From: a virus
Lineage: Duplodnaviria > Caudoviricetes
Strand: one strand, 5' to 3'
DNA: 43,425 nucleotides
Virus record (IMG/VR): IMGVR_UViG_3300024181_000008
Span: 1 to 43,425 of that record
The notes under the pieces were generated by a model. That model had not been told where the DNA came from. It worked only from the letters and a program-made list of their open reading frames with translations, and made no database searches. The stretch's first letter is position 1. Each line of letters begins with the position of its first letter. The position numbers and the translations under genes are program-made. Of the stretch, positions 1-43,425 are shown piece by piece.

Positions 1-127
1 GCTCTATAACGACCTTGTGAGCAAGGTCTTGAAGCCGATGCAAACGCTCGCGCAGAAGGCCGCAAACGACCCGCTCGCAGCCGATCGACAAAAGCTCGAA
101 GCCGATCGTCAGGAACTTCTAACCCGT
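1..127. repeat. 127-bp terminal direct repeat, left copy (circular assembly overlap)
   Basis: Bases 1-127 (gctctataac...aacccgt) are identical to 43299-43425; one ORF reads through the junction; 127 is a common assembler k-mer size. Confidence 0.95.
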
Positions 128-625
128 GAGCAAAAGATGTTCTACGGGACAGTCCGAACGGACGTTAACACTCAGGTCACGGCCTTGATCAACAAAGAGC
201 TTCGAACCGTGCTCGGCGACAAGCGGCTCGACGTGAATCTCGGCAATCGCTTGCGTAAGGCGATCAATGAAGAACTTGCGACGAAGACGAACTCGAACCC
301 GATTTACTCGCGGCAATATAAGGCGATGATGGCGGGCGGCGACAAGGATAAGGCTGTAAAGTTCATCGTCACAAACGCCTCGAAAAACGTTTCGGCAGTC
401 GTTAAGCAAATCGTGAAAGAGTTCGCTCTGACGCCCGGAAGCCGCGGGAATGGCGCCGGGGGCTCGCAGCAACGGCGCGCGACCTCGAGCGGCAACGGTC
501 AACCGCAAACGATTCCAGGCAAGCCGAAGGCGGGAGACGTCGACTGGACCCGGAGCGACAAGTCGCAATTCATTTTGCCGCATGGGCAGGTGTGGGACAA
601 GCAAGGCAAACTTCGGAAGTGGTGA
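2..625 (+). CDS. 3' part of putative capsid scaffolding protein (full gene 42643 across the origin to 625, 426 aa)
   Basis: Same frame as the ORF starting at ATG 42643; lies between portal and major capsid genes; helical, charged, with Gly-rich linkers. Confidence 0.75.
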   Translation, partial: LYNDLVSKVLKPMQTLAQKAANDPLAADRQKLEADRQELLTREQKMFYGTVRTDVNTQVTALINKELRTVLGDKRLDVNLGNRLRKAINEELATKTNSNPIYSRQYKAMMAGGDKDKAVKFIVTNASKNVSAVVKQIVKEFALTPGSRGNGAGGSQQRRATSSGNGQPQTIPGKPKAGDVDWTRSDKSQFILPHGQVWDKQGKLRKW

Positions 626-629
626 CGGA

Positions 630-912
630 GTCAGGTTGCTGTGAACTTGGCAGTTCTAGGCAAACCAATAACTGACAAAAACAATGCGCTGCCCGTGGCA
701 GCCTAAAGACTCACGGCGGGGGCGGGCGACCGTCCCCCGTAAAAAGATTCTCTGATCGTTGGACCTCAAAGAGCCGCGGACTCTCTCTAACCCGCTAAGT
801 GAAGCGTCCGACCGATCAGGATGTAAGGCCCCGCTACGGCGGGACGCTGTGCGCTAAACACTCGGCAGACCGAAGCCGTGCGCTGCAGGAGCGCGAATCG
901 AAGCGTGCAAGC
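630..912 (+). ncRNA. Structured RNA element in the scaffold-capsid intergenic region (family unknown)
   Basis: At least six helices readable by eye, including GCGA and cUACGg tetraloop hairpins, G-U pairs and A-rich linkers. Confidence 0.55.
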
Positions 913-933
913 TCAAAAACAGGTACCCAGGCT

Positions 934-2271
934 ATGACCGCAATGAATGAGCAAGCGACTCAGGCCGTGGAACTCGAGGCCGTTCGGGAAGATGTTCCCG
1001 ATTTGATGCTCACCGAGGACACGTTCTACGCTCGGCTCAAGAAAGCGGGCCGTGTCATCCCCATGTCGACCTCGACGGGCGGCGGATACGGTTCAAGCTT
1101 CGACAGCGGCGGACGGCCTTCGCTTCGCATTCCGATGCGAATCAAGGCAGGTTCGGCGCATACCCAATTCGACGCGAACGGCGGCGACATGGGACGCGGC
1201 ACGGGCTCGGTTTACGCTGCCCAGTTCCTTTCTCCGGTTTCCTTCTCGGAAGCTTGCGAGATCACGGCACAAGCGCAGTGGTCGACCGACTCGGGCAAAA
1301 AGTCCCGAATCAACGTCAAAGCGACCGAATTCACTCACACTCTTGAGCAGTTCAAGAGCAACCTCGACGCCGATTTGCAGGGCGACGGTTCCGGCACGCT
1401 CGGGACGGTCGTCACGGCGAGTTCGGGTTCCGGCTCTGCCGGTCCTTCGTTCTCGTTTGTCGACGTCGACAACGCAAACCAGTTTTTCGACAACCAAGTC
1501 GTGCAGGTTTTTCCGTCGGTTGGCGGAACGACCCGCGGCTCGTTTCAGATCTCGTTTGTTGACGGCGTCGTCAATCGTTTGTGGTCTGCCGATGCTCTGC
1601 CGAACGCTGGCGGGGCGACGACCACGGGCGACTTGCTCGTCGTGAACGGCGCGGCCGGAACGGCCGGCACGTCGATCATGGGCATCAAGGCGTATCAGGT
1701 AAACGGGAACACGGGGACCCTTAACGGGCTCTCGCGGAACCAATACCCGGGCCGTCTTTCGACCCCCACGGTCGACCTTGCGGGCGCGGCGATCACGGAA
1801 CAGACCGGTCGCTTCATTACAAGCAAGATCGCATTGGCACTCGGAAACGAGTCGCCGGCTTTGGCCGATCTTGTTTGGTATATGAACGTCGATCAGGCGG
1901 CCGCGATCGAGAACCTCGCGACACAGGTCGCGATCACGAATCAACAGCAGATCAAGGGCGACTCGTCCCAGGATATGCTGAAAAAGTTCACGCCCTCGAC
2001 GTTTGTCGGTTACGACATAATCAAGAGCGTGCACGCCGAACCCGGGCGCGTTGACGCGCTATGCCTCAAGTACTGGGGCATCGGAGAACTCAAGGCTTCT
2101 GACCTGTACGACGTGAACGGCCAAACGGTCTTCCCGACGATTGGTTCTTCCGGCGGCATCAACGCCTCGAGCATCTTCTATTTCGTGACCTCGCTGAACG
2201 TTTATAACTCGAACGTTCGCGCCGGCGCGTACATCCAGAACGCGCAAATCCCGAACGGCATCTTCGGATAA
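934..2271 (+). CDS. Major capsid protein (445 aa from ATG 934)
   Basis: Position after portal and scaffold; size and composition fit; followed by hairpins; ATG 934 preferred over GTG 799, which lies inside the structured RNA. Confidence 0.8.
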   Translation: MTAMNEQATQAVELEAVREDVPDLMLTEDTFYARLKKAGRVIPMSTSTGGGYGSSFDSGGRPSLRIPMRIKAGSAHTQFDANGGDMGRGTGSVYAAQFLSPVSFSEACEITAQAQWSTDSGKKSRINVKATEFTHTLEQFKSNLDADLQGDGSGTLGTVVTASSGSGSAGPSFSFVDVDNANQFFDNQVVQVFPSVGGTTRGSFQISFVDGVVNRLWSADALPNAGGATTTGDLLVVNGAAGTAGTSIMGIKAYQVNGNTGTLNGLSRNQYPGRLSTPTVDLAGAAITEQTGRFITSKIALALGNESPALADLVWYMNVDQAAAIENLATQVAITNQQQIKGDSSQDMLKKFTPSTFVGYDIIKSVHAEPGRVDALCLKYWGIGELKASDLYDVNGQTVFPTIGSSGGINASSIFYFVTSLNVYNSNVRAGAYIQNAQIPNGIFG

Positions 2272-2278
2272 CATTTTC

Positions 2279-2346
2279 CCCGAGAACTCGGCCAATCACC
2301 GACTCGGGCGGCAGGCATGGGGCGGGGAAACCCGCCCCCTCTCTGC
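2279..2346 (+). terminator. Twin hairpins after the capsid gene (partial terminator or mRNA stabiliser)
   Basis: cccgag...ctcggg nested hairpin, then ggggcggg-GAAA-cccgcccc; only a weak U-tract follows. Confidence 0.5.
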
Positions 2347-2373
2347 TATTTCAGGAAATCAGGAGAACAGAAC

Positions 2374-2706
2374 GTGAGCAAGATCGAGAACTATCAGCCC
2401 CTCGGGGCCTTCATTCTCATCAAAGTGATCGAGGAAGATCTCGAGATGATCGGCGGGATTGTCCTGCCCGATATCGCGAAGCAGAAGTCGAACAAAGGCC
2501 GCGTGATCGCGGTCGGCGAAGGACTAAGACAGTTACAGTCGAACTCGATGCAGCAAGTCGGAGTCGAAGTCGGCGACACCGTTTTGTTCAGCAAATACGG
2601 CGGAACCGACGTCAAGCTCGACGGCGAGGACTATCAACTCGTCCGCTATGACGAGATCTACCTCAGAGAGCGCAAGGTCGCGCTTGTTTCGAGTGTGGCG
2701 CCATGA
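2374..2706 (+). CDS. groES: Co-chaperonin GroES/Cpn10-like protein (110 aa)
   Basis: PLGxxILIK, GGIVLPDxAKQK mobile loop, GRVIAVGEG, VGDTVLFSKYGGTDVKLDGEDY are hallmark GroES motifs; AGGAG SD before GTG 2374. Confidence 0.92.
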   Translation: MSKIENYQPLGAFILIKVIEEDLEMIGGIVLPDIAKQKSNKGRVIAVGEGLRQLQSNSMQQVGVEVGDTVLFSKYGGTDVKLDGEDYQLVRYDEIYLRERKVALVSSVAP

Positions 2707-3011
2707 AGTTCAGAAAAAAGCCGGTTGTGATCGAAGCGGTTCAACTGACCTGGGCGAATTGGGGCGAGATTTGCGACTTCGTTCCTAAACCGTGGTTTGT
2801 TCGCGGCGTTTGGCTCGATGAAAACGGCAAGCCCTTACCTGACGGGCAAACTCGCTTTACCAATGGCGAAGGTAATCTCGGTTTGCTTATGAAGACGCTC
2901 GAGTCGGAAGAGTTCCTCGCGACGGGCGGCGATTGGATTATAAAGGGCGTCAAGGGCGAATTCTACCCCTGCAAGCCCGACATTTTTGCGGCGACCTACG
3001 AGCCGGCATGA
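2703..3011 (+). CDS. Conserved small phage protein (KFRKKPVVIEAVQ...GDWIIKGVKGEFYPCKPDIF family)
   Basis: Recognisable widespread phage family; ATGA overlap with groES. Confidence 0.85.
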   Translation: MKFRKKPVVIEAVQLTWANWGEICDFVPKPWFVRGVWLDENGKPLPDGQTRFTNGEGNLGLLMKTLESEEFLATGGDWIIKGVKGEFYPCKPDIFAATYEPA

Positions 3012-3739
3012 CCTGGACGATCAGCGGAAGCGAACGCCGGCGCTGCCCGCCCGAATACCAGGAGCACCTCAACCGCCTCGGCGGATTCAACCGCTTCGGC
3101 GAGCCAAACTTCCTGCTCGTTTGGGGTCAAACCCATACGGATACGATCTACGGGCAAATGCACGACGGCAAGCGCGGGCAGCACGTCATTTTGATGTTTC
3201 ACGACATTCCCGCTTGGCATTTGCTTCAATGGAAACCGCCCGAAAACTTCGGAACGGCCGAGATGTGGTACGCGATGACCTGGAACGAGGACGACTTGCT
3301 TCACATCCTCGGGAATTACCCGAGCCGCGGCGTTTACATGGCGTGCCCGTTCAATCTCTACGTTAAGAAGATCATCAAGGGCGACGTCGTCACGAACCCG
3401 GACGGCTCGAAAGAGATCAGGGGCGAACGGCTCGAAATCGAGGCGATGCCGCTTTCGTTCTGGATTCTGGACCTTCTCGTCCCGAACATTTTGAAGGAAC
3501 GGGACAAGACGTACCTCGAGAAACAGTTTGCGGTCAGGGCGCAAATGGAGCGCGAACGCAAGGCATGGCGTGACAAGGCGATGGACGCCTACCGCAATGC
3601 TTCGCCCGCCTTCGGTGGGAACGACTTCGACAAGAGTCAGAACCGCGAACGGATGCTTGCCGAACTCAAGGCTAAACGCTTCCCCGTCACGGCCGAAGAG
3701 GCCGCGCGACGATTGGGACGCGGGCACACCGTTCGATAG
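3008..3739 (+). CDS. Hypothetical phage protein (243 aa)
   Basis: ATGA-coupled to the previous gene; protein-like sequence. Confidence 0.8.
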   Translation: MTWTISGSERRRCPPEYQEHLNRLGGFNRFGEPNFLLVWGQTHTDTIYGQMHDGKRGQHVILMFHDIPAWHLLQWKPPENFGTAEMWYAMTWNEDDLLHILGNYPSRGVYMACPFNLYVKKIIKGDVVTNPDGSKEIRGERLEIEAMPLSFWILDLLVPNILKERDKTYLEKQFAVRAQMERERKAWRDKAMDAYRNASPAFGGNDFDKSQNRERMLAELKAKRFPVTAEEAARRLGRGHTVR

Positions 3740-3772
3740 AATCAGGAAATCAGGAAAAGGAGAACGAGAACC

Positions 3773-4585
3773 ATGCCACTAGCAGAAGGAAAAACGGCGC
3801 TTGCCGACGAGCAAGCCCGACTCAAGGAACAGGAACTCGACGGGCCGATTATCTACACGCCGAGCCCGCTTTTGGACATGCTGCCTTCGGGGCACGTCTA
3901 CGTTTTCAGCGTCTTTCCGCAAGAAAAGATCGTCGCGAAGGGAATTCTCGGCAAATACCGGATTCCGGCTTGTGCGGCCGGCGAACGAGTGTCGACGCCG
4001 CTCAAAATTCCCCTGATCGTTATGTCGTCGTACTTCGACGCGGCGAGTCAGAGCATGAAAACCGATATTATGAAAGGCGAAGCCCTCGCTCAGGATATCG
4101 TGCGGCCTTACACACTTCTCGAGCGCGGCGCCGACTGGTCGGTCGGCAATGTTCTCGATGACTACGGCGTTTTCTGGACGAAAAACGAGGTTCCGACGGA
4201 CAAGGAAGTCGCCCGAGCCCGGGAGAAACTTGAAACACTTTTCCGCCGGCAACTTTCGGAAGCGACGCGGCTCGAGACGACCGATCAACTCGAGTTCATC
4301 ACGCCCTTGATGCGGCTCGCGGCTTCCTACTTCAAGGAAGACCGGCCGTGGAACCGGATTTACAAGAAAATGGAAGCCTGCTTCGCGTGCGGCGGCGATG
4401 TTCGCGCCGGCGTGATCATTCACTCTTGCGGCGCGGTTATGCCCGGACAGTGGAACCGCGCAATCGCGGCAGGACTCAAGACGGTTGAACAGGCCCTTGC
4501 GGCTGGAATCGACCTGGACGCCGAAAAGGCGCCGGCGAGTGATAAGCCCGCAAGGGGTAAGGGAAAAGCAGCCGACAAGCCGTAA
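3773..4585 (+). CDS. Hypothetical phage protein (270 aa) with C-terminal CxxC...HxC motif
   Basis: AAGGAG SD; long ORF in the head module; CFACG...HSCG. Confidence 0.8.
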   Translation: MPLAEGKTALADEQARLKEQELDGPIIYTPSPLLDMLPSGHVYVFSVFPQEKIVAKGILGKYRIPACAAGERVSTPLKIPLIVMSSYFDAASQSMKTDIMKGEALAQDIVRPYTLLERGADWSVGNVLDDYGVFWTKNEVPTDKEVARAREKLETLFRRQLSEATRLETTDQLEFITPLMRLAASYFKEDRPWNRIYKKMEACFACGGDVRAGVIIHSCGAVMPGQWNRAIAAGLKTVEQALAAGIDLDAEKAPASDKPARGKGKAADKP

Positions 4586-4612
4586 ACAACGGTTTACCAA
4601 GCGGCCTACGAT

Positions 4613-4678
4613 CTTCGGGGGGCGGCAAGATACCTGTAGAGACTCCTGATCTTTACAGGCCTTGCTTGCCCCTCGGGG
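4613..4678 (+). promoter_or_regulatory. 66-nt imperfect RNA hairpin with loop CUCCUGA
   Basis: 4613-4629 pairs with 4661-4678 and 4633-4642 pairs with 4650-4659; several G-U pairs favour the + strand. Confidence 0.7.
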
Positions 4679-4702
4679 CTTCAACAATTTTAGGGGGACC
4701 TT

Positions 4703-5494
4703 TTGCCGAGCGTACCGGTAGGAACTTACTTCACAGCCGACGAAGGCTTGAACCTTGCGCGAGCAATCGTCAATGACATGTTGCGCTCGAGTGCCGGTCA
4801 GACGCTCTCGAATACCAAGCCGTACACGATCGAATATCTAAACGCCGCGGTCGAAGATTGTCAGGAATACCTCGCCAACAATGGAGTGACGTCGAACATC
4901 AAGGATGACGTCATTCTCTCGCCTCTTACGCCCGTCCAAAACGTCAATCCAGGAGTTCAAGTTTATGTCAGCGTCGAAGGTTACTTCGACGGCTCGGTTA
5001 TGCACTCGACCCCTGCCCTTCCGCCCGACATGATTCTACCGCTTCGCTTGTGGGAACGTCAGACGGGGAGCGGTCAAACGTTCCAGCCCATGAATCAACC
5101 GGAAGACGGGCTTCCCTCGGTTCAGCAAGGGACCTTTTTCAGTATGTGGGAATGGCGCGAAGACAAGATCGCCCTTTTTGGCGCGACGCAATCGCGCGAC
5201 CTTCGCGTGCGCTATGAAGCCGCGCTTCTCCCCATCAAAAACGACGCGGACCTCACGAAGGCGATCATCAAGATTCGCGGCGGCAAGCGCGCCGTCGCTT
5301 TCGCTGTTGCCGAGTATTTCGCGGCTGCCAGGGGCGCACCTCAACAGACCTGGGCGAATCAGCAAAAGACCGCGCGTCTCGACGAGCTTGTGAACCGGCA
5401 GGTCAGGAAAGATCAGCGCATTGCGTTCAGGCCGAAAGCCTACAATGCCGACCGCGGTTCAATCGACGGAAGTCTTTCGGGGTCCTTCAAGTGA
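4703..5494 (+). CDS. Putative head-tail adaptor (podovirus tail tubular A-like)
   Basis: Size and position downstream of capsid; N-terminal helical YLNAAVEDCQ segment, LPPD motif and C-terminal helices typical of adaptors. Confidence 0.6.
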   Translation: MPSVPVGTYFTADEGLNLARAIVNDMLRSSAGQTLSNTKPYTIEYLNAAVEDCQEYLANNGVTSNIKDDVILSPLTPVQNVNPGVQVYVSVEGYFDGSVMHSTPALPPDMILPLRLWERQTGSGQTFQPMNQPEDGLPSVQQGTFFSMWEWREDKIALFGATQSRDLRVRYEAALLPIKNDADLTKAIIKIRGGKRAVAFAVAEYFAAARGAPQQTWANQQKTARLDELVNRQVRKDQRIAFRPKAYNADRGSIDGSLSGSFK

Positions 5495-6846
5495 GCGCAA
5501 CGTTCTTTCGTTACGACGGCACAGTACGAACCGTTCTAGGCGAGGCAATCTCAGGCGCCGCGATTGCGGTTCTTACGCAACCCGCCGACACTTCGACTCA
5601 GCCGGGGTCCCCGCTTGCGACGATCTATTCGGCGCCCAATTCAAACGCGCCGACTGTGACCGCGGCCTCTTGGCTTGCCGGCACCGTGACCCTGACGCTG
5701 AACACAGTTCCCGCGGATATCGTGCCCGAAAGCTTCATCGAAGTGATTGGGCTCAATCCCGCGGCTTACAACGGCATTGCCGAAGTCGTTTCGGTCGACC
5801 CAGTCGCGAAGACCGTCACCTTCGACCTTCCGCTCAATCCGGGAACCTTTGTTTCGGGCGGCACGTTGCGGACGAGCGCACTTCCGAATCCGCTTCAATC
5901 CGACAACCTCGGCAATTACTTCTTCTATGCGACATCCGGAATCTATACCGTGCAGATCTACGACCTGCCGGCCCTTCCGGGTGAGCAGCTTGTTCTCGCC
6001 GATCAAAATGTCGTCGCTGGCGGCGGCACGGGTTCGGTGACGAGCGTCGCTCTCAATATGCCCGCCGAGTTTGCGGTTTCGGGTTCGCCCGTTTCTTCGG
6101 CCGGGACGCTCGGCGTTACCTGGGCGAATGAGCTTGCAAACCGCGTGCTCGCGGGCCCTGCTTCGGGGCCTGCAGCGACACCCAACTTCCGGGCGCTTGT
6201 GCCGGCCGACTTCCCCGCGGGCGTCGGAACGGTGACAAGCGTCGCCCTTACGACTACGGTTCCCGCGGCTTTGCTTTCCGCTAGTGTAACGGGTTCACCG
6301 GTCACGACGACGGGGACACTCGCGATCGTCATCACGCTTGCGAATCAGCCGGCAAATACGGTCTTTGCGGGGGCAACTTCGGGCGGCGTTTCGGCGCCGA
6401 CTTTCCGCGCGCTTGTCGCCGCGGACCTGCCGGGGGTCCTGCTTCAATCGGTTTCTGTTTCGCTCTCTTCGGCCGACCTTCTCGCTCTGCTCGGGACGCC
6501 GAAGACGCTTGTCGCAGCGCCCGGAGCCGGTTTTACGATCGTCCCCTTAATGATCTTGATCGAGTTCTTCGGGGGTACGGTCGCTTATACCGATGCTGGC
6601 GGCGCCGTAAGCTTTTCGATCGGGAGCGCATCTGAGGCCCTTGCTTCGAATGCGATCTTCCTCGTCACCGTCGCGCCGAACAAGGGAATCCAGCGATTCG
6701 GGCCCTTGCTCGCAACGGACACGGCCGGGAACCCCCCGAGTGACGAAAACGCCGCGCTCACAATCAGCAAGGCGACGAACAATTTCGCAGCCGGCGACGG
6801 CACGGCGAAAATTCTAGTGCAATACCTCATCTTGCCGACGACTTAA
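5491..6846 (+). CDS. Tail fibre/appendage-like virion protein (451 aa)
   Basis: Two internal GTVTSVAL...GSPVTxxGTL...PTFRALVxADxP repeats typical of fibres; beta-rich N- and C-terminal domains. Confidence 0.7.
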   Translation: MSATFFRYDGTVRTVLGEAISGAAIAVLTQPADTSTQPGSPLATIYSAPNSNAPTVTAASWLAGTVTLTLNTVPADIVPESFIEVIGLNPAAYNGIAEVVSVDPVAKTVTFDLPLNPGTFVSGGTLRTSALPNPLQSDNLGNYFFYATSGIYTVQIYDLPALPGEQLVLADQNVVAGGGTGSVTSVALNMPAEFAVSGSPVSSAGTLGVTWANELANRVLAGPASGPAATPNFRALVPADFPAGVGTVTSVALTTTVPAALLSASVTGSPVTTTGTLAIVITLANQPANTVFAGATSGGVSAPTFRALVAADLPGVLLQSVSVSLSSADLLALLGTPKTLVAAPGAGFTIVPLMILIEFFGGTVAYTDAGGAVSFSIGSASEALASNAIFLVTVAPNKGIQRFGPLLATDTAGNPPSDENAALTISKATNNFAAGDGTAKILVQYLILPTT

Positions 6847-6863
6847 AAGGAGAGAAGGAAAAA

Positions 6864-7259
6864 ATGGCAACCGCAACGTTTAAGTTCAATATCAACAATC
6901 GAGTCCCGCTCGGCGAAAAGAATCAGAAGACCGTGCGGTACTACGGCACGATCACCTTCTCGGCCGCCGCCGATGTTTATGCGACGGGCGGGCTTTTGCC
7001 GACGACCGGATTCGATTTGAAGCACCTCGGGCCCTATGGCGACCGCGTCCCCTTGATCGTTCTGATCAAAAGCGCGAACGCTTCGGGCTTCGACTATGAG
7101 TGGAATCAGTCGACCGGGAAGCTCGAGATTCTCTCGAACGCCGGGAGCGGCACCGCGGCCCCGACCGAAATCACGAACGGGACCGCACTCAGCGCGACGA
7201 CGCCCGCGATCTCGGGCGACGTGATCAATTTCGAGGCCGTTTTCCCGACGGGCAACTAA
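6864..7259 (+). CDS. Small virion/decoration-like protein (131 aa)
   Basis: Strong SD; YATGG...GFDYEWNQSTGKL..EITNGT pattern seen in small phage structural proteins. Confidence 0.6.
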   Translation: MATATFKFNINNRVPLGEKNQKTVRYYGTITFSAAADVYATGGLLPTTGFDLKHLGPYGDRVPLIVLIKSANASGFDYEWNQSTGKLEILSNAGSGTAAPTEITNGTALSATTPAISGDVINFEAVFPTGN

Positions 7260-7263
7260 GCGA

Positions 7264-10200
7264 ATGAATAACGCGCTCGGCGCTTCTGACATTCCCTTGA
7301 CGGTCTTCGGTGGTGCTGTGACCGAAATGAAGCCCGAAGACCTTCCCGAGGGGGCGAGTCCATACAATCAGGACATGGACTTCACGCCAGGAGCAACCTT
7401 TACCCGGGCCGGCCGCAAGAATCAGTACTTTTACGAGAATCTATTCGCGCTTGCGAGTGCGGGGTTTGCTCAAAATGTGGGCGACCCCGCGCTTGCCGCT
7501 TGGCTCAGTCCGCACAATCTGACGCTCAACACTCCGGGCGTTTACGCGCGGACGAGACTTTTAGGGGCGCCGTTTGATGGCGGGGGTTTTTGGGATTCGG
7601 CGGGTTCGGCTGGCGTTCAGGGTAACGCAAACCATTTTACCCTCACGTCTTCGCCTGCAATCTCGGGCGAACTCGCACTCTATTTTGCCTCAACGGGCTC
7701 GGCGGGCGGGACAACGCAACCCTTCCCCGCGGCGCAAGGCTGGACAGATATCACGGGCTCGGTCCCGGGCGTCAACGGGAATTATCAGCGGGTCGCGGCA
7801 AAGATTCTCGGGGCCTCGCCCGATAACGCGGTCGTCAATTTCCAGGGCGGAAACGTCGCTTCGTTTGGCGCTGTCGTCGGCCTTTTTGGTTCAAATGGAA
7901 GTTTGCCGACGGTCGTTCAATCGGACCTGATCGCCTCGGGAACGATCTCGGCCGGCGCGCATGGGCCCGCAACCTTTGGCGGTCCCGTTGCCGCGGGTAA
8001 CGCTGTCTTCATCTTCCTCGGAGCCGCAAGCGGCACGAACGGGTTGACGCTTTGGAGCGGCGTCACCGTAACCGACAATCAGGGCAACACCTATTACCTC
8101 ATCGGAAGCGAAGGGAACAACGCGAACGGCACCGCGCAAAGTCTGATTCTATTCACGCCTTCCGTTCAGGCCGGGACGCTAAACGTCACAGTCACGATCG
8201 GCGCGGGTTCGATCGATGGCGCCAACCTGACGATGCTCGAGGTCAACGGGCTGCAGGTCCTTCCGGGCAGTACGGCGAACAAATCACAGGAATTGCAGGC
8301 GCTAAACTTTCCGCTCAGTATCCCGCCGACCGAGGTCGTGCTCGGCTTCGAATTCGAATTCAGCGGGCATCAATCGACGCTCGACCCGAGCGCGGTTCTG
8401 ACGCTTTCGCTACTCGACCCGTCACCCGCGGGTTCGCCGTCGTTTACGTTCCAGCTTCCCCTTGTCGACGGCACGGTGACGATTGCGACGCCGCTCGAGA
8501 CGTGGGGCTTTCGCCTGATGCCCGATCAATTGAACGACCCGAGTTTCGGTTTCAAGGTGGTCGCAAAGTCCGATGTGACCGCGGAATTTGACGCCTATTC
8601 GGCGAAGATCAGGGTCTTTTTGACGCCGAACCCACCCGTCAATTTCAACTGGATTAAGACGTACCAGCAAAACAACGGGAACATTGATTCGCTTCTTCTC
8701 GATGACGCCGGGATTCTGTGGCAAGAGGACGTGATCGCGGCGCCCGGGGTTCTCAATTCAATTTTCACGGCCATCGAGCCGCACACCTTTGCTAAGAGCG
8801 TGACCTTCGAAGACGTCGAGTGGATTGCGTTAAGCGATCTTGTGAACGGAACGGACATGCCACGGCAGTGGGACGGCAAGAACCTCGACCGCGTGAGTCA
8901 GGTCGGCCCAGGCGCCCCCCCTTCGTTCTCGACGACTTCGGTAGGGAACACGGTTGTCTCGATCACCCAGGCGCCGGCCGTAGTTTTCCCGACGGGGCCG
9001 CACGACTTCATCACGCTCGGGGCGGGCCCCGTGCATCTACACGGGTCGACGACTCCGGGGAACATCGTAAGCATTCAGCCGCGGACTTCGTTTGTGCGCC
9101 CTGCCGACATTGTCGTCGGTTCAAACATCGTGATCAGCGGCGCGCCGCTTTTGAGCGGTTTCAACATCAATAACGACCCCGCCGGCATCACGAATCCGCC
9201 CTTCTGGACGGTGACGAGCATCGGGCCTGTGATCTCGGGCAATGCCACAAGTGACTGGATTACTTTCCAGGCGCCTTTTACCGGCTTTTTCTCGATCAAT
9301 AACATTTCGGGCGTGAGCATCGAAGGCACGCTCGCGACACTGACGACGTCCTCGCAAGTCCCGAACCTCGAGGTCGGAAATCAGTTTACGCTTGCAGGGA
9401 CCGGGGGCTCGCCGCCGGCAGGCTATGACGGGACCTGGACAGTATTCGCGACGCCGAACGCTTCACAATTGCAAATTACCTCGGTTGCGCGCTCGAGTGA
9501 CGTTGCGACCTACGGCTTCAACCTGATCACCGGGACGCTTCCGGTTGTCGGGCAATTTGTGACGGTGGTCGGGACGCTTGCCGACGATGGAACCTTCAAC
9601 GTCTCAAACGCTGCAATCGCTTCGGTGACGCCGGGGTCCTTCACGCTTTCCCTGCCCGGGAACAACGTCTCGAGCACTGGCGATAGCGGCTCGGGGACGA
9701 TCTCGGGGACGATCTTCAAATTCGACCCGCTTCGCATTGTGGGGAATCGCTCAACGGGAACGATCGTTACCGCGGGCGTCATCGGTTCGGGGATTCGCCG
9801 CGGCGTCGTGATGTTTGAAACTCGCAGCGCGGGAATCACGCAACCGTCGCCCTATGCTGAATTCACGGTCACGGGGAGCGTTAGCACGCTCAACGCCGCA
9901 CAGATTCCCATCGGGCCGCCCGACACAATCCGCCGCATCGTTGCCTTCACCGGCGCAAATGGCGGGAACTATTTTTACATCGATCAGCCGGTCACGGTGA
10001 CGGACAATGGTCAGAAGGTGACGTACACCTCGACGATCATTCCCGACAATACGTCGACGAGTGCGACCTTCACTTTCCCCGACGCGATCTTGCTCGCGGG
10101 GATTGCGATCGACGTCCAGGGAAACAACCTTTTCGCACAGCGCGAACTCGGGTCTTCGATCGGGTTCCTCAGTTATTCGAGCCGGCTCTTTGCCTGGGGC

Positions 10201-11862
10201 GAACAGAACAAAGTCCAGAACTTTCTCAATCTCTCGTTTGACGGGGGCTACAACCCGCCCGACTTTTTGCCGCTTGGCTGGACGGTCGACCAAACGAATG
10301 GCGACGGCGGGACGCTCGCGGTTTCGCCGCAATTTGGCAATTCGTACCTGATCGCAAACGCGACCGGAAGCCCGCAAGCTCTCTACGGGATGATCGAGCA
10401 AGGCGCCTACACGAACCAACTGGGCACCCCGATCATAAAGTCGAATACGCGCTACTCGGTCAGAATCACCGCGCGCTCGCCTTCGCTCACGCCGTCAGGG
10501 AACCTTGTCGTCGATCTTTTTAGCCCGCAACTCGCTCAGATCTTCGGGTCGTTCAGTATCCCGCTTGCGAGCATGGGCTCGACGATGACGATCTTCACGG
10601 GCGAGCTTCTGACTCAGGCGCAACAGTTCGGGATTGTTCCGAAAGACCTGCTCTTGCGGGTGTATGCTTCGGCGCTGCCCAATGGCGGCAACGTCGAGAT
10701 CGATCGGGTCGAGCCTTTCCCGACCGACGAACCCGTTTTTGCGACTTCCTTCACCGCTTCCTATGCCGACAATCCGCAAGGGTTTGACGGCGTCACCGGG
10801 AACACGGGCCCGAATCAGAATCAGCAACCGATCAGGGGCGGCGCGGAAATGTTCGATCTGCTGTACGCGCTCAAGGAACGGTCTATTTTCTCGACTTCGG
10901 ATAACGGCGTCACCGAGCCTGCCTTTTGGAACTGGCGCGAGGTTTCGCAGCAAGTCGGCACGATCGGGATTCATTCTTACGACTATGGCGAAGAGTGGCT
11001 CGTCACGGCTTGCCGGCCGGGAATCTACTTCTTCAACGGCGGCGCGCCGCTCAAGATCTCGCAAGAGTTTCAAACGGTTTGGGACGCGATCAACTGGAAA
11101 TACGGATACACGATATGGGTTCGAAACGACGTCGTGAACAAGCGGATTCTCGTCGGGATTCCCCTTCCGACGGGACCCGGGACGAAATCGTTTCCTTATC
11201 TGCCCGAGTTTCCGGCGAATGCTGCCCCGACGACGCCGAACGTGGTCTTGACGATCAATTACCGCGAACTCAGTTCGGGTATGGCGCTTGCGGAAACGGG
11301 CCCGATCAAGTCGGGTTACTCGGGCCGGATTCTTTCGCCTGAACCGGCGCGCAAGACTTCGTTTTGGAACATTCGCTCGCCCTATGCGGACTTTGTGAAC
11401 CGCGGGAACAATGAAACGCCGCTCTTTATTTGCACGGGTTACGCCGATAGTAAGGTCTTTGCACTCGACGAGGACGAGCTCGACGACGACGGCCTCGCGA
11501 TCAATTCGTTCTACCTGACCTATGGGTTCACGAAAGCCGAGATGCAAGACGCGAAGGGCCTCGGGCTTCACCGGATGCTAGCGGACTACATGACAACGCT
11601 TGCCGTGGGAACGGGCGACCTGAACATTTGGATTTATCCCGAGTCGCCGCAAAACGACTTGCCGATTATCTTGGACCCGATACCGCTCGACGCTTTCACC
11701 TTCGGGGACCTCGAGAGTGACGTAAACTACACGGCGAACCGCTTCTTCGTTCGCTTCGGAACAAACCGCGTCGGGCACAAGTTCCAGGTGTCAAAAGTTG
11801 TGATGAGTTTGCGACCCGATGCGTGGTCGCCGATCAGGGGGTCGGCAAGGGGAAGTCCATGA
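7264..11862 (+). CDS. Large tail nozzle/stabilisation-like protein with inserted beta-domains (1532 aa)
   Basis: N-terminal FGG..TE..PEDLP.GASP.NQDMDF start and C-terminal propeller-like region as in podovirus nozzles; precedes ejection-type genes. Confidence 0.65.
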   Translation: MNNALGASDIPLTVFGGAVTEMKPEDLPEGASPYNQDMDFTPGATFTRAGRKNQYFYENLFALASAGFAQNVGDPALAAWLSPHNLTLNTPGVYARTRLLGAPFDGGGFWDSAGSAGVQGNANHFTLTSSPAISGELALYFASTGSAGGTTQPFPAAQGWTDITGSVPGVNGNYQRVAAKILGASPDNAVVNFQGGNVASFGAVVGLFGSNGSLPTVVQSDLIASGTISAGAHGPATFGGPVAAGNAVFIFLGAASGTNGLTLWSGVTVTDNQGNTYYLIGSEGNNANGTAQSLILFTPSVQAGTLNVTVTIGAGSIDGANLTMLEVNGLQVLPGSTANKSQELQALNFPLSIPPTEVVLGFEFEFSGHQSTLDPSAVLTLSLLDPSPAGSPSFTFQLPLVDGTVTIATPLETWGFRLMPDQLNDPSFGFKVVAKSDVTAEFDAYSAKIRVFLTPNPPVNFNWIKTYQQNNGNIDSLLLDDAGILWQEDVIAAPGVLNSIFTAIEPHTFAKSVTFEDVEWIALSDLVNGTDMPRQWDGKNLDRVSQVGPGAPPSFSTTSVGNTVVSITQAPAVVFPTGPHDFITLGAGPVHLHGSTTPGNIVSIQPRTSFVRPADIVVGSNIVISGAPLLSGFNINNDPAGITNPPFWTVTSIGPVISGNATSDWITFQAPFTGFFSINNISGVSIEGTLATLTTSSQVPNLEVGNQFTLAGTGGSPPAGYDGTWTVFATPNASQLQITSVARSSDVATYGFNLITGTLPVVGQFVTVVGTLADDGTFNVSNAAIASVTPGSFTLSLPGNNVSSTGDSGSGTISGTIFKFDPLRIVGNRSTGTIVTAGVIGSGIRRGVVMFETRSAGITQPSPYAEFTVTGSVSTLNAAQIPIGPPDTIRRIVAFTGANGGNYFYIDQPVTVTDNGQKVTYTSTIIPDNTSTSATFTFPDAILLAGIAIDVQGNNLFAQRELGSSIGFLSYSSRLFAWGEQNKVQNFLNLSFDGGYNPPDFLPLGWTVDQTNGDGGTLAVSPQFGNSYLIANATGSPQALYGMIEQGAYTNQLGTPIIKSNTRYSVRITARSPSLTPSGNLVVDLFSPQLAQIFGSFSIPLASMGSTMTIFTGELLTQAQQFGIVPKDLLLRVYASALPNGGNVEIDRVEPFPTDEPVFATSFTASYADNPQGFDGVTGNTGPNQNQQPIRGGAEMFDLLYALKERSIFSTSDNGVTEPAFWNWREVSQQVGTIGIHSYDYGEEWLVTACRPGIYFFNGGAPLKISQEFQTVWDAINWKYGYTIWVRNDVVNKRILVGIPLPTGPGTKSFPYLPEFPANAAPTTPNVVLTINYRELSSGMALAETGPIKSGYSGRILSPEPARKTSFWNIRSPYADFVNRGNNETPLFICTGYADSKVFALDEDELDDDGLAINSFYLTYGFTKAEMQDAKGLGLHRMLADYMTTLAVGTGDLNIWIYPESPQNDLPIILDPIPLDAFTFGDLESDVNYTANRFFVRFGTNRVGHKFQVSKVVMSLRPDAWSPIRGSARGSP

Positions 11863-12458
11863 TCGACGGAAGTCAGTTTTTGAAGGAAATCAGGAGCAAG
11901 GACCCGCACCTCGGCCTTTTGCTTGAGCAGATTATCGACGGCGTAAACGGCACGGCGAATCACATCGGAGTCAACCCGAATGGGCAGGTCGCGCCGCCCC
12001 CGCCCCTTGAAGCGCTCGAGGTCAAGGCGAACAACGGAGACGTTCACGTTTCCCTGACGCATAACTCGCCGATCGGGAAAAATATCCGGTACTTTGTCGA
12101 AGCTTCGGTCGACCCGACTTTTCAGAATGTCGACCCCGCGCATGTTTTTGACCTGGGAACGTCCCGCGGACTCTTCACGCGGCTCCCCGCGATGGACGAC
12201 GACGGCAACCCGCAAAACTGGCACTTTCGCGCCTATCCGCAATACCAGGGGAGCGAAGCCGGCGAAAAGACTTACTTCGGGACAATGGTCAATCCGACAC
12301 CGGTCGCGACGGGCGGGACGACGCAACTCACGCCGCTCAAGTCCAAGGGTTCAGGGACCGCGGCGCCCGACGGGTCACAAGGTGGGCAAGGCCTGGGGAC
12401 TGATTTGCGACGATTGCCGCTCGGGCCGAAGGTTCCCGCGGCGCTGAACGTCCTATGA
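11859..12458 (+). CDS. Putative virion protein (199 aa)
   Basis: ATGA-coupled to the nozzle gene; N-terminal helix followed by beta-rich domain. Confidence 0.7.
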   Translation: MIDGSQFLKEIRSKDPHLGLLLEQIIDGVNGTANHIGVNPNGQVAPPPPLEALEVKANNGDVHVSLTHNSPIGKNIRYFVEASVDPTFQNVDPAHVFDLGTSRGLFTRLPAMDDDGNPQNWHFRAYPQYQGSEAGEKTYFGTMVNPTPVATGGTTQLTPLKSKGSGTAAPDGSQGGQGLGTDLRRLPLGPKVPAALNVL

Positions 12459-12832
12459 GAATCAGGGAATATACGCCGGCAGATCTCGAGGCCGTCAAAC
12501 GGTTACACGAAGGGCACGACTTCGAATTGCCCGACCTCACTCACCCGCTTGTGATCGTAAAGCGCGTGATGGTCGACGACGAAGAACGGGTCCGCATGGC
12601 AGGCTTCGGGCGCCTTCATGCGAGCGTGATTCTGGCGGTTGACCGAACATGGTCGACGCCGGCCGCGCGGCTTGCGACCGTCACCGAATTGCAAAAGGAC
12701 ATGATGGCGCACGGCTCCAAGATGGGGCTCGACATTGTGACCACGCAAGCCGAGGGACGATTTGCCGAGCGGCTCGCGGAGATGGGCTGGACAAAAGGAT
12801 TCGGCGAAATGTTTTATAGGAGTATCGACTAA
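12455..12832 (+). CDS. GNAT-fold-like protein of the podovirus tail module
   Basis: MRIREYTPADLEAVKRLH start and FAERLAEMGW end resemble GNAT motifs; usual position before ejection proteins. Confidence 0.6.
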   Translation: MRIREYTPADLEAVKRLHEGHDFELPDLTHPLVIVKRVMVDDEERVRMAGFGRLHASVILAVDRTWSTPAARLATVTELQKDMMAHGSKMGLDIVTTQAEGRFAERLAEMGWTKGFGEMFYRSID

Positions 12833-13453
12833 ATGCGGACGACAAGGCGCGTGCTGATCGACCCGCTCGGGTTCACCGAACCTTACGCGGGCATCAAGAA
12901 AGCGACAAAGGCGGCTCAAGGCGCCGCGACGACCGCGGCGGATACCGGGGTAAAATACGGGTCTTCGGCTGATACGGAACGGGCGACGCTTGTCCCGGAA
13001 TTGACCCGGGAAGCGACGCATCCCACGGGCTTCAATCCGACCGACGTCAATAACATGCTTGTCGCCGGCGAAGAGGGCGCGGGCGGCGCAACGGGCTCAA
13101 TCACGGGCGAAGCAAACCTCGAGGCGGCCAGGACGCATAACACGGGCGCGCTTGCGGGTGTGCTCGATGAAGCGGCGCGCAGTAAAGCGCGGACCCTTTC
13201 TTCGAACGCCCTGAACGTTCAGAATCAAAACGCGCTGCTCAAGGAAAAGCAGAAACAGCAAGGACTTTCGGGCCTCGAGGGGCTTTACGGTGAGGACGTG
13301 AACGCCGGCCTCAAGGCGCAAGGGCTAGTTCCCGAGGACATAAATGCGTGGTCGAACGCAAACAAAACGGGTTGGCTGCAGAATACCGAAGGGGTAATTG
13401 ATACACTTACGGGCGCTGCGAAGGCAGCAAAGCCCGGGGGGTTCATGACCTAA
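12833..13453 (+). CDS. Putative DNA ejection/internal virion protein 1 (206 aa)
   Basis: Ala/Gly/Asn/Gln-rich helical protein at the canonical position. Confidence 0.6.
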   Translation: MRTTRRVLIDPLGFTEPYAGIKKATKAAQGAATTAADTGVKYGSSADTERATLVPELTREATHPTGFNPTDVNNMLVAGEEGAGGATGSITGEANLEAARTHNTGALAGVLDEAARSKARTLSSNALNVQNQNALLKEKQKQQGLSGLEGLYGEDVNAGLKAQGLVPEDINAWSNANKTGWLQNTEGVIDTLTGAAKAAKPGGFMT

Positions 13454-15090
13454 TGGCCGATCTCGAGACAATCCCGACTCAGGTAGACGAAGAAACCGAA
13501 GAAGAACGCCGGCGGCGGCTTGAAGAAGCCGAGGCAAGCAGTAATCTTGCGCCCGTTGTGCAACCGACGATCAACGCGCACCGCGGTAAAGGCACGTCTG
13601 ACCTTGCGCTCACCGAAGAGATCGAAAGGACGCACCCGACCTCTGTCAGCACGAAAAGCGTCGGCGACCTCTCAGCGCCCGACCTCGGCGGGAACGGTCC
13701 TAAGCCGGTCGTAAACGGCGGTTTACAGCCTATTGGGCCGTCGAGTCCAGTCAAGCCGTTGTCCTTTGCCGAACGGCAGAACCTTCCCGTCATTTCGCCT
13801 GGGGCGCCGGCGGGAAGCGCGGCTTCCTACGAAGCGCAACTTACTCGCCTTCAAGACCAGAAAGCTAACCCGTGGGGCAGCGCCGAGAATCACCCGGGCT
13901 TTGGTGGCAAGCTCGCGCATGTTCTTTCAAAGGTCGGGAATATCGCGGGCGATATCGTCGCGCCTGGGACAATGGAACTCATCCCGGGAACTGACCTCAA
14001 CCGACAGGCGAAGGAAGCGGGCCTCGAGCACAATCTCGGGGCAGCGCAAACGCGAGAAGCGTCGGCAAAGCGTGGCGAAGCCGAAACCGCCCAGGGCGAA
14101 GAACGTAACAAGCTCGAAAGCCGGCGCCTCGACATTGAAGAGGGCAAGGAAGGCAAGGCCCCGTCGATCGATCAGGCTGCGATCGACGCGAAGATGAAAG
14201 AGGACAATCCCGAAACCGGAAAGCCCTTTACGGCCTACGAAGCGCGCATCGAACTGGCAAACGATATACAGGCGGGGAAGCAAAAGCCCGAAGGCGCGCC
14301 GAAGACAATCGTGATGCTCGACGAGCACGGGAAACCCAACGAATACCAGTTTGATCGAGGCGGGAACTTGTCGGGCGAGGCAGGGTACGGCAACTGGAAA
14401 AAGATCGGGCCCGCGAAACCCGACGCACTTTCACTCGGCCTCGTCGGTTCGATTCAGCCGTTACTGGGGCCGAACGGGCAGATCGTCGGGACGCTCAACT
14501 CGAAGACCGGGAAGATGGCGGGGCTCACGCCTGAACAGGCGGCGACGGTCGGCGGTACGGGCGGAACGACGGGTTCGGGCGCGCGCCTAGCCAATACCGA
14601 GCGGAATCAATTCGCTACCCAGGTCGTCAATCCCGCGCGGCAGGTCGAAAGTCAGTTCCAGAAAGCGACGGCGGCGCTCAAGGCTTACAACGCGAACCCG
14701 CAAACGGGCGCGGCCGGCATGGTTCTCTTCGCGCAACACCTCGGGACGACGCTTGGCGGCATCAAGGGCGCCGCGATCGGCGAACAGTCACAGGCGCTTC
14801 ACGCGAACGCAATCGGCCTCGCCGACCGTATTTCCCGATGGATTGACAAGAACGCTACAGGGCAACCTATTTCGGAGTCCCAGTCTCGCGACTTCTATCA
14901 TATGATTCAGGAGACGCGCGAGATCACTTGGCGCCTTGCAGCGCGCGCCGCATCCGACCGAAAACAACCGGTCGACTTTTTGCCGAACGACGTTCAGATC
15001 AGCCTTGCGGACTCGGGCGGGAAAGTGCGGCACGTTCCCGGCAACCGCGTGCAAGAATATCTCGACAAAGGGGCGAAGATCGCCGAATAA
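13453..15090 (+). CDS. Putative DNA ejection/internal virion protein 2 (545 aa)
   Basis: TAATG-coupled; low-complexity N-terminus, helical C-terminus; position. Confidence 0.6.
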   Translation: MADLETIPTQVDEETEEERRRRLEEAEASSNLAPVVQPTINAHRGKGTSDLALTEEIERTHPTSVSTKSVGDLSAPDLGGNGPKPVVNGGLQPIGPSSPVKPLSFAERQNLPVISPGAPAGSAASYEAQLTRLQDQKANPWGSAENHPGFGGKLAHVLSKVGNIAGDIVAPGTMELIPGTDLNRQAKEAGLEHNLGAAQTREASAKRGEAETAQGEERNKLESRRLDIEEGKEGKAPSIDQAAIDAKMKEDNPETGKPFTAYEARIELANDIQAGKQKPEGAPKTIVMLDEHGKPNEYQFDRGGNLSGEAGYGNWKKIGPAKPDALSLGLVGSIQPLLGPNGQIVGTLNSKTGKMAGLTPEQAATVGGTGGTTGSGARLANTERNQFATQVVNPARQVESQFQKATAALKAYNANPQTGAAGMVLFAQHLGTTLGGIKGAAIGEQSQALHANAIGLADRISRWIDKNATGQPISESQSRDFYHMIQETREITWRLAARAASDRKQPVDFLPNDVQISLADSGGKVRHVPGNRVQEYLDKGAKIAE

Positions 15091-16890
15091 ATGCCCGACG
15101 ACAAAGCCTTCAATTGGGACGACGAAGACGAGAAGAAAGAGAAGCCCGCGGCCGGCGGCGGTTTTTCGTGGGATGAAGAAGAGAAAACTAAGGCTTCGCC
15201 CGAGCCCTATGCGGAAGCAAAGGCAAAAGTTTCGCAGCCGACCGAATTCGAAACGCAAAGAGGCGCGACCGAGCAGTTCCCCGGGCACTCGACGAACCTC
15301 AAATCGGAAGCCGTTGCTCAAGACAAAAGCCGCGGCTTTCTTCCGCACGTTTACGACTGGATTAAGTCCCAGGCGCCGCCCGAGCCCAAAAGCTTTGGCG
15401 AAGCCGTTTCGACCGGCCTGCATCAAGGGCTCAAGACACTCGACCCGCGGGAAAGCGTAGGCGGGCAAGCGGTTCAAACGCTCACCGGAACGGTTCCGCA
15501 AGAATACTTCGGCGCCCGCGAACGCGGGCATGATATCCCGTACAGCGCCGCGGCTGGCGTTTCGAGCGCAACGGGTGTGCGTCCCCTGCAAATGGAACAG
15601 GCGGCCGAGCACGGCGACACGGCCGGCGTTTTGGGTGAAGCCGCGGGCCCTGCCGCTCTTGCCGTTGCCCCTTCCGCGATCAGTCGGATTCCGAAGATTC
15701 CAGGCGCGACGCCCGCCCTCAAGGCGATCGGCGAACCCTTTCATATTGGGATGAGCGGCGAAGATCTTCTCAAAAAGGGCGTGAGTCCGCGCGCCCAGGC
15801 TACTGGATGGGATGACGCGATCAGCCGGCCGGGAGTTCAGCGCGCCCTGACCGAGCACAATGCCGCGACGCCGATCAAGAGCGCGGCCGACCTTGACGAA
15901 GCAATTCCCTTGATGAAAGAGAAAGTTTGGAAAGAGAAAGTCGAGCCGGCGCTCGAGCGGCAGGCAAAGCGCGAGGTCGACATGCATCCCGCGGCCGAGG
16001 CCGTTCGGAAGGCTGTCAGTCCCGAGATGCAGGAATTTGACCCCGAACACGCCGATCAATTGCACTCGCTTGCCGACAAGCTCGAAGGCTCGCGCAACGT
16101 TGAGGGCGCGAACCGCTTGCTAACTTATGTGAACGGCAAACTCGAGTCGTACTTTGCGAAGTACCCGAGCGCACGGCGCGCAAATCTTTTGAATAACCCG
16201 GACGTAGCCGGATGGGAATCAGCGCGGCGGGCGATTCGCGAACAGTTTTTGAACACGCTCGAGAATGCGGGCGAAAAGCAGATTCGCGAAGCGCGCCAGG
16301 ACTACGGCGGCCTCGAGACGATCGGGAAGGAAGTCGAGCGGCGGGTCAATGTGGCCGACAGGGCAAAGCCGATGAGTCTTTCGCGGCTTTTGGGTCTTAT
16401 GGCGGCCGTTCCGACGGGCGGGGTGAGCGTCGTCGCCGGCGAAGTCGCCCATCACTTGAACAAGCCCGATGTACTTATCAAGCGGGGAATCAGCCGACTC
16501 AATCCGCCGGCCGAGGCGCCTTTTACGCCGCCCGCAGCGTTCGAACCCGAAGCCGCAAAGCCGACGCCTGTCGCCGGCCCTTCGGTGCGGGAACAGGCGC
16601 GCAATCCCCAGGAAGGCCCGACGCGGCTTTCGAGCTTGCGACCGGTTTCCGGCGCGCCGAGTGAGGCGCTCAGTCCGATCGAGGCACGGGGCTTTGCAAA
16701 GACGCCGCCGGAAGGTTTTTCGAGCGTGCTCAAAGACACGGGATGGGAATACGGCGGGAAGAACAAAATGGGCATCCACGAATTCAAAGACCCGAAATCG
16801 AACATTTCGATCAGCGTGAAGGATGCCGACTTGACGCCCTACACGGTGCGCGCCCGGATTGCCGAGAAGCTCAAAGAGTTCCGGCGTTAA
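15091..16890 (+). CDS. Putative DNA ejection/internal virion protein 3 (599 aa)
   Basis: FNWDD/FSWDE N-terminal repeats, helical body and a hydrophobic Gly/Ala segment; position. Confidence 0.6.
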   Translation: MPDDKAFNWDDEDEKKEKPAAGGGFSWDEEEKTKASPEPYAEAKAKVSQPTEFETQRGATEQFPGHSTNLKSEAVAQDKSRGFLPHVYDWIKSQAPPEPKSFGEAVSTGLHQGLKTLDPRESVGGQAVQTLTGTVPQEYFGARERGHDIPYSAAAGVSSATGVRPLQMEQAAEHGDTAGVLGEAAGPAALAVAPSAISRIPKIPGATPALKAIGEPFHIGMSGEDLLKKGVSPRAQATGWDDAISRPGVQRALTEHNAATPIKSAADLDEAIPLMKEKVWKEKVEPALERQAKREVDMHPAAEAVRKAVSPEMQEFDPEHADQLHSLADKLEGSRNVEGANRLLTYVNGKLESYFAKYPSARRANLLNNPDVAGWESARRAIREQFLNTLENAGEKQIREARQDYGGLETIGKEVERRVNVADRAKPMSLSRLLGLMAAVPTGGVSVVAGEVAHHLNKPDVLIKRGISRLNPPAEAPFTPPAAFEPEAAKPTPVAGPSVREQARNPQEGPTRLSSLRPVSGAPSEALSPIEARGFAKTPPEGFSSVLKDTGWEYGGKNKMGIHEFKDPKSNISISVKDADLTPYTVRARIAEKLKEFRR

Positions 16891-17057
16891 CGAACGTGGC
16901 GGTCGACAATCCACCAACGCACGATGAAATGACCCAGGGCCCCGACCGAAGCCGTAAGAATTAGCCAACTAAGCATTGCAGTTACCTCGACTTTCATGTT
17001 AAGACACGGACACTTCGGTTCCAATAGGACCGAAGTACTACGAGCAAGGAACGAACG

Positions 17058-17747
17058 ATGATCAGACGCCCAGTCGTGATGCTAGCCTTTTTCGCACTTT
17101 TGTCTTTCGCGGTTGCCCAGGCACCGCCGCCGCGAAGCACGATTCCCCCGATGCCGGCGGCGCCCCAGTTTGACCCAACGAGCGTTATACAGGCCGTCGG
17201 CCAGTCTGGCGCATGGACCTTGGCCGCCGGGACGAGCATCGACAACCTCGGGAAGATTCAGTACGCGGACGAGCAGCGCCTTCTCGCTCTTGATGGGCCG
17301 ACCGGACAGGTCGCGAGCCTGCAACAGCAAATCAACGTTACCCGGGCTTCGACGACCGAAGTGCAACTTGTCTCGCCGACTTCGCCTTCGCCCGTTGGAT
17401 GGAGCGGCGTGCCGGTCGCGACGACTGAATTCCAGGGAGGCGGCGCAAATATCCGCACGCGCCGATTGCTCGATTTTAGTAGCGTTCACTCCGTCCGTCT
17501 TTGCCAGAATCTTTCCCTACCCCTCGCCGGTGCCGTTTTGAACGTCGAAGAGAGCGTCGATCAAGTAACCTGGACGCCGCTCGTTACGGGCCTCGATCTC
17601 GGAACGAAGGGCCTTTCGTGCTCGGCCTGGGTTCCCTACGGCAATGCGCGGCCGCTTGGCGACGCGGTCGTCCGTGTCACGGCTTCAAATCCCTTGAACA
17701 CCGCCGCAACGCCTAACTGGTGGTACATCAGCCTCGAAATTAAATGA
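17058..17747 (+). CDS. Exported protein with Sec signal peptide (229 aa)
   Basis: MIRRPVVMLAFFALLSFAVAQA signal; Pro-rich linker; beta-sandwich-like C-terminus; AAGGA SD. Confidence 0.75.
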   Translation: MIRRPVVMLAFFALLSFAVAQAPPPRSTIPPMPAAPQFDPTSVIQAVGQSGAWTLAAGTSIDNLGKIQYADEQRLLALDGPTGQVASLQQQINVTRASTTEVQLVSPTSPSPVGWSGVPVATTEFQGGGANIRTRRLLDFSSVHSVRLCQNLSLPLAGAVLNVEESVDQVTWTPLVTGLDLGTKGLSCSAWVPYGNARPLGDAVVRVTASNPLNTAATPNWWYISLEIK

Positions 17748-17756
17748 GGGCGGGCG

Positions 17757-17945
17757 ATGGCGATCAGTTTGATGGACATGCTCACACGGCAGATTGTCGA
17801 TAAGCAGATCAGTGTCGAGGCTGCCCGCCGCATTGTTTTGAACCGCGCGAAATTGCGGCGCGAACAGCAGTCGAGGGGTTTACTCGAGGTCGATCGGAAA
17901 GAAGACGAAGCGATTCTCGAGAAGATAAACAAAGGGGGAAACTAG
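17757..17945 (+). CDS. Hypothetical protein (62 aa)
   Basis: GAGG SD; fills the gap; stop overlaps the next start. Confidence 0.65.
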   Translation: MAISLMDMLTRQIVDKQISVEAARRIVLNRAKLRREQQSRGLLEVDRKEDEAILEKINKGGN

Positions 17946-18208
17946 TGCGGCGTTGGCTCGGCGACGTCAAGGACAGCGACAAGGTTGCGCTGCTCGTTCT
18001 CTATTCGGGCCTGATTGTTGTACTTTTTGCGACGGCCGCGGGGCTCGCAGTAACTTTCCACGCCGGGGCGAATGAAGCACTTGTCGACCGTTCGCTGTCG
18101 ATCGTCAAGGATTTGTTCGGCGTCGGCGTCAGTCTGATCACCGGCGCTTGTTTAGTTTTGCGTTTCCAATCAAAGGGCGGTACACCGCCAGGGGCCCCGG
18201 ATGCTTAA
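17945..18208 (+). CDS. Putative holin (2 TM segments)
   Basis: Two hydrophobic segments; upstream of the endolysin. Confidence 0.6.
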   Translation: MRRWLGDVKDSDKVALLVLYSGLIVVLFATAAGLAVTFHAGANEALVDRSLSIVKDLFGVGVSLITGACLVLRFQSKGGTPPGAPDA

Positions 18209-18464
18209 GAGTGATCGGAAGATCATCATCGTGAGGAACTGGCAACTTTTCATCGGGATAGTCGTTTTGCTCGTTCAAATCACGTTCGGCGTCGGGATGC
18301 GTGCCGCGCAAAACGATGACAATTCCCGGGAAATCGCCGAAATGAAGCAAAGGCGCGTCGTCGAGATGGACGTTTACGAAAACGAACAAGCCGCTTTGCG
18401 GGAACAACTGAATCGCGTCGAAGAAAAAGTCGACAAACTGATCGAGGCGAAGCTCAAGAAATGA
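18201..18464 (+). CDS. Single-TM coiled-coil lysis-module protein
   Basis: N-terminal TM segment then LREQLNRVEEKVDKLIE coil; coupled to the endolysin. Confidence 0.6.
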   Translation: MLKSDRKIIIVRNWQLFIGIVVLLVQITFGVGMRAAQNDDNSREIAEMKQRRVVEMDVYENEQAALREQLNRVEEKVDKLIEAKLKK

Positions 18465-18973
18465 ACGGACATTCAGAAGCGAGACTTACCACGGTCTACC
18501 CGGAACTCGCGCGACGAATGCGCACTGCCGACGACATGATGACGAGTCTCGGCTTCCGGCTCGAGATCTCTTCCGGGCTTCGCACCTTTGCTGAGCAGCG
18601 CATGCTCTATTTGAAGGGTCGCGACCTTCTCGGGAACATCGTCGACCCGACGAAGGTCGTAACGCACGCAAAGGCCGGCGAGAGTTATCACAATTTCGGT
18701 CTTGCGGTCGATTACTTTTTCGAGAACATCGACGGCATGGCAATTTGGGCGCCTGAGTTCCCGGGTTACGGGAAAATGACCGAAGTCGCAGAAAGCCTGG
18801 GTTTAACATGCGGCGTCAGGTGGCCCGAGCCCAAAACAGACCCCGATCACATTCAGCTTTCGAACGGTTTTTCTGCGAACGAACCCGATGCTAACATCAA
18901 GTACATTCTGAAAGAGGGCGGCCTTTTGGCCGTTTTCGCGGAGATGAACAAGGCACTCGGGATTGAGGGATAG
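18461..18973 (+). CDS. Endolysin, M15 family (L-Ala-D-Glu-type) peptidase
   Basis: [12 protein letters not shown], [10 protein letters not shown] (SxHxxGxAxD) and DPDHIQ zinc-peptidase motifs. Confidence 0.9.
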
Positions 18974-18978
18974 GGCAA

Positions 18979-19191
18979 ATGGAACGAAACGAAACGGGAG
19001 TCGTCAAGTGGTTCAATTCGGCGAAAGGCTACGGATTCATCGGGCGGGATGGCGCCGACGACGTCTTCGTTCACTTCTCGGCGATTGAGGCCGAGGGTTA
19101 CAAGAGTCTCAACGAAGGGGACAAGGTTCAGTTCGATATCGTCAAGGGCCCGAAGGGTTTACAGGCTTCAAACGTCATAGTCGTTAATTAG
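18979..19191 (+). CDS. cspA: Cold-shock protein (CspA family)
   Basis: GVVKWFN, RNP1 KGYGFI, RNP2 [30 protein letters not shown]. Confidence 0.95.
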
Positions 19192-19199
19192 GGGGAAAG

Positions 19200-19589
19200 A
19201 TGAACGGAAAACTTCTCGCCGCGGTTCTCGCGCTCTCGCTGTGCATGCCGGGATGCGCCATTCTGAACAAGCCCATCAATCACCCGGGCGCTGTCGACAA
19301 GATCGACGATATCGCCTATGGCGCTTTGCTCATTTATCACGATTCGATTGAGACTACAAAAAAGGACCTTGCCGACGGCACTTTTCCCGCCGCGGACAAG
19401 CCTGTTCTGAACAAGTTCATCGACGCCTACAATGCCCTCGACGCCGCGACCACGGCCTACCACAAAGCGGCCCTCGACCATACGGGCACGTCCGATCTTC
19501 TCAGTAAAATCTCTGACGCCGAGGCAGCCGCGGCCGCCGCGTTTGCCGAACTCGTCAAGATCTATCCGAAAGCAGGTGTCAAAAAATGA
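19200..19589 (+). CDS. Lipoprotein (possible spanin-like component)
   Basis: Signal peptide with lipobox-like MPGC; helical mature part; in the lysis cassette. Confidence 0.7.
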   Translation: MNGKLLAAVLALSLCMPGCAILNKPINHPGAVDKIDDIAYGALLIYHDSIETTKKDLADGTFPAADKPVLNKFIDAYNALDAATTAYHKAALDHTGTSDLLSKISDAEAAAAAAFAELVKIYPKAGVKK

Positions 19590-19825
19590 GCACGCCAGCA
19601 ACCCCGCCGGTTCCGCCGGCGGGTCCTTCTGCAATTGATCGGATTCTCGCGATTCTCGACCTGGGACTCAAAAGCGCGGGCGCCCTTACCGGGGGTCCGC
19701 TCGGTGCCGGCTTGTCGCTCGCCGATGCCTTGCTCTTGATCGGCGTCCATGCGAAGGCCGTATACGAAGCCGAAACGGGTCAGCCTTACGACCTTTCAAA
19801 AGTTCCGCCCGAAGACCACGTCTAG
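19586..19825 (+). CDS. Small Gly/Leu-rich hydrophobic protein (79 aa)
   Basis: ATGA-coupled to the lipoprotein gene. Confidence 0.7.
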   Translation: MSTPATPPVPPAGPSAIDRILAILDLGLKSAGALTGGPLGAGLSLADALLLIGVHAKAVYEAETGQPYDLSKVPPEDHV

Positions 19826-19893
19826 TCTGTCCGTTATCGAACAGACGGAAAGCGTCGCACTCGGATAGGGTGCGATCGTAGGAGAAACTCGAA

Positions 19894-20493
19894 ATGACGA
19901 ATGACCTCATCTACATTGCCCGCGCAAACGCCGCGCTCAGGTCCCACGGCGTTTCTCCTGAGATCGCTCACAAGCTCGTCAAAAGACACGGGCATAACCG
20001 GATAAACGAGATTCTCAAGCACGAATTGCACCTTCTCGAGAAGCTCGTCCGCGAAGAGATGGAAAAGATCGACGAACTTGAAGAAAAGATCGAGGAACTC
20101 GAAGAGATTATCGTCGGGCAAAAACCCGTCGCGGTTTCTTCGGTTCTCAAATTCAAAACCTCACAAGGAGTCACTACCATGCCGTTAACAGTTCACCTCA
20201 ATGACACCCCGGGCGACGCCATTTATCAGGAATTCGCGGCGCCGAACGGGCAAGGTCAAGTTGTACCCCCGACAGGCATCGTGCTTTTCAAGTCGAGCGA
20301 TGAAACGGTTGCGACCGTTGACCCGTCGACCGGAAAGCTTGCCTACATCAAGGCCGGACAGACCACGATCAGCGCGGACGACGGCGGGAACCTGCCCGCA
20401 TCCGATGTTCTGACCGTGACCGACCCCGTCGCCGTATCTTCGACGTTGACGCTGAACCCGGGCGTCGCGCCGGCCGCGGCCGCACGTCGGTAA
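19894..20493 (+). CDS. Coiled-coil plus Ig-like (Big_2-type) protein; second in-frame start at 20179
   Basis: FKSSDETVATVDPSTGKL...GQTTISA Ig motif; acidic heptad coil; AGGAG SD at both starts. Confidence 0.8.
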   Translation: MTNDLIYIARANAALRSHGVSPEIAHKLVKRHGHNRINEILKHELHLLEKLVREEMEKIDELEEKIEELEEIIVGQKPVAVSSVLKFKTSQGVTTMPLTVHLNDTPGDAIYQEFAAPNGQGQVVPPTGIVLFKSSDETVATVDPSTGKLAYIKAGQTTISADDGGNLPASDVLTVTDPVAVSSTLTLNPGVAPAAAARR

Positions 20494-20519
20494 GTCGACC
20501 TCAACCCCCAAGCAAGACC

Positions 20520-20559
20520 GCCCCCTCGGGTTTCGACTCGAGGGGGCTTTTTTATTTTC
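20520..20559 (+). terminator. Intrinsic terminator ending the late unit
   Basis: 12-bp stem GCCCCCTCGGGT-TTCG-ACTCGAGGGGGC followed by TTTTTTATTTT. Confidence 0.9.
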
Positions 20560-20588
20560 TTGACATTGGTAAACCATTGGTTTACACT
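20560..20588 (+). promoter_or_regulatory. Sigma70-type early promoter with overlapping palindromic operator
   Basis: TTGACA-17 nt-TACACT; perfect inverted repeat GTAAACCA-T-TGGTTTAC at 20569-20585. Confidence 0.85.
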
Positions 20589-20594
20589 CTTCCT

Positions 20595-20852
20595 ATGGCG
20601 CATCAAACCCCTCAGAACACGGACGGAAAGGCTACCCCGACTCGTTCCACAAAAACCCTTTCCGTCCGCCTTCCTTTGGCGCAAGCCCTCGAAATCGAGA
20701 AGCAGGCCCGGGAAAAGGGCTATACGAACACCAATCAGTATCTTGTAGCAATGATTGGGTTTATTGCGCCGTTGACGCCGCCGGCGCCCGTAGAGCAGGA
20801 GAGCAGCAAATGCCTCGAACCGAACGCGACATTGCAACCCTCTACCTCTTGA
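20595..20852 (+). CDS. Ribbon-helix-helix (Arc/CopG-like) regulator, probably leaderless
   Basis: TKTLSVRLP strand, then LEIEKQAREKG helix-turn and TNTNQYLVAMI helix; ATG begins 7 nt after the -10 box. Confidence 0.7.
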   Translation: MAHQTPQNTDGKATPTRSTKTLSVRLPLAQALEIEKQAREKGYTNTNQYLVAMIGFIAPLTPPAPVEQESSKCLEPNATLQPSTS

Positions 20853-20920
20853 AAGTCGTCACGGTTTCCGTTGTTTTGGCAGGTGGTGTGCTGTACTTTC
20901 TGGACTGGCTTCAACACTAG
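20810..20920 (+). CDS. 36-aa single-TM peptide (MPRTERDIATLYLLKVVTVSVVLAGGVLYFLDWLQH), absent from the ORF track
   Basis: Preceded by the early leader motif TAGAGCAGGAG at 20791; hydrophobic core; stop abuts the next leader motif. Confidence 0.6.
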   Translation: MPRTERDIATLYLLKVVTVSVVLAGGVLYFLDWLQH

Positions 20921-20937
20921 AGCAGGAGCATATCTTC

Positions 20938-21576
20938 ATGAAATTCGAAATCAAAAATCAGTGGGATGGCTCGTTAATTTTCAGCGTAGAAGCCGAAAAT
21001 TGGCGTGTTGCAGTTGAAGCCGCTATTGGCGCAAAGGCGAACCTCCGCTCGGCGAACCTCAGCTCGGCGGACCTCCGCTCGGCGAACCTCCGCTCGGCGG
21101 ACCTCCGCTTGGCGAACCTCAGCTCGGCGGACCTCCGCTTGGCGGACCTCCGCTCGGCGAACCTCCGCTCGGCGAACCTCAGCTCGGCGGACCTCCGCTT
21201 GGCGGACCTCCGCTCGGCGAACCTCCGCTCGGCGAACCTCAGCTCGGCGGACCTCCGCTCGGCGAACCTCCGCTCGGCGAACCTCAGCTCGGCGGACCTC
21301 AGCTCGGCGAACCTCAGCTCGGCGAACCTCCGCTCGGCGAAAGGACTTGAGCGGTTTCCAATTTCGATCATGGGACATAAGCATCCCCTTTGGACCACGC
21401 AAAGTGGTAAACTTTGCATTGGTTGCCACGTTCACACTTTTTCAGAGTGGGAACGTCACGTGGAAAAGATCGGAGAAGCGGAAGACTACTCCGCAATAGA
21501 CGTGGAGATTTACAAGCTTCACATCGCCCACCTGAAAAAGGTCTCGGAATTGCTGTGGAACAAGAAAGAGAAGTAA
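20938..21576 (+). CDS. Pentapeptide-repeat protein
   Basis: 20 A(N/D)L(R/S)(S/L) repeats; C-terminal IGCHVHTFSEW domain common in phage pentapeptide proteins. Confidence 0.92.
   Translation: MKFEIKNQWDGSLIFSVEAENWRVAVEAAIGAKANLRSANLSSADLRSANLRSADLRLANLSSADLRLADLRSANLRSANLSSADLRLADLRSANLRSANLSSADLRSANLRSANLSSADLSSANLSSANLRSAKGLERFPISIMGHKHPLWTTQSGKLCIGCHVHTFSEWERHVEKIGEAEDYSAIDVEIYKLHIAHLKKVSELLWNKKEK
21037..21336 (+). repeat. 20 x 15-bp tandem repeat gcg(a/g)acctc(c/a)gct(c/t)g with 60-bp higher-order period
   Basis: Directly visible; only three positions vary. Confidence 0.95.
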
Positions 21577-21600
21577 ATTTCGTAGAGCAGGAGCATCCCT

Positions 21601-22713
21601 ATGATCATCGGCGTTACTCACGACAAAGAAGGTCAAACCCTTATCCGTCGCAGTGTTACGGTGAAAGTGGCGATCGGCCGCGGCCCTAGCGAGAGTCGCA
21701 ATCACCCCGAAAAACTTGATCACTTCATTTTCCTGCGCAAGGAAAGTGAGGCGGGTGAGGTCGACTGGGTCGACGATGAGAAAATGACTGCCCATTACCG
21801 GCAACTTGCAGGAGATACCGAGCCTACCGAGGTCGTGATCATCTTGCTCGATGATGACATTGACCACGTCTTTCGCACTGAATTTGCATGGTGGACGAAG
21901 ACGAAAAAACGTTGCTCAGGTGATGGCGAGAAGGCGATTCGCGAGGGGAAACCTTGGGCGAATTGCGCGAATTCAGGCAAATGCGAAGAACACGAAAACG
22001 GCGAGTGTAAGCCCTCTGCCGATCTGTACTTCATGCTCGCGGACTTTCCGAGCCTGGGCACGGCTTGCCGGCTTCACACCTCGAGTTATCAATCGATTAG
22101 AGAGATCTATTCAGCGCTCACTGATCTAAAGAACATGATGGGCGGCCGGCTCCTCGGTCTTCCCGTGAAGCTCTTTGTCCGCCCTGAAAAGAACGTCTAC
22201 ACGGGTAAAGACGGCAAGGATAAGACGGGTACGAAGTATGTTCTCGGGCTCGAGATTCGCGCCGATTCCCTGACGAAGATGCTCGAAAACGTGACCGAGA
22301 GCGCGAAAGTCTTTGCCGAACTGCGCAAGGCTATGAAAGGCAAGCAAATCGAGATCGTCGAGGACGACGACGCTCGGGCGCCTGAGATTGCAAGCGAGTT
22401 TGTTTCGGTGGGCTCGATCGCGCCAGCGCAATTACCCCCGCCTTCGGACCCGAAGGTCGACGAAGAGATCGCCAAGTTTCACGCCCTTTGCGACGAGATG
22501 GGGCTCAACCGAGCGAACCGTCACTTCCTGCTTTCCCGTCACAGTGGCGAGATCTCCGCGGCAATGGCCGAACTCGAGGGCCTAAAAACGGGGCAACGCC
22601 TAGGAGACGTGGCGCCGCCGCAAGAACCGGAGAAAACGGGGAAAAAGGGCAAAACGGACAAAAAGGTTTCCCACGATTCGCCCGCTCAGAGCGAGAAAAG
22701 GTTCGGGTTCTGA
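21601..22713 (+). CDS. Gp3-like (recombination directionality factor-like) recombination protein
   Basis: PEKLDHF, RCSGDGE, C...CKPSADLYFML, TSSYQS, L.GLPVKL motifs; precedes a PD-(D/E)XK exonuclease. Confidence 0.65.
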   Translation: MIIGVTHDKEGQTLIRRSVTVKVAIGRGPSESRNHPEKLDHFIFLRKESEAGEVDWVDDEKMTAHYRQLAGDTEPTEVVIILLDDDIDHVFRTEFAWWTKTKKRCSGDGEKAIREGKPWANCANSGKCEEHENGECKPSADLYFMLADFPSLGTACRLHTSSYQSIREIYSALTDLKNMMGGRLLGLPVKLFVRPEKNVYTGKDGKDKTGTKYVLGLEIRADSLTKMLENVTESAKVFAELRKAMKGKQIEIVEDDDARAPEIASEFVSVGSIAPAQLPPPSDPKVDEEIAKFHALCDEMGLNRANRHFLLSRHSGEISAAMAELEGLKTGQRLGDVAPPQEPEKTGKKGKTDKKVSHDSPAQSEKRFGF

Positions 22714-22714
22714 C

Positions 22715-22915
22715 ATGCCCGACATTTCGAAGACGTGTGTGCGCTGCAAAAACCCTTTTGTATGGACAGAGAAAGAGCAACTATCGTATAGAGTGAGCGG
22801 CTTCAAGGCCCCGAAACGGTGCCAGGATTGCCGGCGTTTCATGCGAGTGCAACGGCAACGGCCGATCAAACGAGCAGGGGGAACGAATGTCACGCGAACG
22901 ACCGAAGGAAATTAA
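22715..22915 (+). CDS. Zinc-ribbon protein (zf-trcl-like)
   Basis: CVRCKNPFVWTEKEQ..Y...GF..PKRCQDCR signature. Confidence 0.85.
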   Translation: MPDISKTCVRCKNPFVWTEKEQLSYRVSGFKAPKRCQDCRRFMRVQRQRPIKRAGGTNVTRTTEGN

Positions 22916-23339
22916 GAAGGCGGACGTCGTCGGCGGGAGCGGCTTCTTCAAAAGCCTGCTCGCGCGGCTTGGTCAAGGCCTCGGGGCCGGAAAGGCCGCG
23001 GCGTATCATCCCCGGGTTGCCGCGCTTACCCCGACGGAGCACCCGAGGAAGTTCTTCGACGAGAAGCGCGCCGGCAAACACGGCGGCTTCAAAGACTGGG
23101 AACTCAACAAAATTTGGGGGCCTTCGAAGAACAAAGAGGGCGGCATCTTCGTTGCCCAGTCGACCGATTCACGCCAGCAACGGCGCGCGCGGGAACTTGC
23201 CGAAGCCTACAAATACATGGCCGAGCACTACGGCGGCGAACCGCGGCGCATCCGTCGGGAGATGGCTCGGGCCCGCACGCGCTTGTTTCGGAAGACGGAA
23301 CGGGAGCTTATGGGCAAATTGAGTGAGGGCAGGTCATGA
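22887..23339 (+). CDS. Basic Arg-rich hypothetical protein (150 aa)
   Basis: GGGGGA SD; ATGA-coupled to the next gene. Confidence 0.7.
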   Translation: MSRERPKEIKKADVVGGSGFFKSLLARLGQGLGAGKAAAYHPRVAALTPTEHPRKFFDEKRAGKHGGFKDWELNKIWGPSKNKEGGIFVAQSTDSRQQRRARELAEAYKYMAEHYGGEPRRIRREMARARTRLFRKTERELMGKLSEGRS

Positions 23340-23521
23340 AAACGATGCGACTTCAAATCGACCTTGAGCACACGAAGAAAATTCTCCGCGGCGAGCCCGT
23401 CACGATCAAGGTCCCCGAGGGCGCGACACGTTTAGAGCTTCGTTTCGCGACACCCAGGCAGGACTCAGGCGATTCTATCGCGAAGATTCTCGACGTATTT
23501 TTCAATGGTCGGCCGGCCTGA
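23336..23521 (+). CDS. Hypothetical protein (61 aa)
   Basis: ATGA coupling; protein-like. Confidence 0.65.
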   Translation: MKTMRLQIDLEHTKKILRGEPVTIKVPEGATRLELRFATPRQDSGDSIAKILDVFFNGRPA

Positions 23522-23525
23522 ATTC

Positions 23526-23534
23526 TGATATAGT
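23526..23534 (+). promoter_or_regulatory. Possible extended -10 promoter
   Basis: TGaTATAGT in an intergenic gap 40 nt before the nuclease start; no convincing -35. Confidence 0.45.
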
Positions 23535-23573
23535 GTCGGTGCGGTAAACATTCTCAAGAGAGCAGGTGCATCC

Positions 23574-24731
23574 ATGTCGATCGTTCCACTTTCGCAGTCG
23601 AAACAAGCCCTTTTAGCCTGTCCCCATTCCTACGTTGAGCAAATCATTCGGGGGAACAAAAGCCCCTCAAGTGAAGCTTCCCGCCGCGGTACCGCCGTTC
23701 ACCTCTTCCTTTCCGAATACACCCGACACCTGATCAACGAACGGCTCGAGCAAGATCTCGATTGGTTCGACGAGCACCTCGACGGACTCCTGCCCGACGC
23801 CCGGGAACTACTCGGCGGGCTCCGCAAGGACTTCAAGATCGACCCCGAAGCCGTGCTCGGGACCGAGTACTACATCACCCTCGACGATCAGTTTCAGCCG
23901 TGCCCCGCCGACCGCGCCGCCTACGAAATGACCCTCGATCGCGTGACAATCCCGTCCGACAGAGAAGCCGAAATCGACGACTACAAATCAAACTTCATGG
24001 CCTTCGAGGCCGACACGTTCCAGGCGAAACTCTATTCGCTCGGGCTCTTGATGATGATGCCGTCGCTCGAGAAGGTCACGTTTCGGCTGCAATTCGTGCG
24101 CTGGAACCGCGACAAGATCGCGAAGTTCACCCGGGACGACATTCCCGCGCTACAGGCCGAAGCCCGCCAGTGGCGCTTAGTTCAAATCAACTTGCACCGG
24201 AATCATGCTTTTGAAGAAAGGCATCCTAAGTCCGCGCTCATCAATGTGTTGCCCTCGGAAATGACGATTAAGTATCCCGTTCTCTCCGGTTCGCATTGCG
24301 TCTACTGCCCCTTGCTCGCGGCCGGCTGTCCGATCGAGAAGAACCCCTACAAAGACCCGACGGGGCAACTCTTCAACGTTCTCTACTTCAAAGCGGCGCT
24401 CAAACGGGCCGAGGAAGCCGTCAGAGCAAATGCCGACAAGCTCGGCCCGCTCACCGTTCGGGACGGCATCGGGACCGAATACACGGGCGCCTGGACGATC
24501 GTCGAGAAGCGGTCTTACGATATCAACTGCCTGCCCGTCGTGCTCGCCTGGGACAAGAAAAAGAAAGACGACCTTCTGCATAAGCTTACGGTGAGCGGGC
24601 TTTCCTCGCCGCTCAAAGCGAAAAAGCGCGCCGAACTCGCCGAAGAGCTTGCGAACTTCGTCGAAGTGAAGGCAGAATCGCAGTTCAAGGTTCGGAAGGT
24701 CAAAGAGGAGGAGGAAGACCGCGATGAGTAA
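23574..24731 (+). CDS. PD-(D/E)XK exonuclease, Cas4/AddB-like with 4-Cys cluster
   Basis: LSQS...CP, RGTAVH, TLDRV, IDDYKS, QAKLY, HCVYCPLLAAGCP. Confidence 0.88.
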   Translation: MSIVPLSQSKQALLACPHSYVEQIIRGNKSPSSEASRRGTAVHLFLSEYTRHLINERLEQDLDWFDEHLDGLLPDARELLGGLRKDFKIDPEAVLGTEYYITLDDQFQPCPADRAAYEMTLDRVTIPSDREAEIDDYKSNFMAFEADTFQAKLYSLGLLMMMPSLEKVTFRLQFVRWNRDKIAKFTRDDIPALQAEARQWRLVQINLHRNHAFEERHPKSALINVLPSEMTIKYPVLSGSHCVYCPLLAAGCPIEKNPYKDPTGQLFNVLYFKAALKRAEEAVRANADKLGPLTVRDGIGTEYTGAWTIVEKRSYDINCLPVVLAWDKKKKDDLLHKLTVSGLSSPLKAKKRAELAEELANFVEVKAESQFKVRKVKEEEEDRDE

Positions 24732-24942
24732 TCTGCCCCCTATTGTTTACCTCTGCGCGCTCAAGCCCGAGAATCCGCCGGAAGGCGCCGCGTTCGGTCC
24801 CTGCTCGGGTTGCGGTCGCGAGGTTATGTTCGAACCTGCGATGCTCGAGTTTGTCCGGTCGTTCGAAGGTTCTGGCGTCCCGTTGATCTGCAACGAGTGC
24901 GCTGAACGCGAACTCGGGCACACGCCGCAAACGGTGAATTGA
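24724..24942 (+). CDS. Small Zn-finger protein (72 aa)
   Basis: CSGC...ICNEC; GGAGG SD. Confidence 0.7.
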   Translation: MSNLPPIVYLCALKPENPPEGAAFGPCSGCGREVMFEPAMLEFVRSFEGSGVPLICNECAERELGHTPQTVN

Positions 24943-24952
24943 AAGGCGAGGA

Positions 24953-25444
24953 ATGAATTGTGTCGACTGTGAAAAACAAGGCGATGTAAAGACCGCTTTA
25001 CGTTTGATCAGTCCGAAGATCGGCGTTTGCGATGCCCATTACCGCGAACGGTTTAATCAACCGCCGATCGTGTCGACAAGGGAAAGGAAAGAGCCGAAAT
25101 CGATGCTTAGCGAGCAAAAAATTGTCGAACTCAGGGAAGATCGCGCTACATTGCCTCTTCGCGAAGTTGCAGTTGCAGAAAAGCACGGAGTTAGTATAAA
25201 CACCGTCCAAAAGTACACTATGGGTGTAGATGGTCCAAAAGGTGCATATAGGAGAAAGAATCGGGAACAACTTGCCGCGCCTGATCGCGAACGCGAGGTT
25301 AGATTTGTAAGCAAGAAAGGGAACTGGGTCACGATCGAAAACGCTTTGGAGGCGCTGTACGCTGAAAAGAAACAATTCGACATTCGAGCTAAGAAGTTGG
25401 ACGCGGCAATCAAGACGTTAGAAGACCTAGTCAAAAATAATTGA
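24953..25444 (+). CDS. Zn-finger + HTH + coiled-coil putative regulator (163 aa)
   Basis: CVDC...CDAHY; VAEKHGVSINTVQKY HTH-like segment; C-terminal coil. Confidence 0.65.
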   Translation: MNCVDCEKQGDVKTALRLISPKIGVCDAHYRERFNQPPIVSTRERKEPKSMLSEQKIVELREDRATLPLREVAVAEKHGVSINTVQKYTMGVDGPKGAYRRKNREQLAAPDREREVRFVSKKGNWVTIENALEALYAEKKQFDIRAKKLDAAIKTLEDLVKNN

Positions 25445-25456
25445 CTGTGAGGGGCT

Positions 25457-25843
25457 ATGAACCGAACCGAGATCAAATCGAAGGCGATCAAAAGCATGGG
25501 GTACGACCCCGTCGCCTACATTCTGGAACTCGAGATGCACTCGGGGGACGTCTACCAGTACAAACAGGTCCCGCCCGAGATCTACGCCGACTTCGAGAAA
25601 AGCGACTCGAAGGGTAAGCTCTTCCCCTTGATCAAGCGGTCCTTCCCGTGCGAGTGTGTGCATCGGGTACCGCGGGAGCCCGGAGACGAGCCGAAGTATT
25701 CCGCCGAACTCGTCGACAGTGAGTCTATGACGTGGGTCATCCATTCGAGCGACCCCGGCGACAAGACCGAACGGAAAATTTCGGGCATGTTTGATTCAGG
25801 GGAGCAGGCGATCGAGGCCGCGATCGAACGGGGGATTCTATGA
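25457..25843 (+). CDS. KTSC-domain protein with C-terminal extension
   Basis: SKAIKSMGYD....LELEMHSGDVYQYKQVPPEIYADF..SDSKGK.F..IK. Confidence 0.88.
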   Translation: MNRTEIKSKAIKSMGYDPVAYILELEMHSGDVYQYKQVPPEIYADFEKSDSKGKLFPLIKRSFPCECVHRVPREPGDEPKYSAELVDSESMTWVIHSSDPGDKTERKISGMFDSGEQAIEAAIERGIL

Positions 25844-26046
25844 GCAAATCATGGCCGTACAAGACCGACGGGGACCTTCGCGCCGCGGGTTACAAATACG
25901 AATCGACCCGGAGATGCTACGGTAAGTCGTGCGGCGCTCAAATTGAGATCTGGCGCACCCCGGGCGGCAAGACGATTCCGCTTGAAGTTGGCACGATGGA
26001 ACCGCATCATGCAAATTGCCCCGACATGGAGGACTTCCGCAAATGA
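25840..26046 (+). CDS. Small Cys/His phage protein (68 aa)
   Basis: C...SCGAQIEIWRTPGGKTIPL...HHANCP pattern common in phages. Confidence 0.75.
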   Translation: MSKSWPYKTDGDLRAAGYKYESTRRCYGKSCGAQIEIWRTPGGKTIPLEVGTMEPHHANCPDMEDFRK

Positions 26047-26178
26047 GCTTGGCGGTGCCTGGGTCTTGAACTCCGGTTAAATGTCAACGCAGTGACCGCA
26101 AGGGTGCACCCTTCGGCAGCACGATAGAGACGCAGCCGCCAAATTTATAGTAGAATCACTTAGGAGAGCACGCGCATC

Positions 26179-26586
26179 ATGGCAATGTTGGATAGAAATT
26201 GTAAGTTTTGCGGGACTCCGTTCACCACGAATCACTCTCAAAAACTGTATTGTTCTCAGTCCTGCAGCAAGAAAAAGGGGAACGAACGTTTCCCTCGTAG
26301 TGCTTGGCCTGATCTGCCCGCTTGGGCCGTGGGGACGATGGCCGAACTCCGCGTTTCTACCGATCTCTTGTCGAAAGGTTTCCACGTTTTTCGCAATGTC
26401 AGTCCTTCGGGCCCTTGTGATCTTATCGCCTTCAAGGACGACAGAATTTTGAGAGTGGAAGTTTGTACCGGGTACCGGAACCGTCGAACCGACAAGGTTA
26501 TGTGGCCGAACAAGAAAGACGGGTACGTTTTCGACATTCTCGCAATCTGTATCGGGGAAGAAGTGCATTACAAGCCAGAAATCTAG
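26179..26586 (+). CDS. Zn-finger + PD-(D/E)XK endonuclease (homing-endonuclease-like)
   Basis: CKFCG..F...YCSQSC; GTMAELRV...L...GF.VF...PCDLIA....RVEV. Confidence 0.75.
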   Translation: MAMLDRNCKFCGTPFTTNHSQKLYCSQSCSKKKGNERFPRSAWPDLPAWAVGTMAELRVSTDLLSKGFHVFRNVSPSGPCDLIAFKDDRILRVEVCTGYRNRRTDKVMWPNKKDGYVFDILAICIGEEVHYKPEI

Positions 26587-26602
26587 AGAGAGCGGGTGCA
26601 TC

Positions 26603-28390
26603 ATGTTTGTGAAACAACTGACTTTGAAAAATTGGCGGTCGCATTTCGATTCGAGCTTTAAGTTCGGGAGAATCAATCTCATAAGAGGGTTAAACAATTC
26701 AGGGAAAAGCTCGATCGCTATGGCGATAGAGTGGGTTCTCACAGGTCGTTGCCCCGGGACGGATGAAAGGGGTGTTTTAAGCGATTCTTTCATCTCCCGG
26801 AGAAAAGAGGCTAAGGCGGCGACGATAACCTGCGAAATCGCGGTAAACGGCGGTTTACCGCTAGTCGTAGAGCGTAAGCGAACCCACAAAGACACCGCCT
26901 TGATGATCACTCAGAACGGACAAGGACTGATCGGCAAGCCGGCCGATGAGGTCCTCGGCACCTTTTTCGAGAAGAACCTCGTCTCGGCGGCATTGCGCGC
27001 CGGCCGGTTCCTGCAGCTTTCAAAGGACGCGCAGGCCGAACTCTTAGGCGACCTGCTTCGCCCGGAAGCGGCGGCAATTCCCACCGAGATTCATCAAGCG
27101 GCCGTGCCGGCCGAGGTGTTTTTCAGTGGGGCAACGGCTCTTGATCTTGACTCCGTTCGGAATCTTGAAGCCGCGATGATCAAAAAAAGAGCGGAGTGTA
27201 CGGCGACGCTCAGAGAACTCGGCGAACCCATCGAGATTCCTGCACGGCCTGATGTTCCGACCGCGTTCCAATGTCAGAGGCGACTCGACGACCTACGCAT
27301 GAAGCAAAACAGCCTTGTCCGCGAGAAGGAAGCCCTTCTCAATAAATGGCAGGAATCGCAGAGCAAGGCGCGTGCGGACCTTGAACGCTTGCAAAGGGCC
27401 CGTGCCGAAGCTCTCGACCTCAAGGGTGAGGCGGCGCTCATGGAAGCCCTCGAAAAGGAAGTTGAGGTGACAAAAGCCGAGGAGACGCTCTCCCGTTTGC
27501 GTTTCGAAATCGCTGATCTCGAGGGTCAGATCAAAAACGCCGAGAAAAAGGCCGGAAAGTGTCCGACATGCGGGCATGAAGTCGACAGTGACGATCTCGT
27601 CGGACGTTACAAAGAGGGTATTTCCGCCCGGAAGTCCCGCATCCCGACGCTCGAGAGTCTTGTCGGCAAATACGAGCCGATGCATGTCATCAAAGAGAAG
27701 CTTCGAAAGCATCGCGAAGCCGTTTCGGACATTGTTCGGCTCGAAAAAGTCCTTTCTGAGACGCCGGCGGAAGTACCTGAACCGGATACGACCTCAATCG
27801 ACGGGGAGATCGCCGATCTCGAAGGCCGGATGCAGAAGGGACAACAGATTGTCGCGGAAACGGCAAAATACGAGGCCGACCGCGCGCACTATTTAGCCCA
27901 GGTTGAGAAGAAAAAGGCCCTCGAGGCCAAGCGCGAGGCCTGCGATACGATCGCGAAATGGGCCGGTCCGACCGGCGTTCAAACGCAAATGATGGGCGAC
28001 AAGATCGGCGTGTTCAAGGGCGCCGTCAATGATGTAATGCACAAGCTCGGTTACGACATTCAGATCGAAGAAACGAGCGGTCTGATTCTCGTCGGCCGGT
28101 TCCCGATCGGCACTCAGTTTCGCCCGTCCGAACTTTCTGAATCCGAACAATGGCGCTTCTCGGTCGCCTTTCAAGTGGCAATTGCGAAGGTGAGCGGGCT
28201 CGGCTTCGTTGTCCTCGATCGCGCGGACGTGCTCGTCGGAGAGAACCGCGGCCGGTTTATGCAAGCCGTCGTCGACGCCGGCCTCGATCAGGTCTTTGTG
28301 CTGGCCTCGATCGATCGCAAGGTCGACTTTCCGCCCGAGATCACCGTTTTTGACCTCGAACTCGAGGAAGGAAGGACTATCGTCGCATGA
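26603..28390 (+). CDS. Rad50/SbcC-like SMC ATPase
   Basis: LKNWRSH, Walker A GLNNSGKSS, coiled coils, CPTCG zinc hook, LSESE signature, VVLDRAD Walker B. Confidence 0.9.
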   Translation: MFVKQLTLKNWRSHFDSSFKFGRINLIRGLNNSGKSSIAMAIEWVLTGRCPGTDERGVLSDSFISRRKEAKAATITCEIAVNGGLPLVVERKRTHKDTALMITQNGQGLIGKPADEVLGTFFEKNLVSAALRAGRFLQLSKDAQAELLGDLLRPEAAAIPTEIHQAAVPAEVFFSGATALDLDSVRNLEAAMIKKRAECTATLRELGEPIEIPARPDVPTAFQCQRRLDDLRMKQNSLVREKEALLNKWQESQSKARADLERLQRARAEALDLKGEAALMEALEKEVEVTKAEETLSRLRFEIADLEGQIKNAEKKAGKCPTCGHEVDSDDLVGRYKEGISARKSRIPTLESLVGKYEPMHVIKEKLRKHREAVSDIVRLEKVLSETPAEVPEPDTTSIDGEIADLEGRMQKGQQIVAETAKYEADRAHYLAQVEKKKALEAKREACDTIAKWAGPTGVQTQMMGDKIGVFKGAVNDVMHKLGYDIQIEETSGLILVGRFPIGTQFRPSELSESEQWRFSVAFQVAIAKVSGLGFVVLDRADVLVGENRGRFMQAVVDAGLDQVFVLASIDRKVDFPPEITVFDLELEEGRTIVA

Positions 28391-28620
28391 AACACGGGGA
28401 ACTTTTGGGCTCACTTGAAGGCGTCGTGAAGTGGTTTCGGGACGAGAAGGGTTTTGGCTTCATCACGGGCGCCGACGGCCGCGACTACTTCGTCCACTAC
28501 TCGGGAATCGTGCGCCAAGCCGGCCAGCGCGGCTCACTTTTGCCCGATCAGCGGGTAGGGTTTCAGGGTTGGAAGGGTGAGCGCGGCTTTTTCGCGACGG
28601 AGGTTTTCCCGATTGCTTAA
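28387..28620 (+). CDS. Second, divergent cold-shock-domain protein
   Basis: GVVKWF, KGFGFI, YFVHYSGI; ATGA-coupled to the SMC ATPase. Confidence 0.9.
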   Translation: MKHGELLGSLEGVVKWFRDEKGFGFITGADGRDYFVHYSGIVRQAGQRGSLLPDQRVGFQGWKGERGFFATEVFPIA

Positions 28621-28798
28621 TTCACAAAAGATGAAAGCTGTAGTCTTTTATCTTCACCTTGGAGGGGGAAAGTCAAGAAAACGTCAAAGTCTAAACCGCG
28701 ATTCTATAGGGGGGAACCTTGTGAATTGTGCAAATGCTGAGGAAGGTTTGTGGAAGTGGTTTTTAAGTGCTTTGTTTTCAGTTAGGCCCTGTGGAAAT
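28618..28798. other. Candidate replication origin (DnaA-box-like cluster)
   Basis: AT-enriched intergenic region with five 7-8/9 matches to TTWTNCACA and an IHF-like site; adjacent to a DnaA-C-like gene. Confidence 0.5.
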
Positions 28799-28825
28799 AT
28801 CAGAGGAAATTGCCAAGAAATGGGG

Positions 28826-28853
28826 TTGACATGGAAGAAACACGGCGTTTAAT
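28826..28853 (+). promoter_or_regulatory. Possible sigma70 promoter
   Basis: TTGACA-16 nt-TTTAAT; would favour ATG 28870 as the gene start. Confidence 0.5.
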
Positions 28854-28869
28854 ACATATAGACGAAGTA

Positions 28870-29199
28870 ATGTCTTTGTTTTCAGGGCTTTGCGACAATT
28901 GTACAGTGAAGATGCGGCAACGCATAGTCGCTTTGCAGCAAACGACCGCTCTTGGTTCGAAGATGAGGCGGATTATCGACGAGGTTTGTACCGACGAGCG
29001 CACGAGCCTGAAAGAACTGATAGAAGGCGGAAATCATCGCGCGTTGGTCGATATTCGGATGCGAATCGCATACCGAGCCAGGGAAGCTGGATATTCTCTT
29101 TCGCAAATTGGCCGCGCGCTCAACCGTCATCATACCTCGGTGCTTCATCTGCTCAAAAAATACAAAAATGAATTCCCTCAATCGCGACCGCTTCGTTAG
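28870..29199 (+). CDS. DnaA C-terminal (domain IV)-like HTH protein; start could also be 28831
   Basis: IIDEVC....LKEL....R.LVDIRM.IAY.ARE.GYSLSQIGRALNRHHTSVLH matches the SL.eIG..F.RDHTTV pattern. Confidence 0.8.
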   Translation: MSLFSGLCDNCTVKMRQRIVALQQTTALGSKMRRIIDEVCTDERTSLKELIEGGNHRALVDIRMRIAYRAREAGYSLSQIGRALNRHHTSVLHLLKKYKNEFPQSRPLR

Positions 29200-29722
29200 G
29201 TGCTACTTCTGCCGGCAAAAGAACGACGCCCGCGAGTGCCGGCGTGTCGGCTTACGTTGGTTCTGTTCCACGAATTGTATGGAGCGCGACCGCGAGGCCG
29301 CTCGAGTGAAACGCGGGAAAGCCGAAGGCGATCGGCATGGGAACTGGCGCGGCGGCCGGGAGAAGATCAACCTCAAACGGCTCGGGTCTAATCTTTGGAG
29401 AATGCTCGCGGCGAAGATTCGCCGGCGCGACGAATTGACGTGCCAAGTGTGCGGCGCGAAGTGGGAAAAGGGCTCGCCGCACTTTCCCGTTGACCATATT
29501 ATCCCTTCGGTTTACATTGTCGCAATCTGGCCTGGGCACGAAGACGACGAAGAGAACCTTCTAACCGCCTGCCCTTCCTGTCACGGGCGGAAAGTCATTG
29601 CGGAAATCAACCTGCAGCATGGCGACGTTTTGGGCTGGCAATCTTCGCTTACCCAAATCGGATACCCCGCGGAACCGATTCAGAAAGCCTGGGAGCATTT
29701 TCGTTCACTCCCGAAGGTGTAA
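29168..29722 (+). CDS. HNH endonuclease with N-terminal Zn finger
   Basis: RRRDELTCQVCG...VDHIIP...ENLLTACPSCH; FCSTNC; NWRGG. Confidence 0.88.
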   Translation: MNSLNRDRFVRCYFCRQKNDARECRRVGLRWFCSTNCMERDREAARVKRGKAEGDRHGNWRGGREKINLKRLGSNLWRMLAAKIRRRDELTCQVCGAKWEKGSPHFPVDHIIPSVYIVAIWPGHEDDEENLLTACPSCHGRKVIAEINLQHGDVLGWQSSLTQIGYPAEPIQKAWEHFRSLPKV

Positions 29723-29723
29723 G

Positions 29724-29987
29724 ATGCCGCGCGACCTGCTCACTCTTCGAAAGCGTTTCCCGATCGAAGCCGACTGTATGGTTTGGCTCGCGATTCTCGG
29801 GCAGGTCGACCTCGCCTTGCGGCACCCCAAAAACGATGGGCCGATGGCCCTAATCGCTGAACGCTTTTCAGACGAGCTTCGCGATCGTTTGAAGATCGAA
29901 GGCGCGCTCAGTAACGAAGAGTATGCGGCTTCCTTGCGCGAGCAGATCAAGTACCGCAAAAACCCAATCCCAGGAGCGCATTTATGA
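29724..29987 (+). CDS. Hypothetical protein (87 aa, LALRHP motif)
   Basis: AAGGTG SD; fills the gap; coupled to the next gene. Confidence 0.7.
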   Translation: MPRDLLTLRKRFPIEADCMVWLAILGQVDLALRHPKNDGPMALIAERFSDELRDRLKIEGALSNEEYAASLREQIKYRKNPIPGAHL

Positions 29988-30490
29988 ACCCCTTCCGCCG
30001 CATGGAAGTGCTGATCGCGGAGATCGGCAACGAATACGAAAAGACGGGACAGAACCCGGATGAGATCGCCGACCACTGCGCGCACGTCGTCGCGGACCTT
30101 GTGCCGGCCTACCCGGATAAGAAAAGGCTCTTTTTCGACCTCGTTCTGCAGGCAACTACGGCGATGAAGCTTTACCTCGAAGATCTGCAGGCCGAAGAAG
30201 GGCGCAAGATTCTCGAGAACCTAGCAAAGGGAATCGAGCCGAAGCCGAGCGCGCGGACGGTTCCGAACCCTTACGCCGTGCTCTTTCGCGAGTGGGAAAC
30301 CTTTCGAAAAGAGTGTTTTCCGGGCAAGACGTCGGCCGAAATCGATGCTGTACGCCGTATTTTCTATGGCGGTAGCCTTGTTATGTTCCGGTTGATCGCC
30401 GACATGCTTCCCGAACTCGGGGAAAGCTCGGGCGTCGCTTTTTTGAATTGCCTCGAAACCGAACTCGAAAGGTACCGGCAGACCCTATGA
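29984..30490 (+). CDS. Hypothetical protein (168 aa) with C-terminal RRxFYxG domain
   Basis: AGGAG SD; paralogous to the next gene. Confidence 0.75.
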   Translation: MNPFRRMEVLIAEIGNEYEKTGQNPDEIADHCAHVVADLVPAYPDKKRLFFDLVLQATTAMKLYLEDLQAEEGRKILENLAKGIEPKPSARTVPNPYAVLFREWETFRKECFPGKTSAEIDAVRRIFYGGSLVMFRLIADMLPELGESSGVAFLNCLETELERYRQTL

Positions 30491-30732
30491 ATATCCTGTT
30501 TCGCAAATGGGAGACGGTTGTCTCCTGCCTGGGCCCCAACCCCGATAAAGCCTACGTCGAAGAGATGCGGCGCGTCTTTTACGCCGGCGCGACGGGTTGC
30601 TTCGAGGCGATCATCAAGGAAACGGACGGGCTCTCGACCGAAGCACAGGTTTCGATCATCAAGAGCGTCGAAACCGAGCTTGTCGATCATCGAAACAATC
30701 TCGTCCTCGCGGCAAAAAGGAAGATCAATTGA
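30487..30732 (+). CDS. Hypothetical protein (81 aa, RRVFYAGA domain)
   Basis: ATGA coupling; paralogue of the upstream C-terminus. Confidence 0.75.
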   Translation: MNILFRKWETVVSCLGPNPDKAYVEEMRRVFYAGATGCFEAIIKETDGLSTEAQVSIIKSVETELVDHRNNLVLAAKRKIN

Positions 30733-30752
30733 TTCGTTTGGAGGTCGGCGGC

Positions 30753-30842
30753 GTGAGCGGAAAAAAGCTCTTGCGTTTCTTCATTTGGTGCGTTCTAATC
30801 CCCGGGTTGGTCGTCGCCTGGATTGCTTATTGTCGCCTGTAG
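30753..30842 (+). CDS. 29-aa single-TM peptide (MSGKKLLRFFIWCVLIPGLVVAWIAYCRL)
   Basis: GGAGG SD 8 nt before GTG; basic N-terminus plus hydrophobic core. Confidence 0.55.
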   Translation: MSGKKLLRFFIWCVLIPGLVVAWIAYCRL

Positions 30843-30878
30843 TCGGCGGGTCGACACTCACAGAAAGAGAGCAAGTGT

Positions 30879-31226
30879 ATGGAACAAGAAGCGTTAAGCA
30901 TTAGTAATATATGTGGCGGTGCGGTCGAGGAAGTGTTCGCGCGGGAGATGGGCATTATCCTAGCCAACATTGCCGACCAGAACACGAATCCAGAAGCGAC
31001 CCGGGCACTCACGCTCGAGTTCAAGATCAAACCCTTCAAAGATCGGTCAGGCGCGCAGATCGAGTTCGCTTGCAAATCGAAAATGGCCGGCGTCGACACC
31101 GTCAAAGGCACGATGTTTTTGCAGCGCCGCGGCACGGCGCTTGTAGCGGTCCCGCACGACCCGCGTCAATCCCGGCTTTTTAACCCCGCAGCGGTCCCCG
31201 AAGGTCCCGACAAGAAACTTCAGTAA
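30879..31226 (+). CDS. Conserved phage protein (GGAVEE.F...NIAD.NT...R.LTL family)
   Basis: Recognisable family, usually paired with the next gene. Confidence 0.75.
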   Translation: MEQEALSISNICGGAVEEVFAREMGIILANIADQNTNPEATRALTLEFKIKPFKDRSGAQIEFACKSKMAGVDTVKGTMFLQRRGTALVAVPHDPRQSRLFNPAAVPEGPDKKLQ

Positions 31227-31253
31227 GAATCAGGAGCACAGAAAGGAAACTCA

Positions 31254-32012
31254 ATGGATTTGACTCGCGATACAATTGATCGGATTCTCGAGCTTTCGGC
31301 GCCGAACATTTCGGCTCACGAAGGCTTCGAGTTTACCGACAAAGATCTCAAGCCTTTAATTCCGCCTAGTGCCGACATGATCTTTTTGTCGACGCTTTCG
31401 GGCCTTGCGGATTTGATCAGTGCACAGGTCGAAAGCATCGACGACATTACCGCCGGCCAATACATGCTTCACGTTGACACGCCGACTTCGGTTCGGCTCA
31501 CGGCGCGCTCGACCGACAAATTCGGCCGGCGCAAAATTGTTGCTGTGGCTCAGTTCCCGAAGTCGATCACGCCCTTCCGTTTCGGCGCGTGGCACGACCC
31601 GGAGAACTTCATCATCGGCGTACAATCGGGCTTTCAACCCTTCTTCGTCGACGGGACGGCCGGCCAGAACGGCACCGATCTCGAGTACGTTTTGCGCGTC
31701 GCGTCGAACATTTCGGCGGAAGCTTCGACCGTCAATCAAGATGACGGCATTTCGCAGAACGTGACCGTGAAGCAAGGCGTCGTTCTCAAAGGCGAAGCGA
31801 CACTCAAAGGCCGCGTGAAACTTGCGCCCTACCGCACCTTCACCGAAGTTGCTCAAGTTGTGAGCAAATTCGTTTTCAGAACGAGGACCGACGGCGAACG
31901 CGCGACGCTTGCGCTCTTTGAAGCCGACGGCGGTCGTTGGCAGATCGATGCGTCGACGGCAATCGGGGATTGGCTCAAAAAGAACATTCCGAACATGCCG
32001 ATCGTTCGCTGA
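31254..32012 (+). CDS. Conserved phage protein (DDGISQ...LAPYRTF.EV.Q...FVFR...ALFEADGGRW family)
   Basis: Recognisable conserved motifs; AAGGA SD. Confidence 0.8.
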   Translation: MDLTRDTIDRILELSAPNISAHEGFEFTDKDLKPLIPPSADMIFLSTLSGLADLISAQVESIDDITAGQYMLHVDTPTSVRLTARSTDKFGRRKIVAVAQFPKSITPFRFGAWHDPENFIIGVQSGFQPFFVDGTAGQNGTDLEYVLRVASNISAEASTVNQDDGISQNVTVKQGVVLKGEATLKGRVKLAPYRTFTEVAQVVSKFVFRTRTDGERATLALFEADGGRWQIDASTAIGDWLKKNIPNMPIVR

Positions 32013-32036
32013 AAACACGAAGACGAAGCGAAGAGA

Positions 32037-32070
32037 GCGCGCATTTCCACAACGGAAGTGCGCGTTTTTT
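32037..32070 (+). terminator. Intrinsic terminator ending the early unit
   Basis: GCGCGCATTTCC-ACAAC-GGAAGTGCGCGT followed by a T tract. Confidence 0.88.
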
Positions 32071-32071
32071 C

Positions 32072-32099
32072 TTGACTTACGGGAAAAACCTTCTATAGT
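32072..32099 (+). promoter_or_regulatory. Sigma70-type promoter heading the structural (late) unit
   Basis: TTGACT-16 nt-TATAGT; CGGGAAAAA direct repeat at 32080 and 32100. Confidence 0.75.
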
Positions 32100-32222
32100 C
32101 GGGAAAAATTTGCGCGCGAGCGCGGGTCATCCGTGAAGACCTGAACTCTACACGGTAGCGCGGAAGACTGAGGGGTCGACCTGTCTACACACTCTTGCGG
32201 TAAAGTTTGTATTTACACGCCG

Positions 32223-32483
32223 TTGCAAGCCGAGCAGTGGCAGCAACGGCAGATCGTTCCTTCCTGCGATTCTCATCGGCATGTAAGTTCACGCGAAGCC
32301 GACTCCCTCACGAAAGATTATCTTTACAGTGAACGCCGCGGGCGGAAGATGTACCACTTTTATACGGCCTATTGGCTTACTGAATCGAAGACCCCGCGAG
32401 TGATCGTTTTCAATTCCGCCCCGCGACACTGGCAACCCCGGTTCAGCGCGGGCGTAAACGTTTTGCAGCTTGTCACCGACTAG
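32223..32483 (+). CDS. Hypothetical protein (start uncertain)
   Basis: Only sizeable ORF in the gap; TTG start without a clear SD. Confidence 0.45.
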   Translation: MQAEQWQQRQIVPSCDSHRHVSSREADSLTKDYLYSERRGRKMYHFYTAYWLTESKTPRVIVFNSAPRHWQPRFSAGVNVLQLVTD

Positions 32484-32492
32484 GAGAAAAAA

Positions 32493-32984
32493 ATGAGCAC
32501 AGCTTTACTCGACAGTCAGACCACTTTCGCGCAGTCTACGGCAGGTCTTGCCCCAGGGGTTCCGGCGGTCGGTTTGAATCGTAAGGTTATCGCAATCAGT
32601 TCGGCGCAACTGCTCGCGATCAAGGACACTCCGATTCAGCTTGTACCCGCCCCAGGCGCGGGCTTTATGAACGTTCCGGTCGCGATTCTGATCGACATGC
32701 AAGCGGGCTCGGCGGCCTATACGGACGCGGGCGGCGCGGTTTCGGTCACGCAAGGAAGCTGGACGCAAGCCCTTGCCGCGAATACGGTCTTTACGGCCGG
32801 TATCGGTTTGCGAAATCATCAACTTGTCGACTTTGCGGCGCTTGCAACGGCGGCCGCGACGCCGACGAACGAAAACGCCGCGCTCACACTTGCCAAGGCG
32901 ACGAACAACTTCGCCGCCGGCAATGGCACGGCCCTTGTGACGGTTCTTTACCTCGTCGCACCGGTCGCACCCGCGGTCAACTAA
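32493..32984 (+). CDS. Virion/decoration-like protein, paralogue of the C-terminal domain of 5491-6846
   Basis: Shared APGAGF, AYTDAGGAVS and ENAALTxxKATNNFAAGxGTA blocks. Confidence 0.8.
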   Translation: MSTALLDSQTTFAQSTAGLAPGVPAVGLNRKVIAISSAQLLAIKDTPIQLVPAPGAGFMNVPVAILIDMQAGSAAYTDAGGAVSVTQGSWTQALAANTVFTAGIGLRNHQLVDFAALATAAATPTNENAALTLAKATNNFAAGNGTALVTVLYLVAPVAPAVN

Positions 32985-33075
32985 CAAAATTCAATCGCCG
33001 ATCACGTCGATAGAGTGAGGCGCACCCGCGGGCCTCGTTAATATCCGCGGGTACTTTTTCGAAACGAGGCGAACA

Positions 33076-33750
33076 ATGCCAGTTTGGACGAACTCACCCT
33101 TTTCGAAGATCAAGGGTCTGATTCCCGGGACGCCTGCTTATTCGGCAGGGTCCAAGAATCAAAGTATCGGACCCGGGCGCTTCTACATCACGCAAATCAC
33201 CGTTGTCTCGAACGTCGTCACGCTCGCGGTCAAACAGGTTTCGGGGAACATCCCGGCCGTCGGCGATCACGTCTTCGTCATCGGTACCCCCGTTGCTGCA
33301 GCAAACGTATCCGATGTAGCGCTCACGGGCGTTACGATCGACGCGAATACCGGCATAGGCACGATCACTTATGCCGCGACGACCCCGGACCTTGTCGCGA
33401 CCCCTTCGGGCGGTCAAGCAGCGACCACAGTTCCCGAAGTCGCCGAGGTGAGCACCCCGAGCCAAGCCTACCAAGCCTTCGCAATTCCCCGCACTTCAAC
33501 CCCAGGCCGGCAGAACTCGACCCCAATCACGATGTACGTCAAGCACCCCTCGGCACCCGCCTCGATCAAACACAGCGCACAGGTCGCGATCAACAATGTC
33601 GACGCGGAATTTGTGTCCCTTGGCAGTGACGTGACGACGGACGGGACGACGCTTTACGAGGTCGAAGCCGTCTACAACTTCATTCGCTACAAGGACACGG
33701 GCTCGAGCGGCGGAACACTTCCGACCGTGATCGCAAAATTCTTGATGTGA
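33076..33750 (+). CDS. Beta-rich virion-like protein (224 aa)
   Basis: GAGG SD; contains a domain also present inside the nozzle protein. Confidence 0.75.
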   Translation: MPVWTNSPFSKIKGLIPGTPAYSAGSKNQSIGPGRFYITQITVVSNVVTLAVKQVSGNIPAVGDHVFVIGTPVAAANVSDVALTGVTIDANTGIGTITYAATTPDLVATPSGGQAATTVPEVAEVSTPSQAYQAFAIPRTSTPGRQNSTPITMYVKHPSAPASIKHSAQVAINNVDAEFVSLGSDVTTDGTTLYEVEAVYNFIRYKDTGSSGGTLPTVIAKFLM

Positions 33751-33756
33751 GGTAAA

Positions 33757-34728
33757 ATGGCGACGAACCCTTCACCGCAACCGAACACAATTCAGCTTGC
33801 CGCGACGCCGCCGCAAATCCTTCCCGACCCAGGCGTCGCACTGATCACTTACGACAAGCCGTCGGGACTCTTGAAAGCGGTCGATTCGACGGGCGCGAGC
33901 ATCTTCCCCTCGAGTGGCGGGGGAACCCCGGGCGGCGCCGACAAGCAAATTCAGTTCAACGATGCGGGGGCCTTTGCCGGTGACGCCGCAATGGTCTTTG
34001 ATAAAACCGCCCAAACAATTTTCTTTGGCCCCACGGGCGCGACGAGTTCTTTCGAATGCAACCCTTCCGACGGGACGGGCGAAGCCGACTTCGCGCTACA
34101 GGGCTCGGGTGTCGCCACGCTCGAGGTTGACGACGGCTCGCATGCTTCGAATCTGCAGATGACGAGTCAGCACGTTAACATCACGAATAACGACCCCACG
34201 GGGCAGGTCGAACTCCAAGCTTCAAATCAGGTCGTTTTGCTTGCCGCGAAGCTCGGGTTTTTCTCGACGAGCACCGGCGTCACAAAGCCCGCCGTCACCG
34301 GAAGCAACGTCGCCGGCGAGGCGGCCGCTTCCCTGATCGCGGGGCTTGCGGCTCTCGGCCTTGTCACCGATTCGACCACACCCGCGACACGGCCTTTTGA
34401 CGTCGGCGTCTTCAATCCAGGCCTCGGCTCCAACGCGCAAAAGCTTCTCGTCCTGAACATTCAACGCGCTGTGACCTTCCCCGCCGGCGCCGCGAATTCA
34501 AAGTTTACGGGCGGCACGGCCGCGACGGGCTCGACAACCTTCACCTTCAAGAAAAACGGGAGTTCCTTCGCGACGGCAGTCTTCTCGGCAAGCGGAACCC
34601 TCGCTGCCTTCACCCAGGCTTCGGATGCGGTCTTCGCTGTCGGCGATCAGCTTGAGATCGACGGGCCGGCAACCGCCGACGCAACGCTCGCCGACTTCAC
34701 TTGCACCTTGAGCGGACACTACACCTAA
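33757..34728 (+). CDS. Tail fibre-like protein (323 aa)
   Basis: GTPGGADKQIQFNDAGAFAGD motif, KLGFF..T...KP.VTG...LAALGLVTD fibre motif, C-terminal beta-sandwich. Confidence 0.75.
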   Translation: MATNPSPQPNTIQLAATPPQILPDPGVALITYDKPSGLLKAVDSTGASIFPSSGGGTPGGADKQIQFNDAGAFAGDAAMVFDKTAQTIFFGPTGATSSFECNPSDGTGEADFALQGSGVATLEVDDGSHASNLQMTSQHVNITNNDPTGQVELQASNQVVLLAAKLGFFSTSTGVTKPAVTGSNVAGEAAASLIAGLAALGLVTDSTTPATRPFDVGVFNPGLGSNAQKLLVLNIQRAVTFPAGAANSKFTGGTAATGSTTFTFKKNGSSFATAVFSASGTLAAFTQASDAVFAVGDQLEIDGPATADATLADFTCTLSGHYT

Positions 34729-35396
34729 TGGCCTTCGTTCGGACCTATCCCTTTGACCGGACAAACGGAAACGTCACTTCGAAGACGCTCACCGGTTTGA
34801 CCTTGACGGCGGGAGATCTCGGCGTTATCTGCATTTGGTGGTACAACGCCATTGCCGACGCGATCACCGTCACCGATTCGCTCGGCAACACCTGGACGAA
34901 AGTTCCCGGGACGTTCAAGAACAACCCGAACACCGTCACCCCGAATGCGGGCATGCAAATTTGGACGGCCCCCATCACGACCGGCGGGGCAGGCGTCACG
35001 ATCACCGCGAACTTCCCGGCGACCGTTCAATTTGTCGCGATGGCGGGAATCGAATACTCGGGACGGAACAACGCGAGTCCCATCGGCGCTCACGCGGCCG
35101 CGACAGGAAACGGAGTCGCAAGCTCTGGCGCGATGACAAGCACCTTCGCCGGTTCAGATCTTTTCGGCGCCGTCTATGATGACGGCGGAACGATGAGCGG
35201 CCAAGGCACGGGTTGGACGATCGGCGACCTGGGCTTCACGAACTACCTCACCGAGCAGCAGGGAAACAAAGCGGTCGGAAGTTACGCCGCGACTTCGAAC
35301 TCCGGTTCGACGGTTCAGTTCAATGCGGGAATTGTCGAATTGAAAGCAACGGGCACGCCAGGAAACACGAAGCCGTCAGTCGTCATCATGCAATAA
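34728..35396 (+). CDS. Beta-sandwich virion/receptor-binding-like protein (222 aa)
   Basis: TAATG-coupled; AGDL.VI...VTDSLGNTW domain also present in the nozzle protein. Confidence 0.7.
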   Translation: MAFVRTYPFDRTNGNVTSKTLTGLTLTAGDLGVICIWWYNAIADAITVTDSLGNTWTKVPGTFKNNPNTVTPNAGMQIWTAPITTGGAGVTITANFPATVQFVAMAGIEYSGRNNASPIGAHAAATGNGVASSGAMTSTFAGSDLFGAVYDDGGTMSGQGTGWTIGDLGFTNYLTEQQGNKAVGSYAATSNSGSTVQFNAGIVELKATGTPGNTKPSVVIMQ

Positions 35397-35442
35397 CCCT
35401 GAGATCAGGACTCGGGCGAATCAGGAAATCAGGACGGGGCAA

Positions 35443-35916
35443 GTGACAAAAACTAAGGGGAAGAAGCGTAAACGCGCTCTCACCAAACGGCAGAGGAAGT
35501 TCTTCGAGCTTCTCTGTACGGGCATGCCGGCGACCCAGGCCGCACGCAATGCAGGCTACTCGGGAGCAACGCCCGCGCAATCGGCTTATCAGGCAACGAA
35601 GGGCATTCGCGCGCGTGTCGAAGAGGCGCTTGCCGAGAACGGTTTGACCCCTGAGGGGCTCATAACTAAGTATCTAGTCCCCGCGATGCTCGCGACCGAT
35701 ATCGAATTTGCGAAGTTTGAGGGCGAAATCACCGATTCCGAAGAAGTGATCGCCTGGGACACTCGGCTTCGCGCAATCGAGCTTGCGGCGCGCTTCGGCG
35801 GATACCTCGCACCGAAGGAACTCACTGGCCTTGACGGCGCTGCACTCTTTCCCGACGTGATCGATACCGGCGGGATGAGGTCAGGGCGAAGGAAGGCCCC
35901 CGAAGCCCGGGTCTGA
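35443..35916 (+). CDS. terS: Terminase small subunit
   Basis: LTKRQRKF......ATQAARNAGYS HTH; directly upstream of terL. Confidence 0.88.
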   Translation: MTKTKGKKRKRALTKRQRKFFELLCTGMPATQAARNAGYSGATPAQSAYQATKGIRARVEEALAENGLTPEGLITKYLVPAMLATDIEFAKFEGEITDSEEVIAWDTRLRAIELAARFGGYLAPKELTGLDGAALFPDVIDTGGMRSGRRKAPEARV

Positions 35917-35918
35917 GC

Positions 35919-37481
35919 GTGGGGGAAACTCTACGCATCGCGGATTATTACACGCCGCAAGAAAAGCAGATGGAGTTTCACGACTCCCCTGCAACTTACC
36001 CGCTCATGGAAGGCGGGCGCGGCGGCGGCAAATCGATTGCTCTCCTGTGGGAAGCGATCTATATGTGCCTCATCGTGAACGGTTGCAACTGCCTGCTTTT
36101 GCGGCGCACCCTCACAGCTTCCGAAAAGGGCGGCATCGAAGACCACTTCCTCAAGTACTGCCCGAGGAAGTTCTACAAGTCTTGGAACGGGCAAGCGCAC
36201 TGCGCGACCTTTTGGAACGGCTCGAAGCTCTTTTTCGGTCACATCAAGAGCGACCGAGATCTCTCACAGTATCAATCGGCCGAGTTCCTCTTCATCGGAT
36301 GGGACGAACTCACCCAGTTTACCTATTCGCAATGGGATTACCTCAAGGGTTCGAATCGCTGCCCGATCAAGACGGACAAATTCGGGCATCCCGTCAAGCC
36401 CCGCATGGCCGGCGCGACGAACCCGAACGGCATCGGGAACGGTTGGGTTAAGGCGCTGTGGATTACAAAGAAGCCCCCGGCCGGCGAAATGGTCCTCAAT
36501 TACAAGCCCGAGGACTATCATGCGATTCACTCGACCTTCGAAGACAACTTTGTTTACCGGAACGATTCCGACTATATTTCGAAGCTTCAATCGATCAGCG
36601 ACCCTGTTCTGCGCGCGGCATGGATTCCGGGCGATTGGAAGATTCTCGCGGGTCAGTATTTTCAGAACTGGGAAGGCGTTTGGGACGACGTCGAGAAGAA
36701 GTACGTCGGTCGGCACGTTCGCGAGCTCGGCGCGATTGGGTTTCAGGACTGGCAAGACCATTGGATATCGATCGATTGGGGCTATGCTCACGCGACTTGC
36801 GTTCTTTGGTGGTGTCGCGCCGTCGTCGCCGATGAGTTCGGGCGCACGGTCGACGAACTAGGCAAGCCGAAGACGATGATCGTTTGCTATCGCGAGTTTG
36901 TGACGCGACAGATGAACGAAGAAGCGCTCGCTCGCAAGATCGCGACGCTCACGGTCGACCCGACGGGAAGAGAGCGCGTGCCGCATATTTCGCGCATCTT
37001 TCTTTCGCCCGACCGGTTCAATAAAACGAACGAAGAACACACGATCGCCGACAAAATGGGCGACGTGCTCAGGGAATACAACCTGCCGCGGCCCGAGCGC
37101 GCGAATAACGATCGCGTCGGCGGTTGGCAGCTTATGACGACGCTGTTCGACACCTCGGGCGTCGTCGTGGTAAATTCCTGTCGCGATGTGATCGAGTCGG
37201 TCCCGAAACTGCAGCGCGACCCGAAAAAGCTCGAGGACGCGATCAAGGAAGGGAACGAACTCTTCCTCGACGTTTGCGAGTCCTTCCGCTACGGCGTGAT
37301 GAGTTACGCGGACGAAAACGCAATCCCGCGCGATGTTCAGGTCGACGAGCGCATCAAGGCGATCAAGGACCCCACGGCAAAATACATGGAGTACTTGCGA
37401 ATCACTTCGAAGCCGGCCGCGACGGATATTCAAGTGCCAGTTCCGCCCAGGCGTTCGCCTTGGCGAAGGGGCGTGCAGTGA
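35919..37481 (+). CDS. terL: Terminase large subunit
   Basis: Q motif PQEKQ, Walker A GGRGGGKS, Walker B FIGWDE, ATNP coupling motif, ISIDWG nuclease motif. Confidence 0.95.
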   Translation: MGETLRIADYYTPQEKQMEFHDSPATYPLMEGGRGGGKSIALLWEAIYMCLIVNGCNCLLLRRTLTASEKGGIEDHFLKYCPRKFYKSWNGQAHCATFWNGSKLFFGHIKSDRDLSQYQSAEFLFIGWDELTQFTYSQWDYLKGSNRCPIKTDKFGHPVKPRMAGATNPNGIGNGWVKALWITKKPPAGEMVLNYKPEDYHAIHSTFEDNFVYRNDSDYISKLQSISDPVLRAAWIPGDWKILAGQYFQNWEGVWDDVEKKYVGRHVRELGAIGFQDWQDHWISIDWGYAHATCVLWWCRAVVADEFGRTVDELGKPKTMIVCYREFVTRQMNEEALARKIATLTVDPTGRERVPHISRIFLSPDRFNKTNEEHTIADKMGDVLREYNLPRPERANNDRVGGWQLMTTLFDTSGVVVVNSCRDVIESVPKLQRDPKKLEDAIKEGNELFLDVCESFRYGVMSYADENAIPRDVQVDERIKAIKDPTAKYMEYLRITSKPAATDIQVPVPPRRSPWRRGVQ

Positions 37482-37618
37482 GGTCGCGGGTCGACCGACT
37501 GTTAGCGGAATTAAAGTGGTTACTCGGCAGCATGGAACTTACCGAGGAAGAGGGCAACGCCCTGATCGAATACATCCGGTCGCTTATGCGGCCGCCGAAA
37601 GAAAAGGCAAGAGCATGA
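37478..37618 (+). CDS. Hypothetical 46-aa protein
   Basis: GTGA overlap with the terL stop and ATGA overlap with the next gene. Confidence 0.55.
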   Translation: MRSRVDRLLAELKWLLGSMELTEEEGNALIEYIRSLMRPPKEKARA

Positions 37619-37995
37619 CGAAGCCGAAATTTCCAGGTGGTACGCAACCGATTGTCGTTCGGCCGGTTTCGATCGAGGACCGATTCATCACGCACCTCGA
37701 GCACGAAGTCGAGTTTCTACGGGCCGATGTGGCCTTCTACCGCGGCAAATGTGAGCGGCTCGAGCTTTCGATCATGAATTCCGATACGAAGCGTGAGGCC
37801 GCGATCGAGTTTGTCGAGCGGTCGGACCCTGCAGCGCCGAGCATTCGCAATGCGAAAGTGGACCGGCCGGCCGAGCCGGGAGTTTATCGAACGCCGTTCC
37901 AGAAGCTCAAAGCCGAGTGGGACAAGATGAGTCCCGAGCAGCAACGCGCGGCCGAAGGTCTTGCACCAATCGAACCAAAACCGCAGCAAATGTGA
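37615..37995 (+). CDS. Hypothetical coiled-coil protein (126 aa)
   Basis: ATG 37615; helical LEHEVEFLRADV segment. Confidence 0.7.
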   Translation: MTKPKFPGGTQPIVVRPVSIEDRFITHLEHEVEFLRADVAFYRGKCERLELSIMNSDTKREAAIEFVERSDPAAPSIRNAKVDRPAEPGVYRTPFQKLKAEWDKMSPEQQRAAEGLAPIEPKPQQM

Positions 37996-38005
37996 GGGGG
38001 CTAAC

Positions 38006-38437
38006 ATGAAGGGTTTCGAGACGCACGACGGCAAGATCGCCGGCAATCGCCAACTGGTTGAGTCCTACGACAAAGCTCACGGCAAAAAGCCGAAACAAAC
38101 CGACGCCGGCAAGGCCGATAAGGGCATGGAGCACGGCGAACACGGCGGCGGCGGCGAAGACGTGAAGTCGATCGTCGCCGAACACGGCAAAGCTCACACT
38201 CACATTGTCACCAAGGACCGCGAAAGCGGCGCGCATCACTCCGAAACGCATCACGAAGACGGGCACGTTCACCACGCCGAACACGGTTCGCTCGCCGAGG
38301 CCCACGATCACGGCATGCAAGCGATGGGCGACGACGGCGAACACAACGAAATGGAGCCCGACGACGCAATGGTCGCGGGCGAGCACGAAGAAGAGGAAAT
38401 GCACGGCGGCAAGACGTCACACGTCGGCTTCATGTAA
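38006..38437 (+). CDS. His/acidic-rich protein (143 aa, 21 His)
   Basis: GAGGGGG SD; HHSETHHEDGHVHHAEH core. Confidence 0.8.
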   Translation: MKGFETHDGKIAGNRQLVESYDKAHGKKPKQTDAGKADKGMEHGEHGGGGEDVKSIVAEHGKAHTHIVTKDRESGAHHSETHHEDGHVHHAEHGSLAEAHDHGMQAMGDDGEHNEMEPDDAMVAGEHEEEEMHGGKTSHVGFM

Positions 38438-38451
38438 AAAGGGGGTTCCCG

Positions 38452-38616
38452 ATGATCGTTTACTTATCCGTTTTGTTCGCGCTAGTCGGTCTGCTCATGT
38501 ACGTTCTCTGCGAGAAACCGAAGCTCGTCGAAATTGGGCGCCTGCTCTTGTTTGCGGGCGTCCTGGCTTTCCTGCTCACGGGGGCGGCGCCGCTCGTTAA
38601 CCTGCTTCATAAGTAG
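38452..38616 (+). CDS. 54-aa two-TM membrane protein, absent from the ORF track
   Basis: MIVYLSVLFALVGLLMYVLC-EKPKLVEIGR-LLLFAGVLAFLLTGAAPLVNLLHK; AGGGGG SD; fills the gap exactly. Confidence 0.75.
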   Translation: MIVYLSVLFALVGLLMYVLCEKPKLVEIGRLLLFAGVLAFLLTGAAPLVNLLHK

Positions 38617-38618
38617 CT

Positions 38619-38843
38619 ATGCCCTCGCAGAAAGAGGCGGGAACAAGTTCGACCGGCTTCGTGACCGCGGCTCAGATTCCGACGCCTCGCCAGTGTTCAA
38701 ACTGCGAGCACTACAACGGCGGAAATTGCGACGGCGAACACGTTATGAAAGACCCGCAACTCAAGGCGCGGCGCAACAAAGATGGCACCGTTAAGGTCGA
38801 AGCGAATTCCTATTGTTGGTACTTCGAGCGAGGCAAATCTTGA
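38619..38843 (+). CDS. Four-Cys protein resembling HiPIP-type Fe-S proteins (74 aa)
   Basis: QCSNCEHY....C...VEANSYCWYF resembles the HiPIP CxxCxxF...C...VxxxGWCxxW/F layout. Confidence 0.55.
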   Translation: MPSQKEAGTSSTGFVTAAQIPTPRQCSNCEHYNGGNCDGEHVMKDPQLKARRNKDGTVKVEANSYCWYFERGKS

Positions 38844-39100
38844 CCGACCCCGTAAAGATCGCGATGATCGCGACCGCCGGCCCCACGCTCATAGGGATTG
38901 TGCAATTGGTCTTGGCCTTTTTCCAGCGTAAGGAAACGCAAAGGCAGCATATCGAAACGCGCGATGCCGTGAACGAGTATCACAAAGAAGTTAACAACAA
39001 AATGGACCAACTGATCGCGGTCGAAAAGAAGGATTCACGCGCCGAAGGAAACCTCGAGGGCAAGGCCGAACTTCGCGCCGAAATGGATTCTCGCAAGTAG
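38840..39100 (+). CDS. Single-TM plus coiled-coil protein (86 aa)
   Basis: TTG start overlapping the previous TGA, GAGG SD; N-terminal hydrophobic helix. Confidence 0.65.
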   Translation: MTDPVKIAMIATAGPTLIGIVQLVLAFFQRKETQRQHIETRDAVNEYHKEVNNKMDQLIAVEKKDSRAEGNLEGKAELRAEMDSRK

Positions 39101-39133
39101 CGGGGAAATCAGGAGCAAAGAAAGGGAAAGACA

Positions 39134-39475
39134 ATGACACGAATCAATGAAACAGCGCGACCGGAAGACACAGGGGCCGATCGCCTGAATCGAGTCGACG
39201 AGCCCCAGGCCGAGCAGGCAGGCTTTGCCTCGACGTCGCCATTGACACCTCACGGGCTCAACGAAGCGAGAAAAGAGGTCGCTGCGAAGCAACTCGCTTA
39301 CGATAAGCATCAGGCCGGCCGCTCTTACTTGAACGGTCTGATCGAGCGGAAAGAACGGCACTTGCTCAGGAAAATTGGCGACCTTCAAACCCTGCGAAAG
39401 AAAGTCGATCAAATGCTCTTGTGCGACATTGAGGCCGCCCTGACCCTGTATCACGAACTTCGAATTCTCGATTGA
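39134..39475 (+). CDS. Hypothetical protein (113 aa)
   Basis: Purine-rich leader; helical C-terminus. Confidence 0.7.
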   Translation: MTRINETARPEDTGADRLNRVDEPQAEQAGFASTSPLTPHGLNEARKEVAAKQLAYDKHQAGRSYLNGLIERKERHLLRKIGDLQTLRKKVDQMLLCDIEAALTLYHELRILD

Positions 39476-39476
39476 G

Positions 39477-39893
39477 GTGAACCCCGTGCTCAAACGAGCC
39501 AATCAGACGAGCTTTAAAAAGGGGCAACGAGCGTGGAACAAGAAATTCAATTCCGAGTCTGAACGATACGCGGCTTACCGGCCTGAAACCTTAATCCGGG
39601 TTCGCTCCCGGGCAATTCGCATTCGATTTGGAATTTCCCGGGAAGAGTACGACCTTCGCAGACTTCTGGCAGAGGGTACTTTGTGCCCAATTTGCTTGCG
39701 TCCGATGATCACTTTGAAAACTTCGCGAGGAACGAGCGGAATGTCTCCCGTGCTTGACCACGACGAAAAAACAAAGCGGCTACGCGAATTTGTCCATAGA
39801 AATTGCAATGCCGCTCTCGGTCTCTTGATGCACGACTCGGAAACTCTCAAGCGTGCGGCGGTCTATATCGAGAGGCATCGTGCCATCGAGTAG
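39477..39893 (+). CDS. Endonuclease VII-like (His-Me) protein with NUMOD-like N-terminus
   Basis: SFKKGQRAWNK; FGISREEY; CPIC...VLDHD....REFVHRNCNAALG......LKRAAVYI. Confidence 0.85.
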   Translation: MNPVLKRANQTSFKKGQRAWNKKFNSESERYAAYRPETLIRVRSRAIRIRFGISREEYDLRRLLAEGTLCPICLRPMITLKTSRGTSGMSPVLDHDEKTKRLREFVHRNCNAALGLLMHDSETLKRAAVYIERHRAIE

Positions 39894-40065
39894 CATCATG
39901 CCCGACTTCGAGGCCGGAACGCTTCACTCCGGCCCGGGCGGGCCGATCGTCAAAAAGAAGAAGCAGGCGAAAGCGATTCAGCTTTCCTACCTTCGCAAGG
40001 AAGGGCACGACATTCCCGAAAAGGGAACGAAACCCAAAAGTCACGAATGGATGAACCGAGACTAA
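39880..40065 (+). CDS. Small basic DUF6496-like protein
   Basis: FEAGTLHSG.GG.IVK.KKQAKAI.LS motif; GAGAGG SD before GTG 39880. Confidence 0.7.
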   Translation: MPSSSIMPDFEAGTLHSGPGGPIVKKKKQAKAIQLSYLRKEGHDIPEKGTKPKSHEWMNRD

Positions 40066-42615
40066 ATGCCGAACGACACCGAGATCGTGACGTCGACGAC
40101 TGAGAACGACGAGGGCCTCGAGCAGGAAGAGCGCGAATTCCAGCCCGGGGAACTTTGCGCGTTTGATGCGACGAATGATCAGGTTTCGCTCGAGGAAGAC
40201 GGTGAAGGCGAAGATACCGGCCTCACTGCCGAACAGAAAAAGAATTGCGTCAAAGGCATTGCGTCAAAGGTTGCACAGCGCGACCTGACAAGCCGGCGCC
40301 TGCAGGTTAGAGACGCCTGGAAAGCGCGTTACTTCTGGCGCGGCAATCAGCACTTGCTCGCGGGCCGTAACGGCGCATGGGTTCTGCCGCAAATGGTTCA
40401 GATGGGCGGGCAGAGTTACGACGATCACCAAGGCGAGACGAATATGTACCTCGCTTTTGGCGACACGATCACAGCTTCGCTCACCGCGGGGACGCCTTCG
40501 GTTCGCTTCGAGCCGGCAGAACCCAAAAACCCCGCGGGAATCACGGCTGCCGAGCAGGCTCAGAAGGCAATGCTCCTCATCGAGCGATCGAACAACTGCA
40601 TCGTGCTCCAAGAGGACATGGCGCGGTTTCTTTGGACCGACGGGCTTTGTTTTGCATACACGCGGCACGTCCTCGACGCGCAACGGTTTGGCTTCACGCA
40701 ACCCGATCTTGACGAAGAACACGATGAGGTTTCATACTTGCCCGAACTCGGGGGCGAGGGGCCGGAAGGCGCGGCGGCTGGCGCGTCAGGAAATCAGAAC
40801 CCCACGGCAACCGGAACCGGAAAGGGCAGCCCCCGAGGTTCCGAAGTCATTCGCATGCTTGGCACGCTCGAGGTGAAGGCGCCGATTCAGGCAAACGACC
40901 TCGACGGCTCGCAGTTTGTCCAGTTTTCCGAAGAGATCGATATCAACCTCGGGAAAACCGCGTACCCCGACGTCGCCGACGAGATTCAGCCGGCCCAGGC
41001 GCCGACCGCCGAGTCCGACTATGAACGCCTCGCGCGCACTTCGATCATGATGGGCATGCGCCCGTCGAACATGACGAACGACGCGATGACCTACAACTGC
41101 ACGATTCAGCGGACCTGGGTCCGTCCTTCGTTCTACGCCGAAGAACAGAACGACGATCTTCGCAACTGGCTTTACGACAACTTCCCGAAGGGCTTGTTTG
41201 TCGTGATGATCGGGCAAACCGTTTGCGAAGCGCGAAACGAATCTTTTAGTGATCACTGGGTCCTGATTCACGCGCGGCCCGGAGACGGGATGCACCGGCC
41301 GGCGCTCGGCACCCCGCTCATTCCGCTACAGGAAAAGCTCAACGATTGCATGGACCTCGTTCACGAGAGCTTCATGCACTTGATTCCGATCAAGTGGGTC
41401 GATTCCGAAGCGATTGACGCGAATGCCCTCGGCGACATTCAGTCGAAGCCGAACACTTATCTCAAGATGAAGCGGCGGGTCGACAAAGCCCTTGCCGAGA
41501 ACTTCTTCGTCGAGCCGCAAATTCAGATTGCCGACGGGCTTCTCACCTACATCGAGAAGCTTTTTGGTGAGATGGCGCAGTTCCTTTGCGGCGCGTTTCC
41601 GGCCCTTTTTGGCGGAAACACAGGCTCGAATGATACCGCCCAGGGAATCGCTTCGCAGCGTGATCAGGCTCTCGGGCGCATCGGCCTGACGTGGCGGAAC
41701 ATCAAAGCGGGCTACGCGAAGATCATGCTTCAAGGTGTGATGGCCGCGGCCGAGCACCGAAAAGAGATCATGGCCGGCACGATCAAGGGCGGCGATGGAA
41801 CCGACCTCAAGATCGCGATCGACCCCGAAGATCTCAAAGCGAAGCTTTTGTGTTACCCAGACTCGGACGAGAACTTCCCCGAGTCCTGGGTCGCGCAACG
41901 CATGATCTGGCAGAACCTTCTCGAACAAGCGAAGGCGAACCCGATTCTCGCGGGCATTTTGCAGGCTCCGCGGAATCAACTGATCGCGAAGGACAAGATC
42001 GGCGTGCAAGAGCTTGTGATTCCGGGCGCCGACTCATCGCGGAAACAGCTTGCCGAGATCATGATTCTGCTCGAGACGGGACCCGTTCCCAATCCTGCAA
42101 TGCAGGAAGCCGAAGCTCAGGTCGCGGAACTTGCGAGCAAGGCCCAGGCCGCCGGCATCGAGCCCGATCAAACTGTCATCCAGGGGATACAGGACAAGCT
42201 CAAGGCGATTCCGCCTATGGTTTCGACGGTGCCGATCGGGAAGCTCGACGACAATGCGGTCGAAGCCGCGGAAATCAGGACGTGGGCGAATTCTCCCGAA
42301 GGTGTGCGGGCGTTCAGCGAAAACCGCGACGGTTACGACAACGTGATGACTCACTACGATGAGCATATGGCGGCGATCGCCCAGGCCGCGCAAGGGAATC
42401 AGCCGGCACCGGCCGAAAAGCCGATCAGTGAGTCGATCAACTTCAAAGATCTTCCGCCCGAAGGTCAAGTTCAGATGGCAATGAAGGCGGGTATTAAGCT
42501 CGATCTGAACAAGCTCAACGTCGCCGCGGCTCAGGACCGCGCGGCCGAAGTGGCGAAAGCAGCCGCTCGCGTCGTTCCTAACGGGACGCCCGAGGCGGCG
42601 ACAGCAATTCAATAA
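40066..42615 (+). CDS. Portal protein (849 aa, with long C-terminal helical extension)
   Basis: Size and position between terL and scaffold; FW.GNQH, TAQGI.S.RDQA and Gln/Ala-rich tail typical of podovirus portals. Confidence 0.85.
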   Translation: MPNDTEIVTSTTENDEGLEQEEREFQPGELCAFDATNDQVSLEEDGEGEDTGLTAEQKKNCVKGIASKVAQRDLTSRRLQVRDAWKARYFWRGNQHLLAGRNGAWVLPQMVQMGGQSYDDHQGETNMYLAFGDTITASLTAGTPSVRFEPAEPKNPAGITAAEQAQKAMLLIERSNNCIVLQEDMARFLWTDGLCFAYTRHVLDAQRFGFTQPDLDEEHDEVSYLPELGGEGPEGAAAGASGNQNPTATGTGKGSPRGSEVIRMLGTLEVKAPIQANDLDGSQFVQFSEEIDINLGKTAYPDVADEIQPAQAPTAESDYERLARTSIMMGMRPSNMTNDAMTYNCTIQRTWVRPSFYAEEQNDDLRNWLYDNFPKGLFVVMIGQTVCEARNESFSDHWVLIHARPGDGMHRPALGTPLIPLQEKLNDCMDLVHESFMHLIPIKWVDSEAIDANALGDIQSKPNTYLKMKRRVDKALAENFFVEPQIQIADGLLTYIEKLFGEMAQFLCGAFPALFGGNTGSNDTAQGIASQRDQALGRIGLTWRNIKAGYAKIMLQGVMAAAEHRKEIMAGTIKGGDGTDLKIAIDPEDLKAKLLCYPDSDENFPESWVAQRMIWQNLLEQAKANPILAGILQAPRNQLIAKDKIGVQELVIPGADSSRKQLAEIMILLETGPVPNPAMQEAEAQVAELASKAQAAGIEPDQTVIQGIQDKLKAIPPMVSTVPIGKLDDNAVEAAEIRTWANSPEGVRAFSENRDGYDNVMTHYDEHMAAIAQAAQGNQPAPAEKPISESINFKDLPPEGQVQMAMKAGIKLDLNKLNVAAAQDRAAEVAKAAARVVPNGTPEAATAIQ

Positions 42616-42642
42616 TCAGGAAATCAGGAAAAGCGAGGTAAC

Positions 42643-43425
42643 ATGGACGGCGAAGAACTGCTCGTCGAAGTAGGCGGCGAAGGTGGTAACGGTGCTGGTG
42701 ACGGTTCATCTGGGGGCGAAGGCGGCGGCGCTGGCGAGGAAGAAGCAGGCGGCGGCGCTGGTGAAGGGACTGGGGGCGCTGGCGAGGGCGGCGGCGAAGG
42801 CGATGGAACAGGAGCCGGCGACGGTAAGCCTAAACCCGGAGTCTACACCCCGAAGCTTTTCAAAGATCACCTCGCGAAGATCAAAGAATTTGACCCCCAA
42901 AACGCGAAAGCTTTTGAACGCCTGTACTACAAGCTTCAAGGGGTCGACAAGCTCGGCTCGACGCAAGATCTCCAAACCTTCAAAGAGACGATTGAGGCCC
43001 ACGGCGGCGTAGAAGGAATCGCCGAAATGGCCGAACAGGTCGAGGCCTCGCGGCAACTTGAAGAGGGCTTCAAGGCCGGCGACCCGAAGCTCATCGACGG
43101 ATGGGCGAAGGATTACCCGGACGGCTTCAAGAAACTGCTTCTTCCCGCGTTCGACCGGCTCGAGTCGATGGACTCGCAAGCCTGGGAACAGCAAGCGGGA
43201 ACGGTTTCGACGAAGTTCCTGACGAAGTTCGGCGTCTTCGATGCCGTCGGGCAGCTTGGCGCGGCGCTCAAGGACAACAAACCGGAAGAAGCGATTCGGC
43301 TCTATAACGACCTTGTGAGCAAGGTCTTGAAGCCGATGCAAACGCTCGCGCAGAAGGCCGCAAACGACCCGCTCGCAGCCGATCGACAAAAGCTCGAAGC
43401 CGATCGTCAGGAACTTCTAACCCGT
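42643..43425 (+). CDS. 5' part of putative scaffolding protein (MDGEELLVEVGGEGG...), continuing across the junction to 625
   Basis: GAGGT SD; open to the window end; Gly/Glu-rich N-terminus; missed by the ORF track because of the wrap. Confidence 0.8.
   Translation, partial: MDGEELLVEVGGEGGNGAGDGSSGGEGGGAGEEEAGGGAGEGTGGAGEGGGEGDGTGAGDGKPKPGVYTPKLFKDHLAKIKEFDPQNAKAFERLYYKLQGVDKLGSTQDLQTFKETIEAHGGVEGIAEMAEQVEASRQLEEGFKAGDPKLIDGWAKDYPDGFKKLLLPAFDRLESMDSQAWEQQAGTVSTKFLTKFGVFDAVGQLGAALKDNKPEEAIRLYNDLVSKVLKPMQTLAQKAANDPLAADRQKLEADRQELLTR
43299..43425. repeat. 127-bp terminal direct repeat, right copy
   Basis: Identical to 1-127. Confidence 0.95.

Follow-up and report, generated by a model that had tools for sequence, protein, structure and literature searches.

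A conserved phage hairpin RNA whose loop changes together with words in the leaders of head genes

The DNA analyzed here (the window) is an entire phage record; it is 43,425 bases long, has a terminal repeat of 127 nt, and carries all of its annotated genes on the + strand. Family matches were obtained for terS (35443), terL (35919), GroES (start 2374), an endolysin and two cold-shock proteins. The portal (40066), scaffold (42643) and major capsid (934) genes were named from gene order, size and conservation; none of the three gave a family or structure match. The presumed scaffold gene starts at ATG 42643 and runs through the terminal repeat into an ORF at 17-625. For the major capsid protein, no PDB sequence match and no match among cultured phages were found, and its predicted model (pLDDT 36) was unusable.

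Two conserved genes, g3773 and g4703, flank the structured RNA element on which our analyses focused (Table 1). The predicted model of the g3773 product is confident (pLDDT 82) and was without a fold match in structure searches (best Z 4.4); a structure search with g3071 likewise gave no fold match. The g3773 product has four invariant residues (C203, C206, H217 and C219), possibly a zinc site. None of the GTDB genomes encodes a relative, and the cold-shock homologues point to no host. Elsewhere in the window, the ORF at 32493-32984 is approximately 51% similar to the C-terminal part of g5491 and is kept in all 12 complete relatives, and a second repeated leader, AGAGCAGG(A/T)GCAT-N3-6-ATG, precedes three early genes (20921, 21586 and 23561), two of its copies being able to form 6 bp with the hairpin loop. 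In four relatives (L043 at ~4880-5132, L079, L081 and L130) the capsid gene is apparently split near codon 20 by an ORF-bearing insert, whose core words we take to be group I intron-like.

Table 1. Coordinates of the genes, RNA elements and leader words discussed in the text.
Feature	Position	Strand	Remark
Conserved structured RNA, capsid-gene leader, ~190 nt	742..915	+	41 sequences
Presumed major capsid gene	934..2271	+	gene order and high conservation
groES leader, tandem TCAGGA / AATCAGGAG	2351..2365	+	GTG 2374
g3773 leader, tandem AATCAGGA x2	3740..3755	+	just 5' of separate SD AAGGAG
g3773, conserved, directly upstream of the element, itself a target	3773..4585	+	function unassigned
Structured RNA element, long interrupted stem, conserved basal flanks	4610..4679	+	
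Seed loop CUCCUGA, complementary to UCAGGA(G)	4643..4649	+	
g4703, conserved, directly downstream of the element	4703..5494	+	
g31254 leader, single AATCAGGAG	31228..31236	+	gene not found in 12 relatives
terS leader, weak hairpin and tandem AATCAGGA (35419, 35427)	35398..35434	+	GTG 35443
g39134 leader, single AATCAGGAG	39107..39115	+	gene not found in 12 relatives
Scaffold leader, tandem AATCAGGA x2	42614..42629	+	

The hairpin at 4613-4678 is the lowest-energy 70-nt window of the whole genome on either strand (MFE -41.6 kcal/mol, z -6.10; none of 200 shuffles was equally stable). It contains 28 pairs, including five G-U (27 with a 7-nt loop), in agreement with the initial annotation, which had described a stem of about 27 bp with G-U pairs. 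The mean unpaired probability of the seed loop is 0.78, and the stem is bordered by GAUCUUC (4610-4616) and GGGGC (4675-4679), the latter being mostly GAUGC or GUCGC in relatives. The minus strand of the hairpin folds too (z -4.83). U-rich tails follow the element in many relatives (U4-U6 in several), whereas in the window no U-run stands behind the stem, the next letters being CUUCAACAAU; the stem is also far longer than that of a usual intrinsic terminator. Rfam searches of the window, seven near-branch loci and eight far-branch loci gave no match at the gathering score (best E-value, 1 in 600-5000).

The target word AATCAGGA occurs in the window 13 times (12 copies on the + and one on the - strand) versus 1.15 expected, a count reached by none of 100 shuffles. 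One motif had previously been placed before six genes. The exact 8-mer, ATCAGGAG, was found upstream of groES (2358), g31254 (31229) and g39134 (39108) only, with a fourth + copy (11889) that is coding, while the leaders of the other three genes, g3773, terS and scaffold, carry the 7-mer ATCAGGA in tandem; the groES words are nearly tandem. The groES target is located directly behind a post-capsid hairpin, and that of g31254 lies 16.7 kb upstream of the element. Since the word stands just 5' of a separate SD both in the window and in the relative L002, it is not simply an SD. The predicted duplexes between loop and leaders range from -8.2 to -11.2 kcal/mol, compared with -5.6 to -7.1 kcal/mol for a generic anti-SD 8-mer.

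Relatives were collected in near-branch searches that returned 22, 41 and 75 partly overlapping loci (L063, identical to the window, was left uncounted). In every relative that has a capsid protein at least 75% identical and that reaches the gap, the element is present between the g3773 and g4703 homologues. The near branch provided 24 distinct gaps and 23 distinct hairpins; the records of L002, L034 and L084 end before the gap, and the gap of L104 is not included. In an alignment of nine sequences 83% of the cells of the stem are paired and 15 of 25 pairs show double changes; for 14 sequences the values are 84.6% and 14 of 27 pairs, and the observed paired fraction was reached in 0 of 500 shuffles. 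The flanks UCUUC and GAUGC/GUCGC/GAGGC are nearly fixed within the near branch, and a side hairpin is optional and variable in sequence. A strand-symmetric count over the near-branch stems gave 40 G-U versus 18 A-C oppositions, and of 23 hairpins 17 are more stable on the + strand and 6 on the minus strand, for which reasons the element is most likely a + strand RNA. In lineages other than those of L009, L010 and L086 (see below) the + strand side loops have, by eye, UUCG or GNRA caps.

The element starts 0-27 nt behind the g3773 stop codon in 17 of 21 near-branch rows, and in 5 of 19 rows (L003, L005, L013, L019 and L074) g4703 starts 6-8 nt after the element, without room for an SD. The stem could serve as a shunt by which the translation of g3773 and g4703 stays coupled. 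In L009 (2514-2618), L010 (10900-11002) and L086 (10639-10743) the side hairpin carries UUCGAGC, which resembles the T-loop consensus of tRNA. Readings as something like a T-box, a tRNA, a group I intron or a hammerhead were rejected, as the bases that they require are unconserved across the alignments. A second contact between the element flank UCUUCG and a leader CGAAG was also discarded, showing no covariation on inspection.

A far branch, with capsid proteins 33-39% identical and the same gene order, was found by a search with g5491 after the hypothesis had been set. Of 176 further relatives, 80 were examined; 46 of them reach the gap, yielding 37 distinct gaps. Stems were called in 36 of these 37 gaps (in L316 the genes abut; in L314 the automatic call was misplaced); the element thus seen in the far branch is the same, but both its loops and the leader words are new. 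With a covariance model (R1; nine pairs, near branch only), 12 of the 14 genomes or fragments searched yielded a single copy each at E<=1, and 24 distant loci gave no match; these blanks say little on absence, because R1 missed the far-branch elements too. A DNA-pattern scan (38 stretches) revealed no further member among those checked. In L108, L111, L115, L117, L124 and L128 g3773 and g4703 abut or nearly so, and the element is absent there, which implies that it is dispensable in some distant relatives or located elsewhere. In L316 CTCAG is kept in the g3773 leader, yet the gap holds no element, which may sit at another place; in some distant relatives the stop and start codons overlap. No consistent strand bias of ATCAGG was observed across 16 distant loci counted.

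The initial annotation had proposed to look in related phages for compensatory changes between the loop and the leader motif, and such changes were found. In the near branch, CAGG is present within the last 45 nt of 19/19 scaffold and 24/25 g3773 leaders, compared with 17% of background windows (genome-wide counts of non-coding CAGG were crude and too noisy to use). Phages with the loop UCCCUG have CAGGG at 18 of 22 leader sites, those with UCCUG have CAGGA at 20 of 21, and CAGGT is confined to phages with an ACCUG loop (13/45 sites versus 0/43 elsewhere). Near-branch leaders are complementary to the loop of their own phage over 6.42 nt and to foreign loops over 5.76 nt (19 dereplicated phages, p=1e-4), and the excess persists without the CCCUG clade (p=0.008), both values being permutation p-values from which, as in the other comparisons of own and foreign complementarity given below, relatedness is not fully removed. 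The near-branch loop base changed five times on both trees, and the independent pairs, never opposite in direction, are too few for a sign test.

The far branch gave pairs of different sequence, such as CCCGAUU with AATCGGG and UUCUCCUGGUUU with AAACCAGGAGAA. In a blind test with the whole hairpin, far-branch phages matched their own leaders over 7.47 nt and foreign ones over 6.00 nt (29 dereplicated phages, p=5e-5), the best complement falling in a mostly unpaired part for only 59 of 106 leaders; a target word is present in 24 of 29 g3773 leaders. Eight loop classes (CCUGA, CCCUG, CCCGA, CCCGG, CCUGG, CCUGC, CCUGU and UCUGA) were distinguished among 50 phages of both branches, those of the far branch being assigned by eye with the leaders in view, so that the whole-hairpin test alone is blind. 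The class changes eight times on the capsid tree, with 1-4 independent pairs per class on supported branches, a number at which no sign test can reach 0.05; none of these pairs runs in the opposite direction. In the leaders of scaffold, of the gene that follows the capsid gene and of g3773, the word tracks the loop. The commonest leader class equals the loop class in 47/50 phages, ties counted (the exceptions are L258, L295 and L296), and the own 5-mer complement occurs in the leaders of 49/50, i.e., the loop does not vary freely. A prediction made beforehand, that CTCAGA leaders would accompany a UCUGAG loop, was borne out in L314, L324 and L333 (UCUGAGU loops, TCAGA leaders). CTCAG is also used by the leaders of L002 (26 copies on the + and four on the - strand), the relative for which the UCUGAG loop had first been predicted and whose record ends before the element.

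Base pairing is the only simple account of matched loop and word changes at several positions, and we consider it highly probable, judging from these sequences, that the hairpin loop pairs with the leader words; that 6-7 bp are weak without a chaperone counts against this. The idea of one anti-motif hairpin addressing several translation-initiation regions has thereby gained support in both branches, where loop and leader word change together. The same annotation had warned that the match might be due to chance or to a generic anti-SD, and this concern has been answered: most loops are not CUCCU, and pairing also involves A-rich sequence that precedes the SD; the UCUGA loops pair with CTCAGA, which is non-SD; and complementarity to own leaders exceeds that to foreign ones. 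An ordinary terminator or stabilizing hairpin with a chance SD-like loop would suit the U-rich tails behind many copies and the CUCCU of the window's loop, a generic anti-SD, but it cannot yield the excess of own over foreign complementarity or eight matched class switches, and the window's copy is without a U-run; we regard it as hardly credible.

A second conserved structured RNA was identified in the capsid-gene leader. It is a single-copy RNA, in which 17 of 21 predicted pairs show double changes, and it gave no match in an Rfam search. It comprises a long 5' stem, a UNCG/GNRA-capped stem and a multi-way junction with a near-invariant CAG-NNC-GAAG hairpin, and one of its hairpins seems to be present also in the more distant L121 and L126. 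The hairpin GCGC-UGCAGGA-GCGC (880-894), overlooked by the initial annotation, has a loop complementary to the seed; in relatives this loop is usually UCAGG, and L010 is without it. In the near branch, no covariation of the loop beyond a clade split was detected (p=0.32). The far-branch capsid leader does covary (7.14 nt for own versus 5.62 nt for foreign, 28 phages, p=5e-5), and there the best match usually precedes the start codon by 33-135 nt. The SD of the capsid gene in the window is poor (-3.9 kcal/mol).

The word in a hairpin loop of the capsid leader, together with the folding of the minus strand (more stable in the 6 of 23 hairpins mentioned above), would also fit a model without RNA-RNA pairing, in which a protein binds the word and the minus-strand hairpin acts as its decoy, a scheme that we would liken to CsrA/CsrB, or in which the word is a DNA site. 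This model is very improbable, given that the G-U over A-C bias (40:18) and the UUCG/GNRA side loops point to the + strand, that the specificity of the protein would have to switch at least eight times in step, and that L012 has the wobble-compatible AUCGGG in place of AUCAGG. Candidate proteins are also few: nearly all early genes are missing in the 12 complete relatives and no protein partner stands out, the non-virion genes common to most of them are only four unannotated ones near the terminase, and both cold-shock-domain genes (18979-19191 and 28387-28620) are absent from 12/12.

As far as sequence can establish it, the target set consists of scaffold, the first gene after the capsid gene, g3773 and terS, upstream on the presumed late transcript; a single late transcript was inferred because all genes lie on the + strand. 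In 13 genomes, for which a crude gene caller was used, 32 of the 239 leaders in the 14 kb ahead of the element have an own complement of at least 6 nt, compared with 5 of 148 toward the tail genes and 17 of 403 in the remaining regions. Between the end of the last site and the start codon there are 5-17 nt in 19/19 near-branch scaffold leaders and 7-13 nt in 21/24 far-branch g3773 leaders, an SD-like run being overlapped in 21; the apparent GTG start is itself overlapped by the site in L008 and L022. CAGG was also seen by eye beside the apparent terS start of L005, L008, L010, L013, L022 and L053. As the majority of targets are single-stranded and coincide with the ribosome site, the contact would be mainly loop-to-leader, not loop-to-loop. 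The kiss between two loops that had been suggested for terS is unsupported: the terS hairpin (loop AUCAGGA, 35404-35410) is weak when folded alone (-7.1 kcal/mol, z -1.78, matched by 12/200 shuffles) and is lost in a 76-nt context, where another fold appears (z -0.75).

As the main reading, to which we assign a probability of roughly 0.5, the loop would pair with the ribosome sites of head genes and block ribosome entry, serving as a delay or a feedback brake. A paired stretch of 6-8 nt (in some relatives as long as 12-13 nt), covering the SD or lying immediately 5' of it, would occlude the 30S subunit, and tandem copies of the word would raise capture. As part of the late mRNA, the element would work in cis from its own transcription onward and in trans with rising levels of this mRNA; translation of the upstream cistrons would be unhindered up to the point at which the element is made or has accumulated, after which scaffold, GroES, terS and g3773 would be damped. 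Both scaffolds and chaperonins are used more than once. Synthesis of the capsid protein would continue despite the brake because the capsid site is tens of bases from the ribosome site, and the reusable helpers (scaffold, GroES and the terminase small subunit) would be turned down. This reading is favored because the pairing falls on the ribosome footprint, the duplexes are predicted to be stronger than those of a generic anti-SD, and the bacterial precedents compared are, in the available portions of their descriptions, all repressive (PMC7398697, PMC5320573, PMC3868564).

The same pairing might have the opposite effect if the element is a 3' translation enhancer, by which 30S subunits are captured and passed on to the start sites of the head genes upstream, a reading that we consider possible though unlikely. 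The position of the element close behind the g3773 stop codon, where a terminating 30S could be captured, the covarying capsid site at a distance where blocking is impossible, combined with the poor SD of that gene, and the invariant basal flanks, which suggest a bound factor, would all agree with an enhancer, but the sites overlap the SD and some start codons, so that pairing would compete with initiation. By analogy, the element could tentatively be pictured as a bacterial counterpart of the 3'-CITEs of plant viruses, i.e., a ribosome-binding module with a programmable auxiliary anti-SD loop that delivers 30S to address words; our literature search found no bacterial precedent among the listings and abstract openings covered. 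The 3'-CITEs (BTE, TED, kl-TSS), according to the accessible part of PMC5382211, are eukaryotic, factor-binding and activating, and use short, displaceable pairing to A-rich leaders; the likeness lies in a downstream structured element with long-range pairing of its loop to a 5' leader, which for the phage element is predicted from complementarity.

It is improbable that the pairing instead guides processing or decay (by leader cleavage through RNase III or E, or by Rho-coupled termination), or that cutting of the stem releases a trans-acting small RNA, the main output being mRNA stability. Stems of ~25-35 bp with conserved basal mismatches and the U-rich tails would be suitable for this, but duplexes of 6-8 bp are too short for RNase III, and the SD-less g4703 start 6-8 nt behind the element (5/19) fits an intact mRNA in which the stem joins stop and start. 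Some precedent is offered by icaR and OppZ, in which pairing is joined to RNase III or Rho in the portions of the reports available (PMC3868564, PMC7398697).

Three bacterial or phage systems resemble the brake described above, as far as the accessible parts of the cited reports go. The C4 RNA of phages P1/P7 consists of three stem-loops, pairs through the two seed loops a' and b', is excised by RNase P as a ~77-nt RNA and controls the antirepressor (PMC5320573, PMC12197685). As with the element, a loop of a phage RNA pairs with short sites of a ribosome-binding region, and matched loop/target substitutions occur (PMC5320573); unlike C4, the element has one long stem, one seed, several head genes as predicted targets and no Rfam match, and it resides in the terminase-to-tail module (g3773/g4703), not in an immunity/antirepressor operon. 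In the icaR mRNA of Staphylococcus aureus, a downstream 7-nt UCCCCUG pairs with the upstream SD region and blocks initiation (PMC3868564). The likeness, limited to sequence, is a downstream motif complementary to an upstream SD region on the same (inferred) transcript, whereas icaR involves one gene and one site, and the element is a conserved structured module in a polycistron, with several cistrons at distances of up to ~12 kb, sites in tandem and a seed extending beyond the SD. OppZ and CarZ of Vibrio cholerae are 3'-UTR sRNAs that are released by RNase E, end in an intrinsic terminator, depend on Hfq and do not act intramolecularly (PMC7398697). These operon-end RNAs pair with ribosome sites of their own operon in negative feedback, and the element would likewise pair with its own upstream sites, but it is internal, with a gene close behind.

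Among the listings and abstract openings covered by our literature search, no description of such a phage loop-to-leader system was found. Neither RNA appeared in the term-searched part of the supplements of PMC10690425; either may be listed elsewhere in them as an unnamed candidate. On the comparative evidence we regard the element as a real phage RNA family, apparently undescribed so far, that combines a covarying seed with targets in several genes, and as a variant of antisense-loop control.

The ratio and timing with which tailed phages make capsid, scaffold, chaperonin and terminase from a single late transcript are usually credited to promoters, ribosome-site strength or protein autoregulation. 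Here, a small and widespread RNA module with a swappable seed appears to address a defined set of head genes, and its eight natural matched seed/target classes make a direct loop/leader swap test possible. If the module is repressive, it would extend control of the C4/icaR type to a multi-gene morphogenesis regulon and could provide orthogonal translation switches; if it is activating, it would represent a new mode of bacterial translation initiation and an RNA-encoded regulon with at least eight natural address codes.
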